A stretch of DNA of 64,000 nucleotides, taken from Rhizobiaceae bacterium. Its GTDB lineage: Bacteria > Pseudomonadota > Alphaproteobacteria > Rhizobiales > Rhizobiaceae. The position numbers and the translations under genes were made by a program. The notes below the pieces were generated by a model. It made no database searches, was not told where the DNA came from, and saw nothing but the letters and a program-made list of their open reading frames with translations. Below are positions 1 through 64,000 of this stretch, in pieces. The stretch lies in the NCBI GenBank assembly GCA_050247155.1, contig JBFWUS010000021.1:3666-67665 (forward strand), written 5' to 3'. How positions within the stretch are numbered: the stretch's first letter is position 1; every line of letters begins with the position of its first letter.

Positions 1-37
1 GGCTCCCTACGATGTGGCGATCGTGAGGGAGGAACGC

Positions 38-799
38 ATGGATGCAAGCGGACAGGTCGCCGTCGTAACCGGGGCGGGATCGGGATTGGGCGAGGCGACG
101 GCGCGCGCCCTGGCGGCGAAGGGAGCCAGGGTTGCCGTGCTCGATGTCGGCTTGGAGCGCGCCGAAAAGGTTGCGGCCGACATTGGCGGCCTTGCTGTTA
201 AATGCGACGTGTCGAACGCTGACAGCGCCGAAGCTGCTGTCGGCGAGGTCGCTGAAAAGCTCGGTGCGCCGCGCATCCTGGTCAATTGCGCTGGCATCGC
301 TATCGGCATCAAGACGATCGGCAAGGAGGGGCCACACCCGCTCGACGCCTATCGCAAGGTCATCGAGGTCAACCTCATCGGCACCTTCAACCTGATCCGG
401 CTGGTTGCCGATCGCGCAGCGAAGCTGGACCCGCTGACGGGTGGAGAGCGCGGCGTGATCATCAACACCGCCTCGGTCGCCGCTTACGACGGCCAGGTTG
501 GACAGGCCGCCTATTCGGCCTCCAAGGGCGGCGTTGTGGGCATGACTTTGCCGATCGCGCGCGATCTTGCCCGTTCCGGCATCCGTGTCGTGACCATCGC
601 GCCCGGCATTTTCATGACGCCGATGATGGCCGGCATGCCGCAGGACGTGCAGGATTCCCTGGGTGCAGCGGTCCCATTCCCACCGCGCCTCGGTCAGCCT
701 GCGGAATACGCGGCGCTGGCGCTCCATATCGTCGAGAACCAAATGCTGAACGGCGAGACGATACGCCTGGACGGCGCCATTCGCATGGCGCCAAAATGA
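38..799 (+). CDS. SDR family oxidoreductase (3-hydroxyacyl-CoA dehydrogenase type-2/HSD10-like)
   Basis: TGAGSGLG Rossmann motif, NCAG, YSASK catalytic motif; GGAGGA SD before ATG 38. Confidence 0.9.
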
Positions 800-1947
800 C
801 GACGCCCGTGCCCGCCCAAAGCGGGCCGTTGCGCGGCATCACCGTCCTCGAGATGGCCGGCCTCGGCCCGGCCCCGCTTGCCGCACTGATGCTGGCGCAG
901 ATGGGCGCCCGGGTCTTGAGGATCGAGCGAACGGTCGAGCAGAACTTTCTCGGCCTTTCAGGCGACCTCGACTATACGCGCTACGGACGTTCCGTGCTCA
1001 AGATCGATCTGAAAAGACCCGAGGGTGTTGAGCTTGTCCTCAGGCTGGCGGAAAAGGTCGACATATTGATCGAGGGATTCCGACCCCGCGTCATGGAGCG
1101 GCTGGGGCTTGGTCCGGACGTCGCGCAACAGCGCAATCCGAGGCTGATATATGGGCGCGTCACGGGTTTCGGCCAGGAAGGGGCGTTGGCGCATCGCGCA
1201 GGCCATGACCTCTCCTATCTCGCCTATACAGGTATTTTGCATGCCATCGGCCAGGAGGGAGGCCGGCCGGCGATTCCGCTCAACCTGGTCGGCGACTATG
1301 GCGGCGGCACGATGTTTCTTGTCGCCGGCGTCTTGGCCGCGCTGGTCGAGCGCAGCACTTCCGGGAAGGGACAAGTGGTCGACGCGGCCATGATGGATGG
1401 CGCTCTAAATCTTGCCTATCCGCTTTTTGCCTATATGGCGGCAGGACAATGGGCCGATCGGCCCGCCTCCAACCTGCTCGATTCCGGGTCGCCTTTTTAC
1501 GACACATACGAGACAGCGGATGGACGGCATGTTGCGGTCGCCTGCCTGGAGCCGCATTTTTTTGCTGAGTTCGCCCGATTGTTGCCGCTGGATCAGGCGT
1601 TTTGCGCCCAACAATACGATCGCACCTGTTGGCCCGCCATGCGCGCGGCCATCGCCGCGCGCCTCAAGGAGCGCGACCGTGACGCATGGGCGGCCACTTT
1701 CGAGGGCACGGATGCCTGTGTTGCCCCCGTGCTGAGCTTCGCAGAGGCGCGGCGGCATGATCATAATGTCGCGCGCGGGACTCATATCGAAGGCGAGCCA
1801 TTCCCTCGGCCAGCGCCGGCGCCCAGGCTGTCACGCTCAAAGCTCACGCCCGTGAATTGCCGAACGAATGAGACTGCTGTCGACATCCTGAGGGCTTTCG
1901 GCGTGGCCGATGCGGAAGGCCTGACGGCGCACGGCGTGGCGGGCTGA
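796..1947 (+). CDS. CaiB/BaiF CoA-transferase family III (alpha-methylacyl-CoA racemase-like)
   Basis: [43 protein letters not shown] motifs; ATG 796 overlaps the SDR stop (ATGA); the ORF-track extension from 286 is shadow. Confidence 0.9.
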
Positions 1948-1960
1948 AAGAGCAGAAGCG

Positions 1961-2722
1961 ATGAGCAACAAGCCGAACGTCATTCGCGACACCGATGCGG
2001 ACGCTATACAACTAGCAAAGACGCTGGTTCGGGCGGCGCGGTTCGGGGCGCTTGCCGTGCTGGATCCTAAGGAGGGCAGGCCCTTAGCCAGCCGCGTCGG
2101 AGTCGCGACAGATCTCGACGGAACGCCGCTGATCCTCGTTTCCATGCTCTCGGCCCACACACAAGCGCTCATCGCCGATCAGCGCTGTTCGCTGCTTGTC
2201 GGCGAGCCGGGCAAGGGGGATCCGCTGGCCCATCCGCGCATTTCCCTCGCCTGTCGCGCCGAAAAAATTGACCGTGACAGCCCCGCCGGCCAACGCATCA
2301 AGCGCCGCTACCTCAATCGGAACCCAAAGGCCGCGCTCTATGTCGATCTTGGCGATTTCTATTTCTTCGCCCTTTCCATTGAGCGCGCCAGCCTCAACGC
2401 GGGCTTCGGTCGGGCTTACCTCATGGAGCGAGCCGACATCGTCGCGGCAGTCGTCGACGGGTTTGCCGATTTTGAGCAAGCGGCAATCGACCATATGAAT
2501 GCCGATCATCCCGACGCGATCGCGCTCTATGCAAGCCACCATGCGAAACTTGCCGGCGATGCTTGGACGATTACCGGATTTGACGCGGAAGGCGTGGATA
2601 TCGCAAGTGGCGATAAGTTCGGTCGTGTCTGGTTCGACCGCCCGCTATCGACAATCGACGAATTACGCCCGACTTTGGTTGAAATGGCAAAGATTGCGCG
2701 GGCTCAAAATAAGCAAGCTTAG
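1961..2722 (+). CDS. HugZ/pyridoxamine-5'-phosphate-oxidase-like split-barrel protein with C-terminal DUF2470-type domain
   Basis: GKGDPLAHPRISL, LNAGFGRAY, IDHMNADHPDAI motifs. Confidence 0.8.
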   Translation: MSNKPNVIRDTDADAIQLAKTLVRAARFGALAVLDPKEGRPLASRVGVATDLDGTPLILVSMLSAHTQALIADQRCSLLVGEPGKGDPLAHPRISLACRAEKIDRDSPAGQRIKRRYLNRNPKAALYVDLGDFYFFALSIERASLNAGFGRAYLMERADIVAAVVDGFADFEQAAIDHMNADHPDAIALYASHHAKLAGDAWTITGFDAEGVDIASGDKFGRVWFDRPLSTIDELRPTLVEMAKIARAQNKQA

Positions 2723-2863
2723 GACTTTGGATAGTTGTAAAAACAAAAACTTGTGCTTTTGAACTTATCGGTTACGGTGGTCGCGTCATAGCAAGACGCT
2801 TGCGTCGGCCATCGGCTCTTTTGGTATGCCCGCCCCCAGCTACCGCAAGAGCTACGCATTCAA

Positions 2864-3178
2864 ATGGGGAAGTGTGTGCTCACTCGATCGATCAGTTCCA
2901 GTGCGGAGAAGGCTGCCGATTTTCTCACCGTGTTGGGCAACGCAAAGCGGCTGATGATCCTGCATCAACTGCTTCAGCAGGAAATGCCGGTGAATGCGAT
3001 TGCCGACCGGGTCGGGCTAAGCCAATCGGCGCTATCGCAGCATTTGGCGAAATTGCGGGATTCGGGATTGGTCGACACACGCCGCGAGAAGCAGATGATC
3101 TACTATTCCTGCAATTCCGACGAGGTGCGCAGGACGATGGTCATGCTTGCTGACATGTTCGAAATGCCAGCCCAGTGA
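2864..3178 (+). CDS. ArsR/SmtB family transcriptional regulator, NolR-like
   Basis: LGNAKRLMIL ... VGLSQSALSQHLAKLR ... VDTRREKQMIYY winged HTH. Confidence 0.85.
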   Translation: MGKCVLTRSISSSAEKAADFLTVLGNAKRLMILHQLLQQEMPVNAIADRVGLSQSALSQHLAKLRDSGLVDTRREKQMIYYSCNSDEVRRTMVMLADMFEMPAQ

Positions 3179-3265
3179 GGCGCACAACGCTATCGACTTT
3201 GCCGCGCCTGTACCAGAAGGTACATTCCAGCGCGTGCTAGCCGATAGCGAGCAGGCTGGAGCCAT

Positions 3266-4063
3266 ATCATTCAGATCCAGATTTCAGACCCTTGCGACCC
3301 GCGTGTCGCCGCCTATCGCGATATTCGTGAGCGCGACCTGGTAGGGCGTCAGGGGCGTTTCGTGGCCGAGGGTACGGTTGTACTTCGGCACCTGATCGGA
3401 AACAGACGGTTCGCGCTCGAATCGCTGCTCGTCCTGGAGAACCGTCTGGGCGGATTGGCGGATGTGTTGCCGAACGTCCCGGCTGACGTGCCTGTGTACG
3501 TTGCCGGACGGGAGGTCCTGGATGCAATCGCCGGATTTCCCATGCATCGCGGCGTGCTGGCGATCGGTCGACGCAATGTCGGCCCTTCGATGGAAAACCT
3601 GCTGGACGGGCTTTCGAACGCCGCGACGCTGGTCGTCTGCATCGGCATAGCCAATCATGACAATATGGGAGCGATTTTCCGAAACGCCGCGGCATTCGGT
3701 GCGGACGCGATACTGCTCGATCGCACCTCCTGCGATCCGCTCTATCGTAAGGCCATTCGTGTTTCAGTCGGCGCAGCACTGAAAGTGCCGTTCCATGTCT
3801 TCGATGATGCGGAGAAGCTTGTGGACACGCTGGCCTGCCGGGGGTTCCAGCAGCTTGCGCTGACGCCGACCGGCGGAACAGACATCCGAACCGTCATACG
3901 CGCCCCACGGACCGCGATTTATCTGGGTGCCGAGGGGCCAGGCCTGCCCAGCACACTGATTGAGCGAATGATCGGGGCGCGGATCTCGATGGCGCAGGAT
4001 TTCGACAGCTTGAATGTCGCGGCGGCGTCGGCCATTGCCCTTCACTGCCTGGCAAGTGGATAG
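3266..4063 (+). CDS. SpoU/TrmH family RNA methyltransferase; start uncertain (GTG 3362 or non-canonical ATC/ATT at 3266-3269)
   Basis: NHDNMGAIFRNAAAFG, GAEGPGL, DSLNVAAA SPOUT motifs; conserved-looking DPRVAAYRDIRERDL lies in frame upstream of GTG 3362; in-frame TAG at 3245. Confidence 0.8.
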   Translation: MIQIQISDPCDPRVAAYRDIRERDLVGRQGRFVAEGTVVLRHLIGNRRFALESLLVLENRLGGLADVLPNVPADVPVYVAGREVLDAIAGFPMHRGVLAIGRRNVGPSMENLLDGLSNAATLVVCIGIANHDNMGAIFRNAAAFGADAILLDRTSCDPLYRKAIRVSVGAALKVPFHVFDDAEKLVDTLACRGFQQLALTPTGGTDIRTVIRAPRTAIYLGAEGPGLPSTLIERMIGARISMAQDFDSLNVAAASAIALHCLASG

Positions 4064-4080
4064 CTCGGCCGTGCCGAAGG

Positions 4081-5292
4081 TCAGGCCGAAGCGGGCGGGT
4101 TTTGCCGTAGCGTCCTGATCCGTTCGGCCAGGCTGAGTGGCGCACCAGCGGCGACCATCGACCCCGCGTCGGCCCTGGCAAGGGCGGCATTAATTGGCGA
4201 TGCCGGGCCTTCCATGGATGCCGTCAGATGGACCATTTCAGCCGCCAGCGCTTGCATCTGCTCACGAAGCTGGCGTGATGCCGCATCCGTCTTGCCGCCG
4301 GGCGCGGCGAGTTTCTCCCGCAATGCTTTGTTTTCGCGAACCAGGGTGGAGATTCTCGTTTCCAGGCGCTGGACCTTCTCGCCGCGTCCGTTGGCGCTGG
4401 AAGCATCCGCTCCTCGCGCCGCGATCTCACCAGCCATCCTGGCAATTTCTGCTTCGAGCCTTGAGTTCTCAGCCTGCAAGTCGATCAGCCTCACATCCCT
4501 GTCAGTGGAAGGCGGCGATGCGAGGATCGGCTTCAGCCGCTCCCGCAATCGCGCCACTTCGCGGTCGCGCCGCTCCAGCTTCTCTTCCCTGTCCGCCAGG
4601 TCGCCCACCAACTTCAGCAAGCGGGCGTCCAGATTATCCGCCCGTTGCCTTTCCGTCTCGGCCGATTTCTTGGCCATGTTGACGGCAGAGTCCGCATTGC
4701 GGCTGCTGCGCTCGATCGTCTTGCGCTGCCCCTTCAGCGTGGAGATGTCATTGTTCAGACGCTCGATTTCGGTTTCCCGGGCGACAATCTCGATCTGCCG
4801 CGCACTGGACGTAAAGCTCGCTTCCTCGAAATCCTTGCCCAGTTTGGCGAATTCCGAGCGTTGCGCTAGAAGCATCTCCTCCGTCCGAGCCAGCGCAGTC
4901 GACAAGGCTTGCATCCCATCGTCACGCCGACGCAACTCGGCCCGCAGCTCGCGCGCGTCCGCCTCGATACGCGACAGATCTGCCTTGTTGGTCTCCCGTT
5001 CGGTTACGATCGCCTTGACGTCCTTGCTGCTGCGGGCGAGCCTGACCGATTGCTCCGATGCTTTCGCTTTTGCCGCCTTGAGGTCCATCTCCAGCCGCCG
5101 CGTCGCGATGGCATGCTCGGCGCGCAAACTGTCCTTCTCCGCGCGAATCTCATCCAGCGTCAGGGGCAGCGATGCTTCGATGCGACGTCGCGTCAGCATG
5201 ACCGCCCGATTCCAGATAGCCGGCGCGACAAGCGCCGCCAGGAATGCCGCACACAAGAACCCGAGTGCGAAATAGAGGATCAGTTCGATCAC
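4081..5292 (-). CDS. Membrane-anchored long coiled-coil protein
   Basis: N-terminal hydrophobic helix (IELILYFALGFLCAAFLAALVAP) then about 350 aa of heptad-like, charged helical sequence; GTG start at 5292. Confidence 0.75.
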   Translation of the reverse strand: MIELILYFALGFLCAAFLAALVAPAIWNRAVMLTRRRIEASLPLTLDEIRAEKDSLRAEHAIATRRLEMDLKAAKAKASEQSVRLARSSKDVKAIVTERETNKADLSRIEADARELRAELRRRDDGMQALSTALARTEEMLLAQRSEFAKLGKDFEEASFTSSARQIEIVARETEIERLNNDISTLKGQRKTIERSSRNADSAVNMAKKSAETERQRADNLDARLLKLVGDLADREEKLERRDREVARLRERLKPILASPPSTDRDVRLIDLQAENSRLEAEIARMAGEIAARGADASSANGRGEKVQRLETRISTLVRENKALREKLAAPGGKTDAASRQLREQMQALAAEMVHLTASMEGPASPINAALARADAGSMVAAGAPLSLAERIRTLRQNPPASA

Positions 5293-5385
5293 GTGGCCCA
5301 GTCCGCCGGCGCGAAGACCCCGCACCATCGCGCCATTCAGCAATTTTCCGCGGCTACATCAAGCCTTCGCCGAAGCCGCAATAGC

Positions 5386-5961
5386 TCAGAAGGGATTCCA
5401 GGTCGGGTTCTGGGTCAACTTCAGATAACCGAGATTGACGCCAAGGCGAGCGCCGACGCCGGTCTTGACGGGAACCAGAACCATGTCGCCATGCTTCAAC
5501 GCCGTCATGCCGACGCCCGCAACCAGATAGGCGGAGCCAGCTACGCCGGCGAAGCGATTATAGACGTTCGTCACATCGTTCATGTTGTAGACGAGCATCA
5601 TGGTGCGCGACCCTTGGCCGCCGAAATCGAAACCGACCGACGGGCCCTGCCAGAACACGCGATGGTCGCCGGCGTTCTTGGTATACATCGTGCCTTCGCC
5701 ATAGGTCAGGCCGCCGACGAAGGCTCCGGAACCTTCCTCGCCGAGTACATAGCCGTTGGGCAGCCCATAGGAGGCGAACGCCTTCTCGACCACCGTCGCC
5801 AAACCGCCGGAGGTCGCACCGAAAAAGCGATGACCGGAATCGATGATTTCCTGCGCCGTATAGTTCTCGGAATGCGCCGGAGCACTGGCGGCGACGCCGG
5901 CGACCAGCGCCGACAGCACGATAACAAGGGCGCGCGAAGCGTGAATGATTCGGGAGAACAT
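5386..5961 (-). CDS. eipA: DUF1134 / EipA envelope-integrity protein
   Basis: Signal peptide, GEEGSGAFVGGLTYGEG, FWQGPSVGFDFG, RLGVNLGYLK; divergent from chpT as in Rhizobiales. Confidence 0.8.
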   Translation of the reverse strand: MFSRIIHASRALVIVLSALVAGVAASAPAHSENYTAQEIIDSGHRFFGATSGGLATVVEKAFASYGLPNGYVLGEEGSGAFVGGLTYGEGTMYTKNAGDHRVFWQGPSVGFDFGGQGSRTMMLVYNMNDVTNVYNRFAGVAGSAYLVAGVGMTALKHGDMVLVPVKTGVGARLGVNLGYLKLTQNPTWNPF

Positions 5962-6064
5962 GGGCCTACTCGCTACTAGAGAGCCGCTCTGCCGACGCCT
6001 TCGGCCCCCACGACGCTTGTCGATCGCTTCGGGGCCACGATGCTCCAAACTTAGAGCCAAATCC

Positions 6065-6080
6065 TTCAACAACTGTTAAC
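6065..6080. promoter_or_regulatory. CtrA-box-like site in the eipA/chpT divergent region
   Basis: TTCA-ACAACTG-TTAAC, 8/9 match to TTAA-N7-TTAAC. Confidence 0.55.
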
Positions 6081-6229
6081 CCTGCCTTGGAGCTAATGAT
6101 CGCGATGCAATCGATTGGCGGCCGGGCACGTCCTCAGGTTTCTTGAAGCGCTCGTGCGGCCTGTATATCCAAGGATCACGTGTTGGGAATGATTCGCACC
6201 TAGCAAAGCCGAACGGGACATCCATTTTC

Positions 6230-6868
6230 ATGACAGAACCTTTCACACTTTCCGCCGCCGACCTGGCGGCGCTCCTGTGCAGCCGGGTTTGTCACGACAT
6301 CATCTCGCCGGTCGGCGCCATTAACAACGGGCTGGAATTGCTTGACGAGGGCGGCGCCGACGAGGACGCCATGCAGTTGATCCGGGCCAGCGCCCGCGTC
6401 GCGTCAGCACGGCTTAAATATGCACGGATCGCCTTCGGCGCTGCAGGCTCGGCCGGCATGGTGATCGATACGGGCGACGCGGAATCGGTGGCGCAGTCTT
6501 TCTTTTCCCATGAGAAGCCCGAACTGGTGTGGCAGGGCCCGCGAGCGCTCATGCCGAAAAACAAGGTAAAGCTGCTGCTGAACCTGCTTCTGGTTGCGAA
6601 TGCGTCGATCCCGCGCGGCGGCAAGATTGTCGTCACCATCGAGGACCCGGAAGGCCCGTCCAGATTTACCCTCACATCCAACGGGCCAATGATGCGGGTG
6701 CCGCCGAAGTTTCTGGAGCTTCATTCCGGCTCCGCGCCGGAAGAACCGATCGACGCGCATGCGATCCAACCCTATTACACGCTGCTTCTGTCGCGCGAGG
6801 CCGGCATGCCGGTTTCGATTCATGCCGGACCGGAAGAGATCATGTTGAAGGCAGAAGTCGCCGGCTGA
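6230..6868 (+). CDS. chpT: Histidine phosphotransferase ChpT
   Basis: LAALLCSRVCHDIISPVGAINNGLELL phospho-His motif plus degenerate CA domain; near ctrA. Confidence 0.92.
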   Translation: MTEPFTLSAADLAALLCSRVCHDIISPVGAINNGLELLDEGGADEDAMQLIRASARVASARLKYARIAFGAAGSAGMVIDTGDAESVAQSFFSHEKPELVWQGPRALMPKNKVKLLLNLLLVANASIPRGGKIVVTIEDPEGPSRFTLTSNGPMMRVPPKFLELHSGSAPEEPIDAHAIQPYYTLLLSREAGMPVSIHAGPEEIMLKAEVAG

Positions 6869-6880
6869 CCCTCGGCGGCG

Positions 6881-7588
6881 TTATGCTGCCTTGCTGAACC
6901 GAACGGAGCCGTTGTTCAGGAAACAGCTCTTGTCGAAGAGCGTCAGATCCAACGGATTTGGCAATCGGAGATCCGCCATATCGGGAAATGGTTTTGTCGA
7001 TATTTCGTATGAGCGCGCAATCTGTGAAATGAAGACCATGATCAAGCCGCGCCGGCGCGCCAGATCGCGCAGCGTTTCGACTTGATCAGTCAATGGCGGT
7101 TCTTCTCGCTTCTGGTCGAGAAGTTGCAAATAGTCGATGACAACCAGGGTTCCGCTGGGCGCGACGGCGAGTTTGTCTCTGATGTAGCTTGTACAGATAG
7201 CGTCGGAGCAGTCGATTTCCAGGAATTCTTCCGACGGCCCGATACCGACCTGCCGCAACCGGTCGCGCACTTGTTGCTCGGTGTATTCGAGAGTGAAAAA
7301 CATGGCGCGGCTGCCTTCGATTGCGGCTTGCACGGCCAGTCGCAATCCCATCAAGGTCTTGCCTTGGCCGGGCCGCGCGCCGAGCAGAAGCAACTCGCCC
7401 GGTTTCAGCCAATCATAGAGCCGCTCGGCGGGCCCTGCCACCGATGCCTTCGCAGCAAGCAGGCTCCATGCCGCAAAACCCTCATCGGCGGCAATTCGAT
7501 CAAGGGCTTGATGCAACGGAAGCTTTGCGTCGTGCGACAGGCGCTTCGCCTTATGTTTCAATCGATAAATAGGCGCGGAAAGCTTCAT
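6881..7588 (-). CDS. Short DnaB/RecA-fold ATPase (PRK05973-type 'DNA helicase') with small N-terminal helical domain
   Basis: Walker A GARPGQGKT, Walker B VVIDYLQLL, SQIAR; AGGAGG SD before ATG 7588. Confidence 0.75.
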   Translation of the reverse strand: MKLSAPIYRLKHKAKRLSHDAKLPLHQALDRIAADEGFAAWSLLAAKASVAGPAERLYDWLKPGELLLLGARPGQGKTLMGLRLAVQAAIEGSRAMFFTLEYTEQQVRDRLRQVGIGPSEEFLEIDCSDAICTSYIRDKLAVAPSGTLVVIDYLQLLDQKREEPPLTDQVETLRDLARRRGLIMVFISQIARSYEISTKPFPDMADLRLPNPLDLTLFDKSCFLNNGSVRFSKAA

Positions 7589-7781
7589 GGCGAGAACCTC
7601 CTGAAGCGAGCTTTCGCCGCAACCCCTCCTTATGCTTGCTGCTCGATCAGTTGGTTTGTGATCTGGACTGGCCTCGCATGACAATGCGTTTCCCATCGGA
7701 GGGAGGAGGCGCAGGCCGCGCCCAGATCAAAAGTAAGTCGATTCGCGGCCGGTTAGAAATAGGCTTAGAGCGCTGGGCGCC

Positions 7782-7808
7782 AAATAAAAACGGCGCCCGA
7801 AGGCGCCG
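7782..7808 (-). terminator. Intrinsic terminator of ctrA
   Basis: CGGCGCC-UUCG-GGCGCCG stem followed by TTTTTATTT on the minus strand, just downstream of the ctrA stop. Confidence 0.75.
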
Positions 7809-7832
7809 CCGCAAAGTTCAACGTGACGCGCT

Positions 7833-8528
7833 TCAGGCGATTTCGCGGATGTCTTCCGGCTCGCGCAGCACATAGCCGCGGCCCCACACCGTTTCGATGA
7901 AATTCTGGCCGCCAGACGCGGCATCGAGCTTCTTGCGCAGCTTGCAGATGAAGACGTCGATAATCTTCAGTTCCGGCTCGTCCATGCCGCCGTAAAGGTG
8001 GTTCAGGAACATTTCCTTGGTGAGCGTGGTGCCCTTGCGCAGCGAGAGCAGCTCCAGCATCTGGTATTCCTTGCCGGTCAGATGCACGCGCTGGCCGCCG
8101 ACTTCTACAGTCTTCGCGTCGAGATTGACGATCAGGTCGCCGGTGGCGATGACCGATTGGGCATGGCCCTTCGAGCGGCGCACGATCGCATGGATACGGG
8201 CTACCAACTCGTCCTTGTGGAACGGCTTGGTCATGTAGTCGTCGGCGCCGAAGCCGAGGCCGCGGACCTTGTCTTCGATGCCGGCCATGCCGGACAGGAT
8301 CAGGATCGGTGTCTTGACCTTCGACAGGCGGAGCGTGCGCAGCACTTCGTAGCCGGACATGTCGGGAAGGTTCAGATCGAGGAGGATGATATCATAGTCA
8401 TAGAGCTTGCCGAGATCGACGCCCTCTTCGCCCAGATCCGTCGTGTAGACGTTGAAACTTTCGGATTTGAGCATCAGTTCGATGCTCTGGGCGGTTGCAC
8501 TGTCATCTTCAATCAGCAGGACGCGCAT
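7833..8528 (-). CDS. ctrA: Cell-cycle master response regulator CtrA
   Basis: [56 protein letters not shown]. Confidence 0.98.
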
Positions 8529-8947
8529 CTATATCCCCTTCTCCACCCCTCCGGCGGCCATCGCGAAGCCTTGGCCCAGAGCAGCGATTGCTTATGCCGG
8601 AAGCTGCCACCTAATGGTTAATAAATCCTAATTTTGCCGATTCGGCGAGAGCGGATTTTTCAACCTTTTGGCACACCTTCTTGAATCTAATACCGAATCC
8701 CTCGAACCCGGTTGCCAGACCCAGCTTTAGGATCGCCGTCTAACCCAACCATTTTTTCGATCGGTTCCAACACGCGATTTTTACCGGGCCTTAATGGCTA
8801 ATGGGTATGATTAACAATGCGCGTAAAGGAATGGTTACCGACGGTAAGGATTTTTAAGAAAGTGTGACGCCGGTAACCGCGCCGGCAGGATTAGCCCCCA
8901 AGGCTACCCGAATCATCGCGGTGTGTGCGTGTTCCGGAGTATCGAGT

Positions 8948-9325
8948 ATGAAGTCACGTGAGAACCTGGTGCGTCTGAAAAAATTCCAGGTTAGCGAGCA
9001 GCGCCGCCAGCTTGGCCAGCTCGATCTGATGATCGGCGAATTCGAACGCATGGCCGCCGAGTTGGAATTGCAGATCGCCGCCGAGGAAAAGAAGGCCGGC
9101 ATCACCGACATCAATCACTTCGCCTATCCGACCTTCGCCAAGGCCGCGCGCAGCAGGCGTGACAACCTGAAGAACTCGCAGCACGATCTTCGTCAGCAGC
9201 GGCAAGGCGTCGAGGAACGCCTGGCCGAGGCGGAAACCGAATTGGCCAAGGCCGAGGCGCTGGAATCGCGCGACCACAAGATGCGTGAACCGGAGCATGA
9301 CATCAGAAGCGTGATGATCGGCTGA
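8948..9325 (+). CDS. fliJ: FliJ-like flagellar export coiled-coil protein
   Basis: MKSRENLVRLKKFQV, HFAYPTFAKAA; divergent from ctrA. Confidence 0.7.
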   Translation: MKSRENLVRLKKFQVSEQRRQLGQLDLMIGEFERMAAELELQIAAEEKKAGITDINHFAYPTFAKAARSRRDNLKNSQHDLRQQRQGVEERLAEAETELAKAEALESRDHKMREPEHDIRSVMIG

Positions 9326-9445
9326 CGATAAGCAGCCAATCGTCGCGGAGCGACCATTGGCTGCGACCTGGTTTGCACATAATGCCATAATGCCGCCGAC
9401 ATAAGGCGGAGATTCTCCGCCGATCCGCGGCGGGCTCTTTTGATT

Positions 9446-9880
9446 ATGCGCTTTACCGTTCCCTTGATGCTGTTTGCGGCGTCGCTTTGCCTTGCGCTCG
9501 GTCTGGTTCTGCCCCTAATCCGCCTCGAGCGGCTCTACTTTTTCACCCAGGAGCCGTCACTGATCGAGATCATCAGTGGCCTGTGGACCGAAGGCGAATG
9601 GCTGCTGGCTGTGATGGTTGGGCTGTTTTCGGCCGTCTTTCCGATCGTCAAGCTGGGCACGCTTCATGTGCTGTCATACGGCGCGACGCATGAACGCCCT
9701 GCCGTCCCGGCCTGGCTCAAAACCTTGTCGAACTGGTCGATGCTCGACGTCTTGCTGGTGGCGCTGGTGATTTTTGCCGCCAAGACCAGCGGTCTGGCCG
9801 CCGCGATCACGCAGCCGGGCCTTTGGTTCTTTGCGGGATCAGCTGTGCTGACGGCAACTGCGTCAGCGATCGAGAAATGA
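9446..9880 (+). CDS. Paraquat-inducible protein A (PqiA) family membrane protein
   Basis: FPIVKL, NWSMLDVLLVAL, PGLWFF; four hydrophobic segments. Confidence 0.75.
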   Translation: MRFTVPLMLFAASLCLALGLVLPLIRLERLYFFTQEPSLIEIISGLWTEGEWLLAVMVGLFSAVFPIVKLGTLHVLSYGATHERPAVPAWLKTLSNWSMLDVLLVALVIFAAKTSGLAAAITQPGLWFFAGSAVLTATASAIEK

Positions 9881-9903
9881 GCCGGCGCCTCGCCGGACCA
9901 CAA

Positions 9904-10179
9904 TCAGTGCCGGTATTGCTGGATGCGCGTTGTGCGCAGGCCCGCCAGACCGTACTCGTCGATCGACGCCTGCCACGAGAGAAATTCCTCGGTCGTCAAC
10001 TTGTAGCGGTTGCACGCTTCATCGAGGGAGAGCAAGCCGCCGCGTACGGCCGCAACAACTTCCGCCTTGCGGCGAATAACCCAGCGCCGCGTATTCGTCG
10101 GCGGCAGGTCGGCAATCGTCAGCGGGCTCCCATCCGGCCCGATGACATACTTTACGCGCGGCCTTACAAGATCGGTCAT
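9904..10179 (-). CDS. sciP: SciP, CtrA inhibitor (DUF1153)
   Basis: LPPTNTRRWVIRRKAEVVAAVRGGLLSLDEAC ... GLAGLRTT. Confidence 0.95.
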   Translation of the reverse strand: MTDLVRPRVKYVIGPDGSPLTIADLPPTNTRRWVIRRKAEVVAAVRGGLLSLDEACNRYKLTTEEFLSWQASIDEYGLAGLRTTRIQQYRH

Positions 10180-10235
10180 ACTACTCTCTACAAAAACTCA
10201 CAGACCCAATCGGGCCTAACATTAGCCGCACAGCT

Positions 10236-10272
10236 TTAAAAATTGCCTAAACGAAAGGTAAGCATCTGGTAA
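10236..10272. promoter_or_regulatory. CtrA-box-like sites upstream of sciP
   Basis: TTAA-AAATTGC-CTAA (10236-10250) and GTAA-GCATCTG-GTAA (10258-10272). Confidence 0.55.
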
Positions 10273-10462
10273 TTAAGGTAAATCGGATATTTGCCAAAAA
10301 GAGCGAACTTCCATCAAACTTTATGCGTCGTTACGGCACCCACCGAGGACACCGGCATTGCAGGCGATTGCCGTCGGCTTTCGGGTGAATGCTGGCGGGA
10401 CCCAGGTGGTTGACCTATATTGCCCGAATTGGCATTGAACCGCCGAAATCCGGACCCAGACC

Positions 10463-11650
10463 ATGAACAGCCTCGATCTGCCTCTCAGCCCGAAGGACAC
10501 GCGCGTCGTTGTCGCGATGTCGGGCGGCGTCGATTCGTCGGTCGTGGCCGGGCTGCTGCGCGACGAGGGCTATGACGTCGTCGGCGTGACGCTGCAGCTC
10601 TACGATCATGGCGCGGCGACGCACCGCGCCGGCTCCTGCTGCGCGGGCCAAGACATTGCCGATGCCCGGCGGGTGGCCGAGACGCTGGGCATTCCGCATT
10701 ATGTGCTGAATTACGAGCAGCGCTTTCGCGAGGCGGTGATCAATCCCTTCGCCGAAAGCTATGTCGCCGGCGAGACGCCGATCCCGTGCGTTTCCTGCAA
10801 TCAGACCGTGAAATTCGCCGATCTTTTGACCACCGCGCGCGAGTTGGGCGCGGATGCGCTGGCGACCGGCCACTATATCCGCAGCCGCGCCAACGGCGCG
10901 CACCGCGCGCTTTACCGGCCGGTCGATGCCGATCGCGACCAGAGCTATTTCCTCTTCGCGACGACGCAGGAGCAGATCGACTATCTGCGTTTTCCGCTGG
11001 GCGGCTTGTCGAAACCGGACGTGCGCGCGGCGGCCGAGCGCATGGGCCTCGTGGTCGCCAACAAGGCAGACAGCCAGGACATCTGCTTCGTGCCGCAGGG
11101 TAAGTATTCGGACATTATCGCCAAGCTGAAGCCGCTGGCCGCCTCGCCGGGCGAGATCGTGCATCTCGACGGACGCGTGCTCGGTCGGCACGACGGCATT
11201 TTGAAGTACACGATCGGTCAGCGGCGCGGCATCGGTGTTGCCGCCGCCGAGCCGCTTTATGTCGTGCATCTCGACGCCGACCGCGCCCGCGTCATCGTCG
11301 GGCCGCGCGAGGCGCTGGAGACGCACAAGGTGTTCCTGCGCGATATGAACTGGCTCGGCGACAAGCCGTTGGACGAGATCGGCCCGGAGGGCGTCGAGGT
11401 TTTCGCCAAGGTGCGCTCGACGCGCCCGCCTCGCCCGGCAACCCTGTTCTACGCCGACGGACAGAGCTGGGTGGAACTGGCGGTCGGCGAGGCCGGCGTC
11501 GCCCCCGGCCAGGCCTGCGTGCTCTACTCCGACGAGAGCAACGAGGCGCGCGTGTTCGGCGGCGGCTTCATCCAGCGCTCCGAGCGTGGAAAGCAGGCCG
11601 AAGCGATGTTGGCGAGGCTGGCGGAGCAGCCGATCAACAGCGCGGCTTGA
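10463..11650 (+). CDS. mnmA: tRNA-specific 2-thiouridylase MnmA
   Basis: [50 protein letters not shown]. Confidence 0.97.
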
Positions 11651-11656
11651 GCCATT

Positions 11657-12238
11657 CTATCCCGCAGCGAGAGCGTAGACGTTCAGCATCCGGCCGCCAT
11701 CCAGCGCCTTCGATCTTACAAATTTCAGGGCATGGCGATGAGACACGCTATCGAACAGGCCCTTGCCCGGGCCAAGGACGAGTGGATGCACCAATAGTCG
11801 CAACTCGTCGACGAGACCGGCATTGATCATGCTGGCCACCAGGCCGGCGCCGCCGACCAGATGCATCGCCCTCCCTGGCCCGGCCTTTGCTTGCCGAATC
11901 TCTTCAAGGTCGCGGACGAGTGCAGCCACTGACCAGTTTACGTTTTTCAAAGTCGTGGAAACGACGAGATGCGGCGTCCGGTCGGCAAAGGCGGCGTAGG
12001 CTTTCTCGCCGTCCGTGGCCGGGCGGCCGGTGAACTCAAGCACGCCATCCGGATTGGACAGGATCGACGTCCAATATTGCTCGTATCCGGGATACATGCC
12101 GCCGCCAAGGATGCAGGTATCGATCTCGTCCATCACCCCGAAACCGTCATCCCAACCTTCGATCCAATCCAGTTCTCCATTCGGGCCTTCGATACGCCCG
12201 TCCAAAGAGGTTTGAAGGGCGGCGATGATCTTGCGCAT
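11657..12238 (-). CDS. Dihydrofolate-reductase-like (RibD C-terminal) protein
   Basis: SLDGRIEGP, GGAGLVASMINAGLVDELRLLVHPLVLGPGKGLF. Confidence 0.85.
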   Translation of the reverse strand: MRKIIAALQTSLDGRIEGPNGELDWIEGWDDGFGVMDEIDTCILGGGMYPGYEQYWTSILSNPDGVLEFTGRPATDGEKAYAAFADRTPHLVVSTTLKNVNWSVAALVRDLEEIRQAKAGPGRAMHLVGGAGLVASMINAGLVDELRLLVHPLVLGPGKGLFDSVSHRHALKFVRSKALDGGRMLNVYALAAG

Positions 12239-12353
12239 GGCGGTTCTCCTTGCTTGCACGTCTGAAAGACGCACCGACAGGCAGGCAGCCGACAGGCTCG
12301 AGATCTTTATTTTCCATGTTGGTTAAATACGCCGAATCGAGATTGTCCCGCGG

Positions 12354-13046
12354 CTACGCTGCGGCGAACACTCGAACGGGCGCGACAACCTGGTAGCCCA
12401 GGCTGCGATAGAGCGGCTCGCCCTGGTCGCTGGAAATCAGCAGTGCCCGGCGATGCCCGGCGCGCGCCGCGTGCGCAGCGAGCGCCATCATGACCCGACG
12501 CGCCAAACCACGCCGACGAAAGGCCGGCGCTGTCGAGACCCGGTCTACGACGATATCGCCGTCATCGGCCACGCCATAACGGGCGGTGGCGGCGGCCGAG
12601 CCTTCAACAGTTACGACGAACAGGAACGAACGGTCGTTCGGCTCGAACGGTGAAATTTCGCCGGATGCATTGATAGTCGCGATCTGCGCCGGGTCGCGGA
12701 CGAGAAACGCCTCGATCTCTTCGGACGACTGTTCCAAGGCCGCGATATCGGCCAGCATGAACAGCTCGTCCACCAGCACCTTCAAACCATTTTGGCCGGC
12801 CGGCATCAGCCGGCCGACATCACCGACGACCGTGAGCCATTCATCCGGCTTGAGTTTTGTCAGGAGTTCGTTCGAGACGGGCTCGCAAGCGAAATACTCG
12901 CCGGAGCGGCCAGGCGAATCATAAAGCGCCACGTGGAAACCGTAGTCACCGGCAGTGACTAACGCGCCTTTGCGGCAGGCGCCAAAACCTTCGATGAAGG
13001 AATACAGCAACGCCTTGCGGCCGGTTTCGGTCTGCCAGTCGTTCAT
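12354..13046 (-). CDS. GNAT family acetyltransferase
   Basis: C-terminal VSTAPAFRRRGLAR acetyl-CoA motif, GEPLYRSLGY. Confidence 0.8.
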   Translation of the reverse strand: MNDWQTETGRKALLYSFIEGFGACRKGALVTAGDYGFHVALYDSPGRSGEYFACEPVSNELLTKLKPDEWLTVVGDVGRLMPAGQNGLKVLVDELFMLADIAALEQSSEEIEAFLVRDPAQIATINASGEISPFEPNDRSFLFVVTVEGSAAATARYGVADDGDIVVDRVSTAPAFRRRGLARRVMMALAAHAARAGHRRALLISSDQGEPLYRSLGYQVVAPVRVFAAA

Positions 13047-13064
13047 ACCCGGCTATCGCGCCGG

Positions 13065-14018
13065 TCAATCATGGCTGACGGTGCCGGCGGTTAGAATGTC
13101 GAGCACCATAATGCCCTCCTCACCGCTGGTGCGCGGGGTGGCGCGCGTTTTGATGCAGTCGAGGAAATGCTCAAGCTCACGAGTCAGCGGCATGCCCTGT
13201 CTTATTGTGACATATGACGGCTCGTTGGTGGTGAAAGCCCACTGGCCGCTGTCCTGCCACACCGCATGACGGTAGACGGCGAGCTTGCGCTCCCACGGCT
13301 CGACGTCGTCGAACACCGCCATCGCCTTGGTGCCGACTACCGTCAGGCGACGCTCGCGATAGGGATTGAGGCGCGAGGTGAACAGATGGCTGCGCAGGCC
13401 GCTCGGGAAACGCATATGGACGTGGGCGAAATCGCTCAGATGGTCCAGCAGCGCCGCGCCCTCGCCATGGATCTCCGATGGCGGCTGGCCGGTGATAGCG
13501 AGGATCATCGACAGATCGTGCGGGGCGAGATCCCACAGCGCATCGTTTTCCGTATGGAATTTGCCGAGGCCGAGCCGGTGCGAATGGATGTAGCGCACGT
13601 CGCCCAGTTCGCCGGTATCGATCAGTTCTTTCAGCTTTTCGAAGGCCGGGTGAAAACGCAGCACATGGCCGACCATATAGACGCGATTGTTTGCCTTGGC
13701 GGCGGCGACGGCGCGCTTGGCGTCAGGCACGGTCAGTGCGATCGGCTTCTCGACCAGCACGTCCTTGCCGGCTTCCACCGCCTTGATGGCTGTTTCGGCG
13801 TGAAACTGCGGCGGAAGCGCCATGACGACAGCATCGATATCGGCCCGGCCGAACAATTCGTCAGGATCGATCGCCTCGACATCCTGGTCGCTGGCGAAAC
13901 CTTCGGCGCGCGCGCGGTTGGCGTCGGAGACGGCGTGCAAGGCGCCAAGCGCCTTCAGGGTGCGGATATGATTGGACCCCCAATACCCGCAGCCTAGGAC
14001 TGCAACACGCGGCTTCAT
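13065..14018 (-). CDS. Gfo/Idh/MocA family oxidoreductase
   Basis: VLGCGYWG, VEKPIA, DLAPHDLS. Confidence 0.9.
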   Translation of the reverse strand: MKPRVAVLGCGYWGSNHIRTLKALGALHAVSDANRARAEGFASDQDVEAIDPDELFGRADIDAVVMALPPQFHAETAIKAVEAGKDVLVEKPIALTVPDAKRAVAAAKANNRVYMVGHVLRFHPAFEKLKELIDTGELGDVRYIHSHRLGLGKFHTENDALWDLAPHDLSMILAITGQPPSEIHGEGAALLDHLSDFAHVHMRFPSGLRSHLFTSRLNPYRERRLTVVGTKAMAVFDDVEPWERKLAVYRHAVWQDSGQWAFTTNEPSYVTIRQGMPLTRELEHFLDCIKTRATPRTSGEEGIMVLDILTAGTVSHD

Positions 14019-14167
14019 ATAATCCTTGCTCGAAACTCCCGCGCGGAGACATAGCGGCGAGACGGGACGAACTCAACCCCGCCCCACCTCAAGCGCCCCT
14101 GTCCGTCAATCAATTGAGATGTCGTGACGACAAGCAATAGAGAGCGGCAGGCAGGCGGCCGCAGCGG

Positions 14168-14551
14168 TTAGCCGACTTTGGGGGCCGCAAGGGCATTACC
14201 CGGAACATACAGCGCAATCGGCCTGATCTCGTAGACAGCTGTCGGATTGGCGCGGCGAAGGCCACGCGCGATCTCAACCACCTCATCCCGGCTGGCGCAA
14301 TCCACGACATAGAGCCCAAGCAAGGCTTCCTTCGTTTCGGCAAAAGGTCCGTCGATCACATCGCCCGCGCCGGGACCGCGCAGCGTGAAGGCCGCGGCGG
14401 TGAAATCCAGCCGTGCCGCTGGCCCCATCTTGCCCTGATCGACGAGGCCGTTGTGATAGCTCAACAGTTCGGTCATCAGCGCGGCATCTTCTTCCGGGCT
14501 CATCGAGGTGATGGCGTTTTCTTCATGATAGGCCAGGATGGAGTAGAGCAA
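14168..14551 (-). CDS. YciI/DGPF-domain protein
   Basis: VIDGPFAETKEALLGLYVVDC, EIRP; TTG start after GAGG; the longer ORF-track extension runs through the palindromic element. Confidence 0.85.
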   Translation of the reverse strand: MLYSILAYHEENAITSMSPEEDAALMTELLSYHNGLVDQGKMGPAARLDFTAAAFTLRGPGAGDVIDGPFAETKEALLGLYVVDCASRDEVVEIARGLRRANPTAVYEIRPIALYVPGNALAAPKVG

Positions 14552-14685
14552 GAGGCACCTCTTCGGCGTTCGCGGTGCGCGAGTATTGTCGAGATGGCGG
14601 CCAGACGCTAGCCAAGCTTGCACATCGGTTTTGACATTTTGATCGGCCAAACCGGCTTGATCCGTCGCGCGATTGCCGCCAACAG

Positions 14686-14959
14686 TTAGAGCAATATCTG
14701 ACCTGATTGAACCATTCTGCCGGCGATGGTTTGGGACAAGATCAAGGACTTCCTCGAAGGTCGGACTGGTTGTCCGGCCGAGAGGAAGTCCGACGGAATT
14801 GGCCCAAACCAGCCCGGCCCTTTGGGTTTGCCGTGTGGCGGACGCCCACGTCGTCAGGCCGCTCGGCCGGGCAACCAGCCCGACCTTCGCGTCCTTCCTG
14901 GTGGATCGCCTCGCCAAACGGCAAACAGAATGATTCAATCAGGACAGATATTGCTCTAA
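14686..14959. repeat. 274-bp branched palindromic element with 34-bp terminal inverted repeats (MITE-like / structured RNA or ssDNA candidate)
   Basis: TIR TTAGAGCAATATCTGACCTGATTGAACCATTCTG (14686-14719) vs 14926-14959, 32/34 match; several internal inverted repeats. Confidence 0.85.
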
Positions 14960-14980
14960 GGACGAACCGGAGGATTTCCC

Positions 14981-15976
14981 ATGACCAACAGTTTTACCGC
15001 CCTGATGATCGAGGACGAGGGTGGGAAACCCAAGGCCGGCTTCAAGACCATTACCCAAGCCGATCTGCCCGACCATGACGTGCTGGTGGAGATTTCGCAC
15101 TCGACGCTCAACTACAAGGACGGGCTGGCCGTATCTGGCAAGGGGCGAATCGCCCGGCGCATGCCGATGGTGGCCGGCATCGACCTCGCCGGCACCGTGG
15201 TCGAGGACCGGTCAGGCAAGTGGAAGGCCGAGGACAAGGTGGTGCTCAACGGCTTCGGGCTGTCCGAAACCGAATGGGGCGCCTATACCCGCTTCCAACG
15301 CGTCAAGCCGGAATGGCTGATCAAGCTGCCGGAGGCTTTTTCGCCCCAGCAGGCGATGGCGATCGGTACGGCCGGGTATACGGCGGCGCTCTGCGTCATG
15401 GCCCTGGAAGCTTGGGGCACGATCAAGACCGACAAGCGTGAGGTGCTCGTAACCGGTGCAGCTGGCGGCGTCGGCTCGACGGCGATCATCTTGCTTGCGC
15501 AGCGCGGCTACAAGGTGACGGCGGCGACAGGCCGGCCGGAGACGCATGACTATCTGTCGGCCCTCGGCGCGACGGGTTTCGTCGGCAGGGCGGAACTGGC
15601 TGAAAAGGGCGCTCCGTTGCAAAAGGAGCGCTGGGCCGGCGCGGTGGATTCCGTCGGCTCGACCACATTGGCAAACGCGATTGCGCAGACCGTCTATGGC
15701 GGCGCGGTCGCGGCCTGCGGCCTCGCAGGCGGAGCTGATCTGCCGGGCACCGTGCTGCCACACATTCTGCGCGGCGTCGCCCTGCTTGGCGTCGATTCGG
15801 TGATGGCCCCAATGGCCAAGCGCGAGGCTGCTTGGAAGCTGCTTGCGGAAAGTCTAAATGCCGATCAGCTCGCGAAAATGACCCGAGTCGAGCCAATGTC
15901 GAAGCTGCCGGACCTTGCGCAGGAAATTCTGGCCGGCCAGGTGCGCGGGCGCGTGGTGATCGAGATCGGCAAATAG
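14981..15976 (+). CDS. MDR family oxidoreductase, AcuI/YhdH type (acryloyl-CoA reductase-like)
   Basis: STLNYKDGLA, AMAIGTAGYTAAL, VTGAAGGVGS, ILRGVALLGVDS. Confidence 0.9.
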   Translation: MTNSFTALMIEDEGGKPKAGFKTITQADLPDHDVLVEISHSTLNYKDGLAVSGKGRIARRMPMVAGIDLAGTVVEDRSGKWKAEDKVVLNGFGLSETEWGAYTRFQRVKPEWLIKLPEAFSPQQAMAIGTAGYTAALCVMALEAWGTIKTDKREVLVTGAAGGVGSTAIILLAQRGYKVTAATGRPETHDYLSALGATGFVGRAELAEKGAPLQKERWAGAVDSVGSTTLANAIAQTVYGGAVAACGLAGGADLPGTVLPHILRGVALLGVDSVMAPMAKREAAWKLLAESLNADQLAKMTRVEPMSKLPDLAQEILAGQVRGRVVIEIGK

Positions 15977-16004
15977 CCGTTTGAGAACGCTCTACAAAGC
16001 AAAT

Positions 16005-16027
16005 GCCCGGCGTTTCATGCGCCGGGC
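16005..16027. terminator. Probable terminator between convergent acuI-like gene and modA
   Basis: GCCCGGCG-TTTCATG-CGCCGGGC stem, GTCTTTGTTT downstream on +. Confidence 0.65.
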
Positions 16028-16050
16028 GTCTTTGTTTCAGCAAGTGGCCG

Positions 16051-16836
16051 TCAGTTCGAGACCACCGGCGCCAGGAACGTAAAACCTTCCTTCTCGAACA
16101 GCTCTTTTGCCTTCTCAGTCTGCAGGCATTTCTCGAAGTCCGCCGCGTCCTGGTTCTTTGTCGCCGCCGTCAGCCCGACCGGGTAGATGATCGGCGGGTG
16201 TGAATCCTCGGGGAAGGTGCCGACGATCTTGACGCCTTCGTCAGCCGCGGCATCTGTCTGATAGACGATGCCGGCAGCCGCTTCGCCAGTGGAAACCAGT
16301 TTCAGCGCCGCCCGAACATTCTCAGCCTGGGCGACCTTGCCGGACACACCTTCCCAAACACCAAGCTTTTCCAAAGCCGCCTTGCCATATTTGCCGGCCG
16401 GTACGGAGTCGACATTGGCCATGGCCAGCTTGCCATCGCCAACGAGAGCGGCCAGATCGAAATTCGGCGCGATGGTCGCCTCCGCCTTCGAATCCTTCGG
16501 CGCGACCAGGACGATGCGGTTGCCGAGCAGCTTCACCTCGGTGTCCGGCTGGGTGAGCTTCTTGTCGGACAGATACTTCATCCAGTCGAGATCGGCCGAG
16601 ATGAAGACGTCAGCCGGCGCGCCTTCCTCGATCTGCTTGGCGAGCGCCGAACTGGCGGCATATGAGATCGTCGCCTTGGCGCCGACATCCGCTTCGCAAG
16701 CGGCATTCACATTGTCGAGGGCGTTCTTGAGGCTCGCGGCGGCGAACACCGTCAAAGCATCCTGTGCCGCCGCCGAACCGACCGACAGCCCGGCAAATGC
16801 CGCCATCGTCACCAGAAATGCTGTGCGTTTGATCAT
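16051..16836 (-). CDS. modA: Molybdate ABC transporter substrate-binding protein
   Basis: Signal peptide, VFAAASL, SYAASSALAKQIEEGAPADVFISAD, SVPAGKYG, GIVYQTDA. Confidence 0.92.
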   Translation of the reverse strand: MIKRTAFLVTMAAFAGLSVGSAAAQDALTVFAAASLKNALDNVNAACEADVGAKATISYAASSALAKQIEEGAPADVFISADLDWMKYLSDKKLTQPDTEVKLLGNRIVLVAPKDSKAEATIAPNFDLAALVGDGKLAMANVDSVPAGKYGKAALEKLGVWEGVSGKVAQAENVRAALKLVSTGEAAAGIVYQTDAAADEGVKIVGTFPEDSHPPIIYPVGLTAATKNQDAADFEKCLQTEKAKELFEKEGFTFLAPVVSN

Positions 16837-16872
16837 GAAACCCGCTCCTCCACTACGCCCAAATGCGCGATG

Positions 16873-16900
16873 ATCGATATGTTTAAATGAACATAACAGA
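16873..16900. promoter_or_regulatory. ModE/Mo-box-like palindrome upstream of modA
   Basis: ATCGATATGT-N8-ACATAAC; TATGT-N8-ACATA has the spacing of the TATAT-N8-ATATA Mo-box. Confidence 0.55.
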
Positions 16901-17045
16901 GCATTTTTCGGTTCGAAAGGGGCCGCTTGTCCGGGCCGGCAAATTTCTGAAATTTCAAATAATTCACCTAAAAATGCCATTCGCGAGTGAGGTGCGGCAA
17001 TTCAGCGAGCAGAAGCTGATAGCTGTAGGAATATAGCGGGATTGG

Positions 17046-18365
17046 TCAGCTCGCGCGCTTGGCTTCCGCTTCGACCATTTCGTGCCGCTCACCGATGACG
17101 CGATTGCGGCCGCCCGCCTTCGCTTGATAGAGGCGACGATCCGCCTGGGCATAAAGATTTGTCAGTGTGTCGGTATCGGCCGACAGCGTGCCGACGCCGA
17201 CGCTCACCGTCAGACCAATGCGCTCGCCGTCGGGGGAGGCGACCACCGCTTGACGAATGGTCTCCCCGAGCAGCCAGGCCAGCGTGTGATGCAGCGGGCA
17301 TAGGACCGCGAACTCCTCGCCGCCTAGCCGAAACACCTGCTGGTCCACGCCCGCTGCCTTTTCGGTCAGCAAGGACGCGATTTCGCGGATGACGCGATCG
17401 CCTTCGCCGTGGCCATGGCGGTCATTGATCGCCTTGAAGTGATCGATGTCGATGATCAGCAGGCTGAGAGGTTTGCCGCCAGCCTTACCGGTGCTGACCG
17501 CGCCGGCGGCCAGCGTTTCGAAGCGGCCACGGTGCAGCAGACCTGTCAGGCCGTCGCGGCCGGACACCTCGACCAGCGCCTCATATTTCTCGCGATAGGT
17601 GAGCAGATCGAAGACATCTGAAATGCCGCGCGGCGTGCTGGAGCGTGGGCGCTCAACCCATTTCAGATAGGCAACCATGGCCAAGCTGTAGACGAAGGCC
17701 GCGACCATCTTTGCCGCCCAGCCGCCAAACAGCACCGACCACGGCGCGTCGGTGAGATAACGCAGGACCAGATAGAAGCCGATCTGGTCGAAGGTGAGCA
17801 CGGCGCAAGCGCTTAACGCGATACGCGGGAACATGGCGCGCCCGAGCCATTTACCGAACTTTTCGTAAGCCAGGATGATGGCGATGGCGTCGATGTAGAG
17901 CAGCGTTGTACCCCACACCATCAACCAGCCCATCTCCTGCACAAAGCCGATGTCCGGGGCACGGTTATTCGACAGGGTGGCGACTTGGTGGAAGCCGAGA
18001 ATGCCGACGAGACCGAGGACGAGAAAGTTGCCGATCAGAAGGCCGTAGATCGGCTGGCGAACGGTGGTTGCATCCTCCTTGATATAGAGGAGCAAGAGCA
18101 TGATCAGCTTGCCGGAAAAGAGAACCGTCGATCCCGGCGACAAAATGCCAAACGGCAGTTCCACATAGAAGCTGCTGGCGAGATAGGTTTCGATGAAATG
18201 CATCACGCCGAGCGCCGACATGAACAGGCCGACACCAAAACGTTTGCGAACACGCAACAAGCTTGCCATCACGCCGAAATAAAGCGCGGCCTCCGCCAGG
18301 AGCAGCAAAGAATTCAGATAGGGTGTCGACAGGGCAAGGCTCACGCGCATCGATCCCGAGCGCAT
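17046..18365 (-). CDS. Diguanylate cyclase (GGEEF) with multi-TM N-terminal sensor
   Basis: DGLTGLLHR, IDIDHFKAINDRHGHGEGD, RLGGEEFAV, ADRRLYQAKAGGRNRV; about 8 hydrophobic segments N-terminally; start could be 18350 or 18365. Confidence 0.88.
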   Translation of the reverse strand: MRSGSMRVSLALSTPYLNSLLLLAEAALYFGVMASLLRVRKRFGVGLFMSALGVMHFIETYLASSFYVELPFGILSPGSTVLFSGKLIMLLLLYIKEDATTVRQPIYGLLIGNFLVLGLVGILGFHQVATLSNNRAPDIGFVQEMGWLMVWGTTLLYIDAIAIILAYEKFGKWLGRAMFPRIALSACAVLTFDQIGFYLVLRYLTDAPWSVLFGGWAAKMVAAFVYSLAMVAYLKWVERPRSSTPRGISDVFDLLTYREKYEALVEVSGRDGLTGLLHRGRFETLAAGAVSTGKAGGKPLSLLIIDIDHFKAINDRHGHGEGDRVIREIASLLTEKAAGVDQQVFRLGGEEFAVLCPLHHTLAWLLGETIRQAVVASPDGERIGLTVSVGVGTLSADTDTLTNLYAQADRRLYQAKAGGRNRVIGERHEMVEAEAKRAS

Positions 18366-18442
18366 GAGAGATGCAAGCTTGCGCTGAGGAATACACGCTT
18401 AGCGCGAAAGCGTTAACCCAAAGTGGAAATGGGGCCCAGCGG

Positions 18443-19269
<827 letters not shown>

Positions 19270-19273
<4 letters not shown>

Positions 19274-20154
19274 AGGGGTGCCTCCACGGGCGGATTGTTC
19301 ACCGCGGCCATGGCGTCCGGCGCGCGGTCGTCTACGAAGAGTTCGGAAATGGTGGGCAGACGATCGCCGGTGGCGTTGTCCGGCAAAGCAGCCAGCAGCG
19401 CCTTGGTGTAGTTGTTCTTGGGGCTTTCGAAGAGGGAGAGCACGTCGGCCTCCTCCATCTTGCGGCCCTTGTATTGCACAATCACGCGGTCCGCTGTTTC
19501 GGCGACGACGCCCATATTGTGGGTGATCATGATCAGGCCCATGCCATGCTCTTGCTGGAGTTTTACCAGGAGGTCGAGGATCTGCTTCTGGATCGTGACA
19601 TCGAGCGCGGTGGTCGGCTCGTCGGCAATTAGCAGCTTCGGATTGCAGGCAATGGCGATGGCGATCATCACGCGCTGGCACTGGCCGCCCGACATCTGGT
19701 GAGGAAAATGGCCAAGCCGGTCGGCCGGGTCCGGAATGCCGACGGCTTTGAAGAGTTCGATGGCGCGGGCGCGGCGCGCCTTCTTGTCGAGACCCATATG
19801 GACACGCAGAACTTCCTCGATCTGGAAGCCGACGGTGAAGCACGGATTGAGGCTGGCGATGGGCTCCTGAAAGATCATGGCAATGTCCTTGCCAACGATC
19901 TTGCGGCGATCGGCGATGGAAAGGCCGAGAAGATCGCGGCCCTGGAAGGTCATCTTGTCGGCCGTGACCTTTGCCGTCCAGGGCAGCAGGCCCATGGTCG
20001 CCAGCATTGACACCGACTTGCCGGAACCGGACTCGCCGACGATCGCAAGAACCTCACGCTCGTGCACTTTCAGCGACACACCGTCCACGGCCCGGAACGG
20101 ACCGGAGGCCGTCTGGAATTCGACGACGAGATTTTCGATTTCAAGAAGAGCCAT
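19270..20154 (-). CDS. dppD: Dipeptide ABC transporter ATP-binding subunit
   Basis: [25 protein letters not shown]. Confidence 0.9.
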
Positions 20155-20264
20155 TTTTGCTCCTACGCCATCTGCAATGCCGGCCGCCGGATAGGGCCGA
20201 ATCTCGATTGAATGCGACTGCGGTAGCCCGTACTATCCGCGTGGATACAACGAGGATTGCCGCC

Positions 20265-20756
20265 ATGAAATGGATAAGAATGCTTGCGGTCGCCGGGCTG
20301 ATAGCCTGCGGGCCAATTGCCGTGCTGGCGCAAACCACGGCTCCGCCCGCGACGATTGAACTGACCGGCGGCACAACCTCGCCGATAGCGCTGACCCCCG
20401 ACATGCTGGCCGGACTGCCGCAAATAGAGCAGGACGTGACCTTCCAGACGTCGAAGGGTCCGTCGAGCGGGCACTACAAGGGCGTGCTGTTCTGGGAGGT
20501 GCTGAAGGCGAACAAAGCTCTCGACGGGTTGCAGCGCAACGGGGAACTGCAGAAGACGTTTCTCGTCACCGCCAAGGACGATTACAAGATCGCTTTCTCG
20601 GTCGGCGAGATCCATCCCGAATTCGGCAATACGCCACTGATGATCGCAACGGAAGTCGACGGCAAACCGATCGAGGGTGGCCCGCGCATCGTCGTGCCCG
20701 GCGACAAGCGCGGCGCGCGGGCGGTGCAGGAGATTGTGAAGATCGAGATTAGATAG
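20265..20756 (+). CDS. Exported small protein with molybdopterin-oxidoreductase-like fold, antisense within the dpp operon
   Basis: Signal peptide MKWIRMLAVAGLIACGPIAVLA; YKGVLFWEVL, TAKDDYKIAFS, DGKPI, PRIVVPGDKRGARAVQEIVKIEI. Confidence 0.7.
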   Translation: MKWIRMLAVAGLIACGPIAVLAQTTAPPATIELTGGTTSPIALTPDMLAGLPQIEQDVTFQTSKGPSSGHYKGVLFWEVLKANKALDGLQRNGELQKTFLVTAKDDYKIAFSVGEIHPEFGNTPLMIATEVDGKPIEGGPRIVVPGDKRGARAVQEIVKIEIR

Positions 20757-20790
20757 GGTTCGGTCGTTCGTTTCGGCAAGAGTCAATCGG

Positions 20791-20956
20791 CGACGACCCC
20801 CCTCTGCCCTGCCGGGCATCTCCCCCTCATGGGGGGATATTGACAGCGGCACCCTCGCCGCCCGTTCTGAAACTTTCGCGTTTGGCGAAATTGACGCGGC
20901 CGGCTGATCTCCCACCTTGAGGGGGAGATGCCCGGCAGGGCAGAGGGGGGTTGTCG
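20791..20956. repeat. Rhizobial intergenic palindromic repeat (RIME/REP-like)
   Basis: 39-bp inverted repeat CGAC(G/A)ACCCCCCTCTGCCCTGCCGGGCATCTCCCCCTCA, one mismatch. Confidence 0.85.
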
Positions 20957-20977
20957 ACGAGAACGACAAAGCCCGCC

Positions 20978-21898
20978 TCAGCTTCGCTTCAGCTTCGGGT
21001 CGAGTGCGTCGCGCAAGCCGTCACCCATCAGATTGATGGCAAGCACGGTGATGAGGATCGCCAAACCGGGCAGCGTGACCACCCACCAGGCGCGCAGGAT
21101 GAATTCGCGCGCTTCGGCGAGCATCGTGCCCCATTCGGGCGTCGGCGGTTGCGCGCCCATGCCGAGGAAGCCGAGCGCCGCGGCATCGAGGATGGCGTTG
21201 GAAAAGGACAGTGTTGCCTGCACGATCAGCGGCGCCATGCAATTGGGCAAGATGGTCTTGAACATCAATCGCAGCGGTCCGGCGCCAGCGACCTTGGCGG
21301 CGATCACATAATCGCGGGTTTTCTCCGACATCACGGCGGCGCGGGTGAGCCGCACAAAATGCGGCTGGAAGACAAGCGCGATGGCGATCATTGCGTTGAT
21401 CAAGCCCGGACCGAGCACAGCCACCAGCACCAGCGCGAGCAGCAACGACGGGAACGCCAGGATGATGTCCATCAGCCGCATGATCAAGGTGTCGACCCAA
21501 CCACGGAAATAGCCTGCAACCACCCCAAGCAGAATGCCGCCGACCAGCGCAATGGTCGTGACGATAACGCCGATGAAGAGCGAATAACGCGTGCCGTAAA
21601 TCAGGCGTGAGAGAATGTCGCGACCGACGGCGTCGGTGCCTAGCAGGAATGCGGCGCTGCCGCCCTCCTGCCAGAAGGGCGGCAGCAGAATGGCGGCGCG
21701 GTCCTGCGCGTTCGGCGCGTGGGGGGCGATCAACGGCGCGAAGAGCGCCAGAAAGACAAGGAAGACAAAGAACCAGAGGCCGATCACCGCGCCGCGATTC
21801 TCGGAAAAATAGTACCAGAACTCGGCGAAGCGGGCGCGCCGCGACGGATCCTTGGAAACCGTATCGAGCGTGTTGGCGGGTGCTGCGGCGTCGGCCAT
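20978..21898 (-). CDS. dppC: Dipeptide ABC transporter permease
   Basis: LLGTDAVGRDILSRL, EAA-loop region, PPTPEWG, NLMGDGLRDALDPK. Confidence 0.92.
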   Translation of the reverse strand: MADAAAPANTLDTVSKDPSRRARFAEFWYYFSENRGAVIGLWFFVFLVFLALFAPLIAPHAPNAQDRAAILLPPFWQEGGSAAFLLGTDAVGRDILSRLIYGTRYSLFIGVIVTTIALVGGILLGVVAGYFRGWVDTLIMRLMDIILAFPSLLLALVLVAVLGPGLINAMIAIALVFQPHFVRLTRAAVMSEKTRDYVIAAKVAGAGPLRLMFKTILPNCMAPLIVQATLSFSNAILDAAALGFLGMGAQPPTPEWGTMLAEAREFILRAWWVVTLPGLAILITVLAINLMGDGLRDALDPKLKRS

Positions 21899-21907
21899 AG
21901 TCGTCTC

Positions 21908-22912
21908 CTAGTGCCGGATGCGCGGGTTGATCAGTCCGTAGAGCAGATCGACAATCAGATTCACCAGCATGATGATACCGGCGATGATCAGCAGTCCGCC
22001 CTGGATGACCGGATAATCTCGCTTGAAGACCGAATCGACCATCCACTTGCCAATGCCCGGCCAAGAGAAGATCGTCTCGGTCAAGATCGCGCCGGCGAGC
22101 ATGACGCCGACCTGAAGACCGATCGTGGTGACGACAGGGATCATGGCGTTGCGCAAGGCATGAACGCCGACGACCCGGAAGGCCGAAAGGCCCTTGGCGC
22201 GCGCCGTCCGCACATAATCTTCCGACAAGACTTCGAGCATCGCCGAGCGGGTTTGGCGCGCGATGACGGCCAGCGGAATGGTGCCGAGCACGATGGTGGG
22301 CAAGATCAGATGGCTCAGCGCCGACTTGAACGCGCCCGCCTGCCCGGACATCAGCGAATCGACCAGCATGAAGCCGGTCACCGTGGGGAAGAAGAACATC
22401 AGCGAAATACGACCCGACACCGGGGTCCACTGCAACATGCCGGAGAACAGGATGATGAGCAGCAGCCCCCACCAGAAGATTGGCATCGAAAAGCCGATCA
22501 ACGCCGTGCCCATGATCGCCTGATCGTACCAGGAGCCACGCTTGATCGCGGCCAGCACGCCGGCCGGGATGCCCAGCACTACCGCGAAGATGATGGCGCA
22601 GAGCGACAACTCAAGCGTTGCCGGAAACAGCTCGAAAAACTGGTCGATGACCGGCTTCTTGGTCGAAATGGAAGTGCCGAAATCGCCGTGCAGCACGCCC
22701 CAGAGATAATCGAGATATTGGATGACGACCGGACGGTCGAGGCCGAGCTGATGGGAAATCTCGGCGTGGCGAGCCGGATCCATCACGCGCTCGCCCGACA
22801 GCAGCGCAACAGGATCGCCTGGCAAAAGCCGGATAAAAGCAAACGCAATGATCGACACACCGATAAAGGTGGGGATCAATACGGCCAGCCGACCGAGCAA
22901 AAATCGAAACAT
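21908..22912 (-). CDS. dppB: Dipeptide ABC transporter permease
   Basis: LLPGDP, EDYVRTARAKGL, TETIFSWPGIG, INPRIR. Confidence 0.92.
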   Translation of the reverse strand: MFRFLLGRLAVLIPTFIGVSIIAFAFIRLLPGDPVALLSGERVMDPARHAEISHQLGLDRPVVIQYLDYLWGVLHGDFGTSISTKKPVIDQFFELFPATLELSLCAIIFAVVLGIPAGVLAAIKRGSWYDQAIMGTALIGFSMPIFWWGLLLIILFSGMLQWTPVSGRISLMFFFPTVTGFMLVDSLMSGQAGAFKSALSHLILPTIVLGTIPLAVIARQTRSAMLEVLSEDYVRTARAKGLSAFRVVGVHALRNAMIPVVTTIGLQVGVMLAGAILTETIFSWPGIGKWMVDSVFKRDYPVIQGGLLIIAGIIMLVNLIVDLLYGLINPRIRH

Positions 22913-23023
22913 ATCCGTCTCCCGCCTAGTCCCCAAGCGCCGATCTTCGCCGGCTGCTTCCCGCGGATGTAAGCAAGGGCGCCCGTGGAGCGAGCGCCCT
23001 CGTGTTTCCTCGCTTAGCAGACC

Positions 23024-24622
23024 TTATTCGACTATGTCGACGCCATCAAATGCGAAATCACCAAGCGGGCTTTGAACAAAGCCTTCGACGCCCTTGCGCA
23101 TGGGGACGACCGACAGCGAGTGGTCCAGCGTCGCCCAAGGCGCCTCGCGCTTGAAAACCTCTTGCGCCTGCTTGTAGAGCTTGATGCGCTCGTCCTGATT
23201 GGTCGCTTCTTTCGCCTTGGTGACCAGATCGTCGAATTCCTGGTTGCACCATTGCGCCCGGTTGTTACCGCCGACCGCATCGCAGCCGAGCAGCGTGTCA
23301 AGGAAGTTGTCGGGATCGCCATTATCGCCGGTCCAACCCATGATGACAGCGCCATCGCGGTCCTTGGCGCGCGATTTTTCGAGATATTCCGTCCATTCAT
23401 AGCTGACGATCTCGGCTTTCACGCCGACCTTGTCGAAATCGGCCTGAATCAGTTCGGCTGCGCGGCGGGCGTTCAGCATATAGGGCCGCGCCACTGGCAT
23501 GGCCCACACTTTCATCGACAGGTCTTTGACGCCGGCTTCCTCGAGCATCTTCTTTGCGGCCTCGGGATCATAGGCATCGTCTACTGTCGCCTCGTCATAG
23601 GACCACATGGTCGGCGGGATCGGATTCTTGGCTGCGGTGGCAAAACCCTGGAAGACGCCATCGACGATCGCCTTTTTGTTGATCGCCATGTTCAGCGCCT
23701 TGCGTACCTCAGGCTTGTCGAACGGCGGCTGGGTGGCGTTGTAAGCGAGATAGGCGACATTCAACCCTTCCTGCTCGGCGATCTTCAGGTTCGGGTCGGC
23801 CTTCATCGAGTCAATGTCGGCGGCGTTGGGATACGGCATCAAATGGCATTCGCCGGCCTTCAGCTTCTGGTAGCGCACCGAGGCGTCCGTCGTGATGGCG
23901 AACACCAAATCGTCGATCTTCTGCTTGCCGCCCCAATAGTCGGGATTGGCCTGATAGCGGATCACCGCATCCTGCTGATAGCCGACGAACTTGAAAGGCC
24001 CGGTGCCGAGCGGCATCTGGTTCAACTGGTTCATCTTACCATCGACCTGCAGCTTGTCGGCATATTCCTTGGACATGATCGAGGCGAAAGGCATCGCGAC
24101 ATTGGCCAGGAACGGCGCCTCACGCCGCTTCAGCGTGAATTTCACCGTCATGTCATCGACCTTATTGATGCCGGCCAGAAGGTCCGGAAAGCCCATGCCG
24201 GCGAAATACTCCCAGTTCGTGCCCTCGACATATTTGTGCCAAGGGTGATCTGCCTTCCACATGCGCTCGAAGGTGAACAGCACGTCGTCCGCGTTCATCT
24301 CGCGGGCCGGCGTGAAGAATTCGGTCGTCTGGAATTTCACGCCGGGGCGCAGCTTGAAAGTGTATTCGAGTCCGTTGTCGGAGATGTTCCAACTTTCCGC
24401 CAATGACGGCTCGACTTCCGTCGTGCCGGGCTTGAAGGCGAGCAGCGGATTGTAGACCGCGTGGGCCGAGGCGTCGAATGTATTGCCGCCGGTGTAGAGG
24501 CCGGGGTCAAAACCTTCCGGTGAGGCTTCCGAGCAGAAGACAAATGTCTTCGCGCTGGCCACACTGCTCAGCATGGTAGCCGCCAGCAGCGCCGCTGCGA
24601 AGGTAAATTTCGTTCTCATCAT
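23024..24622 (-). CDS. dppA: Dipeptide ABC substrate-binding protein, paralogue 1
   Basis: Signal peptide, FCSEASPEGFDP, PLGTGPF, GWTGDNGDPDNF. Confidence 0.9.
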   Translation of the reverse strand: MMRTKFTFAAALLAATMLSSVASAKTFVFCSEASPEGFDPGLYTGGNTFDASAHAVYNPLLAFKPGTTEVEPSLAESWNISDNGLEYTFKLRPGVKFQTTEFFTPAREMNADDVLFTFERMWKADHPWHKYVEGTNWEYFAGMGFPDLLAGINKVDDMTVKFTLKRREAPFLANVAMPFASIMSKEYADKLQVDGKMNQLNQMPLGTGPFKFVGYQQDAVIRYQANPDYWGGKQKIDDLVFAITTDASVRYQKLKAGECHLMPYPNAADIDSMKADPNLKIAEQEGLNVAYLAYNATQPPFDKPEVRKALNMAINKKAIVDGVFQGFATAAKNPIPPTMWSYDEATVDDAYDPEAAKKMLEEAGVKDLSMKVWAMPVARPYMLNARRAAELIQADFDKVGVKAEIVSYEWTEYLEKSRAKDRDGAVIMGWTGDNGDPDNFLDTLLGCDAVGGNNRAQWCNQEFDDLVTKAKEATNQDERIKLYKQAQEVFKREAPWATLDHSLSVVPMRKGVEGFVQSPLGDFAFDGVDIVE

Positions 24623-24861
24623 GTCGCTCCCTGATCTTGCCTGACCCCCGGTAGCCCGGATCGCTGGGAGCGCATGTAATCCACGTTTTTTGCCATATGG
24701 AACGGCCAGAAAACACAAGCCGGTGAACGAAAGCAAAGATGTCAATTGCGAGCACGAGGGAGTTTGCGGATCAGAGTGTCACCAGCTCTGATCGTTTCAA
24801 GCGTTGCAGATGGATTGCGTTGGATGTCGACAACGCGCTGCGCCCCGATTGGGATGACCAA

Positions 24862-25536
24862 TCAATCATCCTCCATGTTGCGACGCTTCCGAAAGTGTCG
24901 ATTCGTCCTCGAACTCCGTTCGGAGATCGATCCTTGGTCCCGCGAGGGGATTGGGATGAAGAACGATTGGCCGACCTCGAGATTCTCGAGCGCCCCTATG
25001 ATCCCATCTTGGACATTGTCTTCGTCGAATGCAGGCTGTGACGCCCTGTAAGGCTCTAGGAGTTGCTGTTGTCCTTCCCTAATCCTGTCGAGCAGTTTTG
25101 CCGACATTTCCTGAAACTGCTCGATGTCATTCAACGGCAAAGCGTACTCGGGCTGGCCGGCTATAATGGTGCTCAACCCCCGACCGTGCCACGGTCTGAT
25201 CGACCATTTTTCCTCATCGGAGTGGGCGTAGACCTTTTTCCGCAAATCAAGCAGTCTTTTATGGAGTGCGGTCTCCTCGGCGTTGTATGGGAGCAATCTG
25301 TTTGGAAAATTGTGACCGCCTCTACCTGAGAAGAACACCCGACCGTAAGCCGTGACGAGCGCTGTCACAAAAGCGGCTTGCTGCGCGTAAATGGTGCCCC
25401 GGCCAAACGGTCGCTTATTATAAAGCTTCCGCTTAATCAGCATCTCACCGAACTGCCGGGCAAACGCAATGTCGGCGGCTGCGGAATATAACTTTGTTAG
25501 CGTCTTCCGGTCATGATCGGTCAGTTCAAGGAGCAT
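24862..25536 (-). CDS. Hypothetical protein with HEPN-like R-x5-H motif
   Basis: LHKRLLDLRKKVYAHSD in a helical protein; lies between dppA paralogues; codon usage looks less GC-biased than its neighbours. Confidence 0.55.
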   Translation of the reverse strand: MLLELTDHDRKTLTKLYSAAADIAFARQFGEMLIKRKLYNKRPFGRGTIYAQQAAFVTALVTAYGRVFFSGRGGHNFPNRLLPYNAEETALHKRLLDLRKKVYAHSDEEKWSIRPWHGRGLSTIIAGQPEYALPLNDIEQFQEMSAKLLDRIREGQQQLLEPYRASQPAFDEDNVQDGIIGALENLEVGQSFFIPIPSRDQGSISERSSRTNRHFRKRRNMEDD

Positions 25537-25704
25537 GGTTCTAACGCTACCAAGAGGGAGTGGTCTTCTAGAGGTGGACGCCAAAAAGGGAATTGCCCGA
25601 AAAGAAGTCTTTGTGCTGCATCCCGCCTAGCCCCAAACGCCACGAGCCGCGCATTGCTGCGCGGCCCGTCGATTTTTTTGCCTGCCGGTCGCCCGGCCGC
25701 CACC

Positions 25705-27297
25705 TTACTCGGCGACGTCAACGCCCGAGAAGGAATGCTTGCCGAACGGGCTCATCACATAGCCGGTGACCTTCTTCGACATCGGCATGACGACCACGGA
25801 ATGGTCGAGCGTCGCCCACGGAGCCTCTTTCTTGAAGACCGCCTGGGCCTTCTTGTAGAGATCGGTGCGGGCAGCCTGGTCGACCGTCTGCTTGGCGTCC
25901 ACGACGAGCTTGTTGAACTCTTCGTTGCACCACTGCGCACGGTTATTGCCGCCGACCGCATCGCAGCCGAGCAGCGTGTGCAGGAAGTTGTCCGGGTCGC
26001 CGTTGTCGCCGGTCCAGCCGAGGATCACCGCGCCATCGCGGTCCTTGGCCTTCGACTTTTCCAGATACTCGGCCCACTCATAGGAGACGATCTCAGCCTT
26101 GACGCCAACGGCGGCGAGGTCGGACTGGATCAGCTCCGCCGCACGGCGGGCGTTGAGCATGTAGGGACGCGCAACCGGCATCGCCCAGACCTTCATCGAA
26201 AGGTCTTTCACGCCGGCCGCCTCGAGAGCCGCCTTGGCGGCCGCCGGGTCGTACTTGTCGTCGACGGTGGCTTCGTCATAGGACCACATCGTCGGCGGGA
26301 TCGGGTTCTTGGCCACTTCGGCCGCCCCCTCGAACACGCTCTTGACGATGGCTTCCTTGTTGATCGCCTGGTTCAGCGCCTTGCGCACCTCTGCCTTGTC
26401 GAACGGCGCCTGCGTCGTGTTGTAGGCAAGGTAAGCGACGTTGAGGCCGTTTTCCTTCATCAGCGTCAGGTTGGCGTCCTGCTCGATGGCGGAAACGTCA
26501 GCCGCGTTCGGATACGGGAACACCTGGCACTCGTTGGCCTTCAGCTTCTGCAGGCGAACCGCGGCGTCGGTGGTGATGGCGAAGACCAGATCGTCGATCT
26601 TTTCCTTGCCCTTCCAGTAGCCGTCATGCGCCTGGTAGCGGATCACCGCATCCTGCTGGTAGCCCACAAATTTGAAAGGCCCGGTGCCGAGCGGCATCTG
26701 GTTCAACTGCGCCATCTTGCCGTCGGCCTGCAGCTTGTCCGCATATTCCTTCGACATGATCGACGCGAAGTCCATGCCGAGATTGGCGATGAACGGCGCT
26801 TCCTTGTTCTTGAGCGTGAACTTGACCTCGAGGTCGCCGACCTTTTCGATCGAGGCGATCAGCTCCGGGAAGCCCATGCCGGCGAAATATTCCCAGGAGC
26901 CGCCCTCGACATATTTGTTCCACGGATTGTCCGCCTTGAACTGGCGCTCGAAGGAATAAATCACGTCATCGGCGTTGAGATCGCGGGTCGGCGTGAAGAA
27001 TTCGGTCGTCTGGAATTTTACGCCCGGACGAATCTTGAAGGTGTACTGCAAGCCGTCATCGGAAACGGTCCAGCTTTCGGCCAGCGACGGCTCGATGTCG
27101 GTCGTGCCTGGCTTGAATTCGACCAAGCGGTTGTAGACCGGGACAGACGAAGCGTCGAAGGTCGTGCCGGCGGTGTAGAGGCCGGGGTCAAAACCCTCCG
27201 GCGAACCTTCCGAGCAGTAGACCAAGGTCTTCGCATTCGCGACGCCACCCAGCATCGTCGCGGTCAGCAGCGCTGCCGCGAGTGTGATTTTTTTCAT
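25705..27297 (-). CDS. dppA: Dipeptide ABC substrate-binding protein, paralogue 2
   Basis: Signal peptide MKKITLAAALL, YCSEGSPEGFDP; closely similar to 23024-24622. Confidence 0.9.
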   Translation of the reverse strand: MKKITLAAALLTATMLGGVANAKTLVYCSEGSPEGFDPGLYTAGTTFDASSVPVYNRLVEFKPGTTDIEPSLAESWTVSDDGLQYTFKIRPGVKFQTTEFFTPTRDLNADDVIYSFERQFKADNPWNKYVEGGSWEYFAGMGFPELIASIEKVGDLEVKFTLKNKEAPFIANLGMDFASIMSKEYADKLQADGKMAQLNQMPLGTGPFKFVGYQQDAVIRYQAHDGYWKGKEKIDDLVFAITTDAAVRLQKLKANECQVFPYPNAADVSAIEQDANLTLMKENGLNVAYLAYNTTQAPFDKAEVRKALNQAINKEAIVKSVFEGAAEVAKNPIPPTMWSYDEATVDDKYDPAAAKAALEAAGVKDLSMKVWAMPVARPYMLNARRAAELIQSDLAAVGVKAEIVSYEWAEYLEKSKAKDRDGAVILGWTGDNGDPDNFLHTLLGCDAVGGNNRAQWCNEEFNKLVVDAKQTVDQAARTDLYKKAQAVFKKEAPWATLDHSVVVMPMSKKVTGYVMSPFGKHSFSGVDVAE

Positions 27298-27635
27298 TGA
27301 AGTACTCCCTGTTAACTCCAAGCCCCTCTGTAGGCTGGTGAGCGCGCATATAATCACGTTTTCCAAACGATGGAACTCCCAGTTTGCACAACTGCGTGAA
27401 CGTAGAAAACGATGCTCATTTCCAGCTTTCTCTTGGGTGAAACGGGTCGCGTTTCGGTGATAGCTGTTGAATAAGGTGCGTGACGCAACGGCAGTTGCGC
27501 CCGCGCGATCTTGCGTCCATCTTTACACTGGAAATACATAGACGATCCGGCGACGCGATAAGCACAACGATGTCCAGACGGGCGGTCACCGGACGGGAAC
27601 AAAAGCGGCAGCGCACGAGCGCTCGGGGAGGACCA

Positions 27636-29498
27636 ATGGCCAAGACGCCAGCAAAGCAGGAAGCAGCATCCAAAACGAAGCCGGCAGCCAAAAGCGCGCC
27701 GGCCAAAAGCGCCGCGAGCAAAGTAGCGGCGAAGCCCGCCCCGGCAAAAGCGGCGCCAGCAAGCAAGCCCGCAGCCGCAAAGCCGGCGCCGACAAATGGC
27801 ACGGCCAAAGTGGAGCCAAAGCCGGCGCCCTATGCGGCCAAGCCGTGGCTGACGAGCTATTCGAGCGTAGTGCCAGCCGAGATCAAGCCGCTGCCTTACG
27901 ACAATATCGGCGAGTTGCTGGTCGACGCCTGCCGCAAGTTTGCCGGCCGGCCCGCCTTCACCTGCATGGACAAGACGATGACGTATGCCGAGGTGGAAAA
28001 ACACTCGGCGCATTTCGGCGCCTTCCTGCAATCGAAGGGTCTCAAGCCGGGCGCGCGCGTTGCGATCATGATGCCGAACGTGCTGCAGTACCCGATTGCC
28101 ATGATGGGCATTCTGCGCGCCGGCTATGCGGTGGTAAACGTCAACCCGCTCTACACGCCGCGCGAGCTCGAACACCAGCTCAAGGATTCGGGCGCAGAGG
28201 CCATCGTCATCGTCGAGAATTTCGCCACCACGCTACAGACCTGCGTCGCCAAGACGCCGGTCAAGCATGTGATCGTGGCGTCCATGGGCGACATGCTCGG
28301 CGTGAAGGGCCTGCTGGTGAACTTCGTCGTGCGCAAGGTGAAGAAGATGGTGCCGGCGTGGGAGCTGCCAGGTCATACCAAATTTCCCGCGGCCTTGAGG
28401 CAAGGCGCGGCCAACACATTGAAACCGGCAAAGGCGTCGCCAGACGATATCGCCTTCCTGCAGTACACGGGCGGCACCACGGGCGTCTCGAAGGGCGCCA
28501 CGCTGTTGCACCGGAACATCCTGGCTAATGTCGCGCAAAACATACTGTGGCAGGAAACGGCGTTCGTGAAACGGCCGAAGCCGGAACGGCTGGTGTTCGT
28601 ATGCCCGCTGCCGCTCTATCATATCTACGCGCTGACCGTGAACGCGCTGATGGGCATGTACCAGGGCGCGCAGAACCTTTTGATCCCCAATCCGCGCGAT
28701 ATCCCGGCTTTCGTCAAGGATCTGCAAAAATATCCGGTGAACGTGTTCCCCGGCCTGAACACGCTGTTCAATGCCCTGATGAACAATGAAGACTTTCGCA
28801 AACTGGACTTCAAGCCGCTGATGCTGACCTTCGCGGGCGGCATGGCGGCGCAACGGCCGGTGGCGGAACGCTGGTTCAAGCTGACAGGCATACCGGTGAC
28901 CGAAGGCTATGGGCTGTCGGAGACATCGCCGGTGGCAACGACCAACCGCTTCGATGTGGAAGAGTTTTCCGGCACGATCGGACTGCCGATCCCGTCGACG
29001 GAGATCGCGATCCGCGATGATGACGGCCACGACGTTGCGCTGGGCGAAGTCGGCGAAATCTGTATTCGCGGGCCACAGGTGATGGCTGGCTATTGGAACC
29101 GGCCCGACGAGACTGCCAAGGTCATGACCGCTGACGGCTTCTTCAAGACCGGCGACATGGGCTTCATGGACGACAAGGGCTACACCAAGATCGTCGACCG
29201 CAAGAAGGACATGATCCTGGTTTCCGGCTTCAACGTTTATCCGAACGAGCTCGAAGAAGTCGTGGCCCAGCACCCGGGCGTTCTGGAAGTCGCGGCCATC
29301 GGCGTGCCGGACGACAAATCGGGCGAGGTGCCGAAACTCTTCATCGTCAAGAAAGACGGCGCCTTGACCGACAAGGATGTGCTCGACTTCTGCCGCAAGA
29401 ACCTGACCGGCTACAAGGTGCCAAGGTTTGTGGAGTTCAGAACCGAACTGCCGAAAAGCCCGGTGGGGAAGATTCTGAGGAAAGATTTGCGGGGGTAG
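27636..29498 (+). CDS. fadD: Long-chain fatty-acid-CoA ligase with Ala/Lys/Pro-rich N-terminal extension
   Basis: YTGGTTGVSKG, YGLSETSP, FKTGD, VGKILRK; GGAGGA SD before ATG 27636. Confidence 0.9.
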   Translation: MAKTPAKQEAASKTKPAAKSAPAKSAASKVAAKPAPAKAAPASKPAAAKPAPTNGTAKVEPKPAPYAAKPWLTSYSSVVPAEIKPLPYDNIGELLVDACRKFAGRPAFTCMDKTMTYAEVEKHSAHFGAFLQSKGLKPGARVAIMMPNVLQYPIAMMGILRAGYAVVNVNPLYTPRELEHQLKDSGAEAIVIVENFATTLQTCVAKTPVKHVIVASMGDMLGVKGLLVNFVVRKVKKMVPAWELPGHTKFPAALRQGAANTLKPAKASPDDIAFLQYTGGTTGVSKGATLLHRNILANVAQNILWQETAFVKRPKPERLVFVCPLPLYHIYALTVNALMGMYQGAQNLLIPNPRDIPAFVKDLQKYPVNVFPGLNTLFNALMNNEDFRKLDFKPLMLTFAGGMAAQRPVAERWFKLTGIPVTEGYGLSETSPVATTNRFDVEEFSGTIGLPIPSTEIAIRDDDGHDVALGEVGEICIRGPQVMAGYWNRPDETAKVMTADGFFKTGDMGFMDDKGYTKIVDRKKDMILVSGFNVYPNELEEVVAQHPGVLEVAAIGVPDDKSGEVPKLFIVKKDGALTDKDVLDFCRKNLTGYKVPRFVEFRTELPKSPVGKILRKDLRG

Positions 29499-29513
29499 GC
29501 CGAGCGCCTCGGG

Positions 29514-29993
29514 TCATTCTTCGCGGACCGTAGTCCGCCGCATCTGGAAGCCGGTCTTCGATTGTTCGAAGCCGGCTCTTTCGTAGAAGCGCAATGTGGC
29601 GGGCTCTTTCGAGCCGGTCAAAAGCATGACCTTGTAGCAGCCGTGCTCGAAGGCGCGGCGGACCGCTTCGGACACGATAGCAGTGCCGTAGCCGTGGCCT
29701 TGCTGCCCACTGGCGGTCGCGACGTTTTCGATCAGCGCATAAGGCGTTGCCTGGCGCGTGAGGTTGGGCACTACGATGAGAGTGCATGTAGTGACCGGCG
29801 TTTGCTCGATGACGCCGACCAAAAGCGCGCTGCCGGGAAAGCGATGCAAGTCGGCCACGAACCGCTCGGCGCGCGATTGGGTCACTGGCGCGTTGAAACC
29901 CGCATTGCGAAATTCCAGATAGAGTTTCTGGATGCCAGGCAGATCGGCGGGAATCGCGTCGCGGATGACCAATCCGACAGGCGTGGCGATCAC
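29514..29993 (-). CDS. GNAT family acetyltransferase
   Basis: IENVATASGQQGHGYG, RFYERAGF. Confidence 0.85.
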   Translation of the reverse strand: MIATPVGLVIRDAIPADLPGIQKLYLEFRNAGFNAPVTQSRAERFVADLHRFPGSALLVGVIEQTPVTTCTLIVVPNLTRQATPYALIENVATASGQQGHGYGTAIVSEAVRRAFEHGCYKVMLLTGSKEPATLRFYERAGFEQSKTGFQMRRTTVREE

Positions 29994-30703
29994 TCCCGAT
30001 CCATCAGATAGGCCGGCAAATCCGCTACGGAATTCAACACCACGTCGGCTAGCGGAAGCAGGGTCTCGCGCGTGCCGGTGCCAGAGAGCACGCCGACGTT
30101 CAGGCCGACGCCCCCTGCCCTGCCCATTTCGAGGTCATGGCGGTTGTCTCCGACCATCGCGACCTCCGCCGGCTTCAGACCGGTGAGATCACAGAAGGCG
30201 TAAACCGAATCCGGCGCCGGCTTGGAATTGGCGACAGCGTCGTAGCCGTAGACCGCGGTAAAGAGCTGCGCGACGCCGAGCGCAATTACCGTTTTTTCCG
30301 CGCCGGCGGTCGAATCGTTTGTCGCGATGCCGAGCTGGATGCCCGCGTCGTAAAGCTTGCCTAGAGCCTCCAGCGCGCCCGGAAGCGGCACCGCCTGGGC
30401 CGCGCCTTCGGCAGCGGTGACGGAGTCGAAATGCTCCACCGTGCGCAGGCGCTCGCCCTCGGTCAGGTTGGGATACCAGAGCCCGACGATGTCGGCATTG
30501 GTGCCGGCCGCAAAGACCGAGTCGGCGCGGAAGCGGCCCGCCGCTGAGTCATACCCAGCCGTATCCATCATGGCGTCGGCCAAGGTACGGTCGCCTTGAG
30601 CGGCCTTCAACGCCATCAGGTCGCCGATCGCATGCCAAGTCGCCTGGAAATCGACCAGCGTGCCATCCTTGTCGAACAGGATTGCTTTGATGGGCGGCTT
30701 CAT
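29990..30703 (-). CDS. HAD family phosphatase (phosphoglycolate-phosphatase-like)
   Basis: [27 protein letters not shown]; ATG overlaps the pgi stop. Confidence 0.88.
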
Positions 30704-32337
30704 GCGCCCCTCAGCGTCTGTATATGCGCCACAAGGCCGTTGGTCGAGGCGTCGCTGGTCGACGGCTTTTTGCCTTCGACGACGGGAAGCAGATTTGTGG
30801 CTAGTTCCTTGCCGAGTTCGACGCCCCACTGGTCGAAGGAGTTGATGTCGAACAGCACGCCCTCCACGAAGACGCGATGTTCGTAGAGGGCGATCAGGCG
30901 GCCCAGCGTTCGCGGGTCGAGCTTTTTGTACAAAATCGTCAGCGACGGGCGGTTGCCCGGGAAGACACGGTGCGGGGCGATTTTTTCCACCTCTGCCGCC
31001 TTCATGCCCTTGGCCAGCATCTGCGCCTTCGCTTCCTTCAGCGTACGGCCTTTCATCAGCGCTTCGGACTGCGCCAGACAGTTGGCCAACAGCAAGTCGT
31101 GATGGTGTTTCAACTCCGGCTCATGGCCTTCCGCAGCCGCCAGGAACTCGACGGGAATGGTGTCGGTGCCCTGATGCAGAAGTTGGAAGAAGGCATGCTG
31201 GCCGTTGGTGCCGGGCTCGCCCCAGACCAGCGGGCCGGTCGGCGTTTTCACCGGCGTGCCGTCGATGGTGACGCTCTTGCCGTTCGATTCCATATCGAGC
31301 TGCTGCAGATAGGCAGGCAGCCGGGCCAGACGCTGATCATAGGGGATCACCGCGCGTGCCGGGTAGCCGTAGATGACCCTGTGCCAATAACCGACGAGAC
31401 CGAGGACCGCAGGCAGGTTTTTGAGCGTCGGCGCCTTGGCGAAGTGCTGGTCCATCTCATGTGCACCGCCGAGAAAAGCGCGGAAATCTTCCGGACCTAT
31501 GGCCAGCATGATCGGCAGGCCGATGGCCGACCACAGCGAATATCGCCCGCCGACCCAATCCCAGAAGCCGAAGACACGTTCGGGCGCTATGCCAAAATCG
31601 GCGACCTTGTCGAGCGCGGTCGAAACCGCCGCGAAGTGGTGGACCACTGCCTCCTTGCCCAAAGCCATCTCGACCCACCGCCGGGCCGTCTCGGCATTGG
31701 TCATCGTCTCTACGGTGGTGAAGGTTTTGGAGGCGACAATGAAGAGCGTCGTCTCGGGCTTCAGACCCTTCAGCGTGTCATGGATATGCGCGCCATCGAC
31801 GTTGGATACGCAATGCGAACGCGGCCCGTCGTGATAGGGCGCCAACGCCAACGTCGCCATGGCGGGGCCAAGGTCGGAACCGCCGATGCCGATGTTGACG
31901 ACATCGGTGATAGGCTTGCCCGTCGCGCCCTTGGCGCTGCCGGAGCGGATGGCGTTGGCGAAATTTTCCATCGCATCGAGCACCGCTTTGACATCGCGCT
32001 GCACGTCCTGCCGGCCGATCTTGATGCCCTTGCCGTCGAGGCTGCGCAGCGCCGTATGCAGCACCGCGCGGTCCTCGGTGATGTTGATGCGTTTGCCCGA
32101 CAACATCGCCTTGCGCCGGTCGGCAAGACCGGCGACATCCGCCAGCTTTTCCAGCAAGGCCATTGTCTTTTCCGTGACGGCGCATTTCGACCAGTCGATC
32201 AACAGGTCGCCGTCGGTCAGCGAAAATTCGCGGAAGCGCTTCGGATCGTCGGCAAAGGCCTTGCGCATATTCTTCGGGGCGTCGGCGCGGTTCTTGCGCA
32301 AAGCGCCGAGCGCGGAAGCGACAGATTTTGCGGCCAC
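30700..32337 (-). CDS. pgi: Glucose-6-phosphate isomerase
   Basis: [48 protein letters not shown]; GTG start after GGAG. Confidence 0.97.
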
Positions 32338-32573
32338 GGCATATCTCCAGAACATGCAGGTTTCAGCGCATTCCATAGCACAGTGACAGCAGCCGCAAGA
32401 GCCCAATCGCGGCCGCGAAGAACATGAAGAAATATTAGCTCGCGTGATTGGACGCTGACGATCGATCAGCGCAGTGAATGGTACAGATCAGAATAATTCA
32501 TTGGCGCAATGCGTTGGACCACCGATACCTTCCCGCTGCCCCCAAGATATAGACCGCGCCACGAGGAGACGTT

Positions 32574-34070
32574 ATGCCACAGAGAAATGACACGGCCATC
32601 TGGTCCGGCCTCTTCCGCATTTCGGCCGAGTCCGGCCAGACGTTGCAGGCGCAGATTCGCCAGGCAATCGTTGCGGCCATTCTGGATCGTCAGATCGCGG
32701 CGTCAATGCCCTTGCCGTCCTGCCGCATCCTTGCGGAAAAACTCGGCGTGGCGCGCGGCACCGTGGTGCTGGCGTTCCAGCAACTCGTCGACCAGGGCTT
32801 CTTGATCGCGCGCGAACGGCGCGGCCATTTCGTCAATCCCGATGTGATCGCCAGCCCGCCCCGGCCTCTACAAAAGACCGAGCAGCCGGTCGACCAGGTC
32901 GACTGGAAGGCGATGCGCAAACTGGAGCCGACTGAAATCGCGCCGCCGCCCTTGCAGAACAACAACTGGATCAAGTCGCCCTACCCCTTTGTCTACGGTC
33001 AGTTCGACCCGTCGCTGTTCCCGACGCCGGAGTGGCGGGAGTGCAACCGCATGGCGCTCGCCGTGCTGGAAATCCGCAACTGGGCGGCCGATGTCGGCGA
33101 CCGCGACGATCCGCTGCTGATCGAGCAGATCCAGGCGCGACTGTTGCCGCGGCGTGGGATCTTCGCCAATCCGGATGAGATCATCGTGACGCTCGGCGCG
33201 CAGAACGCGCTCTACATGCTGGCGACGCTGATGATGAGCAAGGGCAGCAAGGTGGCCATGGAAGACCCGGGCTATCCTGACGCGCGCTCGATCTTCCGGC
33301 TCGCCGGCGCCGAAATCGCGCCGACGCCGGTGGACACGCAGGGCATCGTGACAAGCGCAATCCCACAGGATGCGAATTTCGTGTTCGTCACGCCGAGCCA
33401 CCAGTGCCCGACAATGGTTTCGCTCAGCGCCGAGCGGCGGTCCGACCTGTTGAAGCGCGCCGCGCGCGACAACCAGATTATCATCGAGGACGGTTATGAC
33501 GGCCAGTTGATCGACGAGGCGCCGCAACAGGCCCTGAAGAGCCAGGACAAGAGCGGGCGTGTGGTCTATGTCGGCTCGATGTCGAAGACGCTCGCGCCGG
33601 GCCTGCGTCTTGGCTACATCGTCGCCTCGGCAGAGTTGATTGCGGAGTTGCGCGCGTTGCGGCGTTTCATGCTCAGGCACCCGCCGGCCAACAACCAGCG
33701 GGCGGTGGCGCTGTTCCTGTCGCTCGGTCATCATGATGCCTTGGTCCGGCGGCTCTCGACCGCCTTCGAGGAGCGGCGCAAGCGCATCTTCGGCGCGATC
33801 GGCAACTATCTGCCGGAGTGGCGCTCGACCGACCCGGCCGGCGGTTCGTCGCTCTGGCTGGAAGGCCCGCGCGGCGTCGATACCCGCTACATCGCGGAGA
33901 TGGCGGCCAAGCGAGGAGTGATCATCGAGCCCGGCGACCGGTTCTTCGACACGAAGGACAAGCCGACCCGCTTCATGCGACTTGGCATTTCCTCGATCGG
34001 CCAGCAGCACATCGAGCCGGGCATCCGCGAACTGGCGAATTCGATCGAACGTCGGGCGGTCGCGGCCTAG
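32574..34070 (+). CDS. MocR/GabR family regulator (GntR HTH plus PLP aminotransferase domain)
   Basis: LPSCRILAEKLGVARGTV HTH; TPSHQCPT, IIEDGYD, GSMSKTLAPGLRLGY. Confidence 0.9.
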   Translation: MPQRNDTAIWSGLFRISAESGQTLQAQIRQAIVAAILDRQIAASMPLPSCRILAEKLGVARGTVVLAFQQLVDQGFLIARERRGHFVNPDVIASPPRPLQKTEQPVDQVDWKAMRKLEPTEIAPPPLQNNNWIKSPYPFVYGQFDPSLFPTPEWRECNRMALAVLEIRNWAADVGDRDDPLLIEQIQARLLPRRGIFANPDEIIVTLGAQNALYMLATLMMSKGSKVAMEDPGYPDARSIFRLAGAEIAPTPVDTQGIVTSAIPQDANFVFVTPSHQCPTMVSLSAERRSDLLKRAARDNQIIIEDGYDGQLIDEAPQQALKSQDKSGRVVYVGSMSKTLAPGLRLGYIVASAELIAELRALRRFMLRHPPANNQRAVALFLSLGHHDALVRRLSTAFEERRKRIFGAIGNYLPEWRSTDPAGGSSLWLEGPRGVDTRYIAEMAAKRGVIIEPGDRFFDTKDKPTRFMRLGISSIGQQHIEPGIRELANSIERRAVAA

Positions 34071-34073
34071 CAT

Positions 34074-34210
34074 TACAGTTGCAATTCGCCAGTCCCTGGT
34101 GAAAAGGGTGCTTTTCGGGCCTCGGAGCGGAGCGTACATTCACGTACGTGAGCATCGAAGCGCAGAAAAACGCCCTTTGCAGCCTGGCATGGCAAAAAGT
34201 GCAATCTGTA
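34074..34210. repeat. 137-bp imperfect palindromic intergenic element with TACAG/CTGTA ends
   Basis: TACAG(A)TTGCA ends; AAAGGGTGCTTTTC vs GAAAAACGCCCTTT (12/14); central CGTAC-ATTCAC-GTACG. Confidence 0.7.
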
Positions 34211-34234
34211 GTGTTGGGGTAAGGACGGCGAAAC

Positions 34235-35200
34235 ATGCTGCACATTTCCGCTGACGATGTCGACGGCGCCTTGACCTTTGGCGGACTGGTGGAGACGCTG
34301 CGTCAGGCCTTCAGGGCTGGCGCGGTCCAACCGGTGCGCCATCACCACACGATCGAACGCCCGGACGGCGCGGCCTCGACATTGCTGCTGATGCCGGCCT
34401 GGACCGACTTCAACGTGGTAGGCACGTCGACCGGCGGTTTTGTCGGGGTCAAGGTCGTCACCGTTTCGCCCGACAACAATATGATCGGCAAGCCGGCGGT
34501 CATGGGGCTTTATCTGTTGCTCGATGGGGTAACCGGCGAGCCGCGCGCGCTAATCGATGGACAACGGCTGACGCAATGGCGCACCGCCTGCGCGTCCGCG
34601 CTTGCGGCCAGCTATCTGGCGCGCGACGATGCCTCGACGCTGCTCATTGTCGGAGCGGGGGCCCTCTGCCCCTTTCTGGCGAAGGCTCATTCGGCTGCGC
34701 GGCCAATCCGCGAAATCAGGATATGGAACCGCACGCCGGAAAATGCCGAAAAGGCTGCGGCGGAATTGCGCCAGGAAGGATTTGACGCCCAGGTTGCGAC
34801 CGACCTTGGCGTTGCGTTGGGACAGGCGGACATCATCTCCTCGGCCACCATATCGACACAGCCGCTGATCAAAGGCGCCTTGCTGAAGCCGGGAGCGCAT
34901 GTCGATCTGGTCGGCGGCTTCACCCCGGCGATGCGCGAGGCGGACGACGACGCCATCCGCCGCGCCCGCGTCTATGTCGACACAAGAGCCGGCGCAACCA
35001 AGGAAGCCGGCGACATCGTGCAACCATTGGCTTCCGGTGTTCTGAATGCCGAAGCCATCGTCGCCGACCTTCACGAACTGACCCGCGGCCAGCGGCGCGG
35101 ACGCGAAAACGCCGACGAGATCACGCTGTTCAAATCGGTTGGGGCAGCGCTGGAGGACCTCGCCGCCGCCACCGCCGTTTACGGCAAAGTGAGCGCCTGA
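34235..35200 (+). CDS. Ornithine cyclodeaminase / mu-crystallin family protein
   Basis: LTQWRTACASALA, IVGAG, ITLFKSVGAALEDLAAA. Confidence 0.9.
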   Translation: MLHISADDVDGALTFGGLVETLRQAFRAGAVQPVRHHHTIERPDGAASTLLLMPAWTDFNVVGTSTGGFVGVKVVTVSPDNNMIGKPAVMGLYLLLDGVTGEPRALIDGQRLTQWRTACASALAASYLARDDASTLLIVGAGALCPFLAKAHSAARPIREIRIWNRTPENAEKAAAELRQEGFDAQVATDLGVALGQADIISSATISTQPLIKGALLKPGAHVDLVGGFTPAMREADDDAIRRARVYVDTRAGATKEAGDIVQPLASGVLNAEAIVADLHELTRGQRRGRENADEITLFKSVGAALEDLAAATAVYGKVSA

Positions 35201-35267
35201 CGCGGCGCTAATGTTGCCTGCCCGAAGCGGCTATGGCAGAAGCGGCGCGATTTTGGAGCCGCATCCG

Positions 35268-36296
35268 TTGAAACCCTCGCGCGACAAGCGCCCCCTTCGC
35301 CGCGACGACCGTCGTCCCGCCCCACAGGAAGCGCGGCGGCCCGCGCCGGTGGTCGAGGCAACGCCAAAATCCGAATCGCGCCCCCGCCCGTCCGGCCCGC
35401 TACCAGCCGAGCACCTGCCGCTTATCCTCGAAGTGCTGCCCAACGCCGACTACGCTCTGATCGACAGCGGGGCGGGCCGCAAGCTCGAACAGTACGGCCC
35501 TTACCGCATCGTGCGGCCGGAAGGGCAAGCGATCTGGCAGCCCGCCTTGCCGGAGCGCGAGTGGCTGAAAGCCGATGCTATCTTCACCGGCGACACGGAC
35601 GAGGAGGGAATGGGCCGCTGGCGCTTTCCCAGAGCGGCGCTTGGCGAAACCTGGCCGATGAAGCACCACGGCATCGATTATCTGGGCCGTTTCACCTCCT
35701 TCCGCCATGTCGGCGTTTTCCCCGAGCAGGCGTCGCATTGGGAGCATATGGCAGGCCTAATCGAGGCCGCAACACGCCCGGTCAAGGTGCTGAACCTCTT
35801 CGGCTACACGGGTCTCGCCTCATTGGTTGCCGCACAGGCCGGCGCGGAAGTCACTCATGTCGACGCGTCGAAAAAGGCGATCGGTTGGGCGCGGGAAAAC
35901 CAGGAGATGGCGCGCCTCACGGACAAGCCGATCCGCTGGATCTGCGAAGACGCCGTGAAGTTCGTCGAGCGCGAGGAGCGCCGCGGCAGCCGCTACGACA
36001 TCATCCTGCTCGATCCGCCTGCCTATGGCCGCGGGCCCAAGGGCGAGATCTGGCAGCTCTTCGACAACCTTCCGGCGATGGTCGAGACCTGCCGCGCTAT
36101 TCTGACGCCGAAGCCGCTAGGCGTGGTGTTGACGGCATATTCGATCCGGGCCTCGTTCTTCGCCATCCACGCCCTGATGCGCGATACGTTCGCCGGCATG
36201 GGCGGCATGGTCGAATCCGGGGAATTGATTATCCGCGAACAGGCAGCCGGCCGCGCTTTGTCTACGTCCCTGTTTTCCCGATGGTTGGCGCGATGA
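35268..36296 (+). CDS. Class I SAM-dependent methyltransferase (RlmI/RlmK-like)
   Basis: DSGAGRKLEQYG, HVGVFPEQ, VLNLFGYTG, DPPAYGRGPKGE; TTG start after GGAG. Confidence 0.85.
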   Translation: MKPSRDKRPLRRDDRRPAPQEARRPAPVVEATPKSESRPRPSGPLPAEHLPLILEVLPNADYALIDSGAGRKLEQYGPYRIVRPEGQAIWQPALPEREWLKADAIFTGDTDEEGMGRWRFPRAALGETWPMKHHGIDYLGRFTSFRHVGVFPEQASHWEHMAGLIEAATRPVKVLNLFGYTGLASLVAAQAGAEVTHVDASKKAIGWARENQEMARLTDKPIRWICEDAVKFVEREERRGSRYDIILLDPPAYGRGPKGEIWQLFDNLPAMVETCRAILTPKPLGVVLTAYSIRASFFAIHALMRDTFAGMGGMVESGELIIREQAAGRALSTSLFSRWLAR

Positions 36297-37147
36297 GCGA
36301 GCGACACGCCGGCGCGCCCGGTCAGGTCAAGGAAGTCACCAGCCTGGCCAACCCGCTGGTCAAGGACATCAAGGCGCTGGCGCTCAAGAAATTCCGTGAC
36401 CAGCAGCATGCGTTCATGGCCGAAGGCCTGAAGCTGGTGATCGATGCGCTGGAGTTGGGTTGGTCGATCAAGACCCTCGTCTTTGCAAAATCAGCGAAAA
36501 CGAACCCGGCGGTTGAAAAAGCCGCGGCGCGCACGGTTGCCGCCGGCGGCACGGTGCTGGAGGTCAGCGAGAAGGTGCTGGGCGCAATCACCCGCCGCGA
36601 CAACCCGCAAATGGTCGTCGGCGTCTTTCGGCAACGCTTCGTCGACATCAGGGATATCCGGCCCCGGGACGGCGACGTCTGGGTCGGGCTCGACCGTGTG
36701 CGGGATCCTGGCAATCTGGGCACCGTCATCCGCACGGTCGACGCGGTCGGGGCCAAAGGGGTTATCCTCATTGGGGAAACGACCGATCCGTTCTCGCTCG
36801 AAACCGTACGGGCCACCATGGGATCGATCTTTTCCGTGCCAGTGGCGAAGGCATCGCCGGAAGCTTTTCTTGGCTGGCGCAAGTCCTTCGCCGGACTGGT
36901 GGTGGGGACCCATCTCAAAGGCGCGGTCGACTACCGCACCATTCGCTATGGCGAAAAGCCCACCCTGCTTTTGATGGGCAATGAACAGCAGGGCCTGCCC
37001 GACATTTTGGCCGGGGCTTGCGACAAGCTTGCCCGCATCCCTCAGGCCGGCCGCGCTGACTCGCTGAATCTTGCGGTCGCCACCGGCGTCATGCTGTTCG
37101 AAATCCGTCGCTCGGCGCTTCATCTGACGGATGGCGATCCCGCATGA
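36293..37147 (+). CDS. SpoU/TrmH family RNA methyltransferase
   Basis: DRVRDPGNLGTVIRT, MGNEQQGL, DSLNLAVA; ATGA overlap with the upstream gene. Confidence 0.9.
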   Translation: MSERHAGAPGQVKEVTSLANPLVKDIKALALKKFRDQQHAFMAEGLKLVIDALELGWSIKTLVFAKSAKTNPAVEKAAARTVAAGGTVLEVSEKVLGAITRRDNPQMVVGVFRQRFVDIRDIRPRDGDVWVGLDRVRDPGNLGTVIRTVDAVGAKGVILIGETTDPFSLETVRATMGSIFSVPVAKASPEAFLGWRKSFAGLVVGTHLKGAVDYRTIRYGEKPTLLLMGNEQQGLPDILAGACDKLARIPQAGRADSLNLAVATGVMLFEIRRSALHLTDGDPA

Positions 37148-37635
37148 ATGGTCGTACCTACGTCCCCTACGCGGCGCTTGCCGTCGTCGCGATCGCGTTC
37201 GATCAATGGATCAAGCACTTGGTGGAAACGATGCTGCCGATGCAGCAGCCGATCGAAATCCTGCCGTTCCTGGCGCTCTATCGTACCTATAACACTGGCG
37301 TCGCCTTCTCGATGTTTTCGTTCGTCGGCGACAAAGGCCTCATTCTCGTCTCGCTTGCGGTCATTGCCTTCGTGCTCTATCTGGCGACGCGCACAGCTCC
37401 CGGCCATATCCTCGCCCGCATCGGTTTCGCCCTCATCATCGGCGGAGCAGCCGGCAACATCATCGACCGTTCGGTGTTCGGCCATGTCATCGATTACATC
37501 CTGTTCCATACCCCGGGATGGTCGTTCGCCGTGTTCAATCTCGCCGACGCCTTCATCACCGTCGGCGCGGCCGCGGTGATCGCCGACGAGTTCTTCGGCC
37601 TGGGCCGTCGCGCGGAAATCGCCTCGGACGAATAG
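37144..37635 (+). CDS. lspA: Lipoprotein signal peptidase II
   Basis: DQWIK, NTGVAFS, GGAAGNIIDR, GHVIDYI, FAVFNLAD. Confidence 0.95.
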   Translation: MNGRTYVPYAALAVVAIAFDQWIKHLVETMLPMQQPIEILPFLALYRTYNTGVAFSMFSFVGDKGLILVSLAVIAFVLYLATRTAPGHILARIGFALIIGGAAGNIIDRSVFGHVIDYILFHTPGWSFAVFNLADAFITVGAAAVIADEFFGLGRRAEIASDE

Positions 37636-37727
37636 AGCTTGCCCCATCTGTGCTGTCGCGAGATTATCCAGCGGCAAGGCCATCGCCCCACGAAAGGCTC
37701 CCGCGAGGCGAACAAGGGCAACGACCG

Positions 37728-38285
37728 ATGGGCTACGGTTTCCGATTCTCGACCGCGCGCGACCTCTTCGACGCTTTTCCGACGGCGGGCGAGGATATGC
37801 GCGCCGCACCGACGGATCAGCCGTCATTGACGTTCTGCCGCTCGCTGGTGGCAAGCCGCATCCCGGAAGAGGCGATCACCTTTTGCGCCTATCTCCTGCC
37901 CGGCCGTGTCGCCGTCTGGTGGGGTCACGAATGCCTCGTTCAACTGTCGTCGGCGTTGAACGAACAGGATTTTCGCATGCTCGCTTTGGTACATGGCTGG
38001 GTCAGCGATCCGAGCGAATATCGGCGTTTCGTCGTGCTGGATGAGGCTTTGGCTGCCGAGGAGCGTACGCCAGCGGTGTGGATCGCGCTTGCCGCGGGCT
38101 GGAGCGAAGCACCCGGTGCATCAAACGGGCAAGCGCAAATGCACAGCCGCACCGCCCGTGCGCTCAATACCGGCATCCTCGCTGGGCTGGCCCGCGTGGC
38201 TCTTGCCGATCGGGCGCCCGCGCTGACCGACTTCGTGGCCATGGGCATGCAGTTGGCCGAGTTTGAGGCGTCGCGCCTCAGTTAG
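37728..38285 (+). CDS. Hypothetical protein resembling the DUF6931 family
   Basis: EEAITFCAYLLPGRVAVWWGHECL, WIALAAGWS pattern recalled from this family. Confidence 0.55.
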   Translation: MGYGFRFSTARDLFDAFPTAGEDMRAAPTDQPSLTFCRSLVASRIPEEAITFCAYLLPGRVAVWWGHECLVQLSSALNEQDFRMLALVHGWVSDPSEYRRFVVLDEALAAEERTPAVWIALAAGWSEAPGASNGQAQMHSRTARALNTGILAGLARVALADRAPALTDFVAMGMQLAEFEASRLS

Positions 38286-38374
38286 GGCGCTAGATGGGCC
38301 GGGCGCATCTCCATGTGAGGATGGACTAAAGTATAACATCATCACCACGGACAGGGCTTTCCCACAAAGTTTAG

Positions 38375-39580
<1,206 letters not shown>

Positions 39581-39644
39581 TTAAATGTGCCGCATGTTTG
39601 ATCTGCAGTGCAGAACGGCTAAGACATAGCCGAGGAGAACGGTT

Positions 39645-40457
39645 TTGCAGTTTGCCCGATTGAACGGCATCGTCATGCACTACCAGCTTATCGGTACGGC
39701 GCCCGGCAAGCCGACCCTGGTGTTCGCCAATTCGCTGGGCACCGATTTCCGCATCTGGCGAGACGTGGTCTTGCGGTTGGCGGGTGATTACGCGATCGTT
39801 CTTTACGACAAGCGGGGCCACGGCCTGAGCACACTGGGTGATGCGCCGCACCGGATCGAAACCCATGCCGCCGATAGCGCGGCTTTGCTGGACCATCTTT
39901 CCGTGAAATCGGCGATCTTCTGCGGCCTTTCGATCGGCGGCTTGATTGCGCAGGCGTTGTACGCCGCGCGGCCCGACCTGATCCGCGCGATCATCTTTTG
40001 TGATACCGCGCACAAGATCGGCACCGCCGAGATGTGGAACGGACGTATTGCCTCGGCTCGCGGTCCGGGTATCGCAAGCTTTGCCGACGGCGTAATGGAA
40101 AAGTGGTTCACGCCGGATTTTCATGCCTACCGCGCCGACGAACTGAGCGGCTATCGCACCATGCTCGCCCGGCAGTCCGTTGAAGGCTATGCGGCCGCCT
40201 GCGCCGCCATTCGCGATGCCGATTTCAGCGCGGTGGCCAGGCGCATCGCCGTTCCGGCAATGTGCGTGGTGGGCGATCAGGATGGTTCGACGCCGCCCGA
40301 ACTCGTTCGCTGGCTGGCTGATCTGGTTCCCGGCGCACGCTTTGAGATAATCGCCGACGCGGCGCATATTCCTTGCGTCGAGCAGCCGGCCGCGCTGACG
40401 GCGTTGCTTGTCGATTTCATCGCGAAACTGCCGGCGGAAGCAAACGCGAATGGCTGA
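39645..40457 (+). CDS. pcaD: 3-oxoadipate enol-lactonase
   Basis: NSLGTDFRIW, YDKRGHGLS, GLSIGG, HIPCVEQP; TTG start after GAGGAG. Confidence 0.93.
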   Translation: MQFARLNGIVMHYQLIGTAPGKPTLVFANSLGTDFRIWRDVVLRLAGDYAIVLYDKRGHGLSTLGDAPHRIETHAADSAALLDHLSVKSAIFCGLSIGGLIAQALYAARPDLIRAIIFCDTAHKIGTAEMWNGRIASARGPGIASFADGVMEKWFTPDFHAYRADELSGYRTMLARQSVEGYAAACAAIRDADFSAVARRIAVPAMCVVGDQDGSTPPELVRWLADLVPGARFEIIADAAHIPCVEQPAALTALLVDFIAKLPAEANANG

Positions 40458-40854
40458 GATTGGCGGCAAACCCGAGCGCCGAGCCCAGGCTATGTCGACG
40501 CGCCGCCAGGTGCTCGGCGACGCTCACGTCGACCGGGCGATTGCCGCGACGACCGATTTTGACCGACCGTTTCAGGAACTCATAACCGAGGCTGCCTGGG
40601 GCCATGTCTGGTCACGCCCGCACTGGTCGAAGCGGGAACGGTCTGTCGTCACGATCGCCCTGCTTGCGGCTCTTGGTCATCATGACGAACTGGCGATGCA
40701 CATTCGCGCCACCGCAAACACCGGCGCGACTCGCGACGACATCGCCGAGGCACTGATGCATGTCGCGATCTATGCCGGCATTCCCGCCGCCAACGCGGCC
40801 TTTCGCGTGGCCAAGCAGGAGTTGGAAAACATGGGCGGCGGTAAGGCCGGCTAA
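40450..40854 (+). CDS. pcaC: 4-carboxymuconolactone decarboxylase
   Basis: [35 protein letters not shown]. Confidence 0.92.
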
Positions 40855-40855
40855 G

Positions 40856-41602
40856 ATGGTCGATCGTTCCCACAAACCGGAGACGACCCCGTTCTTCGCA
40901 CGCGATCGAGACAGGCAGCCGCCCGCCTATACGCCGTCTTATAAGACATCGATCCTGCGTTCGCCGCAAAAGGCGCTGCTATCCTTCGACAATTCCATAT
41001 CGGAGATCGCCGGCCCGGTTTTCGGTCACTCCCTGCTTGGCGAACTGGACAACGACCTGATCCACAACTTCGCCAAGCCGGGCGAATCCGCTATCGGCGA
41101 GCGCATCATCGTCCATGGCCGGGTTCTCGACGAGCGCGGCCTGCCGGTTCCGGGTGCTCTGCTGGAATTCTGGCAGGCCAATGCGGGCGGGCGCTACCGG
41201 CATAAGAAGGAAGGCTATCTCGCGCCTTTGGATCCGAATTTCGGCGGCTGCGGCCGCGCTATCACCGCACATGACGGCAGCTATGCATTGCGCACGGTCA
41301 AGCCAGGCCCCTACCCTTGGCCGAATGGCCCGAATGACTGGCGTCCAGCGCACATTCATTTTTCCGTGTTCGGCCATGGCTTCGCCCAGCGGCTGATCAC
41401 CCAGATGTATTTCGAAGGCGATCCGCTGATCTGGCGCTGTCCGATCGTGCGCACCATCCCGGACAAAAGGGACATCGAAAGCCTGATCGCGCCGCTCGAC
41501 ATGGCCAACACCGTTCCCATGGACGCTCGCGCCTACAAATTCGACATCGTTCTGCGCGGCCGGCGTTCGACTCCGTTCGAAAACCGTCCGGAGGGCAATT
41601 GA
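40856..41602 (+). CDS. pcaH: Protocatechuate 3,4-dioxygenase beta subunit
   Basis: [33 protein letters not shown]. Confidence 0.95.
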
Positions 41603-42216
41603 TGCCGCAGGCGCTCGATCTTTTGAAGGAAACGGCTTCCCAGACGGCGGGGCCATATGTCCATATCGGCCTGACGCCGAATTTTTGCGGCATCGGCGGC
41701 GTCTATCTGTCCGACCTCGGCGGATCAATGGTGGAGGCCAGAACGCGCGGCGAGCGGATCACGGTGCGCGGCCGGGTGATCGACGGCGCCGGCGCGCCCC
41801 TGCGCGACGCGTTGGTGGAGATTTGGCAAGCCGATGCCGACGGCCTTTACAACAGTCCGGCCGAAACCCGCGGCGCGGCCGACCCTCACTTCACCGGCTG
41901 GGGCCGTTGCGCAACCGACGATGCCAGCGGCGAATACAGGTTCGATACCATCAAGCCAGGCCGCGCACCTTTCCGGGATGGCCGCTGGATGGCGCCGCAC
42001 ATCACCGTCTGGATCGTCGCGCGCGGCATCAATCTCGGCCTGCACACGCGCATGTATTTTGCGGATGAGGCAGCGGCCAATGCCGAGGACCCGTTGCTCG
42101 CACGCGTCGAGCATCGCCACCGTGTAGCGACGCTGGTCGCCCCGCGCGATGGTGACGTCTACACCTTCGACATCCATTTGCAGGGCGATAAGGAAACGAT
42201 ATTCCTCGACATCTGA
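41602..42216 (+). CDS. pcaG: Protocatechuate 3,4-dioxygenase alpha subunit
   Basis: ETASQTAGPYVHIGL, WQADADG, ARGINLGLHTRMYF. Confidence 0.95.
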   Translation: MPQALDLLKETASQTAGPYVHIGLTPNFCGIGGVYLSDLGGSMVEARTRGERITVRGRVIDGAGAPLRDALVEIWQADADGLYNSPAETRGAADPHFTGWGRCATDDASGEYRFDTIKPGRAPFRDGRWMAPHITVWIVARGINLGLHTRMYFADEAAANAEDPLLARVEHRHRVATLVAPRDGDVYTFDIHLQGDKETIFLDI

Positions 42217-42252
42217 CCGACCTTTCGGGAACCATGGCATGTATGGTGGCGC

Positions 42253-43314
42253 GTGACGTTTTCCCCGTTCGATCATCCCTTCCTGGCCGGCCTTCTGGGG
42301 GACGAGGAAATCGCCGGCTATTTTTCCGCCGACGCTGATGTGCGCGCCATGCTTGCCTTCGAGGCCGCGCTGGCGAATGCGCAGGCCGAATGCGCGATCA
42401 TTCCGCCGGAGGCTGCCACGCACATCGCAGCGGTCAGCGCCGATTTCGCGCCAGACTTCGACCGGCTGCGGGTGGCAACGTCGCATGACGGCGTCGTGGT
42501 TCCCGAACTGATCCGACAGTTGCGCGCCGCCGTCGAGCCGCACGCCCGCTGGGTTCATTTCGGTGCGACGAGCCAGGATGTCATCGACAGCAGTCTGATG
42601 TTGCGCCTGAAACCGGTGCTGGCCGTTCTGGACAATCGTATAGGCGTTTGCGAACGCGTCTTTGATGATCTGGAACGCCGCTTCGGCCGCAACCGCCTGA
42701 TGGCCCGAACACGGATGCAGCCGGCAATCGAAATCACTGCTGTTGATCGTATCCACGCATGGCGTGAGCCACTGGGACGTATCCGAGATGATCTCAATCA
42801 TTGGCGGCGCGACAGCCTGGCAATCCAGTTCGGCGGCGCAGCTGGTACGTTGGAAAAGCTGGATGAACGCGCAGCCGCCGTGCGCGCGGCGCTGGCGCGG
42901 GTGCTCGATCTGGCGGACGCGCCCCAATGGCATAGCCAGCGCGACCGTATTGCCGGTCTGGCCGGCATCCTGTCACTGGTCAGCGGGTGCCTTGGAAAAT
43001 TCGGACAGGATGTCGCTCTCCTTGCGCAGGAAGGCGACGAAATACAACTTGCCGGCGGCGGCGGCTCGTCGGCCATGCCGCATAAGCAGAATCCGATTGC
43101 CGCCGAAGTGCTGATCGCATTGGCGCGCTTCAACGCGACGCAGCTTGCAGGCATGCATCAGGCGCTGCTGCACGAACAGGAGCGTTCCGGCGCGGCGTGG
43201 ACGCTCGAGTGGCTGATACTGCCGCAAATGGTCGCCGGTACAGCGGCCTCGCTGCGTCTGGCCGTGGAACTCGGCGCCAACATCCGGACGTTGGGCAAGG
43301 CGGCGGAAGCTTAA
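42253..43314 (+). CDS. pcaB: 3-carboxy-cis,cis-muconate cycloisomerase
   Basis: HFGATSQD, GSSAMPHKQNP fumarase-family signature, HEQERSGAAW. Confidence 0.93.
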   Translation: MTFSPFDHPFLAGLLGDEEIAGYFSADADVRAMLAFEAALANAQAECAIIPPEAATHIAAVSADFAPDFDRLRVATSHDGVVVPELIRQLRAAVEPHARWVHFGATSQDVIDSSLMLRLKPVLAVLDNRIGVCERVFDDLERRFGRNRLMARTRMQPAIEITAVDRIHAWREPLGRIRDDLNHWRRDSLAIQFGGAAGTLEKLDERAAAVRAALARVLDLADAPQWHSQRDRIAGLAGILSLVSGCLGKFGQDVALLAQEGDEIQLAGGGGSSAMPHKQNPIAAEVLIALARFNATQLAGMHQALLHEQERSGAAWTLEWLILPQMVAGTAASLRLAVELGANIRTLGKAAEA

Positions 43315-43392
43315 CCGTTCCGGCGCAGTGGTCATTTGCCCGTCGCACTGTTTCCGGCTAATAGGCCCGCGACTTTTGACGCGAGGATTTTG

Positions 43393-44286
43393 ATGACCGA
43401 TATCGCCGGCACGCCCGAAGCCCAGGCAGCGTTGCTGTCGCGCGCTCTGCCCTACATGCAGCGCTATGAAAACAAGACGGTCGTGGTGAAATACGGCGGT
43501 CATGCCATGGGCGACACCGAGCTCGGCAAGGCTTTTGCGCGCGATATCGCGCTGCTGAAACAGTCTGGCGTGAACCCGATCGTCGTGCATGGCGGCGGGC
43601 CGCAGATCGGTGCCATGCTGAGCAAGATGGGCATCGAATCGAAATTCGAGGGCGGCCTGCGCGTCACCGACCAGAAGACCGTCGAGATCGTCGAGATGGT
43701 TCTGGCCGGTTCGATCAACAAGGAGATCGTCGCGCTCATCAACGCGGAAGGCGAATGGGCCATCGGGCTATGCGGCAAGGATGGAAACATGGTTTTCGCC
43801 GAAAAGGCGAAGAAGACCGTTACCGATCCTGACTCCAACATCGAGCGGGTGCTCGATTTGGGCTTTGTCGGCGAGCCGGTCGAGGTCGACCGCACCTTGC
43901 TCGACCTGCTCGCCCGCTCGGAGATGATCCCGGTCATCGCGCCGGTGGCGCCGGGCCGCGACGGCCATACCTACAACATCAACGCCGACACCTTTGCCGG
44001 CGCCATCGCAGGTGCGCTTGGGGCCACGCGCCTGTTGTTCCTCACCGATGTTCCGGGCGTACTCGACAAGGACAAGACGCTGATCGAGGAGCTGACTGTC
44101 AATCAGGCGAAGAAGCTGATCAAAGACGGCACGATTTCCGGCGGTATGATCCCCAAAGTGGAAACCTGCATCGAGGCGATCGAGCGCGGTGTCGAGGGCG
44201 TCGTCATCCTGAACGGCAAGACGTCGCACGCGGTGCTGCTCGAACTCTTCACCGAGCATGGCGCCGGCACGCTGATCGTGCCGTAG
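43393..44286 (+). CDS. argB: Acetylglutamate kinase
   Basis: [34 protein letters not shown]. Confidence 0.97.
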
Positions 44287-44287
44287 A

Positions 44288-45793
44288 CTACTCGACCGGC
44301 TCCGCCGCACGCGCCGATCGGACGCCCGCGCCCACGGAAGCAACCCTATCGTCGGCATGCACGCGGGCGATCAGATGATCGCCAAGCCTGCAGGCAAGCG
44401 CGGTGATCGTCGTCGTTGGGTTCGTCTGCCCGGACGTTGGAAATACCGACGACCCGCCCACAAAGAGATTGCGCATGCCGTGCACCTTGCAATCGGCGTC
44501 GACCACGCCGCGTGCCGGGTCGTTGCTCATGCGGGTGCCGCCCATATGGTGGTTGCCCGCCAGTTCCATGTCGTCAAACGGATAGGGCTCGCCATTGGCA
44601 AGCCAGTCGGCCAGGCGAACGCGCCCGATATCCCGTTCGATCAGAGCCTGGCCGAACAACCGCATGCCTTCGATCAGCGTTCTATGGTCAAGCGGACCTT
44701 TGCGCCAATGAAGATCGATACGGGGCACTCCGGATGCGTCGCGCATCGTCCGGCTGAGCTGCACACGGTTGCTGGCAAGCGGCGCCTGCTCCCACGCCAT
44801 GTGCAGTTGCGCCGCGCATTTCAGCCGTTGGCCTAAACCTTCGGACATCCACTCCGCGGCGCTCGGCGCCGTGCAGGCTAGATTGGCCATCAGCATCTTG
44901 ACGCCATCATAGGGCATTTCGACCAGCCGGATGCCGAAATTCAAGATGCCTTTGCGTTGCATCGCCTCCCAGCTCGGCGAGAAAAACGCCTCGCCATCGG
45001 CGTCGACCTCGAATTTCGTGACGTCGTTGAGAACGGCATTTCCACATTCGAAATGCGGATGTTCCATCCAGTAGCGGCCCAGCGCCTGCGCATACGGCAC
45101 GACCGCTCTGTTGCTCAGTTCGTTGGACCAGAGCAGCAGCCGCGAGTTCTCGATCCCTCCTGTGCCGACGACGACATAGTCGGCATGAAAGCGGTCCAAC
45201 TGCCCGTCAGGCGACCAGAGGTTGAGCGCGTTGATTGCCTGGCCGTCGCCGTCGAGCGAGGTCACGTAGCTGTTGAGTACCAAGGCAATGTGTTCATCCG
45301 CCGCCAGTTCGTCGCGGTAGCGCGTGCCAAAGCGTACAGCATTGCTCTTGATGAGCTGCACCCAGCGGATGTCGGAAGAGACCGACGCATCCGGCCTGAA
45401 GGGCTCCAATTCGAGAATCCCTCGCACCTCGTCGAGATAAGGTTCGAGGTCGCTTCGCCGGATCGGCCAGCCGGTATCAGCGACCCACGGCTTTTGCCGG
45501 AAATCCTCGTCGTCCAGCAGCCGGCACCAGCCCGCCCAATGATTGGAGCTGCCGCCCAGAAACCGCAGGCGCGTTTCATCCAGCGCAAAATAAGGATCGC
45601 CAACCGTCCGGCCGCCGTAGAAGGCTTGCGACTTGTCCGAGAAGCGGTCGCCGCCAGCTTCGAAAATGACGACAGGAATGTTGGCGCTTGCCAGTTTTCG
45701 CGCAACCGTGATGCCGGCTGGACCGGCGCCGATCACGGCTACTTTCGGCGTCCAATGTGCCGACTTGAACGCCTGAAAATTGTCGAAGATCAC
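44288..45793 (-). CDS. GMC family FAD oxidoreductase, paralogue 1 (no signal peptide)
   Basis: IGAGPAG, GGSSNHWAG, GRYWMEH, NHHMGGTRM, GQTNPT; GTG start at 45793. Confidence 0.88.
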   Translation of the reverse strand: MIFDNFQAFKSAHWTPKVAVIGAGPAGITVARKLASANIPVVIFEAGGDRFSDKSQAFYGGRTVGDPYFALDETRLRFLGGSSNHWAGWCRLLDDEDFRQKPWVADTGWPIRRSDLEPYLDEVRGILELEPFRPDASVSSDIRWVQLIKSNAVRFGTRYRDELAADEHIALVLNSYVTSLDGDGQAINALNLWSPDGQLDRFHADYVVVGTGGIENSRLLLWSNELSNRAVVPYAQALGRYWMEHPHFECGNAVLNDVTKFEVDADGEAFFSPSWEAMQRKGILNFGIRLVEMPYDGVKMLMANLACTAPSAAEWMSEGLGQRLKCAAQLHMAWEQAPLASNRVQLSRTMRDASGVPRIDLHWRKGPLDHRTLIEGMRLFGQALIERDIGRVRLADWLANGEPYPFDDMELAGNHHMGGTRMSNDPARGVVDADCKVHGMRNLFVGGSSVFPTSGQTNPTTTITALACRLGDHLIARVHADDRVASVGAGVRSARAAEPVE

Positions 45794-45925
45794 GCCTGGC
45801 TTGTCCGATCCGCACCCGGTTTGGCTCACCGCCGCAGGATAGACCAAGCTTTGAAGACAATGGTGAACAAAGGTTGAGGAGCCGACGCGAATCCCCAGCC
45901 GGCTCCCTCAATGCCAAACAGACCG

Positions 45926-47410
45926 TTAATGCAAGTCTTCGGCGATGCTCGACGGTGCGCCGACAAGCTGATGCGCGCGCACTTCGCGCGCCAGATGATC
46001 CCCCAGCCGACAAGCGAGCGCGACGATCGTGGTCGTGGGGTTGCATTGGCCCGATGTGGTGAACACCGACGAACCGCCGATATAGAGATTGCGCATGCCA
46101 TGCACCTTGCAATCGCGATCGACGATGCCCTTGGCCGGATCGTCATGCATGCGGGTGCCGCCCATGTGGTGATGGCCGGCGATCTCCTGATCGGTTGGAT
46201 AGTCTTCGCCCTTGGCCAGCCAGTCTGCCAGTTTGGCGCGCCCCAGATTCTTCGCCAGCATCGTCTCGCCGAACAGCCTTATGCCTTCGGTGACCGTGCG
46301 GCGCTCGATGTCGCCTTTCTTCCAATGTAGCTCGATGCGCGGCGCACCTGTCGCGTCGAATTCGGTCTTCGACAGTTCCACACGATTGTTTTCGTTGGGC
46401 GACTGCTCCCAGCCGACATAGAGCTGCGCCGCGCAATGCAGGCGCTGGCCCAGCGACTCCGAAACCCATTCAGCCGTATCGGGCGCGACACACGCCAAAT
46501 TTGCAACCAGCGCCTTGGCGCCCTCATAGGGCATCTTGATCAGGCGGATGCCGAAATTGAGGATCTGCCGCCGCTCCATGGCGGCAAGTGTCGGCGAGAA
46601 GAACGCTTCGCCGGTCGCGTCGGTGACAAACTCGTTCTGATCGGCCAGGATAGCGTTGCCGCCCTCGAATTGAGGATGCTCCATCCAGTAGCGGCCGAGT
46701 GCCTGCGCATGCGGCACGACCGCGCCCTTGGTCAGTTCATTCGACCACAAGAGCAGTCGCGAGTTTTCGAGCCCGCCGGTGCAGGGCACGTAATAGTCCG
46801 CTTTGTAGGTTCCTTGATCGGCGCCATCAGACCACAAATTGAGGCCGGTGACCTCGGTGCCGTTACCGTCGAGTGAGCGCACATAGGTGTTCAGCACGAG
46901 CGCAATATGATCGCTCGTTTCGATTTCGCCGCGGAAGCGTTCGGCGAACCGAACTGCCGGGCTTTTGACAAGCTCGACCCATCGAATATCGTCCGAGATG
47001 GGCTGGTCAGGCTGGAACTGCTTCAGATCCAGAATGTAGTGAACTTCATCCAGATAGGGATCGATGTCGATGCGGCGGATCGGCCAGCCGCTGTCCGGCA
47101 CCCATGACTTTGGCCGGAAGTCGATGTCGTCCATCACGCGGCACCAGCCTGCCCAATGATTGGACGACCCTCCGAAATAGCGCAGGCGCGTGATGTCGAG
47201 GTCGAAATAGTAGTCACCAACCGTCTTGCCGGCGTAGAAGGCTTGGGAATCCTCGGTGAAATCGGCGCCGCCGGCCTCGAAGATGACCACCGGGACGCCG
47301 GCCGCCGCCAGCTTGCGCGCGATGCTGATGCCTGCCGGCCCGGAACCGATAACCGCAACCTTCGGCGTGAAGCTCGCCGCGCGAAAATCCGCCAATGTCT
47401 GGAAGATCAT
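45926..47410 (-). CDS. GMC family FAD oxidoreductase, paralogue 2 (no signal peptide)
   Basis: IGSGPAG, GGSSNHWAG, HHHMGGTRM, GQCNPT. Confidence 0.88.
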   Translation of the reverse strand: MIFQTLADFRAASFTPKVAVIGSGPAGISIARKLAAAGVPVVIFEAGGADFTEDSQAFYAGKTVGDYYFDLDITRLRYFGGSSNHWAGWCRVMDDIDFRPKSWVPDSGWPIRRIDIDPYLDEVHYILDLKQFQPDQPISDDIRWVELVKSPAVRFAERFRGEIETSDHIALVLNTYVRSLDGNGTEVTGLNLWSDGADQGTYKADYYVPCTGGLENSRLLLWSNELTKGAVVPHAQALGRYWMEHPQFEGGNAILADQNEFVTDATGEAFFSPTLAAMERRQILNFGIRLIKMPYEGAKALVANLACVAPDTAEWVSESLGQRLHCAAQLYVGWEQSPNENNRVELSKTEFDATGAPRIELHWKKGDIERRTVTEGIRLFGETMLAKNLGRAKLADWLAKGEDYPTDQEIAGHHHMGGTRMHDDPAKGIVDRDCKVHGMRNLYIGGSSVFTTSGQCNPTTTIVALACRLGDHLAREVRAHQLVGAPSSIAEDLH

Positions 47411-47598
47411 GCGATCTCACTCCGGCGCAAGATCCAACCATTGACCTCGACAAACTCGTCGCCGGCAGGCGGCAGGGCAGCCGGCGGTGCTTTTCCTGAC
47501 AGGCTAGGCAATCGGGCGATTTGCCATAATGGCACAAGCATCGATGCCTGGAGCAGCAGGCTTCGTCTCGAAATGATATCGCGTCTGTCCTCGCGCAT
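47407..47598 (-). CDS. 63-aa twin-arginine mini-protein coupled to the GMC genes
   Basis: ISRRSLL Tat-like motif, C-terminal FVEVNGWILRRSEIA; its TGA overlaps the GMC ATG (ATGA). Confidence 0.65.
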   Translation of the reverse strand: MREDRRDIISRRSLLLQASMLVPLWQIARLPSLSGKAPPAALPPAGDEFVEVNGWILRRSEIA

Positions 47599-47712
47599 GT
47601 CCGTCTCCGGTCAAAGCTGTGTTTCAGTGCGGCACGCCGACCCGCCCCCGACGTGCCGCACATCGAGCAAAGCAAGTTCCGTTCCAACGCGTGATGGTGA
47701 GGAGAAGGACCG

Positions 47713-48618
47713 TCAGCCGATCGCGATCAGCATTAATATTCCGCATACGATCAACACACAGCCAGCGATCTCGAACCGGTTGATCTTCTCCTTGAAGACA
47801 AACACCGACGACGCGAAAGTGAACAGCATCTCAATTTGCGCCAGCGATTTCACCACGGCGGCCTGCTGCAGGGTCATCGCCGAGAACCAGCCGAACGAGG
47901 CCGATGCGCCGACCAGCCCGGTGAATAGCGCCGGCTTCCAGGCCTTTTTGATACGCCCGATCTCGGCACGGTCCTTTGCCAGCATCCAGGCCAGCATGAT
48001 CGCCGTCTGAAAGGTGATGACGAAGGCCAGCGTCACCGCCGCCTGCATGATGAAGTTCGGCCCGCCCAAGGCCAGCGAGGCAGCGCGGTAGGCGACCGCC
48101 GAAATGCCGAAACAGGTTCCGGACGCCAGCCCAATCAAGGCGTTGCGGCTGAAAATCGAGGTGAAAAGGCTGCGCCAGCCGACCGCCATGTGCGCGACCG
48201 AAATCAGCATGACACCGAACACGCTGATGGCGATCGCCGCCAGCACGCCCGCCGTCACGCGCTCTCCCAGAAACATCAGCCCGAACAGCGCCGCCTGCGC
48301 CGGCTCCGTGCGGGAATAGGCCGTGCCCACTGCGAAATTGCGAAACGAGAAAAGGTGGACCAGCAGAAACGTCGCCGCGATCTGGCCGATGCCGCCGATG
48401 ATAGCCCACAAATAGAAGGCTGAATTGGTCCGCGGCATGGCATAGCCAAGACCATAGTGGAGAAAGCTCACAAACAGCAGGGCGAACGGCATGCCGAAGC
48501 CGAAGCGCACGAAGGTTGCTCCCGTCGTGCCCATGACGTTCTTGAGATGTTTTTGCACCGCCGAGCGCAGATTCTGCAAAAACGCTGCTGCGATGGTGAT
48601 GGGTATCCAGAGTTCCAT
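47713..48618 (-). CDS. DMT/EamA family transporter
   Basis: About ten TM segments, duplicated halves, RNFAVGTAYSRTE. Confidence 0.85.
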   Translation of the reverse strand: MELWIPITIAAAFLQNLRSAVQKHLKNVMGTTGATFVRFGFGMPFALLFVSFLHYGLGYAMPRTNSAFYLWAIIGGIGQIAATFLLVHLFSFRNFAVGTAYSRTEPAQAALFGLMFLGERVTAGVLAAIAISVFGVMLISVAHMAVGWRSLFTSIFSRNALIGLASGTCFGISAVAYRAASLALGGPNFIMQAAVTLAFVITFQTAIMLAWMLAKDRAEIGRIKKAWKPALFTGLVGASASFGWFSAMTLQQAAVVKSLAQIEMLFTFASSVFVFKEKINRFEIAGCVLIVCGILMLIAIG

Positions 48619-48734
48619 GGTCGGCGGTCGGGCCCGATGAAAAATGATGGCGAAGCCCGAATAGTCATATTTAGCCTGCCTGGGAACGCTTTCGCCGCAA
48701 CGAAACGGATACGAAACGATTTCCGGCTAATTTT

Positions 48735-49091
48735 ATGAAAATGTCGACCGTCTTGCGACCCAGCCAGGCGCTGCAACTCTGGCATCAGGTGACCCTCGCG
48801 GAGGTGCGCGGGATCGGGTCCGACTTGACTTTGCGACAAGCCGCGATCCTGCTCACCGTCTATCTGGAGCAGCCACCGCACACCGTGCGTGGACTGGCGG
48901 CTAAGCTCGGCGTAACCAAACCGGTGATCAGCCGCGCGCTCGACACGATGGGCGTCATGAAGCTGGTCTCGCGCCAGCGCGATCCCAGCGACCGCCGCAA
49001 CGTGCTGGTGCGGCGCACCTTGGAAGGGGCGCTCTATGTCGAGCGGCTTGGCGATGTTATCATCGCCAAAGCCAAGGACCTCCCGATTTGA
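48735..49091 (+). CDS. MarR family winged-helix regulator
   Basis: TVRGLAAKLGVTKPVISRALD, RQRDPSDRRNVLV. Confidence 0.85.
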   Translation: MKMSTVLRPSQALQLWHQVTLAEVRGIGSDLTLRQAAILLTVYLEQPPHTVRGLAAKLGVTKPVISRALDTMGVMKLVSRQRDPSDRRNVLVRRTLEGALYVERLGDVIIAKAKDLPI

Positions 49092-49945
49092 CGCTGAATC
49101 CTCGCCTCAACGCTTTCCGCCCAGACATTGCCGACAGCCGCCTCAGGGGAAAGATCGACGCCGAACGGTTCGTCGAGGGCAAGCCGGCGCGGGTTGCAGT
49201 TCCCGTGGCGAATGTGCGCCGCAAGCCGGACAGCCATGCCGGGCTGGATACGCAGCTCCTGCTCGGCGACGACGTCTTCGTCTTCGAGATGCGGGAAGGC
49301 TGGGCCTGGGTGCAGTCCGCGCGTGACGGCTATGTCGGCTATATCAATGTCGGTTCGCTGACCGACCGTCACGATACGCCTACCCACATTGTCACTGCCC
49401 CGCGCACCTTCGTTTATTCCGGCGCCGACCTCCGTTTTCCGCAGGTCGAAGCGCTGTCCATGGGTTGTGCTGTCACTGTCGTCGGGGACACTGAGACACG
49501 CGGCACGCGCTATGCCCTGTTGGCCAATGGCGAAGCGCTTATCGAAAAGCATCTGCGGCCCATCGGCGAACACTCGGACGACTTTGTTTCGGTGGCCGAG
49601 ACTTTCCCGAACACGCCTTATTTGTGGGGCGGCACATCCGGCTTTGGCATCGATTGCTCCGGCCTTGTCCAGCTTTCGATGCGCATGTGCGGCCTCGACG
49701 TGTTGCGCGACACCGACATGCAGGAACACAGCATTGGGGCACCGCTGGACGCCGGCGTGAATTTCAGCAACGTCCGACGCGGCGATCTGGTTTTCTGGAA
49801 AGGCCACGTCGCGATCATGACCGATGGCGAAAACATGATCCACGCCAACGGCCACACCATGCTGGTGTCGCATGAACAGCTCGACGATGCGATCGAGCGC
49901 ATCGGCTATCTCTACGGCCAGCCGACCAGTTTTAGGCGGGTGTAA
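49088..49945 (+). CDS. NlpC/P60 (C40) peptidoglycan peptidase with N-terminal SH3-like domains
   Basis: PYLWGG, GIDCSGLVQ, FWKGHVAI, IHANGH; TTG overlaps the MarR stop. Confidence 0.92.
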   Translation: MTLNPRLNAFRPDIADSRLRGKIDAERFVEGKPARVAVPVANVRRKPDSHAGLDTQLLLGDDVFVFEMREGWAWVQSARDGYVGYINVGSLTDRHDTPTHIVTAPRTFVYSGADLRFPQVEALSMGCAVTVVGDTETRGTRYALLANGEALIEKHLRPIGEHSDDFVSVAETFPNTPYLWGGTSGFGIDCSGLVQLSMRMCGLDVLRDTDMQEHSIGAPLDAGVNFSNVRRGDLVFWKGHVAIMTDGENMIHANGHTMLVSHEQLDDAIERIGYLYGQPTSFRRV

Positions 49946-49958
49946 TCAGATAGAATCG

Positions 49959-50003
49959 TTAATTATAATTGACGTCCCGACAAGCGACGAGTAAATCTGT
50001 CTT
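49959..50003 (+). promoter_or_regulatory. Promoter and palindromic operator of the RelE/HigA-type TA pair
   Basis: AATTATAATT palindrome (49961-49970) abutting TTGACG (49969-49974)-N17-TAAATC (49992-49997). Confidence 0.55.
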
Positions 50004-50297
50004 ATGTTCGAGGTTCGCCGTTCGACCGAGTTCGGCAATTGGCTCAAAAGCCTTCGTGACGTTCGCGCTCAGGCCCGAATTGAAAGCCGAATAGACCGAG
50101 TTGAAAACGGCAATTTTGGTGATGCGAAGTTTTTTGACGGCATCGGTGAACTTCGTATCAATTATGGACCTGGGTACCGGCTCTACTTCGTTCAGCGGGA
50201 CAAGGTGTTGATTATTCTCCTTTGTGGCGGTGATAAATCCACGCAAAGCAGGGACATTGAGAAAGCCATGGGAATGGCCAAGGAGCTACGCCGATGA
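50004..50297 (+). CDS. RelE/ParE-superfamily type II toxin (HI1419-type addiction module killer)
   Basis: FGNWLKSLRD, GNFGD, ELRINYGPGYRLYF, LLCGGDKSTQ. Confidence 0.9.
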   Translation: MFEVRRSTEFGNWLKSLRDVRAQARIESRIDRVENGNFGDAKFFDGIGELRINYGPGYRLYFVQRDKVLIILLCGGDKSTQSRDIEKAMGMAKELRR

Positions 50298-50578
50298 CTA
50301 TTGAGACGGTCAAATGGGACACATCCGAATTCCTCGACAGCGAAGAGAAGATTTTCGCCTACATCGAAGCGACGTTCGAAGATGGCGACCCCGCTTTGAT
50401 TAAGAAAGCTCTCGGCAACGTTGCCCGTGCTCGCGGCATGACCGCCATTGCCCGCGAGGCCGGCGTAACAAGGGAAGCGCTGTACAAGGCTCTTAGCGAG
50501 GAGGGCGATCCACGCCTATCGACCCTCATGGGAGTTATGAAGGCGTTAGGTATGAAATTGAACGCCGTGCCGAATTGA
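50294..50578 (+). CDS. HTH antitoxin (HI1420/HigA-type addiction module antidote)
   Basis: ALGNVARARGMTAIAREAGVTREALYKALS, GDPRLSTL; ATGA overlap with the toxin. Confidence 0.9.
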   Translation: MTIETVKWDTSEFLDSEEKIFAYIEATFEDGDPALIKKALGNVARARGMTAIAREAGVTREALYKALSEEGDPRLSTLMGVMKALGMKLNAVPN

Positions 50579-50593
50579 AGCACGGAAAGCCGC

Positions 50594-51535
50594 TTAATAC
50601 CCTGCGGCCCGATCCACCAAATTCTGCAGCGGTTCGCCGCGCTCGAACGCATCCATCTGCCTGAGCATCGGCGTGACCAGATGCGCCGGGTCTGACGTGG
50701 CGGCCGCATGGGGTGTCACGAACACTTTAGGATGCGCCCACAACGGACTGGTGCGTGGCAAGGGCTCGACCTCGAACACATCAAGACTGGCTTCCTTCAG
50801 CGTACCGTCGTCCAGAGCGCGAACGATATCGGCATCCTTCTGCAATTTCCCGCGCCCTGCATTGATCAGCACCGAGCCGCCTAGGCCATTGCGGCGCCGC
50901 AGCTGCTTCAGCAGGCTGTAGTTGATGATGCCCTGTGTCACTTTGGTCAGCGGCAGCAGAACGACCAGAATGTCGGTCGCGTTGAGAAACGGGATCAGCC
51001 CGCTGTCGCCGAAAAAACCGGAAACGCCCGTCACCGCCTTCTCGGTCCGGCTCCAGCCGTTGACGACGAAGCCGAGCTTTAGCAACGCTTCCGCCACTGC
51101 GGTGCCGATCGCGCCGATACCCATGATGCCGACGGAAATATCGGGCGATGTGCGCTGTGGCGGCTCGTGCCAGATCTTCTTAGGCTGCTGTGCGCGGTAG
51201 AGCATGCCGTTGCGGTGGTGGTCGAGCACGCGCCACGCCACATATTCGATCATGTGCTGGGTCAGGTTTGCGTCGACGACCTTGATGATCGGCACGTCGG
51301 GCAGACCGGGATCGTTCAGCACATGGTCAACACCGGCGCCGACCGAGAAGATGGCGCGCAGGTTCGGCAGCTTCTTAAGGATATTGGCAGGTTGTTTCCA
51401 CACCACCGCATAGGTGATCGACGGATCGACCGGCCCATTCGGCTCCAGCACGACATCGCGTTCGGCCGACAGAAATTCATGCCAGCGGCGTGGGTTGATG
51501 CCCGTCACGGAAAGAAGAATGCGTCCTTTGTCCAT
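50594..51535 (-). CDS. ghrA: Glyoxylate/hydroxypyruvate reductase A (D-2-hydroxyacid dehydrogenase)
   Basis: GAGVDH, GIMGIGAIG, INAGRG, LDVFEVEPL, TPHAA. Confidence 0.85.
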   Translation of the reverse strand: MDKGRILLSVTGINPRRWHEFLSAERDVVLEPNGPVDPSITYAVVWKQPANILKKLPNLRAIFSVGAGVDHVLNDPGLPDVPIIKVVDANLTQHMIEYVAWRVLDHHRNGMLYRAQQPKKIWHEPPQRTSPDISVGIMGIGAIGTAVAEALLKLGFVVNGWSRTEKAVTGVSGFFGDSGLIPFLNATDILVVLLPLTKVTQGIINYSLLKQLRRRNGLGGSVLINAGRGKLQKDADIVRALDDGTLKEASLDVFEVEPLPRTSPLWAHPKVFVTPHAAATSDPAHLVTPMLRQMDAFERGEPLQNLVDRAAGY

Positions 51536-51570
51536 GCCCGAGTCATAGGGCGGCGCGATGCCTGCCGCAA

Positions 51571-53199
51571 CTATTCGCTGACGACCCCGGCCGGCGCGGT
51601 CTCGATCCGGAAGGCTGCTGAAATCAGCGCGCGCGTGTAGTCATCCTGCGGGCTCTCGAAAATCTGCTTGGCCGGCCCGTATTCGACGATCTTGCCGTTG
51701 CGCATCACGATCACGTCATTCGCCAATGCGCGCACGACCTTGAGGTCGTGGCTGATGAACAGATAGGCGAGATTGTGTTTTTCCTGCAGCGAGCGCAGCA
51801 GGTCGACCACCTGCGCCTGCACGCTCATGTCCAGCGCCGAAGTTGGCTCGTCCAGCATGACGAAGCGCGGGTTCAGCACCATGGCGCGCGCAATCGCCAC
51901 GCGCTGTCGTTGCCCGCCGGAAAACTCGTGCGGGTAACGGAAGCGCGTTTCCGGATCGAGCCCGACTTCCCTCAGCACGTCGACCACGCGCCTGTCTCGC
52001 GCGTCGACGGACAGCTTCGGCTCGTGGATGCGCAAGCCCTCTTCGATGATCTCCGACACCGACATGCGCGGGCTGAGCGACCCGAACGGGTCCTGGAAGA
52101 CGATCTGTAACTCCTTGCGCAGCGGCCGCATGCCCTCGAAGGAAAGCTTCGCGATGTCCTTGCCGTTGAAATGGATATCGCCCTGAGACGAAATCATGCG
52201 CGCCAGAGCCAGGCCCAGCGTCGTCTTGCCCGAACCGGATTCACCGACGACGCCCAGCGTCTGCCCCGCCCGCACGGTCACGTCGATGCCGTCGACGGCC
52301 TTCACATGGCCGACGACACGCCGGAAAAAGCCTTCCTTGATCGGAAACCAGACCTTGACGTCGTCGCCTTTCATCACGGTTGGCGCGCTCTCGTCGGCGG
52401 CTGGCGGCTTGCCCTTCGGCTCGGCGGCAAGCAGTTTCTTCGTATAGTCGTGCTGCGGATTGGCGAAGATTTCCTTCGTCGGCCCAGTCTCGACGATCTT
52501 GCCTTTGGTCATCACGCAGACGCGATCGGCGATCTTGCGCACGATGCCGAGATCATGCGTGATGAACAGCATCGACATGCCGTTCTTCTCCTTCAGCCGC
52601 GCCAGCAACTCGAGGATCTGCGCCTGCACGGTGACATCCAGCGCCGTCGTCGGCTCGTCCGCAATCAGAAGCTCCGGCTCGTTGGCCAGCGCCATGGCGA
52701 TCATCACGCGCTGACGCTGCCCGCCGGAAAGCTGGTGCGGATAGGCGTCGAGCCGCTTCTCCGGGTCGCGAATGCCGACTTCCTTGAACAGTTCCAGCGT
52801 CCGCGCCCGCCCTGCCTTGTCACCCATGCCGCGATGCAGTTTGAGGATTTCCATGACCTGCTGCGAGATCGTGTGCAGCGGGTTGAGCGACGTCATCGGC
52901 TCCTGGAAAATCATGGTGATCTTGTTGCCGCGCACCTGCCGCAACTGCTTTTCATTGGCCTTCAGCAAGTCCTGCCCCTCGAACAGGATCTGTCCGCTCG
53001 GATGGCTCGCCGCCGGGTAAGGCAACAATTTCAGCACTGACAGCGCCGACACTGACTTGCCCGAGCCGGATTCGCCGACCAGCGCCACGGTCTCGCCCTG
53101 GCCGATGTCAAAGGAGATGCAGTCGACCGCGGTTGAAACCTTGCCGCCTTGCGCGAAGGCGACGGAGAGATCGCGGACGGAGAGAAGGGGAGAGGTCAA
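51571..53199 (-). CDS. yejF: Peptide ABC transporter dual ATP-binding protein
   Basis: Two ABC cassettes (GESGSGKS ... LSGGQRQR; GESGSGKT ... FSGGQRQR); TTG start overlaps the PIN stop. Confidence 0.88.
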   Translation of the reverse strand: MTSPLLSVRDLSVAFAQGGKVSTAVDCISFDIGQGETVALVGESGSGKSVSALSVLKLLPYPAASHPSGQILFEGQDLLKANEKQLRQVRGNKITMIFQEPMTSLNPLHTISQQVMEILKLHRGMGDKAGRARTLELFKEVGIRDPEKRLDAYPHQLSGGQRQRVMIAMALANEPELLIADEPTTALDVTVQAQILELLARLKEKNGMSMLFITHDLGIVRKIADRVCVMTKGKIVETGPTKEIFANPQHDYTKKLLAAEPKGKPPAADESAPTVMKGDDVKVWFPIKEGFFRRVVGHVKAVDGIDVTVRAGQTLGVVGESGSGKTTLGLALARMISSQGDIHFNGKDIAKLSFEGMRPLRKELQIVFQDPFGSLSPRMSVSEIIEEGLRIHEPKLSVDARDRRVVDVLREVGLDPETRFRYPHEFSGGQRQRVAIARAMVLNPRFVMLDEPTSALDMSVQAQVVDLLRSLQEKHNLAYLFISHDLKVVRALANDVIVMRNGKIVEYGPAKQIFESPQDDYTRALISAAFRIETAPAGVVSE

Positions 53200-53696
53200 G
53201 ATTGGCGCTTTGCGGTCATTGCGGAAAGATTTTCAAGATTGAGGATGAGAATTTCTACTCTGGCCGAGCCGCTTGTCTGACCAAACCGCGTTTGGGATAT
53301 CACGATTTCAGATGGTAGCCGGCGATCGCCCGTTAAGAAATGACTGCACCCAAAGCCAATTCCAGTCGATAGATGAATCGCGTTTGGTAGCTTGATCGAG
53401 GGATAGCGCGCCCTGATTATGGCTGCACACCAAAGAACCTGCCGGTTAACCGGACCAATAATCAGCCAACCTTCTGGTTGAATCCAATTGTCATAAAGCG
53501 AAATTAAGTCGTCATTCATCATCCGTTGGGGAACAACAAGCAGTTCTGCTAAACTGAGTTCGCTCGCGAATAGAAATTCTTCGCCTGGCATTATGGTGCC
53601 AACCAGATCCAGAATCGCGCGTGAAATCTGGTCTGTGCCTTCTCCCAAGCTTATCAATACGTTGGTGTCGACATAGAGGCGTGAGATGTCGACCAT
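53196..53696 (-). CDS. PIN-domain (VapC-like) toxin
   Basis: LYVDTNVL, SELSLAEL, LPNAIHL, FLTGDRRL. Confidence 0.8.
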   Translation of the reverse strand: MVDISRLYVDTNVLISLGEGTDQISRAILDLVGTIMPGEEFLFASELSLAELLVVPQRMMNDDLISLYDNWIQPEGWLIIGPVNRQVLWCAAIIRARYPSIKLPNAIHLSTGIGFGCSHFLTGDRRLPSEIVISQTRFGQTSGSARVEILILNLENLSAMTAKRQS

Positions 53697-53929
53697 CAAT
53701 TGTCCCATTCATCGCGCAAGTCCCGGACTCGTTGCACGGCCTCTTCTACCGTGACATTGCGCGGCAATTTTGAGCGGACCTGCTCAAGCTGTTTTCGAAT
53801 TTCCGAAAAAGAGGGTCTCTGGATTTCCTCTTCGATAGTGACGCGAACCTTGGCGTCGCCGGGGATACCCTCCCTCATGTCATTGGGGAGATCAGAAGCC
53901 GGATAATGTTCCAGAACGATCTTGTTCAT
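53696..53929 (-). CDS. VapB-like antitoxin (alternative in-frame ATG at 53980)
   Basis: 77-aa ORF whose TGA overlaps the PIN ATG (TGATG); acidic C-terminus RVRDLRDEWDN. Confidence 0.7.
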   Translation of the reverse strand: MNKIVLEHYPASDLPNDMREGIPGDAKVRVTIEEEIQRPSFSEIRKQLEQVRSKLPRNVTVEEAVQRVRDLRDEWDN

Positions 53930-53983
53930 GTACTTTATTCCTCGATACTCGACCCTTCCGTCGACGATACACTTCAACATGAC

Positions 53984-55117
53984 TCATTTAAACGTCTTCC
54001 GTGGATCGAACGCATCGCGCGTTGCCTCGCCGATGAAGATCAGCAGCGACAGCATCACCGACATCACGACGAATCCTGAAAGCCCCAGCCACGGCGCCTG
54101 CAGATTGCGCTGGCCCTGCTTCAGCAGTTCGCCGAGTGATGCTGATCCAGGCGGCAGGCCGAAACCGAGATAGTCGAGCGAGGTGAGCGTGGTGATCGAC
54201 GAATTCAGGATGAACGGCAGGAAGGTCAGCGTCGCCACCATGGCGTTGGGCAGGAGATGCCGGAAGATGATCGTGCGGTTGGGCACGCCGAGCGCGCGCG
54301 CCGCGTTCACATATTCGAAGTTGCGCGCCCGCAGGAATTCGGCGCGCACCACGCCGACGAACGCCACCCAGGAGAAAAGCAGCATCAACCCGAGCAGGAT
54401 GAAGAAACCCGGCGGCAGGATCGCCGCGACGATCATCAGCAGGTAAAGCACGGGGATCGCTGTCCAGATCTCGATGAAGCGCTGAAACAGAAGGTCGGTC
54501 CAGCCGCCGAAATAGCCCTGGATCGCGCCCGCCGCCACGCCGATCACAGCCGAACCCAGCGTCAGGATCAATCCAAACAGCACCGAGATACGAAAACCGT
54601 AGATCACCCGCGCCAGCACATCGCGTGTCTGGTCGTCGGTGCCGAGCCAATTCCAGTTGCCAACCGTACAATTGACGTCACCAGCGCCCTGCGGGTAGCG
54701 CGCACAGCGCGTTTCCTTGTCGTACATCCACGAGGGTTTGGCCGGCGCGGCCTCGGGGATCTCATTGTTGTTGGTGCGGTAGGAATAGCGGATCGGCGGC
54801 CAGATCATCCACCCATTGGCCTTGATCTCGTCCTGGATCACCGGGTCTCGATAGTCGGTCACCGCGAGGAAACCGCCGAATTTCTCCTCCGGATAATCGA
54901 CCATCACCGGGAACAGCAACTCGCCCTTGTATGAGGCGATCACCGGCTTGTCGTTGGCGATAAATTCGGCGAACAGCGACAGCACGAACAGCACAAGGAA
55001 GATCCAGAGCGACCAGTAGCCGCGTCGGTTTGCTTTGAAGTTGGCCCAGCGCCGCTGGTTGAGCGGCGAGAGTTTTGGCCGCTTGGCTGTGGGCGTGATT
55101 GCTTCTGCGATGGCCAT
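53984..55117 (-). CDS. yejE: Peptide ABC transporter permease
   Basis: LSPLNQRRWANFKANRRG, WLGTDDQTRDV, RARNFEYV, DAFDPRK. Confidence 0.9.
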   Translation of the reverse strand: MAIAEAITPTAKRPKLSPLNQRRWANFKANRRGYWSLWIFLVLFVLSLFAEFIANDKPVIASYKGELLFPVMVDYPEEKFGGFLAVTDYRDPVIQDEIKANGWMIWPPIRYSYRTNNNEIPEAAPAKPSWMYDKETRCARYPQGAGDVNCTVGNWNWLGTDDQTRDVLARVIYGFRISVLFGLILTLGSAVIGVAAGAIQGYFGGWTDLLFQRFIEIWTAIPVLYLLMIVAAILPPGFFILLGLMLLFSWVAFVGVVRAEFLRARNFEYVNAARALGVPNRTIIFRHLLPNAMVATLTFLPFILNSSITTLTSLDYLGFGLPPGSASLGELLKQGQRNLQAPWLGLSGFVVMSVMLSLLIFIGEATRDAFDPRKTFK

Positions 55118-55121
55118 TGTT

Positions 55122-55215
55122 ACCCCCACCCCTTACCCCTCCCCTCAAGGGGGAGGGGGATTTTGAGACGCTGACGCCCCCCTCCCCCTTGAGGGGAGGG
55201 GTAAGGGGTGGGGGT
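55122..55215. repeat. G/C-run intergenic palindrome with a perfect 38-bp inverted repeat
   Basis: ACCCCCACCCCTTACCCCTCCCCTCAAGGGGGAGGGGG at 55122-55159 and its exact reverse complement at 55178-55215. Confidence 0.9.
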
Positions 55216-55280
55216 GGTTGACGGCATGTCAGACCGACTTGCTGGCAATTTTCTGTATGCAGATATCGAAGGACGCACCA

Positions 55281-56372
55281 TCAGACGTCCCTCTTCTCGA
55301 AATCGATGCGTGGGTCGATCCACGTATAGGTCAGGTCCGAGATCAGACTGACCACCAACCCCAGCAGCGAGAAGATGTAGAGCGTGGCAAACACCACTGG
55401 ATAATCTCGGTCGAGCACCGAGCGCCAGCCGAGCAGGCCTAGCCCGTCCAACGAAAAGATGTTCTCGATCAGCAGCGAACCTGAGAAGAAGGCCGCGATG
55501 AAAGCGCCGGGAAAGCCGGCGATCACGATCAGCATCGCGTTGCGGAACACATGGCCATAGAGGATCTTTCGTTCCGACAGACCCTTGGCGCGGGCCGTCA
55601 CGACATACTGCTTCTTGATCTCATCGAGGAACGAGTTCTTGGTCAAAAGCGTCGTCGTTGCGAAAGCCGACAGCACCATTGCCGTCAGCGGCAAGGTTAT
55701 GTGCCAGAGATAGTCGAGAATGCGCGCCGGCCAGGAGAGCTGCTCCCAATTGTCCGACGTCAGCCCGCGTAGCGGGAACCAGTCGAAGAACGAGCCGCCG
55801 GCAAACAACACCATCAGCATGATGCCGAACAGGAAACCGGGAATGGCATAGGCGACGATCACCACGCCGCTGGTCCACACGTCGAAGGATGAGCCGTCCT
55901 TCACCGCCTTGCGGATGCCGAGTGGGATCGAGATCAGGTAGGAGATCAGCGTGATCCACAGTCCGATGGTGATCGACACCGGCATTTTTTCAAGGATCAG
56001 CTCCAGTACCGAGATATCGCGAAAATAGCTGTCGCCAAAATCGAAGCGGGCATAATTCCACAGCATCAGGCCGAACCGCTCGAGCGGCGGCTTATCGAAG
56101 CCGAATTGCACTTCCAGCTTCTTGATGAATTCCGGGTCGAGCCCCTGCGAACCACGATATTTATAGCTCTCCGCGCCGGCGTCCATGCCCGCGCCGGCAT
56201 CGCCGCCGCCTCCACCGGAAATCGCATCGCCGCCCTGCTGACCGGTGATGCGCGCGATCACCTGTTCCACCGGCCCGCCCGGCGCGAACTGGATCACCAG
56301 GAACGATACGGCCATGATGCCGAACAGCGTCGGGATCATCAGCAGGATGCGGCGCAGGATATAGCTGGCCAT
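55281..56372 (-). CDS. yejB: Peptide ABC transporter permease
   Basis: [39 protein letters not shown]. Confidence 0.9.
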
Positions 56373-56374
56373 TA

Positions 56375-56553
56375 GCGCCCCTTACCCTCCCCCTTGTGGG
56401 GAGGGTCGATCCTGAGCTTGCGAAGGATCGGGGTGGGGGTGGTTATAGTTTTGAGGGGCGAAAGGTTTTCTTTACCCCCACCCCGTCTCGCGATCACTTG
56501 CGTCGCAAGATGATCGCTCGCCGACCCTCCCCACAAGGGGGAGGGTGGGGCGC
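56375..56553. repeat. Rhizobial intergenic palindromic repeat (CCCTCCCC-TTGT-GGGGAGGG family)
   Basis: Perfect 25-bp inverted repeat 56384-56408 / 56522-56546, GCGCCCC/GGGGCGC ends, inner GGGGTGGGGGT/ACCCCCACCCC pair. Confidence 0.88.
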
Positions 56554-56561
56554 TGTCCACC

Positions 56562-58442
56562 TCAGCCCTTCCCAATCTTCTTCGCCTTTGCCTCGTCAAA
56601 CCACCACATCGCCTCCACCGGAAAGCCATAATCCGGTTTCGGCTCCTTGAAGCCGAACATGTCCCAGAACGCCGCCCGATGATTCGGCAGATAATACGTT
56701 GGAATCCAGTCTTGGCGTGCGCGCAAGACCCGGTCGAGTGCGCGGATGGCGGTTACGAGCTCGTCGCGCGTCTTGGCCTTGCCTGCGGCGGCGATCAGCG
56801 CGTCGATGGCGGGGCTTTCCGTGCCTGGGAAATTGCGTGTGCCAGGCCGCTTGGCGGCGCGTGAATGATAGAGCGTTTCCAATGAATCCGCCGTTGGCGT
56901 GCCGCCGATACTCACCGCGAACCAGTTGGCGTCAAAATCGAAGGCTTGCTGCCGCTGTTCGTACTGGGTTGCATCGACCAGCCTCACCGAAGCGTCGACG
57001 CCGATCTGCCGCAGGCTCTCGACCCATGGCGTGAAAACGCGTACCGCGCCTTCGTCATCCGCCAGCACTTCGCAAACCAGCTTTTCCCCTTTGTCGTTGA
57101 CGGCTGAACCGCCTTGCCGTTTCCATCCGGCCTGTGTGAGCAGCTTTGCGGCTTCCGAAAGGTTCTTGCGATTATTGCCGCTCACTTCGCCGGGCGGTAC
57201 CGTTACCGGTTCTCCAAAAACCTCCGGTGGCAGATCGTTGCGCAAGGGCTCCAGCAGGGTCAGCTCTTGCGGCGAAGGAAGGCCTTCCGCCTTGAACTCT
57301 GAGGCCTCGAAGGTGGATTGCGAGCGGGCATAGGAGCCAAAGAACAGGTTCTGCTTCATCCACTCGAAATTGAAGCACAGCGCGAAGGCCCGCCGCACGC
57401 GGCCATCCCTAAACTGAGGCCTGCGCTGGTTGAGCGCGATGCACTGGAATTGCGGGATCAACTCCTCTGGAAACTCCCGCTTGACCACCTTGCCGTCTTT
57501 CAGCGCCGGAAAATCATAGGCGGTAGCCCACACCCGCGAGGTGAATTCCTGCCGGAAATGGATTTCGCCCTTCTTGAACGCTTCAAAGCCGGCTTGCCGT
57601 TCCTGATAAGTGTCGACGCGGATCACGTCGAAATTGTAGAGGCCTTTGTTGACCGGCAAGTCGACGCCCCAATAGCCAGGCACGCGCTCATATTCGATCC
57701 ATTGACCGGCGGCCATTTTGCCGAATTTATAGGGACCCGATGCCAGCGGAGGCGTCAGAGAAGATGCTTCAAAGTCGTTAGCCGTATAGTAGGCCTTCGG
57801 AAGTACCGGCATCGAGACCACGGTCAACACCAGCATTTCGGCCTGTTTGCCGGTGAAGGTCAGGCGCAAGGTACGCGGGTCGGTTGCGACCGCTTCCTTC
57901 AATTCGGCAAGCGGCAGGGCAAAGTCCGGATATCCCTTTTCCTTGAGAAGGTTATAGCTGAAAGCGGCATCCTCGGCCGTCAGCGGCGTACCGTCGTGCC
58001 AACGTGCTTCCGGACGAATGGAAAATTCGAAGATGTTGCGGTCGTCCGAAATCGTCACGGCGTCGGCAAGCAGGCCGTAGCAGGCATCAGGCTCGTCCAG
58101 GGAGCGCGTCATCAAAGAATCGAAACACATCTCAGTGCGCGGCGGCGCTTCGCCTTTCAGCACGAAAGCGTTGAGCGTGTTGAAGGTCAGCGGACTCTGG
58201 TTATACAGCCAGTTCGGAACGGAAAAATTCATCCGCCCGCCCTTCGGCGCGTCCGGGTTTACCCAGTCGAAATGCTTGAAATCGGCGGGATATTTCAGCT
58301 CTCCGAAGGCGGACAGGCCGTGCACCTTCTGGCCAGACGGCGTTGCCGCGAAAAGCTTTCGGGGCAACGCTGGCGCTGCCGCTGCCGCGCCAAGGCCGGC
58401 AAGGAAAGAGCGGCGGCCGATCCAGTGTGCGCGTCGCATCAT
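56562..58442 (-). CDS. yejA: Peptide ABC substrate-binding protein, YejA-type, Tat signal
   Basis: IGRRSFL Tat motif, HGLSAFGELKYP, NPDAPKGG, SGPYK, NQRRPQF. Confidence 0.88.
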   Translation of the reverse strand: MMRRAHWIGRRSFLAGLGAAAAAPALPRKLFAATPSGQKVHGLSAFGELKYPADFKHFDWVNPDAPKGGRMNFSVPNWLYNQSPLTFNTLNAFVLKGEAPPRTEMCFDSLMTRSLDEPDACYGLLADAVTISDDRNIFEFSIRPEARWHDGTPLTAEDAAFSYNLLKEKGYPDFALPLAELKEAVATDPRTLRLTFTGKQAEMLVLTVVSMPVLPKAYYTANDFEASSLTPPLASGPYKFGKMAAGQWIEYERVPGYWGVDLPVNKGLYNFDVIRVDTYQERQAGFEAFKKGEIHFRQEFTSRVWATAYDFPALKDGKVVKREFPEELIPQFQCIALNQRRPQFRDGRVRRAFALCFNFEWMKQNLFFGSYARSQSTFEASEFKAEGLPSPQELTLLEPLRNDLPPEVFGEPVTVPPGEVSGNNRKNLSEAAKLLTQAGWKRQGGSAVNDKGEKLVCEVLADDEGAVRVFTPWVESLRQIGVDASVRLVDATQYEQRQQAFDFDANWFAVSIGGTPTADSLETLYHSRAAKRPGTRNFPGTESPAIDALIAAAGKAKTRDELVTAIRALDRVLRARQDWIPTYYLPNHRAAFWDMFGFKEPKPDYGFPVEAMWWFDEAKAKKIGKG

Positions 58443-58461
58443 GAAATCCTCCCGGTAGAAA

Positions 58462-60351
58462 TCAATTCCCGCTTTTGTATTTGGCGGCCAGCGCCTTTTC
58501 CTTCTCGGCGTCGATCCACCAGGATTCTATGTCCGGGCCGATATAGGTCGGCTGGTTGTCCGGAATGCCGAACTTGTTCCAGTAGGCATACCAGTCCACA
58601 TCCCGCGTGAACTGCGGGATCGTGTAAAAATTCCAGAGCAGGACACGGTCCAGCGCATTGGTGGCCGCGACTAGGTCTTCGCGGTCGGTGGCGAACACGA
58701 CGCGCTCCACCAAAGCATCGACCACGGGGCTCTTGATGCCGGCATAGTTGCGGAAGCCAGGAGTGTCAGCCGCCTTGGACGACCAGAACTCGCGCTGCTC
58801 GTTTCCTGGCGACTCGGATTGCGCCAGGCCGGCGACGATCATGTCGAAATCGTAGTCGTTGATGCGATTGACGTATTGGGCGGGATCGACCACCCGCATG
58901 CGAGCCGTTACGCCGATCTTGCGCAAGGTGTTTGTATAGGAGTTGACCGTCGTCTCCATCGCATCGCTGTTGGAGAGGATCTCGAATTCGAACGGCTGGC
59001 CGGTCTTGTCGTTGGTCATCTTGCCGTCCTTGACGTGCCAGCCGGCCTCGCCGAAGAGCCTGATCGCCTCGCGCAAATTGGCTCGCTCATCCTGGGGCGT
59101 CGCGTAAACCGGCAGCTTGAATTCGTCGGTGAACAGCTCGGGTGGGAGTTGGTCCTTGAAGGGCGTCAGCAGTTCAAGTTCCTTGCCCTTGGGCACGCCC
59201 GAGGAAGCCAGTTCGCTGCCGGTGAAATAGCTGGTCACCCGCTTGTTCAAGCCGAACGAGATGGTGCGGTTCAACGTGTCGAAATCATAGGCAAAGGTCA
59301 GCGCGCGGCGCACATTGCGATCGGCGAACAGCGGGCGGCGATTGTTCGGAATGTAACCCTGGTAATTGGCGCCGCCCGTCGCCTTGAACTCTCTTTTGAT
59401 CACGTCGCCGGCATCGAGCGCCGGGAACTTGTATTTCGTCATCCAGTCGCGGGCGCTTCTCTCGGGGTTGATGTCCTCGAGCCCGCCCTTGGTGAAAGCC
59501 TGCCACGCTGCCGTTTCATCGCGGATATAGATGTATTTGCGCGTGTCGAAGTTCTCGCGGCCGATCTTCACCGGCAATGATTGGCCCCAATAATCCTTGA
59601 CGCGCGTCCAGATGATTTCCTGCCCCGGCTTGATGCTCTCGATCTTGTACGGGCCGGAGCCCAGCGGAATTTCGAGCGTCGGCTTCGTGATGTCGCGCTT
59701 CTGGCCTTTCGCGTCGGTGCCTTCCCACCAATGCTTGGGCAATACAACAAGGTCGCCAAGGATCTTGGGCAGTTCGCGGTTGCCTTTCTGGTCGAAACGG
59801 AACTCGACTTCGCGGTCATTCAGCGCGACGGCTTCCTTCACGTTCTCGAAGTAGCGATTGTAGTAGGGGCTGTGTTCCTTGAGCACCTGGAACGACCAGA
59901 TCACGTCGTCGACGGTCATCGGCTGGCCGTCATGCCATCTGGCGCGCGGATCAAGACGGTAAGTCGCCGACGAAAAGTCGGGCGGATATTTGTAGGCGTC
60001 GGCGGCAAGCGCGTGGCTGACGCTCGCCTCGTCCGTCGAGGTCTCCATCAGCGTATCGTAGAGGAGTCCGCCACGAAGCGGCACAAGTCCGGCTGCCGGC
60101 GTGCCGCGCACGATGTAGGGGTTCAAGCTGTCGAACGTGCCTGTCGCGATCGAATTAAGCGTACCGCCCTTCGGCGCGTCGGGATTGACGTAATCGTACT
60201 TTTGAAAAGTCTGGCCGTACTTCGATTCACCCATCAAAGAGCTGGTCGATTGCCAGTCCTGCGCCACCGCGCCCAAGGTTCCCACCGCCAACAATGCCGC
60301 GCCAACAGCCATGTGGCGAAACAGACGAACCCCGGTCGATTTGAGCAGCAT
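58462..60351 (-). CDS. yejA: Peptide ABC substrate-binding protein, YejA-type, second paralogue
   Basis: Signal peptide, YVNPDAPKGG, LGSGPYKI, QSESPGNEQREFWSS, WYAYWNKF. Confidence 0.88.
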   Translation of the reverse strand: MLLKSTGVRLFRHMAVGAALLAVGTLGAVAQDWQSTSSLMGESKYGQTFQKYDYVNPDAPKGGTLNSIATGTFDSLNPYIVRGTPAAGLVPLRGGLLYDTLMETSTDEASVSHALAADAYKYPPDFSSATYRLDPRARWHDGQPMTVDDVIWSFQVLKEHSPYYNRYFENVKEAVALNDREVEFRFDQKGNRELPKILGDLVVLPKHWWEGTDAKGQKRDITKPTLEIPLGSGPYKIESIKPGQEIIWTRVKDYWGQSLPVKIGRENFDTRKYIYIRDETAAWQAFTKGGLEDINPERSARDWMTKYKFPALDAGDVIKREFKATGGANYQGYIPNNRRPLFADRNVRRALTFAYDFDTLNRTISFGLNKRVTSYFTGSELASSGVPKGKELELLTPFKDQLPPELFTDEFKLPVYATPQDERANLREAIRLFGEAGWHVKDGKMTNDKTGQPFEFEILSNSDAMETTVNSYTNTLRKIGVTARMRVVDPAQYVNRINDYDFDMIVAGLAQSESPGNEQREFWSSKAADTPGFRNYAGIKSPVVDALVERVVFATDREDLVAATNALDRVLLWNFYTIPQFTRDVDWYAYWNKFGIPDNQPTYIGPDIESWWIDAEKEKALAAKYKSGN

Positions 60352-60454
60352 CAGGTCTTGGCGTCCTTCCAAATTGGCGCAGATTGTGAGCCTAGCAGGT
60401 CGGCCGATCAATCGCGATCACGCTATCATCACGCTTGAGATACGCCATGAAAAT

Positions 60455-60485
60455 GGAAAAAGCCGGGTTTGACCCGGCTTTTTCC
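60455..60485. terminator. Bidirectional intrinsic terminator downstream of cycM
   Basis: GGAAAAAGCCGGG-TTTGA-CCCGGCTTTTTCC. Confidence 0.75.
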
Positions 60486-60513
60486 AAATTTTCGATGGAT
60501 AGGCCCAAACCGG

Positions 60514-61212
60514 TCAGTGTGGCGCCGGGGCTGCGCCTTCGGCGGGCTTTTCCGCGGGCGCCGCACCTTCCGCCGGCTTATCGGCAGGCGCTGCACCCTC
60601 AGCTGGCTTTTCCGCCGGTGCGGCAGCGCCTTCCGCCGGCGCGGAGGCATTCGCGGGCGCGGCGCCTGCCGCCGGCAATGGCGCCGGCGTATCGGCAAGC
60701 GTGCGCAGATAGGCGATCAGGTCGGCGCGATCTTGAGTCTTCTTGATGCCCGCAAAGCCCATCGCGGTACCCTTCACGAGGCCTTTTGGCGAGGCCAGGA
60801 ACTTGTCCAGATGCTCATAATCCCACTTCACCGAACCGCCCTGCGAGAAATCCTTCATCGCGGCGGAGTATGAGAAGCCCTCATGCGATGCGATCGGTCG
60901 GTCGACGAGGCCGAACAGGTTCGGCCCGGTCTTGTTGGCGCCGCCCTTCTCGACGGTATGGCAGGCCGAGCACTTCTTCTCCTGCGCCTGACCGTTCTCG
61001 ATATTGGCGCTGGCGAGCAGCGGAATGATAGATTCCTCGGCAGGCGCGCCCGCCTCGCCGCCGCCTTCTTCCTCGGCCGCCTCGATGGCGTAACCGGGTT
61101 TTTCCGGCACCGGCGCGGCAAAAATGGAATCTGAAACGATGCTCAGCGAAAACACCACGAAGCAGGTGGCCAGAAAGCCGCCGATCAGCTTGTTGATTTC
61201 AAATGAATCCAT
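60514..61212 (-). CDS. cycM: Membrane-anchored cytochrome c (CycM type)
   Basis: [10 protein letters not shown] anchor, CSACH heme motif, GTAMGFAG distal Met, Ala/Pro/Glu tail. Confidence 0.9.
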
Positions 61213-61399
61213 CCGCCCTTGGCTCCCGTTCCGGCCGGCCCCGCTGCGCGGGCCGCGTACTGATGAGTTATCGCCCCGTATCCTGCATCCCCTGCAGAAG
61301 CCGGTCAATTCATTGGTGGTCTAGGTCTTTTGCCAACCCCTTGCAACTCCTATAAGAGCGCCTCCAGTGAGACCTTTTGACACTTTTTTGTTCACCTGA

Positions 61400-62125
61400 A
61401 TGTCTACCCTGATACTGATCCCGGCCCGCATGGCCTCGACCCGCCTGCCGGGCAAGCCGCTTGCCGACATCGCCGGCAAGCCGATGATCGTCCAGGTCGC
61501 CGCGCGCGCCGTCGAAAGCGGCCTCGGTCGGGTTGTGGTCGCGACCGACACCGATGCGGTGGCGGAGGCCGTTCGTGGCTACGGTTTCGAGGCCGTCATG
61601 ACCCGGATCGATCACGCCTCCGGCTCCGACCGCATCTTCGAGGCGCTGCAGACACTCGATCCTCAAGGCAAGGTGGAAACCATCGTCAATGTGCAGGGTG
61701 ACCTACCAACCGTCGACCCGGCCACGGTGCAGGCCGCGCTCAGGCCATTTGACAATCCTGCTGTGGATATTGCCACGCTCGGCGTGGAAATCGTCCGCCA
61801 CGAAGAAAAGACAAACCCCAACGTGGTGAAGATCGTCGGCTCGCCGCTATCGCAAAGCCGCCTCCGTGCCCTCTACTTCACCCGCGCGACGGCGCCCTGG
61901 GGCGAAGGTGCTCTCTATCATCACATCGGCCTCTACGCTTATCGGCGCAGCGCTCTGGAGCGCTTCGTGGCGCTCAAACCATCGCCCCTCGAAATCCGCG
62001 AGCGCCTCGAACAATTGCGCGCGCTGGAAGCCGGCATGCGCATCGACGCCGAAATCGTCTCTACCGTGCCGCTCGGCGTCGACACGCCGGAAGACCTCGA
62101 GCGGGCCCGCGAACTATTATCCTGA
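61400..62125 (+). CDS. kdsB: CMP-Kdo synthetase
   Basis: [40 protein letters not shown]. Confidence 0.96.
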
Positions 62126-62134
62126 AAGGCTAAA

Positions 62135-63001
62135 ATGTCCCCAGCACCGACCAACAAGATCTCTTTCCAGGGCGAGCCCGGCGCGAACTCCGACACGGCC
62201 TGCCGCAACATGTTTCCAGATATGCAGCCGCTGCCGTGCCCGACCTTCGAGGATGCCTTCAACGCCGTCGAGACCGGCAAGGCTGACCTCGCCATGATCC
62301 CCATCGAAAACACGATCGCTGGGCGCGTCGCCGACATCCACCACCTTCTGCCGGAATCGCGCCTGCACATCATCGGCGAATATTTCCTGCCGGTCCATTT
62401 CTACCTGATGGTGCAGCCGGGCATGAAGCGAACCGACATCAAGACGGTGCACAGCCACATCCACGCACTCGGCCAATGCCGCAAATACATCCGCAGGAAC
62501 GGCTGGAAGCCGATGGTCGCCGGCGACACGGCGGGAGCGGCCAAGCTGGTGTCGGAAAAGGGCGACGGCAGCATGGCCGCGCTGTCGCCGCCGCTGGCGG
62601 CAAAACTCTACAATCTCGATGTGCTCGAGGAGAACGTCGAAGACACCGAATCCAACATCACGCGTTTCGTGGTGCTGACGAAGTCAAAAACATGGGTCGA
62701 GCGCGCGACGCCCGATACGGCGATGATGACGACCTTCATGTTCCGGGTGCGCAACGTGCCGGCGGCGCTCTACAAGGCGATGGGCGGTTTCGCCACCAAC
62801 GGCGTCAACATGACCAAGCTGGAAAGCTATCAGCTCGGGGCCTTCACGGCGACGCTGTTCTACGCAGACATCGAAGGTCATCCGGATGATCAGGGCGTCA
62901 AGAATGCCTTGGAGGAGTTGCGCTTTTTCTCCAAGGAAGTGCGCATTCTCGGCGTTTATCCGAAGAGCGATCAGCGCGACGAGTGGAAAGTATCGGATTA
63001 G
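62135..63001 (+). CDS. pheA: Prephenate dehydratase
   Basis: QGEPGANS, PIENTIAG, NITRF, ACT domain NMTKLESY. Confidence 0.93.
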   Translation: MSPAPTNKISFQGEPGANSDTACRNMFPDMQPLPCPTFEDAFNAVETGKADLAMIPIENTIAGRVADIHHLLPESRLHIIGEYFLPVHFYLMVQPGMKRTDIKTVHSHIHALGQCRKYIRRNGWKPMVAGDTAGAAKLVSEKGDGSMAALSPPLAAKLYNLDVLEENVEDTESNITRFVVLTKSKTWVERATPDTAMMTTFMFRVRNVPAALYKAMGGFATNGVNMTKLESYQLGAFTATLFYADIEGHPDDQGVKNALEELRFFSKEVRILGVYPKSDQRDEWKVSD

Positions 63002-63021
63002 AGCGTCGGGCGCCGAGGAGT

Positions 63022-63043
63022 GCAGCGGCTTCGCCGCTGTTGT
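63022..63043 (+). terminator. Possible terminator after pheA
   Basis: CAGCGGC-TTC-GCCGCTG followed by TTGT. Confidence 0.45.
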
Positions 63044-63114
63044 ACCCTGCTTTGCCGGGTAATAAGGAATGCCAAACGGATTTACCGAGTTTGGCCGATC
63101 TAACGACAGATTTC

Positions 63115-64000
63115 GTGCGCCCCCGTCTCGCTGTGCGGGCGGTGGCTATCAGCCTGATATTGGCGTTCGCCTTGGTCGTCGTTCTGGGAGAGCTTCACGT
63201 GTCGGGTTCGGTTTTGCCCGTCCAGCAGCGCCCGCCGACGCCGATCGTCCGGTTCGGGCTGATTCTCTGGTGTCTGCTCTGGTTCGCAGGTCTTGCCGCC
63301 TTCGTGCTGGCGCTCTCCGCGCGTGTCGTCTTCTCGCTCACGACCACCATCTTGGTTGCACTAGCCATTCTCGCGCTGTCGATCGCGAAGTTCAGCTATC
63401 TCAACCAGAAGCTCATGTTCATCGACCTCTACTATAGTCTGCGCGATTGGTCGGAGTTCGAATTCCTCTTCGAACACTACGGCGAGCTCGTTATTGGCGC
63501 CGCGCTGTTTTTGGGCCTGGGGCTGCTTCTGCTCGGCATGGTATGGCGTCGCGAGCGGCCCTTATCTGGGATCCGCGCCAAAGCGGCGATGGGGACCGCG
63601 CTTGCTGCTCTTTCCGTCGGCATGGTGGACGCCCATGTCATGCCAACCGGTTACAAGTCGAACGCCTTCTGGCGTGCGCAGCGGGACGAACGCTTCTTTT
63701 CCGATCTGTTCCTGTCGGCGCAATTCCTGTCGCAGATGTTGAGCGCGCCGCTCGACATCCCGCATGCCGCCAACCCCGATCCGACGCTGGAGGCCGATCT
63801 TATCCGCATGCAGGCTGCGCAGCCGTCCGCCGGGGCGACCAAGCCGCCGCATATCATCGCCATCCTTCATGAATCATCCGTCGATCCCGCCATCTACTTC
63901 GATTGCCCCCGCTACGCCGTTCCGTCGTCGTTCTTCGCCTCGGGCGATGCCGTCCGGCGCAGACTGATCGTCAACACCTATGGCGGCGGCACCTGGATGA
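63115..64000 (+). CDS. LTA-synthase/sulfatase-like membrane protein (RkpI-like), truncated by the window end; absent from the ORF track
   Basis: My translation from GTG 63115 (TTG 63091 also possible) is open to the end: several TM helices, then KPPHIIAILHESSVDP and LIVNTYGGGTWM. Confidence 0.75.
   Translation, partial: MRPRLAVRAVAISLILAFALVVVLGELHVSGSVLPVQQRPPTPIVRFGLILWCLLWFAGLAAFVLALSARVVFSLTTTILVALAILALSIAKFSYLNQKLMFIDLYYSLRDWSEFEFLFEHYGELVIGAALFLGLGLLLLGMVWRRERPLSGIRAKAAMGTALAALSVGMVDAHVMPTGYKSNAFWRAQRDERFFSDLFLSAQFLSQMLSAPLDIPHAANPDPTLEADLIRMQAAQPSAGATKPPHIIAILHESSVDPAIYFDCPRYAVPSSFFASGDAVRRRLIVNTYGGGTWM

Follow-up and report, generated by a model that had tools for sequence, protein, structure and literature searches.

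A two-arm fold-back repeat upstream of an AcuI/YhdH-like oxidoreductase gene in a Rhizobiaceae bacterium is very probably an IS630-derived MITE

The window analysed here is a 64,000-nt stretch (C21:3666-67665) of a 5.4-Mb Rhizobiaceae genome in 147 contigs (G000, hereafter the host genome), and it contains a palindromic repeat of 274 bp between two divergent genes. The original prediction had described these as yciI-like and acuI-like, with the repeat ending 21 nt before the ATG of the latter, and this position is confirmed, Pfam assigning a YCII domain to one product and MDR oxidoreductase domains to the other. The YCII-domain gene most likely starts at a TTG (14549-14551), behind a GAGGTG ribosome-binding site; the program-made ORF list had extended its frame through the element to 256 aa (14168-14938, minus strand), which is spurious. 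The ribosome-binding site of the oxidoreductase gene, GGAGGA (14969-14974), is situated just outside the element. The features of the locus are as follows.

14168-14551, minus strand: YCII-domain gene, the divergent neighbour (Pfam YCII, E = 1e-20)
14687-14688, no strand: left copy of the TA target dinucleotide (from the empty site in G004, a single TG between CAACAGT and AGGCCG)
14689-14719, plus strand: left terminal inverted repeat (TIR), consisting of GAGC, a 9-nt variable block and the conserved inner block CCTGATTGAACCATTCTG (the ends of the IS630-family elements L284, L239, L302 and L186 have this layout too)
14727-14811, plus strand: left arm, a fold-back hairpin with internal loops (inverted repeats; helices 2-4 pair in 97-99% of cells)
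14759-14779, plus strand: left tip hairpin GGTCGGAC-TGGTT-GTCCGGCC, more conserved than any other module (a second MITE family of the host genome has the same 26 nt around it)
14813-14826, plus strand: small hairpin CCCGG-CCCT-TTGGG in the centre, at the three-way junction (99% of cells paired in helix 6)
14827-14925, plus strand: right arm, a fold-back hairpin (inverted repeat; 11 pairs with double changes in helices 7, 8 and 10)
14865-14885, plus strand: right tip hairpin GGCCGGGC-AACCA-GCCCGACC, nearly the same as the left tip but in inverted orientation (inverted repeat)
14926-14956, minus strand: right TIR (inverted repeat and TIR comparison table)
14957-14958, no strand: right copy of the TA target dinucleotide (empty-site comparison)
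14981-15976, plus strand: AcuI/YhdH-like zinc-type (MDR) oxidoreductase gene (Pfam ADH_N and ADH_zinc_N)

Reading of the region together with a repeat search placed the TIRs at 14686-14719 and 14926-14959 (34 nt, 94% complementary), the outer stem of the left arm at 14727-39 and 14799-811 (13 nt, 92%), its inner stem at 14746-55 and 14782-91 (10 of 10 paired) and the stem of the right arm at 14826-40 and 14912-26 (15 nt, 93%), while the arm tips, 14755-85 and 14859-89, are inverted copies of each other (31 nt, 90%). All the stems, TIRs and inverted tips of the original prediction were recovered in place by this search. The mobile unit is 14687-14958 (TA-GAGC...GCTC-TA), with T14686 and A14959 belonging to the flank of the target site. 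Both strands are predicted to fold into a branched structure made of an outer stem, the left arm, a small central hairpin and the right arm, at -159.1 kcal/mol (z -11.9) for the plus strand and -171.9 kcal/mol (z -15.4) for the minus strand, and none of 200 dinucleotide shuffles matched the fold energy of the element. The Rfam comparison that had been proposed gave no family above threshold, a permissive scan of the element returning only sub-threshold microRNA-hairpin noise (at most 28 bits, versus gathering scores of at least 90), and a promoter and terminator scan found no promoter-like or terminator-like site within it. One reading frame is open through most copies; the element was rejected as a coding sequence because the ATG-started frame is not conserved between copies and because the length typically added by a copy, 269 nt, is not divisible by three. 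The window contains two further repeats, both between yej genes: a perfect hairpin of ~95 bp at 55121-55216, of the CCCCTCCCC...GGGGAGGGG type, a member of a highly abundant family for which BLAST gives more than 150 hits in the host genome, and a palindromic repeat of ~179 bp at 56373-56550, with ~60 BLAST hits in the genome, which is of another family unrelated to the 274-bp element.

The orthologous locus in the sister species G004 is empty, reading ...CCAACAGT-TG-AGGCCGAACCGGAGG... at the point where the window has ...CCAACAGT-TA[GAGC...GCTC]TA-AGGACGAACCGGAGG... (in short, CAACAGT-TG-AGGCCG versus CAACAGT-TA[...]TA-AGGACG). When the joined flanks of the 14 full-length copies of the host genome were used as queries against sister genomes, flank matches spanning the junction were obtained in relatives for seven further copies; junctions were examined for six copies, and five of the six gave clean alignments, each with exactly one dinucleotide at the site. 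The empty sites with a TA duplication that had been proposed as a check are thus found, relatives having a single dinucleotide at the focal site and at five others. TA is present on the left of 10 of the 14 copies, on the right of 10 of the 14 and at nearly all copies of G007, and most copies are flanked by Y-TA...TA-R. As judged from these alignments, the element has inserted precisely at one TA dinucleotide, which is now found on both sides; a TA duplication is formally indistinguishable from insertion between T and A by an element with A...T ends. The idea of an IS110-type element with a bridge RNA was rejected, the flanks having only Y-TA-R in common. In three of the 14 copies (C38:7943-8213, C85:472-742 and C71:5254-5561) the terminal TAG of the element ends a flanking ORF, and at the C71 copy relatives have TGA at the empty site; targeting of TA in a GC-rich genome seems to favour stop codons. 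The copy at C65:15426-15697 appears inside a small ORF starting ATGGGTGACATCGTCAATCTCAGG, which is uninterrupted at the orthologous site of G004.

The 14 full-length copies of the host genome are 270-308 bp long and have 83-93% identity to the focal copy, most of them being 271-272 bp including the TA at each end, a strikingly constant length. There are also left-arm-only copies of 162-163 bp (C4 and C24), right-arm-only copies (C22, C65b and C31), 68-bp copies with little beyond the terminal repeats (C3 and C86) and remnants, a search with the inner TIR motif adding one at C31:47985. Copies C71:5254-5561 and C26:15773-16079 carry an extra 36-nt GC-rich hairpin (TTGGCCTGCCCTCGG..CCGGTCCCGGGG) at the same point of the left arm, and represent a nested or mosaic variant. 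The TIRs are present in all 32 aligned copies. Among 41 relatives compared, only six have any match to the element. Within the same GTDB genus, the MAGs of which are labelled Mesorhizobium sp., the sister species G007 and G004 have at least 19 and 8 matches, respectively, and G001, G002, G003 and G005 have none. The suggested BLASTN copy-number check therefore shows a multi-copy element whose copy number varies between sister species, and amplification must have been recent, since nearest-neighbour identity reaches 98.2% in the host genome and 99.3% in G007. With its TIRs, small size, multiple copies and absence of a transposase gene, the element has the characteristics of a MITE.

Comparison with hairpin elements of Sphingomonadales indicated that the TIR is bipartite, composed of TA|GAGC, 9 variable nt and a conserved block (TTAGGTTGAACCAT in the main type). 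Scanning of metagenome contigs for TAGAGC-N9-TTAG-N-TTG-M-AC returned 120 stretches, and these gave, in addition to MITE-sized elements of 50-60, ~160 and ~270 bp, four longer elements with matching inverted ends, L284 (1091 bp), L239 (1055 bp), L302 (1050 bp) and the deletion form L269 (703 bp). All four are bounded by TAGAGC...GCTCTA, and TA flanks are present on L284, L302 and L269, the three with readable flanks; in one more element, L273, the matched end is at the contig end. The ORFs of these metagenomic elements match Pfam DDE_3 (E 3e-23 to 6e-33) and HTH_Tnp_IS630. The ends of the 1.05-1.09-kb ISs consist of TA|GAGC, 9 variable nt and TTAGGTTGAACCAT, a layout shared with the ~31-nt ends of the element, although the TIR similarity to the metagenomic ISs is partly imposed by the search pattern. 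A Pfam DDE_3 search, which is independent of the motif scan, recovered a 1092-bp IS630 element (L186) in G043, a MITE-bearing Mesorhizobium MAG, whose ends, TAGAGCGTCGTGC... and TAAAGCGTCGTGCCATTAATCTGACCC, resemble those of MITE subfamilies B and C and of the Novosphingobium type, as well as a truncated IS630 fragment ending in a TAGAGC terminus in G007. A transposase gene bounded by the same TIRs, which it had been suggested to look for, thus exists in IS630-family ISs of metagenomic contigs and of G043.

The host genome itself contains no homolog of these IS630 transposases by tblastn; BLAST with four TIR types matched only MITE copies there, and inverted pairs of TA[GA]AGC...GCT[CT]TA up to 4 kb apart gave nothing longer than 308 bp. 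A TIR pattern search of the complete genome G007 likewise gave only MITE copies and debris, the transposase being represented by a fragment only. Two candidates for a parent in the host genome were rejected. C134:380-1400, its sole DDE_3 match, is a degenerate IS630 remnant with unrelated ends (internal TAG stop; left end CTAGTGGTCCCAATCTAACACACG). The IS5-type IS beside copy C38 is unrelated as well, having the TIR GGCCTGTGGGGATT; this IS5-family element (C38:7052-7866) is single-copy, ~810 bp long, flanked by TAA/TTA and located ~80 bp from the MITE copy, and a similar IS end is found near copy C36. Since no cognate transposase is present, the copies of the element are orphaned in the host genome.

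TA duplication is an established hallmark of IS630/Tc1-mariner transposition. Taken together with the multiple copies, the empty sites and the TIRs in common with IS630-family ISs, we hold it very probable that the element is one copy of an IS630-derived MITE, so that, of the options in the original prediction, that of a non-autonomous mobile element is borne out. An IS630-type DDE transposase supplied in trans would bind the TIRs at their inner block, make its cuts at the TA|GAGC ends and insert the element at TA sites, and the cognate transposase would since have been lost from the host genome, leaving orphan copies. Against trans-mobilisation, a step which we infer, the genome of G007 is complete and contains near-identical copies, yet has only a transposase fragment. 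The element matched no named family among Rfam, the plasmid records and the literature searched, in which we found no paper printing these sequences and no described Mesorhizobium or Phyllobacteriaceae MITE; IS630-derived MITEs with a fold-back interior are, as a kind, well known.

Blastn against the plasmid and chromid records of Sinorhizobium, Rhizobium and Agrobacterium gave no match to the element, and against 17 further genera of its GTDB family it gave a single marginal, partial match (E 2e-5); of 400 genomes sampled evenly over the class, only 2 have the motif, plasmid records contain only weak copies, in Aminobacter and Phyllobacterium, and short-query blastn against plasmids gave chance hits only. 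Novosphingobium (L081, 271 bp; L062, 267 bp) and other Sphingomonadales nevertheless have elements that agree with the present one in tip and length and have homologous ends, the left tip module being conserved in Sphingomonadales MITEs too, and another alphaproteobacterial family has a 274-bp copy (L209) with a near-identical central hairpin, CCCGGCCCTTCGGG, which is the form of most family copies. Such a patchy distribution is as expected for a horizontally moving element. In G115, an alphaproteobacterial genome of 1.7 Mb, ~17 terminal-repeat hits (e.g. L206-L208) correspond to 165-bp single-arm MITEs with ends as here, TAGAGC...TTAGATTGAAC, and a different tip hairpin. The host genome contains, moreover, a second family of MITEs, ~268 bp long and with the ends TAGGGTCAGG...CCTGACCCTA, also written TAGGGTCAGGACC...GGTCCTGACCCTA (C15:17013-17280, C68:16643-16912, C19:73507-73775, C95:17236-17503, C94:4280-4549 and C5:105-372), which has the same two-arm design and most copies of which are TA-flanked. 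The left-arm tip of this second family is identical over 26 nt to GAAGGTCGGACTGGTTGTCCGGCCGA in the family of the focal copy. Its copies in G006 have G-C at one pair of the tip, where both families of the host genome have A-T; this tracking of the genome suggests, as far as sequence comparison goes, exchange between families within a genome or a host-specific constraint.

The pairing was examined in an alignment of 32 copies from four genomes and two MAGs. In the branched fold 97.1% of cells pair and 41 of 88 pairs have double changes, values reached by none of 500 shuffles, and pairing drops to 29-47% when partners are slid by one to three columns. Twenty of the 41 double-change pairs are in the outer stem, i.e. 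in the TIRs, and 21 in the internal arms, 10 of them in the left arm. The 9-nt variable block of the TIR falls into several types, and the two ends co-vary likewise in the 1-kb parent ISs, in which they are a kilobase apart and no hairpin is involved. The outer-stem ‘compensation’ thus reflects co-evolution of transposon ends and is not evidence for an RNA helix. Internally, the right tip has GGGC/GCCC in some copies versus GATG/CATC in others, and in one subfamily it is GGCCGATG-AACCA-CATCGACC, with three compensated pairs. G:T mismatches occur in 26 pairs and A:C mismatches in 19, and per-copy fold energies favour neither strand consistently; a strand-specific excess of G:U was judged unconvincing given these two counts and the fact that RNAalifold favours G:U on the strand supplied. 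The original prediction had taken the two tip differences as a sign that the local fold is selected. The compensatory double changes themselves are real and extend over tips and arms of the 32 copies, but selection at the RNA level does not follow from them, because there is no strand asymmetry and the same end co-variation is seen in the 1-kb parent ISs. In the single-arm variants C4, C24 and C65b the right end is the exact reverse complement of the left end, and the junction segment CCGGCGA is paired, whereas it is unpaired in the two-arm form. Because of these exactly matching ends, the arm complementarity most likely arises, on the sequences at hand, from DNA-level fold-back or template-switch copying between the palindrome halves, which would maintain the pairing of the arms; selection for a compact hairpin may contribute.

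These observations bear on the other ways in which the palindrome could be understood. It is very unlikely that it is a structured ncRNA or riboswitch-like regulator in which UGGUU/AACCA kissing loops, or a switch to a long rod, control the oxidoreductase gene. The very stable predicted fold, the complementary loops of the focal copy, the compensatory changes in the tip stems and the position between the presumed promoter region and the ribosome-binding site would all fit such a regulator, and kissing loops and rod both formed part of the original prediction. The loop changes, however, are never compensated across the 32 copies: double changes are absent from all five loop-loop pairs, the fifth of which fails to pair in 19 of the 32, and the other four are nearly invariant and hence uninformative. 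In G007 copies the left loop has become TGGTG (T to G) and the right loop has no matching change; in G004_C18, L037 and G007_p the right loop is CACCA (A to C) and the left stays TGGTT; and in a Hoeflea copy the right loop is entirely different. The complementarity of the loops follows trivially from the arms carrying a single hairpin module, inverted on one relative to the other. The rod fares no better, tip-to-tip pairing being 81.3% versus 80.2% in shuffles, with covariation below that of the shuffles. The lack of an Rfam match, the mismatch counts and the lack of a consistent strand preference also argue against a regulatory RNA, as do the copies in unrelated contexts and both orientations, some of them on stop codons. 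An element of the REPIN or IS200/IS605 type, moved as single-stranded DNA by an HUH (Y1) transposase or RAYT, could account for a hairpin-rich palindrome without a DDE partner in the host genome, and an HUH nuclease had been suggested as a partner; we regard this as extremely improbable, since Y1_Tnp (PF01797) is absent from all seven element-bearing genomes searched, including the host, G004 and G007, and its only match is in G002, which is without the element, and since the long true TIRs and TA flanks are unlike IS200/IS605 ends and the ends match IS630 elements.

A further proposal is compatible with the IS630-derived MITE and adds to it, namely that the two-arm architecture of ~271 nt and the invariant tip, although of MITE origin, are kept by selection for a function, such as a site for host-factor binding or processing, an RNase III site on transcripts or an enhancer of synapsis in transposition. 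We consider this possible, if on the whole unlikely. It would explain why the same design and length are found in Rhizobiales, in Sphingomonadales (L081 and L062) and in another family (L209), why the 26-nt tip is identical in the second, otherwise unrelated MITE family of the host genome, why the occurrence of A-T or G-C at the tip pair goes with the genome and not with the family, and why 21 internal pairs have double changes, and there are precedents in the Correia elements, which are cut by RNase III, and in bcr1, with its compensated cruciform-like fold (PMC10969869, PMC3184786). A purely selfish MITE would not usually keep its interior architecture and length (~271 bp) from one bacterial order to another, which is a hint of some further constraint. 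The absence of strand bias speaks against selection, as does the persistence of single-arm, mini and insertion variants, and fold-back copying can create complementarity without selection, the paired junction segment of C4, C24 and C65b being a case in point. More doubtful still is the stronger claim that the two-arm architecture and the tip GGTCGGRCTGGTTGYCCGG are a functional module of IS630-type MITEs and not mere palindromic filler, in which case the module may bind a host factor or the transposase, or act as a signal for RNA processing.

Reading the element as an IS630-derived MITE, one can also consider its place in the locus. Since the ATG of the oxidoreductase gene is only 21 nt from the insertion and the ribosome-binding site lies outside the element, the ancestral promoter must be upstream of the insertion. 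The element separates this ancestral upstream region from the ribosome-binding site and, lying between the two, it would probably be transcribed as a highly structured 5′ leader of ~270 nt, as far as can be judged from the arrangement of the sequence. The Correia or NEMIS elements of Neisseria are short palindromic MITEs with a TA duplication, and may serve as a working model for the present copy in its leader. They are often located between promoters and genes, RNase III cuts the long hairpins formed by their transcripts, and Correia and ERIC leaders are processed or alter mRNA stability (PMC10969869). In contrast to the element studied here, in which no promoter-like site was found, Correia elements are single hairpins of 100-200 bp, and they differ in the phylum-level lineage of the host, in sequence and in length.

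Among other known repeats, the element resembles IS630-family ISs and MITEs in the TA target on both sides, the TIR layout of L284, L239, L302 and L186, the small size without a transposase gene and the patchy, multi-copy occurrence, and it is unlike them in that the host has no cognate transposase and the two-arm fold-back interior is unrelated to a transposase gene. The bcr1 repeat of the Bacillus cereus group is MITE-like, ~155 bp long and transcribed, and compensatory changes keep its cruciform-like structure (PMC3184786). The element studied here similarly has compensatory base changes in a folded MITE-like repeat, but the sequence of bcr1 is unrelated, its direct repeat is of 5 bp and its hosts are Firmicutes. 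The Rhizobium-specific intergenic mosaic elements RIME1 and RIME2 and the Bru-RS1 and Bru-RS2 palindromes of Brucella (103-105 bp; PMC2267715) are, like the present family with its left-arm, right-arm and mini forms, palindromic mosaic intergenic repeats of Rhizobiales; in an indirect comparison, made from their descriptions, they differ in length and architecture, and the blastn searches of Sinorhizobium, Rhizobium and Agrobacterium records described above gave no match.

The family is a clean example of orphan IS630-derived MITEs, patchily distributed, horizontally spread across Alphaproteobacteria and with an unusually conserved two-arm design. For annotation of the genome, the false 256-aa extension of the YCII-domain gene can be removed and ~25 related insertions flagged. 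The element also calls for caution, as abundant ‘compensatory’ changes in a DNA palindrome can arise from co-evolution of transposon ends and from fold-back copying, and do not by themselves indicate a structured RNA. If the two-arm module were functional, such MITEs would act as portable cassettes for structured leaders, or as elements promoting their own synapsis, and should the element influence the oxidoreductase gene, MITE-mediated regulation of the Correia and ERIC type would gain an example from Rhizobiales.

Follow-up and report, generated by a model that had tools for sequence, protein, structure and literature searches.

Could a 63-residue peptide, with at most about 35 residues beyond its signal, serve as the Tat carrier of the folded flavoenzyme that is encoded next to it? 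The question is raised by a locus within a 64,000-nucleotide stretch of Rhizobiaceae DNA (the window), in which a small ORF with a twin-arginine motif runs into the first of two genes for GMC flavoenzymes that lack signals of their own. The original prediction proposed that about 15 residues of the peptide suffice as an export handle for one or both enzymes, with a RiPP-like substrate as the alternative. We compared the locus with its close and distant relatives and with the GMC export systems described so far.

Organization of the Locus

The small partner gene (47407..47598, minus strand) encodes a 63-aa precursor consisting of a Tat-type signal, a linker and a tail, and it has homologues in relatives. 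A Shine–Dalgarno-like GGAG (47605..47608, minus strand) lies 6 nt 5' of its ATG, and its stop codon overlaps the start of GMC1 in an ATGA (47407..47410, minus strand), the same 4-nt overlap that is found in relatives. The ORF position, the 63-aa sequence and the coupling to GMC1 are all as originally predicted. GMC1 (45926..47410, minus strand), a signal-less FAD oxidoreductase of 494 aa, is followed on the same strand by its tandem paralogue GMC2 (44288..45793; 501 aa from the GTG at 45793). Directly 3' of the GMC1 stop lies a GC-rich hairpin, GAGGGAGCCGGC...GUCGGCUCCUC, followed by AACCUUUGUUC (45876..45909, minus strand). This spacer hairpin did not differ significantly from shuffled sequences (z = -1.1), and a terminator and promoter scan combined with folding found nothing above chance in the GMC1–GMC2 spacer.

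Upstream on the same strand is an EamA/DMT transporter gene (47713..48618, minus strand; Pfam EamA), and a MarR-family regulator gene, matched by both Pfam MarR and MarR_2, is divergent (48735..49091, plus strand). By Pfam, the neighbours of the locus are EamA, MarR, NlpC/P60 and argB. The MarR-family gene is syntenic in the closest relatives; the EamA gene is found upstream in 7 of 80 related loci and is thus outside the conserved core, and Mesorhizobium loci have a GGDEF gene and a phenylalanine hydroxylase gene as neighbours. The neighbours vary by lineage, and no conserved operon context hinting at a substrate was found. Between 43.0 and 50.5 kb of the window, no ORF carries a CxxCH motif, in agreement with the predicted absence of a cytochrome c subunit. 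The source genome contains tatC.

Anatomy of the 63-Residue Precursor

The twin-arginine codons R11-R12 (47563..47568, minus strand) lie in the context S-R-R-S-L-L-L-Q and correspond to invariant columns among the short partners. Downstream on the same strand are the h-region SLLLQASMLVPLWQIA (47515..47562), with the basic R29 directly after it, as judged from hydropathy and from relatives; a variable, Pro/Ala-rich linker of residues 29-46 (47461..47514), delimited by length variation and dN/dS; and the invariant C-terminal tail DEFVEVNGWILRRSEIA (47410..47460), a proposed docking beta-hairpin according to dN/dS and the alignment with long partners. The short partners share the pattern S-R-R-x-[IL]-V-Q, a hydrophobic stretch of ~14 aa, a basic residue, a linker of 8 to 28 aa that stays in frame throughout, and a 17-residue tail. 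Positions 4-6 of the signal pattern also occur as x-[IL]-[VL], and RR is invariant in all 81 close and all 20 deep relatives. The h-region of the short partners has a median length of 14 aa and a mean Kyte–Doolittle hydropathy of 2.2 (that of the peptide itself is short and contains a proline), and R or K is the first charged residue after it in 80 of 81 sequences. The distance from GW to the end is exactly 10 residues in every one of the 81.

The Tat HMM matches of the peptide (the Tat-signal end of PF12318, and TAT_signal) were sub-threshold, with E values of 0.03-0.06. The PF12318 match covered profile positions 1-54 only, which is the signal end, at 14.1-14.3 bits (cut-off 24.2; E 0.055); PF13618 gave no match. 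Searches with the peptide and with a long partner (see below) against Pfam, NCBIfam, PDB sequences and Foldseek returned nothing significant.

Conservation of the Small ORF and Its Linkage to the GMC Gene

All 80 related loci have a homologue of the small ORF, each time overlapping the GMC gene by 4 nt (ATGA in 76, GTGA in 3 and TTGA in 1). The short partner genes encode 50-70 residues and are annotated in hardly any genome. Of 151 genomes from the same family, 19 have the GMC gene, in every case with the peptide sequence beside it, whereas none of the 132 GMC-less genomes contains the peptide sequence. The arrangement is far beyond chance, and the suspected co-occurrence of the peptide with this GMC clade is borne out. 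The dN/dS ratio rises from 0.17 in the tail through 0.32 in the signal to 0.62 in the linker; indels are limited to the linker and keep the frame; and synonymous sites vary in the tail despite the constraint at the amino acid level. By these comparative measures, the small ORF is a true gene under purifying selection, conserved as the original prediction implied.

In 20 deeply divergent short partners, only four columns are invariant, namely RR and GW, as would be expected if targeting and docking were the two functions of the peptide. Near distant GMC genes, whose products are 31-45% identical, a partner lies within 1.5 kb at 10 of 13 loci, and none was found within this distance at the other three. 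These three loci, the sub-threshold Tat HMM scores and the short, proline-containing h-region were counted against an escort function. Some partners with the same motif do not overlap the GMC gene or sit 3' of it. A frameshift fusion of the peptide to GMC1 was also considered and rejected, as the overlap is of the kind usual in coupled translation, no slippery site could be seen, and elsewhere there are non-overlapping or downstream partners.

Two Signal-Less GMC Enzymes

GMC1 and GMC2 are 65% identical over 486 aa and match Pfam GMC_oxred_C with 95.7 and 100 bits, respectively (cut-off 24.6); their N-terminal halves are divergent, since PF00732 (GMC_oxred_N) was not matched. Both carry the FAD motif GxGxxG at residues 22-27 (GSGPAG), the HHMGG histidines 414/415 and the NPT at 457/458, with H414, H415 and N457 invariant or nearly so in the GMC alignment; GMC1 has NHW at residue 84. 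Neither has an N-terminal signal, and the first Rossmann strand begins 16 residues after Met1, which matches the predicted picture of two paralogues that keep their FAD and His/Asn motifs and start at the Rossmann fold. Among the best 150 GMC cluster representatives, there were no N-terminal signal extensions and no natural partner–GMC fusions; two N-terminal extensions in this set are not Tat signals. The 3Fe-4S cysteine cluster (CC-x-C-x-C) is absent from both enzymes.

With the AlphaFold2 (AF2) model of GMC1 (pLDDT 85, pTM 0.86), the best Foldseek matches, at E 1e-24, were two catalytic subunits: the large one of fructose dehydrogenase and the alpha one of B. cepacia glucose dehydrogenase (BcGDH). 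Both of these closest solved structures are described as Tat hitchhikers. GMC1 probably works in the periplasm as an oxidase or dehydrogenase of the sugar or polyol type, with no Fe-S or cytochrome relay.

The longest frame of GMC2 begins at TTG 45847, but the alignment with GMC1 and all relatives favours the GTG at 45793 as its probable start. The original prediction treated the GMC pair as a unit. This part did not hold, as each of the 80 related loci has one GMC gene, which places the pair outside the conserved unit; among syntenic close relatives, one locus (L107) has one GMC gene, another (L099) has one plus a SnoaL gene, and a third (L106) has two. The source genome as a whole contains one copy of the small partner gene, and no second one for GMC2 was found by HMM or pattern anywhere in the genome, including upstream of GMC2. 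From these comparisons, GMC2 is a lineage-specific duplicate without a peptide of its own. That one peptide faces two GMC genes at the source locus was likewise counted against an escort function.

A Long Partner Family Shares the Tail

In distant GMC relatives, the partner is either equally short or a Tat-signal protein of 120-150 aa. The long family, annotated as hypothetical protein only (for example, Skermanella stibiiresistens N825_04850), adjoins GMC genes in five of five look-ups and three of three genome loci, and RR is invariant or nearly invariant in 36 long partners. Long and short partners have in common the RR signal, the gene neighbourhood and the hairpin [ILV]V-x-[ILV]-[DNG]-G-W-[ILV]-L-x-R-S-[ED]; on the other hand, only the long form has a helical domain of ~90 residues N-terminal to the hairpin and, C-terminal to it, a final helix (ARLCALxxL). 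Profile comparison pairs the short tail with the long-partner sequence tVviDGWvLARSE (hhalign 94.8%, E 4.9e-8), which makes the C-terminal hairpin of the long Tat-signal partners a homologue of the short tail.

In the AF2 model of one long partner (pLDDT 82), this segment is a beta-hairpin (strands 110-113 and 116-119) packed into a confident globular domain. Because of this packing, the hairpin may be a structural element rather than a contact surface. The model found no PDB chain at Foldseek E < 1, the long-partner profile found no PDB sequence, and none of the 36 long relatives matches PF12318 or PF13618. That the peptide and its long relatives stand outside the known hitchhiker families by sequence and fold was another point counted against an escort function. 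Partner size follows the GMC tree, in which the GMCs with short partners form one clade (support 99/95). Evolutionarily, the peptide would correspond to the signal plus the terminal hairpin of an otherwise globular escort of ~125 aa that accompanies a sister GMC clade.

The Peptide as a Probable Minimal Tat Escort

What, then, does the peptide do? We consider it rather likely that the product of the 63-aa ORF is a minimal Tat escort, on which the neighbouring signal-less GMC flavoenzyme would hitchhike. The peptide and GMC1 would be made from one mRNA in near-equal amounts through ATGA stop-start coupling, and GMC1 would fold and bind FAD in the cytoplasm. The 17-residue C-terminal hairpin of the peptide (EFVEVNGWILRRSE) would dock onto the folded GMC1, with the flexible linker merely bridging the distance from the translocase to the enzyme. 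The N-terminal twin-arginine signal (S-R-R-x-L-L-x, a short h-region and then a basic residue) would engage TatBC, and the complex would pass to the periplasm. There, the signal might be cleaved off, so that 20-30 residues of the peptide stay on the enzyme, or it might persist as a membrane tether. In 54 of 81 relatives, the linker contains an AxA motif, so cleavage, though possible, is not clearly conserved, and no cleavage site is conserved across the 81 sequences. GMC2 might share the carrier of GMC1 or remain in the cytoplasm.

Sequence evidence, in the form of the conserved overlap, bears on the coupled synthesis only; we infer the stoichiometry and all later steps, including export and peptide–enzyme binding. 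For the predicted export handle of about 15 residues, the comparative evidence points in its favour (RR and GW invariance, strict linkage, tail homology and nearest enzymes of the hitchhiker type), while the Tat HMM scores stay below threshold and no known hitchhiker family is matched. A bolder version is possible, though we lean somewhat against it: the peptide would represent a naturally occurring "signal peptide in trans", one of a set of ancient, stable Tat carriers in which a signal and a 17-residue beta-hairpin clip are enough to export a 54-kDa folded flavoenzyme. Such carriers would probably have arisen through shrinkage of the ~90-residue globular escort domain, a direction that the tree root leaves unfixed. 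Here, it may serve both paralogues and then stay as a membrane tether.

Could the peptide instead serve a GMC that does not travel with it, whether as a dedicated aid to folding or flavinylation or as a membrane tether? The peptide might then be inserted alone, by Tat or by Sec/YidC, with the enzyme in the cytoplasm or at the inner membrane face. Such a role would fit the sub-threshold Tat scores and the unconserved cleavage site, and the Tat-annotated partners of FAD glycoside oxidoreductases are reported to improve enzyme solubility and are termed chaperone-like (PMC4650693). However, with the basic residues ahead of the hydrophobic stretch, the tail would point into the periplasm and so away from an enzyme in the cytoplasm. 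Furthermore, RR never varies, in contrast to the drift elsewhere in the signal, and the nearest solved enzymes are periplasmic hitchhikers. We regard a helper or tether as unlikely.

Much less probable still is that the small ORF acts mainly in cis, as a leader whose translation opens the GMC1 start or feeds ribosomes to it and whose product has no role of its own. The ATGA-type overlap kept in 80 of 80 loci would suit a leader, and so would a short ORF that gene callers almost never report (the protein search returned 8 database clusters vs. 80 named genomes that encode the peptide). On the other hand, the low tail dN/dS with variable synonymous sites, the recurrence of the motif in non-overlapping or downstream partners, and the homology of the peptide to part of a folded protein all argue for a functional product. 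Finally, a RiPP-like precursor, the alternative first proposed, which the GMCs would oxidise and whose product the EamA transporter would export, is suggested by a small peptide gene adjoining two oxidoreductases and a transporter, but it is most improbable, as the locus has no recognition element, protease, cyclase, ABC exporter or other RiPP maturation genes, EamA is upstream in so few related loci, a single GMC is the rule among them, a twin-arginine signal would be an odd leader, and the invariant part is a docking-type hairpin that relatives embed in a folded domain of ~90 residues, a misfit for a core peptide.

If the peptide is a minimal Tat escort, it would set a natural lower bound for a Tat hitchhiker carrier, consisting of a signal, a spacer and one short hairpin, and its tail would be a defined, portable docking motif, testable as an export tag. 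The 2,852 clusters (E < 1e-30) of a large GMC clade would also shift from presumed cytoplasmic to presumed periplasmic. Two partner families absent from Pfam, the short one and that of ~125 aa, would join the known GMC escorts, and we regard the peptide as a clear case of a functional microprotein overlooked by standard annotation.

Comparison with Known Systems

How does this arrangement compare with the GMC partners already described? In BcGDH, the gamma subunit is a five-helix protein whose hydrophobic C-terminal tail makes prominent interface contacts and covers the contact area with the enzyme (PMC6719666). The PF12318/BcGDH gamma proteins resemble our peptide in being Tat-signal proteins encoded beside a GMC catalytic subunit with no signal of its own, which they are considered to take into the periplasm. 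Both in sequence and in fold, the BcGDH alpha subunit ranks among the best matches of GMC1. On the other hand, the source genome's own PF12318 partner lies in a 180-codon frame, compared with the 63-aa precursor here, and the short form is too small to adopt the fold of the gamma subunit (PDB 6a2u chain A) or of the fructose dehydrogenase small subunit. GMC1 also lacks the 3Fe-4S cluster, the inter-subunit cysteine and the cytochrome c subunit of BcGDH-type enzymes; direct-electron-transfer complexes carry a 3Fe-4S cluster and a multihaem cytochrome c subunit, and the source locus has neither.

The original prediction took a cytochrome c subunit to be the usual company of GMC Tat partners, but cytochrome-less modules of a GMC and a Tat partner have already been described. 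The FAD glycoside oxidoreductases of Rhizobium sp. GIN611 and A. tumefaciens are two-gene modules with overlapping stop and start codons and no cytochrome subunit, in which soluble, active enzyme requires the partner (PMC4650693). These modules and those of PF13618 (gluconate 2-dehydrogenase subunit 3) are like the source locus in having two genes, a stop/start overlap and no cytochrome subunit. Their partners, however, are larger and encoded 3' of the enzyme, whereas the peptide is small and encoded 5' of GMC1; the source genome's PF13618 partner lies in a 229-codon frame, with roughly 170 aa from its likely start.

Small interaction modules suffice in engineered Tat hitchhiker systems. One such study describes how a protein without a signal is carried by a binding partner that bears the Tat signal (PMC4273604). 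Whereas those systems are artificial, the peptide would be a natural, conserved carrier with little beyond a signal and a clip.

The Small ORF and Its Genomic Surroundings

The peptide is encoded on the minus strand by a 63-aa open reading frame (47598–47407), with GGAG 6 bases 5' of its ATG. It is followed by GMC1 (494 aa, 47410–45926, minus strand), whose ATG overlaps the peptide TGA as ATGA at 47410–47407, the coupling described in the original prediction. The paralogous GMC2 is the third consecutive ORF on this strand, after a 132-nt spacer. Its longest frame starts at TTG 45847; alignment to GMC1 and every relative places the probable true start at GTG 45793, and the resulting 501-aa protein is 65% identical to GMC1. 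Right after the GMC1 stop, within the spacer, lies a GC-rich hairpin followed by AACCUUUGUUC (45865–45909, minus strand), which might lower read-through into GMC2 but showed no significance against shuffled sequences.

Upstream of the peptide, on the same strand, is an EamA transporter gene, with a MarR gene divergent from it, and argB lies convergent downstream. The genome as a whole contains tatC, one copy of the peptide gene, and GMC1 and GMC2 as its close GMC paralogues. Elsewhere in the window, a plus-strand ORF run (39645–43314) resembles, from reading of the translations only, the protocatechuate branch of the beta-ketoadipate pathway: an alpha/beta-hydrolase-like ORF (39645–40457), a small carboxymuconolactone-decarboxylase-like ORF (40408–40854), two dioxygenase-subunit-like ORFs (40760–41602 and 41599–42216) and a lyase-like ORF (42253–43314). 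Two small plus-strand ORFs of 97 and 94 aa with an ATGA overlap (50004–50578) resemble a RelE/ParE-type "addiction module killer" and its HTH antidote; the corresponding place in the syntenic relative L107 holds Gp49 and dnstrm_HI1420 family genes.

The Peptide Is Conserved at the Protein Level

Taking one genome per species, we compared 80 related loci, nearly all from Mesorhizobium and its allies, with GMC relatives 65–73% identical. The stop of the small ORF overlaps the GMC start in every one of them (ATGA in 76, GTGA in 3 and TTGA in 1). All 81 peptides (50–71 aa) are built alike. The N-terminus is basic and leads into S-R-R-x-[IL]-V-Q and ~14 hydrophobic residues, after which comes R or K in 80 of the 81. 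A Pro/Asp/Ala-rich linker of 8–28 residues, in which all indels are in frame, connects this part to the tail [DE]-[EI]-[IF]-V-E-[VI]-N-G-W-I-L-[KR]-R-S-[DE]-[LI]-A, with exactly ten residues from GW to the end, without exception. The peptide carries the features of a predicted Tat-type signal. Of the 81 linkers, 54 contain an AxA motif, so signal cleavage is possible but not conserved. Beyond the signal, only ~35 residues are left, 17 of them conserved.

Of the three regions, the tail had the lowest dN/dS ratio (0.17), followed by the signal region (0.32) and the linker (0.62); synonymous divergence was 0.46–0.71. These values indicate conservation at the protein level, and not of a ribosome-binding site or RNA structure. 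The small ORF is a real gene under selection, and it is almost invisible to annotation: a search of 5.8 billion protein sequences returned 8 clusters of the peptide, compared with 80 named genomes that encode it.

Strict Co-Occurrence with the Enzyme

Among 151 genomes sampled across the taxonomic family, 19 contain the GMC gene, and in 17 of these a full-length match to the peptide profile lies directly beside it. In the remaining two, a peptide copy was found by eye. One is diverged (…LLLKDGWLVFEEDLA); the other (L105, G356:C1:90600–93300) has a frameshift that separates …GEGLVVH from NGWVLRAGDLAESIRS and lies next to a GMC frame containing a TAG; either the locus is decaying or the assembly is in error. 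No full-length match was present in the 132 genomes lacking the GMC, where the few weak matches covered the signal part only, in long unrelated frames. Co-occurrence is therefore strict, 19 of 19 against 0 of 132.

The conserved unit is the peptide–GMC pair only: EamA is upstream in 7 of the 80 related loci, and the neighbors in Mesorhizobium are unrelated genes. Two other species of the genus from which the window comes lack both genes, which makes the pair an accessory two-gene module. One genome (G428) has two complete short-type pairs (C1:1012244–1013832 and C1:4050531–4052141), and another (G242:C88; L092, L095) has two long-type pairs ~10 kb apart, each enzyme with its own partner, whereas the window contains two GMC genes and a single peptide gene.

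The Enzymes, and the Kinship of GMC1 to Known Tat Hitchhikers

Both enzymes score far above the cut-off for Pfam GMC_oxred_C and, as expected from the first reading, keep the FAD-binding and His/Asn motifs (GxGxxG at residue 22, NHW at 84, HHMGG histidines at 414/415 and NPT at 457/458) with no signal peptide on either. Among known structures, the GMC1 model (pLDDT 85, pTM 0.86) best matches those of the fructose dehydrogenase large subunit and the alpha subunit of B. cepacia glucose dehydrogenase (BcGDH) (E ~1e-24); C-glycoside oxidases and pyranose oxidases come next, and a sequence search gave the same order. The fructose dehydrogenase large subunit is carried into the periplasm by a small subunit with a Tat signal. 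The same route has been described for BcGDH alpha (PMC6719666). GMC1 is thus kin to known Tat hitchhikers. In contrast to these two enzymes, GMC1 and GMC2 lack a 3Fe-4S cysteine cluster, and their neighborhood contains no cytochrome c gene.

The clade comprises 2852 clusters at E < 1e-30, and none of its top 150 cluster representatives has an N-terminal signal. The extreme N-terminus (M-I-x-D) is near-invariant in GMCs with short and long partners and forms a high-confidence short strand in the model, which may explain why the enzyme does not simply carry the signal as a fusion. GMC2 is a tandem copy specific to its lineage, present in the syntenic relative L106 and absent from L107 and L099. 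It has a longer branch than GMC1 (0.39 vs. 0.18) and no carrier of its own, and its catalytic motifs are intact. It may use the same peptide, travel together with GMC1 or remain cytoplasmic.

A Longer Partner and the Origin of the Tail

Searching the whole class yielded 13 loci with GMCs 31–45% identical. Short partners (45–60 aa) were found at seven, six upstream (four overlapping the GMC start) and one downstream, for example MNRRFFLVGL…TIVVANGWLLDSNDI and MKKIARRTFLGQV…PIVIVNGWVLKRADL; only R11, R12, G54 and W55 are invariant across short partners. Three loci have a partner of ~130 aa ending in …RDFxxGxIVxIDGWVLARSEARLCALxxL, and at the other three none was found within 1.5 kb of the GMC.

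The family of the long partner comprises at least 314 clusters and has no Pfam domains; all source names listed are "hypothetical" or "uncharacterized" protein. All five look-ups placed it beside a GMC gene, with both gene orders represented. In the AF2 model of a long partner (pLDDT 82), a signal helix and then a disordered stretch precede a confident helical domain, which closes with a beta-hairpin (strands 110–113 and 116–119, where the DGW motif lies) and a terminal helix. Profile–profile comparison matches the short tail over 17 columns to precisely this hairpin, with 94.8% probability and E 4.9e-8, and so shows the two to be homologous.

In the GMC tree, the enzymes with short partners group in one clade (99/95 support), and all eight long-partner enzymes plus two of the partnerless ones form another (95/89); partner size therefore switched a single time and has stayed the same thereafter. 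Because the root is not fixed, origin of the short partner by reduction is likely, but not proven. In an Enhydrobacter genome (L097, L098, 621–5969), a long partner and GMC directly follow MdoG-/MdoH-like genes of periplasmic glucan synthesis, and a large PKS/NRPS gene comes next; this single context hints that the substrate may be a periplasmic glucan or glycoside.

Could the Peptide Serve as a Minimal Tat Escort?

We consider it probable that it does. The signal would provide Tat targeting, the linker would span, and the hairpin would clip onto the folded, FAD-loaded enzyme, the stop–start overlap ensuring matched synthesis of the two; the complex would then be exported. The signal may be cut or kept, and, if uncut, would act as a membrane tether for the enzyme. 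The peptide could also act as a helper or tether without any co-export, to which we assign a distinctly smaller chance. A purely cis-acting leader ORF would draw on the invariable overlap with the GMC start, and is improbable given the conservation at the protein level. That the peptide is a RiPP precursor seems highly improbable, and a small remainder of the probability goes to none of these readings.

As an escort, the peptide would work like the BcGDH gamma subunit and the PF12318 and PF13618 partners. It had been supposed that such larger partners usually come with a cytochrome c subunit; this does not hold generally, as GMC–partner modules without a cytochrome have already been described among FAD glycoside oxidoreductases (PMC4650693). 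Neither the peptide nor its long relatives match the PF12318 or PF13618 profiles above cut-off, and the long relative gave no fold match; the peptide lies outside these families and that of BcGDH gamma. The same genome encodes ordinary PF12318 and PF13618 Tat small subunits in 180- and 229-codon frames (C36:30324–30866 and C13:33370–34059, reverse-strand count), with further GMC paralogues close by on the respective contigs, so that classical and minimal escort systems coexist in one cell. What is new here is the partner family and its small size.

Follow-up and report, generated by a model that had tools for sequence, protein, structure and literature searches.

Open frames that run from the stop codon of one gene to the start codon of the next, across an intervening repeat, exceed chance at the genome level in a Mesorhizobium/Aquibium-related member of Rhizobiales, in which several GC-rich palindromic repeat families (MITE/REP-like) occupy more than 300 intergenic regions. 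The explanation that we favour, with some confidence, is that repeats land in translationally coupled junctions and that an open frame crosses a disproportionate share of the copies that survive, passing ribosomes on. Short frames spanning the repeats probably hand ribosomes from gene to gene; we infer translation of the bridge frames, re-initiation, and an origin of the bias in selection, not in insertion preference.

Strict stop-to-start bridges, mostly of the form NTGA...ATGA, were counted in 190 co-directional repeat-bearing gaps of this one genome, with gene calls from a crude custom caller that misplaced the yejE start by 12 nt. Thirty-two of the 190 gaps were bridged, as against 5.2 ± 1.7 in phase-shift controls (200 replicates) and 13.0 ± 2.6 in 200 dinucleotide shuffles, an excess of about 6-fold over the phase-shifted controls and about 2.5-fold over the composition-matched shuffles. 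The comparison with a composition-matched null, which the preliminary description had proposed, is thus positive. In repeat-free co-directional gaps, 27 of 1104 were bridged versus 19.7 and 26.5 in the phase-shift and shuffle controls, respectively.

Three such frames lie in the yej operon, on the minus strand of the window (the whole stretch of 64,000 nt that was analysed). The order is yejA, a 189-nt composite palindrome, yejB, a 163-nt insert, yejE, an antitoxin and a PIN toxin, and yejF:

yejA, 56562..58442, minus strand: periplasmic peptide-binding protein, 626 aa (Pfam SBP_bac_5, E 3e-65)
e1 spacer, 56373..56561, minus strand: 189 nt, of which about 167 nt are a composite palindromic repeat; outer arms 56377-56408 / 56522-56553, inner arms 56429-56440 / 56474-56485 (inverted-repeat analysis)
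bridge ORF 1, 56372..56560, minus strand: GTG 56560 to TAA 56374-56372, 62 codons (direct reading)
yejB, 55281..56372, minus strand: permease, 363 aa (Pfam BPD_transp_1, E 2e-31)
e2 insert, 55118..55280, minus strand: 163 nt, about 62 nt of unique sequence and a 94-nt family-A hairpin
e2 hairpin arms, 55122-55159 / 55178-55215: perfect 38-nt inverted repeat (inverted-repeat analysis)
bridge ORF 2, 55120..55281, minus strand: ATG 55281 to TAA 55122-55120, 53 codons (direct reading)
yejE, 53984..55117, minus strand: permease, 377 aa from ATG 55117 (Pfam BPD_transp_1 and OppC_N)
in-frame leader, 53930..53980, minus strand: 17 codons, from 3 nt past the yejE stop up to the likely start of the antitoxin, ATG 53929
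antitoxin, 53696..53929, minus strand: 77 aa; in other genera, homologues of 45-53% identity lie upstream of the PIN gene at this junction
PIN-domain toxin, 53196..53696, minus strand: 166 aa (Pfam PIN, E 7e-7, residues 12-131)
yejF, 51571..53199, minus strand: double ABC ATPase, 542 aa, TTG start (Pfam ABC_tran twice and oligo_HPY)

By Pfam, the operon encodes a YejABEF peptide ABC importer, with a family-5 binding protein, two permeases, and a fused double ATPase in that order. It is syntenic with the operons of 29 relatives; the yejE N-terminus, MAIAEA, aligns with theirs, and the alignment of yejF runs from residue 1. Since the junctions in these relatives consist of a 27-50 nt gap (yejA/yejB), TGATG (yejB/yejE), and ATGA (yejE/yejF), the yej spacers are insertions. 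In each of the three, an ORF opens at a distance of 0-3 nt from the upstream stop and closes at 0-2 nt from the downstream start, and the coordinates of all three frames, as first described, hold on the minus strand. A looser version, also described earlier, is real at the junction of dppC and dppD:

dppC-dppD insert, 20155..20977, minus strand: an opposite-strand gene and a family-C repeat
sense ORF across the insert, 20969..20163: 268 codons, starting 8 nt after the dppC stop and ending 8 nt before the dppD start

The putative yejB-yejE bridge appears to be a clear case of the proposed relay. The e2 insert is missing from all seven other same-genus genomes, where the junction reads GTCTGATG, and its repeat, a 94-nt family-A variant without the 5' T, has 52 partner intergenic regions. 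The ATG of bridge ORF 2 overlaps the yejB TGA (TGATG), and the frame reads through both hairpin arms and ends 2 nt before the relocated yejE ATG; its phase class is f2/g1, the enriched class of this genome. The conserved ancestral Shine-Dalgarno (SD) sequence of the relatives, GAGGG, lies 7 nt upstream of this ATG, and ATGG is present at both ends of e2. The start of bridge ORF 2, including the SD, is that of ancestral yejE, which an ATGG-duplicating insertion left in place; it did not evolve for bridging.

The relay may be described as follows. The frame in a surviving copy would begin on or beside the upstream stop (NTGA, TGATG) and end on or beside the downstream start (ATGA, TAATG). A ribosome leaving the upstream gene would re-initiate at once, at yejB/yejE on the leftover ancestral yejE SD and ATG; translation through the repeat would then melt a very stable hairpin that otherwise buries the 40 nt ahead of the downstream start codon; and termination 0-2 nt from the downstream start would be followed by re-initiation there. 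The predicted folds of e1 (-139.7 kcal/mol, z -9.6) and e2 (-124.6 kcal/mol, z -10.5) both stop 4-5 nt short of the downstream ATG. The P/G-rich peptide would be a by-product of the relay.

Taken by itself, the yejA-yejB frame may be a translational bridge or may be due to chance. Bridge ORF 1 starts 1 nt past the yejA TGA, its stop overlaps the yejB ATG (TAATG), and its frame is the only one of three that is open in e1. Its phase class, f1/g1, is not enriched genome-wide (18 versus a mean of 15.5). The suggestion that TA-ended repeats supply the stop codons fails here, since the TAATG stop is derived from the ancestral CTGATG. The e1 repeat has 39 partner intergenic regions, with dispersed copies of 81-86% identity elsewhere in the genome, and the same junction holds independent inserts in the genomes G002, G003, G006, and G009. 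Three same-genus relatives have independent yejA-yejB inserts that keep the frame open but offer no start codon near the yejA stop.

At this junction a classical REP/BIME role deserves consideration. In the malE-malF and hisJ-hisQ regions of enterobacteria, the upstream mRNA is protected by a stable REP/BIME structure that follows the binding-protein gene and also sets the expression ratio. The structure of e1 could similarly shield the upstream mRNA from 3' exonucleases and set the yejA:yejBEF ratio with the ORF irrelevant, a reading that we hold to be possible but doubtful and that is compatible with a relay at e2. It accords with the position of e1 after a binding-protein gene, with a junction that is never tight in relatives, with the independent inserts there, with the stability of the e1 fold, and with the genome-wide placement of the repeats, which are enriched in convergent (19%) and co-directional (12%) and depleted in divergent (5%) intergenic regions; repeats with at least five partner regions occur in 216 of 1749 co-directional regions. 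However, the sequence ahead of the yejB ATG is likewise buried by the e1 structure, which would still have to be opened.

The phase of the open frames bears on whether the relay or a preference of the inserting elements underlies the excess. Of the 161 open frames in repeat gaps, 37 fall in phase cell f2/g1, where start and stop codons can overlap, compared with a mean of 15.5 per other cell (p = 1.4e-5). The result is robust to thresholds and is seen separately in families A, C, and E. The same cell is uniform in repeat-free gaps (111 of 994 open frames), convergent gaps are unbiased (29, 28, and 34), and the antisense strand has no phase bias. In the 37 cases the flanks differ in length on both the 5' and the 3' side (0 to 62 nt), which marks them as independent events. 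If elements targeted overlapping stop and start codons and duplicated a few bases, the start, the stop, and often the phase would come free, and selection need not be invoked. The ATGG at both e2 ends and the ancestral yejE ATG as bridge start are what such targeting predicts. Start codons at the U-1 position, found in 48% of repeat gaps versus 27% of other gaps, point the same way, as does family A, whose fixed length of 99 nt (28 of 34 copies) and T..A flanks (25 of 34), compared among the copies themselves, would be typical of a TA-duplicating MITE. However, the unique flanks of variable length separate the element from either gene, and therefore the phase is not set by the element; moreover, a TA target is lacking from tight junctions of the ATGA and TGATG type, the bias occurs in at least three unrelated families, and the f2 bias is absent from convergent gaps. 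Overall, we regard insertion preference as unlikely to account for the bias.

Chance in stop-poor sequence is disfavoured genome-wide, and we consider it improbable as the general explanation. GC-rich palindromes are short of stops, NTGA and ATGA give free start and stop codons, and the three yej bridges might then be a coincidence picked by eye: two of the three e2 frames are open, shuffled interiors yield 13 bridges per 190 gaps, the class of the yejA-yejB bridge is not enriched, and the start windows permit three start codons at several positions. Nevertheless, the observed 32 exceeds all 200 shuffles (max 21) and all phase-shift replicates (max 9), the f2/g1 enrichment comes with internal controls, and the bridges tend to lie where G007, a complete genome of the same genus, has tight junctions. 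In G007, tight junctions (11 nt or less) correspond to 16 of the 19 bridged junctions that were mapped, and wide ones to none, versus six tight and five wide in a non-bridged sample of 15 (Fisher p = 0.012). A bridge is not obligatory, since about 60% of the repeat insertions at G007-tight junctions have no strict bridge. The idea that repeats persist in operons when they carry a bridge is partly supported, by the genome-wide excess, the f2/g1 phase, and the concentration at tight junctions. In G004, a frameshift-ridden assembly with 49 of 106 orthologues split across frames, 35 repeat gaps gave one strict bridge and no f2/g1 open frame; G006 has a single repeat gap in 400 kb. That the mini-ORFs encode functional small proteins is very improbable: start codons are present and some have SD-like sequences, but the peptides are low-complexity, P/G-rich, and dictated by the palindrome (e.g. 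TPTPNPSPQGGGG...SPSPLWGGVRGGG), match no Pfam family, and have unique ends that differ between copies, and the yejE-to-antitoxin spacer is bridged in different frames across genomes.

At yejE-yejF, the putative leader would be another bridge case. Its ATG 53980 lies 3 nt past the yejE TGA in the antitoxin frame, and homologous antitoxins begin MNK(I/V)V, which supports the ATG 53929 start. The same spacer is bridged at three other loci, representing two unrelated TA families and differing frames; in these (L031, L032, and L003) a separate micro-ORF runs from the yejE stop to an ATGA on the antitoxin start. Further on, the antitoxin stop and the PIN toxin start share bases (TGATG), as do the toxin TGA and the yejF TTG (TTGA). 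PIN toxin homologues of equal length occupy the same junction elsewhere, and different PIN modules occur at this site within one genus. The view of the module as a parasite retained by its bridge fits poorly with TA genes held at this junction in several genera: the predicted pair is a long-resident, conserved occupant rather than a recent parasite, and its members are ordinary genes that sit at the yejE/yejF overlap and form normal overlapping junctions.

If the bridges are translated, many intergenic repeats of GC-rich bacteria would be obligatorily translated relays rather than untranslated spacers, genome annotation and ribosome profiling should allow for dozens of micro-ORFs derived from repeats in each genome, and the colonisation of tightly coupled operons by selfish palindromes without polar effects would be accounted for. 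The phase bias of open frames is a simple sequence test applicable to any genome. One wider scheme, to which we give about even chances, suggests that in repeat-rich alphaproteobacteria translational phase filters the invasion of coupled junctions by palindromic MITE/REP elements, that about 30-50 P/G-rich micro-ORFs in this genome are translated only to unwind hairpins and relay ribosomes, and that by the same logic PIN cassettes dock repeatedly at the yejE/yejF overlap. Separately, the repeated presence of different PIN modules there prompts the question why TA cassettes reside in a peptide importer linked to antimicrobial-peptide handling.

The predicted toxin-antitoxin pair has the layout of VapBC-type (PIN) type II modules, in which a small upstream antitoxin gene, here a 77-aa ORF, overlaps a co-oriented PIN-domain gene. 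Unlike such modules, it is embedded between two transporter-operon genes with overlapping junctions on both sides, its position is conserved across genera, and its antitoxin has no family match in Pfam or NCBIfam searches. The repeats resemble the REP/BIME elements of enterobacteria and the RIMEs of rhizobia, being GC-rich extragenic palindromes in mosaic arrangement and hundreds of copies, with a preference for post-gene and in-operon sites, including the site after an ABC transporter binding-protein gene. As many-copy, short palindromes depleted from promoter regions, they also fall within the REP/REPIN description. In contrast to REP/BIME, no RAYT gene (Y1_Tnp, PF01797) was matched in this genome (99.1% complete), whereas control genomes were matched, and family A is MITE-like; its 99-nt inverted repeat and T..A flanks recall MITEs of the IS630/Tc1-mariner type. 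A translational-coupling role for REP or MITE elements was not found in the literature searched.

The closest parallel is provided by the MIRUs, the mycobacterial interspersed repetitive units (Supply et al. 1997 Mol Microbiol 26:991, as summarized in PMC12548453), which are dispersed short repeats between co-oriented genes, with an ORF that overlaps the neighbouring stop at one end and the neighbouring start at the other (-4 spacing); this ORF is thought to let the element reside within an operon while disturbing the expression of downstream genes little. MIRUs are said to insert at start codons. The dispersed intercistronic repeat with such an ORF is common to both systems: e1 and e2 are dispersed repeats between co-oriented genes, and both carry a sense ORF that overlaps or abuts the upstream stop and the downstream start. 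The proposed class of bridging repeat-derived micro-ORFs is not new but already the MIRU principle as PMC12548453 presents it. The yej elements lie outside the MIRU sequence family proper, being palindromic, without tandem units, and in an alphaproteobacterial host. MIRUs, in that account, are 40-100 bp direct or tandem units of one actinobacterial family, whereas the elements here are perfect or composite palindromes of 94-170 nt from several unrelated families, and bridging is a statistical tendency (17-25% of copies) rather than built into every copy. By this analogy, what is seen here would be a known principle, the MIRU logic, in MITE/REP-like palindromes of a Mesorhizobium-related bacterium; if true, a principle described for a single actinobacterial repeat family would become a general rule on the survival of selfish DNA in operons.

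In the window, the yej operon is encoded on the minus strand; Pfam gave the following assignments for its genes.

Genes of the yej operon
58442..56562, minus strand: yejA, family-5 binding protein
56372..55281, minus strand: yejB, permease
55117..53984, minus strand: yejE, permease
53696..53196, minus strand: PIN-domain gene between yejE and yejF, with a small ORF upstream
53199..51571, minus strand: yejF, double ABC ATPase

The preliminary description had claimed an open frame from stop to start at three consecutive junctions of this operon, and each was confirmed by reading the minus strand. Across e1, the 189-nt yejA-yejB spacer with a composite palindromic repeat, the bridge (the ORF from the upstream stop to the downstream start) begins with a GTG 1 base past the yejA TGA and runs for 62 codons to a TAA, the last A of which is shared with the yejB ATG. 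Across e2, the 163-nt yejB-yejE insert, the final A of the yejB TGA is also the first base of the bridge ATG, and the 53-codon frame crosses the two arms of a perfect 38-nt inverted repeat before it stops 2 nt ahead of the yejE ATG. At the third junction, the antitoxin frame is entered from an ATG 3 nt past the yejE TGA, antitoxin and PIN toxin overlap by TGATG, and the toxin TGA overlaps the yejF TTG. The RNA folds of e2 (-124.6 kcal/mol) and e1 (-139.7 kcal/mol), with z about -10 for both, end 4-5 nt upstream of the next start codon, so that structures as predicted should hinder de novo initiation there. The looser version of this arrangement described for dppC-dppD was also recovered: on its opposite strand, the spacer (window 20155-20977, 823 nt) carries a gene whose small product has a signal peptide (MKWIRMLAVAGL...), and it also includes a family-C repeat. 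A 268-codon sense ORF, antisense to that gene, fills the spacer except for 8 nt behind the dppC stop and 8 nt in front of the dppD start.

In a DNA search of 40 relatives, the yej locus was found in 39, and loci were cut out from 29. The usual state at yejA-yejB in these relatives is a gap of 27-50 nt, often ending in CTGATG; yejB and yejE overlap by GTCTGATG, and yejE and yejF by ATGA. The e2 insert is missing from all seven other same-genus genomes. Here the junction reads GTC TGATGG (163-nt insert) ...AACA ATGG CC, the second ATGG beginning yejE, and the ancestral yejE start with its SD (GAGGG, 7 nt upstream) is still at the yejB stop, where it now opens the bridge. Therefore, the mode of insertion explains the start of this bridge. 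As for the stops, the caveat that TA-ended repeats supply them holds for the yejB-yejE TAA, which comes from the terminal TA of the element, but not for the yejA-yejB stop, since its TAATG is derived from the ancestral CTGATG. Apparent yejB/yejE gaps in three distant relatives (L021, L024, and L029) are probably longer YejE N-termini rather than inserts and were left out of the comparison.

Within the 62-nt unique part of e2, the recurrent 15-mer at its start is the sole part with other genomic copies. This 15-mer (window 55266-55280, minus strand TGGTGCGTCCTTCGA) is found exactly at 6 other genome sites and as 13-14-nt cores at several further ones, and it can pair with the yejB end (GAGGGACG). 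An Rfam scan of window 55121-55216 gave many matches to eukaryotic microRNA precursors, all under gathering scores; these are spurious matches caused by the long perfect hairpin.

Repeats were identified by BLAST of intergenic regions, all against all, on a gene set that we called ourselves (4711 genes, 85% coding). Dispersed GC-rich palindromic repeats of several families are present in 316 intergenic regions, corresponding to 12% of co-directional, 19% of convergent, and 5% of divergent regions. The e2 insert belongs to family A. Of the 34 strict copies of this hairpin, 28 have a length of 99 nt and 25 are T..A-flanked; to judge from these copies, the fixed length and flanks are MITE-like. 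A RAYT gene (PF01797) was looked for in this genome and was not found; therefore, the repeats are not classical REPINs.

As the preliminary description had proposed, bridges at repeats inside operons were counted against a composition-matched null. The test set comprised the 190 co-directional repeat-bearing gaps of 60-400 nt in this one genome, with our own gene calls. A strict bridge required a start codon at -4..+6, counted from the first base of the stop upstream, a frame open throughout, and a stop codon whose first base falls at -5..+1 relative to the start downstream. For the phase-shift control, the middle third of each gap was shortened by 1-2 nt; the dinucleotide shuffle spared 8 nt at each edge.

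Strict bridges in co-directional gaps and in the two controls
Repeat gaps (n = 190): observed 32; phase-shift 5.2 ± 1.7 (max 9 of 200); dinucleotide shuffle 13.0 ± 2.6 (max 21)
Repeat-free gaps (n = 1104): observed 27; phase-shift 19.7; dinucleotide shuffle 26.5

The repeat gaps thus exceed the shuffled expectation, and when frames that run from the upstream stop in frame into the downstream gene are added, the count becomes 47/190 vs 14.5 ± 2.5. The phase of the open frames relative to both the upstream (f) and the downstream (g) gene served as a control free of start and stop calls, f2/g1 being the only combination that allows NTGA/TGATG starts along with ATGA/TAATG stops. This cell holds 37 of the 161 open frames of repeat gaps, against a mean of 15.5 for the other eight (binomial p = 1.4e-5); the second largest cell is f2/g0, with 23 cases. 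Repeat-free gaps are uniform in this respect (111/994 in f2/g1, no excess), f2 is not in excess in convergent repeat gaps (29, 28, 34), and the biggest phase cell on the antisense strand has 23 cases. The f2/g1 excess holds under stricter repeat thresholds and gene-score cut-offs, and each of families A, C, and E shows it on its own. Since the flanks of the 37 cases (0-62 nt) differ in length and sequence, these are independent events; an ATGA target-site duplication as the general cause of bridges is ruled out as well, because the flanks between element and gene are unique and variable in length.

Two consecutive bridged junctions also occur in other operons of the genome, for example on contigs C12 (52294 to 54011 to 55284) and C1 (156946 to 160052 to 161070). 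Among ABC-transporter gaps, 4 of 8 open frames are in f2/g1, a count too small to carry weight, since the iterated phmmer labels behind it caught too few permeases and binding proteins and left just 7 repeat gaps with both neighbours labelled. At some tight junctions outside the window (C19 ~37843 and C2 ~131933), an ATG located on the upstream stop opens a frame that passes through the repeat into the downstream gene, whose protein would thereby gain a palindrome-encoded N-terminal extension. In the window, a co-directional repeat gap of 164 nt (34071-34234; 31 partner regions) between two plus-strand genes has f1 as its sole open frame and no strict bridge.

Two relatives were also considered. 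In the closest one (G004, 2.07 Mb examined), 49 of 106 orthologues with at least 80% identity are split across frames and 70% is called coding; this frameshift-ridden assembly is therefore unfit for frame arguments, and its negative phase test was set aside. Its copy of e1, which has another length (21-nt net difference), the same open frame, GTG at +4, and TAATG, was rejected as evidence of frame preservation on the same ground. In G006, the 400 kb examined had a single repeat gap.

To relate bridges to the ancestral junctions, the joined flanks were searched against a complete same-genus genome, and both flanks were mapped for 19 bridged junctions. There the two genes are at most 11 nt apart in 16/19 and 26-38 nt apart in 3/19, with none wider, whereas among the 15 mapped gaps of a random non-bridged repeat sample, 6 junctions are tight, 4 are intermediate, and 5 are wide (45-167 nt) (Fisher p = 0.012). 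Of the six tight junctions without a bridge, two have a frame that starts on the upstream stop and extends the downstream protein at its N-terminus, and two more have f2/g1 open. A strict bridge is present in roughly 40% of insertions at junctions tight in that genome; therefore, it is favoured rather than obligatory.

Occupancy of the yejE/yejF junction was compared from window 53196-53983 and loci L003, L017, L019, L031, L032, L034, and G004:C11:5083-6013. A Mesorhizobium MAG, Aquibium carbonis, and Jiella endophytica have homologues of both antitoxin and PIN toxin at this site (35-53% identity); a PIN homologue is present in G009, the antitoxin only in G017, an unrelated classical VapBC in G003, and a third PIN module in G004, and in four same-genus genomes the junction is a plain ATGA overlap without a PIN module. 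The junction is therefore a site at which PIN modules have docked repeatedly, and the present pair has long been resident there. Between yejE and the antitoxin, a spacer of 70-90 nt is crossed by a bridge in each of the four readable loci: here by an in-frame leader of the antitoxin and, in L031, L032, and L003, by a separate micro-ORF that begins at the yejE stop (GTGA/TGATG) and ends at the antitoxin start (ATGA). Since the frame differs between loci yet continuity is kept, these spacers fit the idea of a ribosome relay. A literature search for yejABEF together with toxin-antitoxin found nothing relevant.

The yejB-yejE bridge is a clear member of the enriched class: it is situated at a formerly tight junction, keeps the ancestral SD and ATG, spans a perfect hairpin in phase f2/g1, and stops 2 nt short of the new start. 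The yejA-yejB bridge is the weaker case and may be due to chance, because its junction was never tight and its GTG is in f1/g1, a class that is not enriched (18 vs 15.5). Independent yejA-yejB inserts in three relatives (G002, G003, and G006) leave g1 open along the whole gap, yet they have no start near the yejA stop. For e1, a classical REP-type role in mRNA stability behind a binding-protein gene is at least as likely as a bridge. The proposal that repeats persist in operons by carrying a translational bridge therefore stands in part: the positive genome-wide test and the link to ancestral coupling argue for it, but its yejA-yejB example does not clearly do so.

No paper tying REP, RIME, or MITE palindromes to translational coupling was found in the literature searched. 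The closest known system is that of MIRUs, mobile repeats that insert at start codons (2025 translational coupling review, PMC12548453); as summarised there from Supply et al. (1997), a MIRU-internal ORF coupled to the gene at -4 spacing leads to minimal impact of the insertion. The elements described here, as read from sequence, would work alike, though they are outside the MIRU family. They differ in being palindromes of several families in an alphaproteobacterial host, in which bridging is a tendency among copies.
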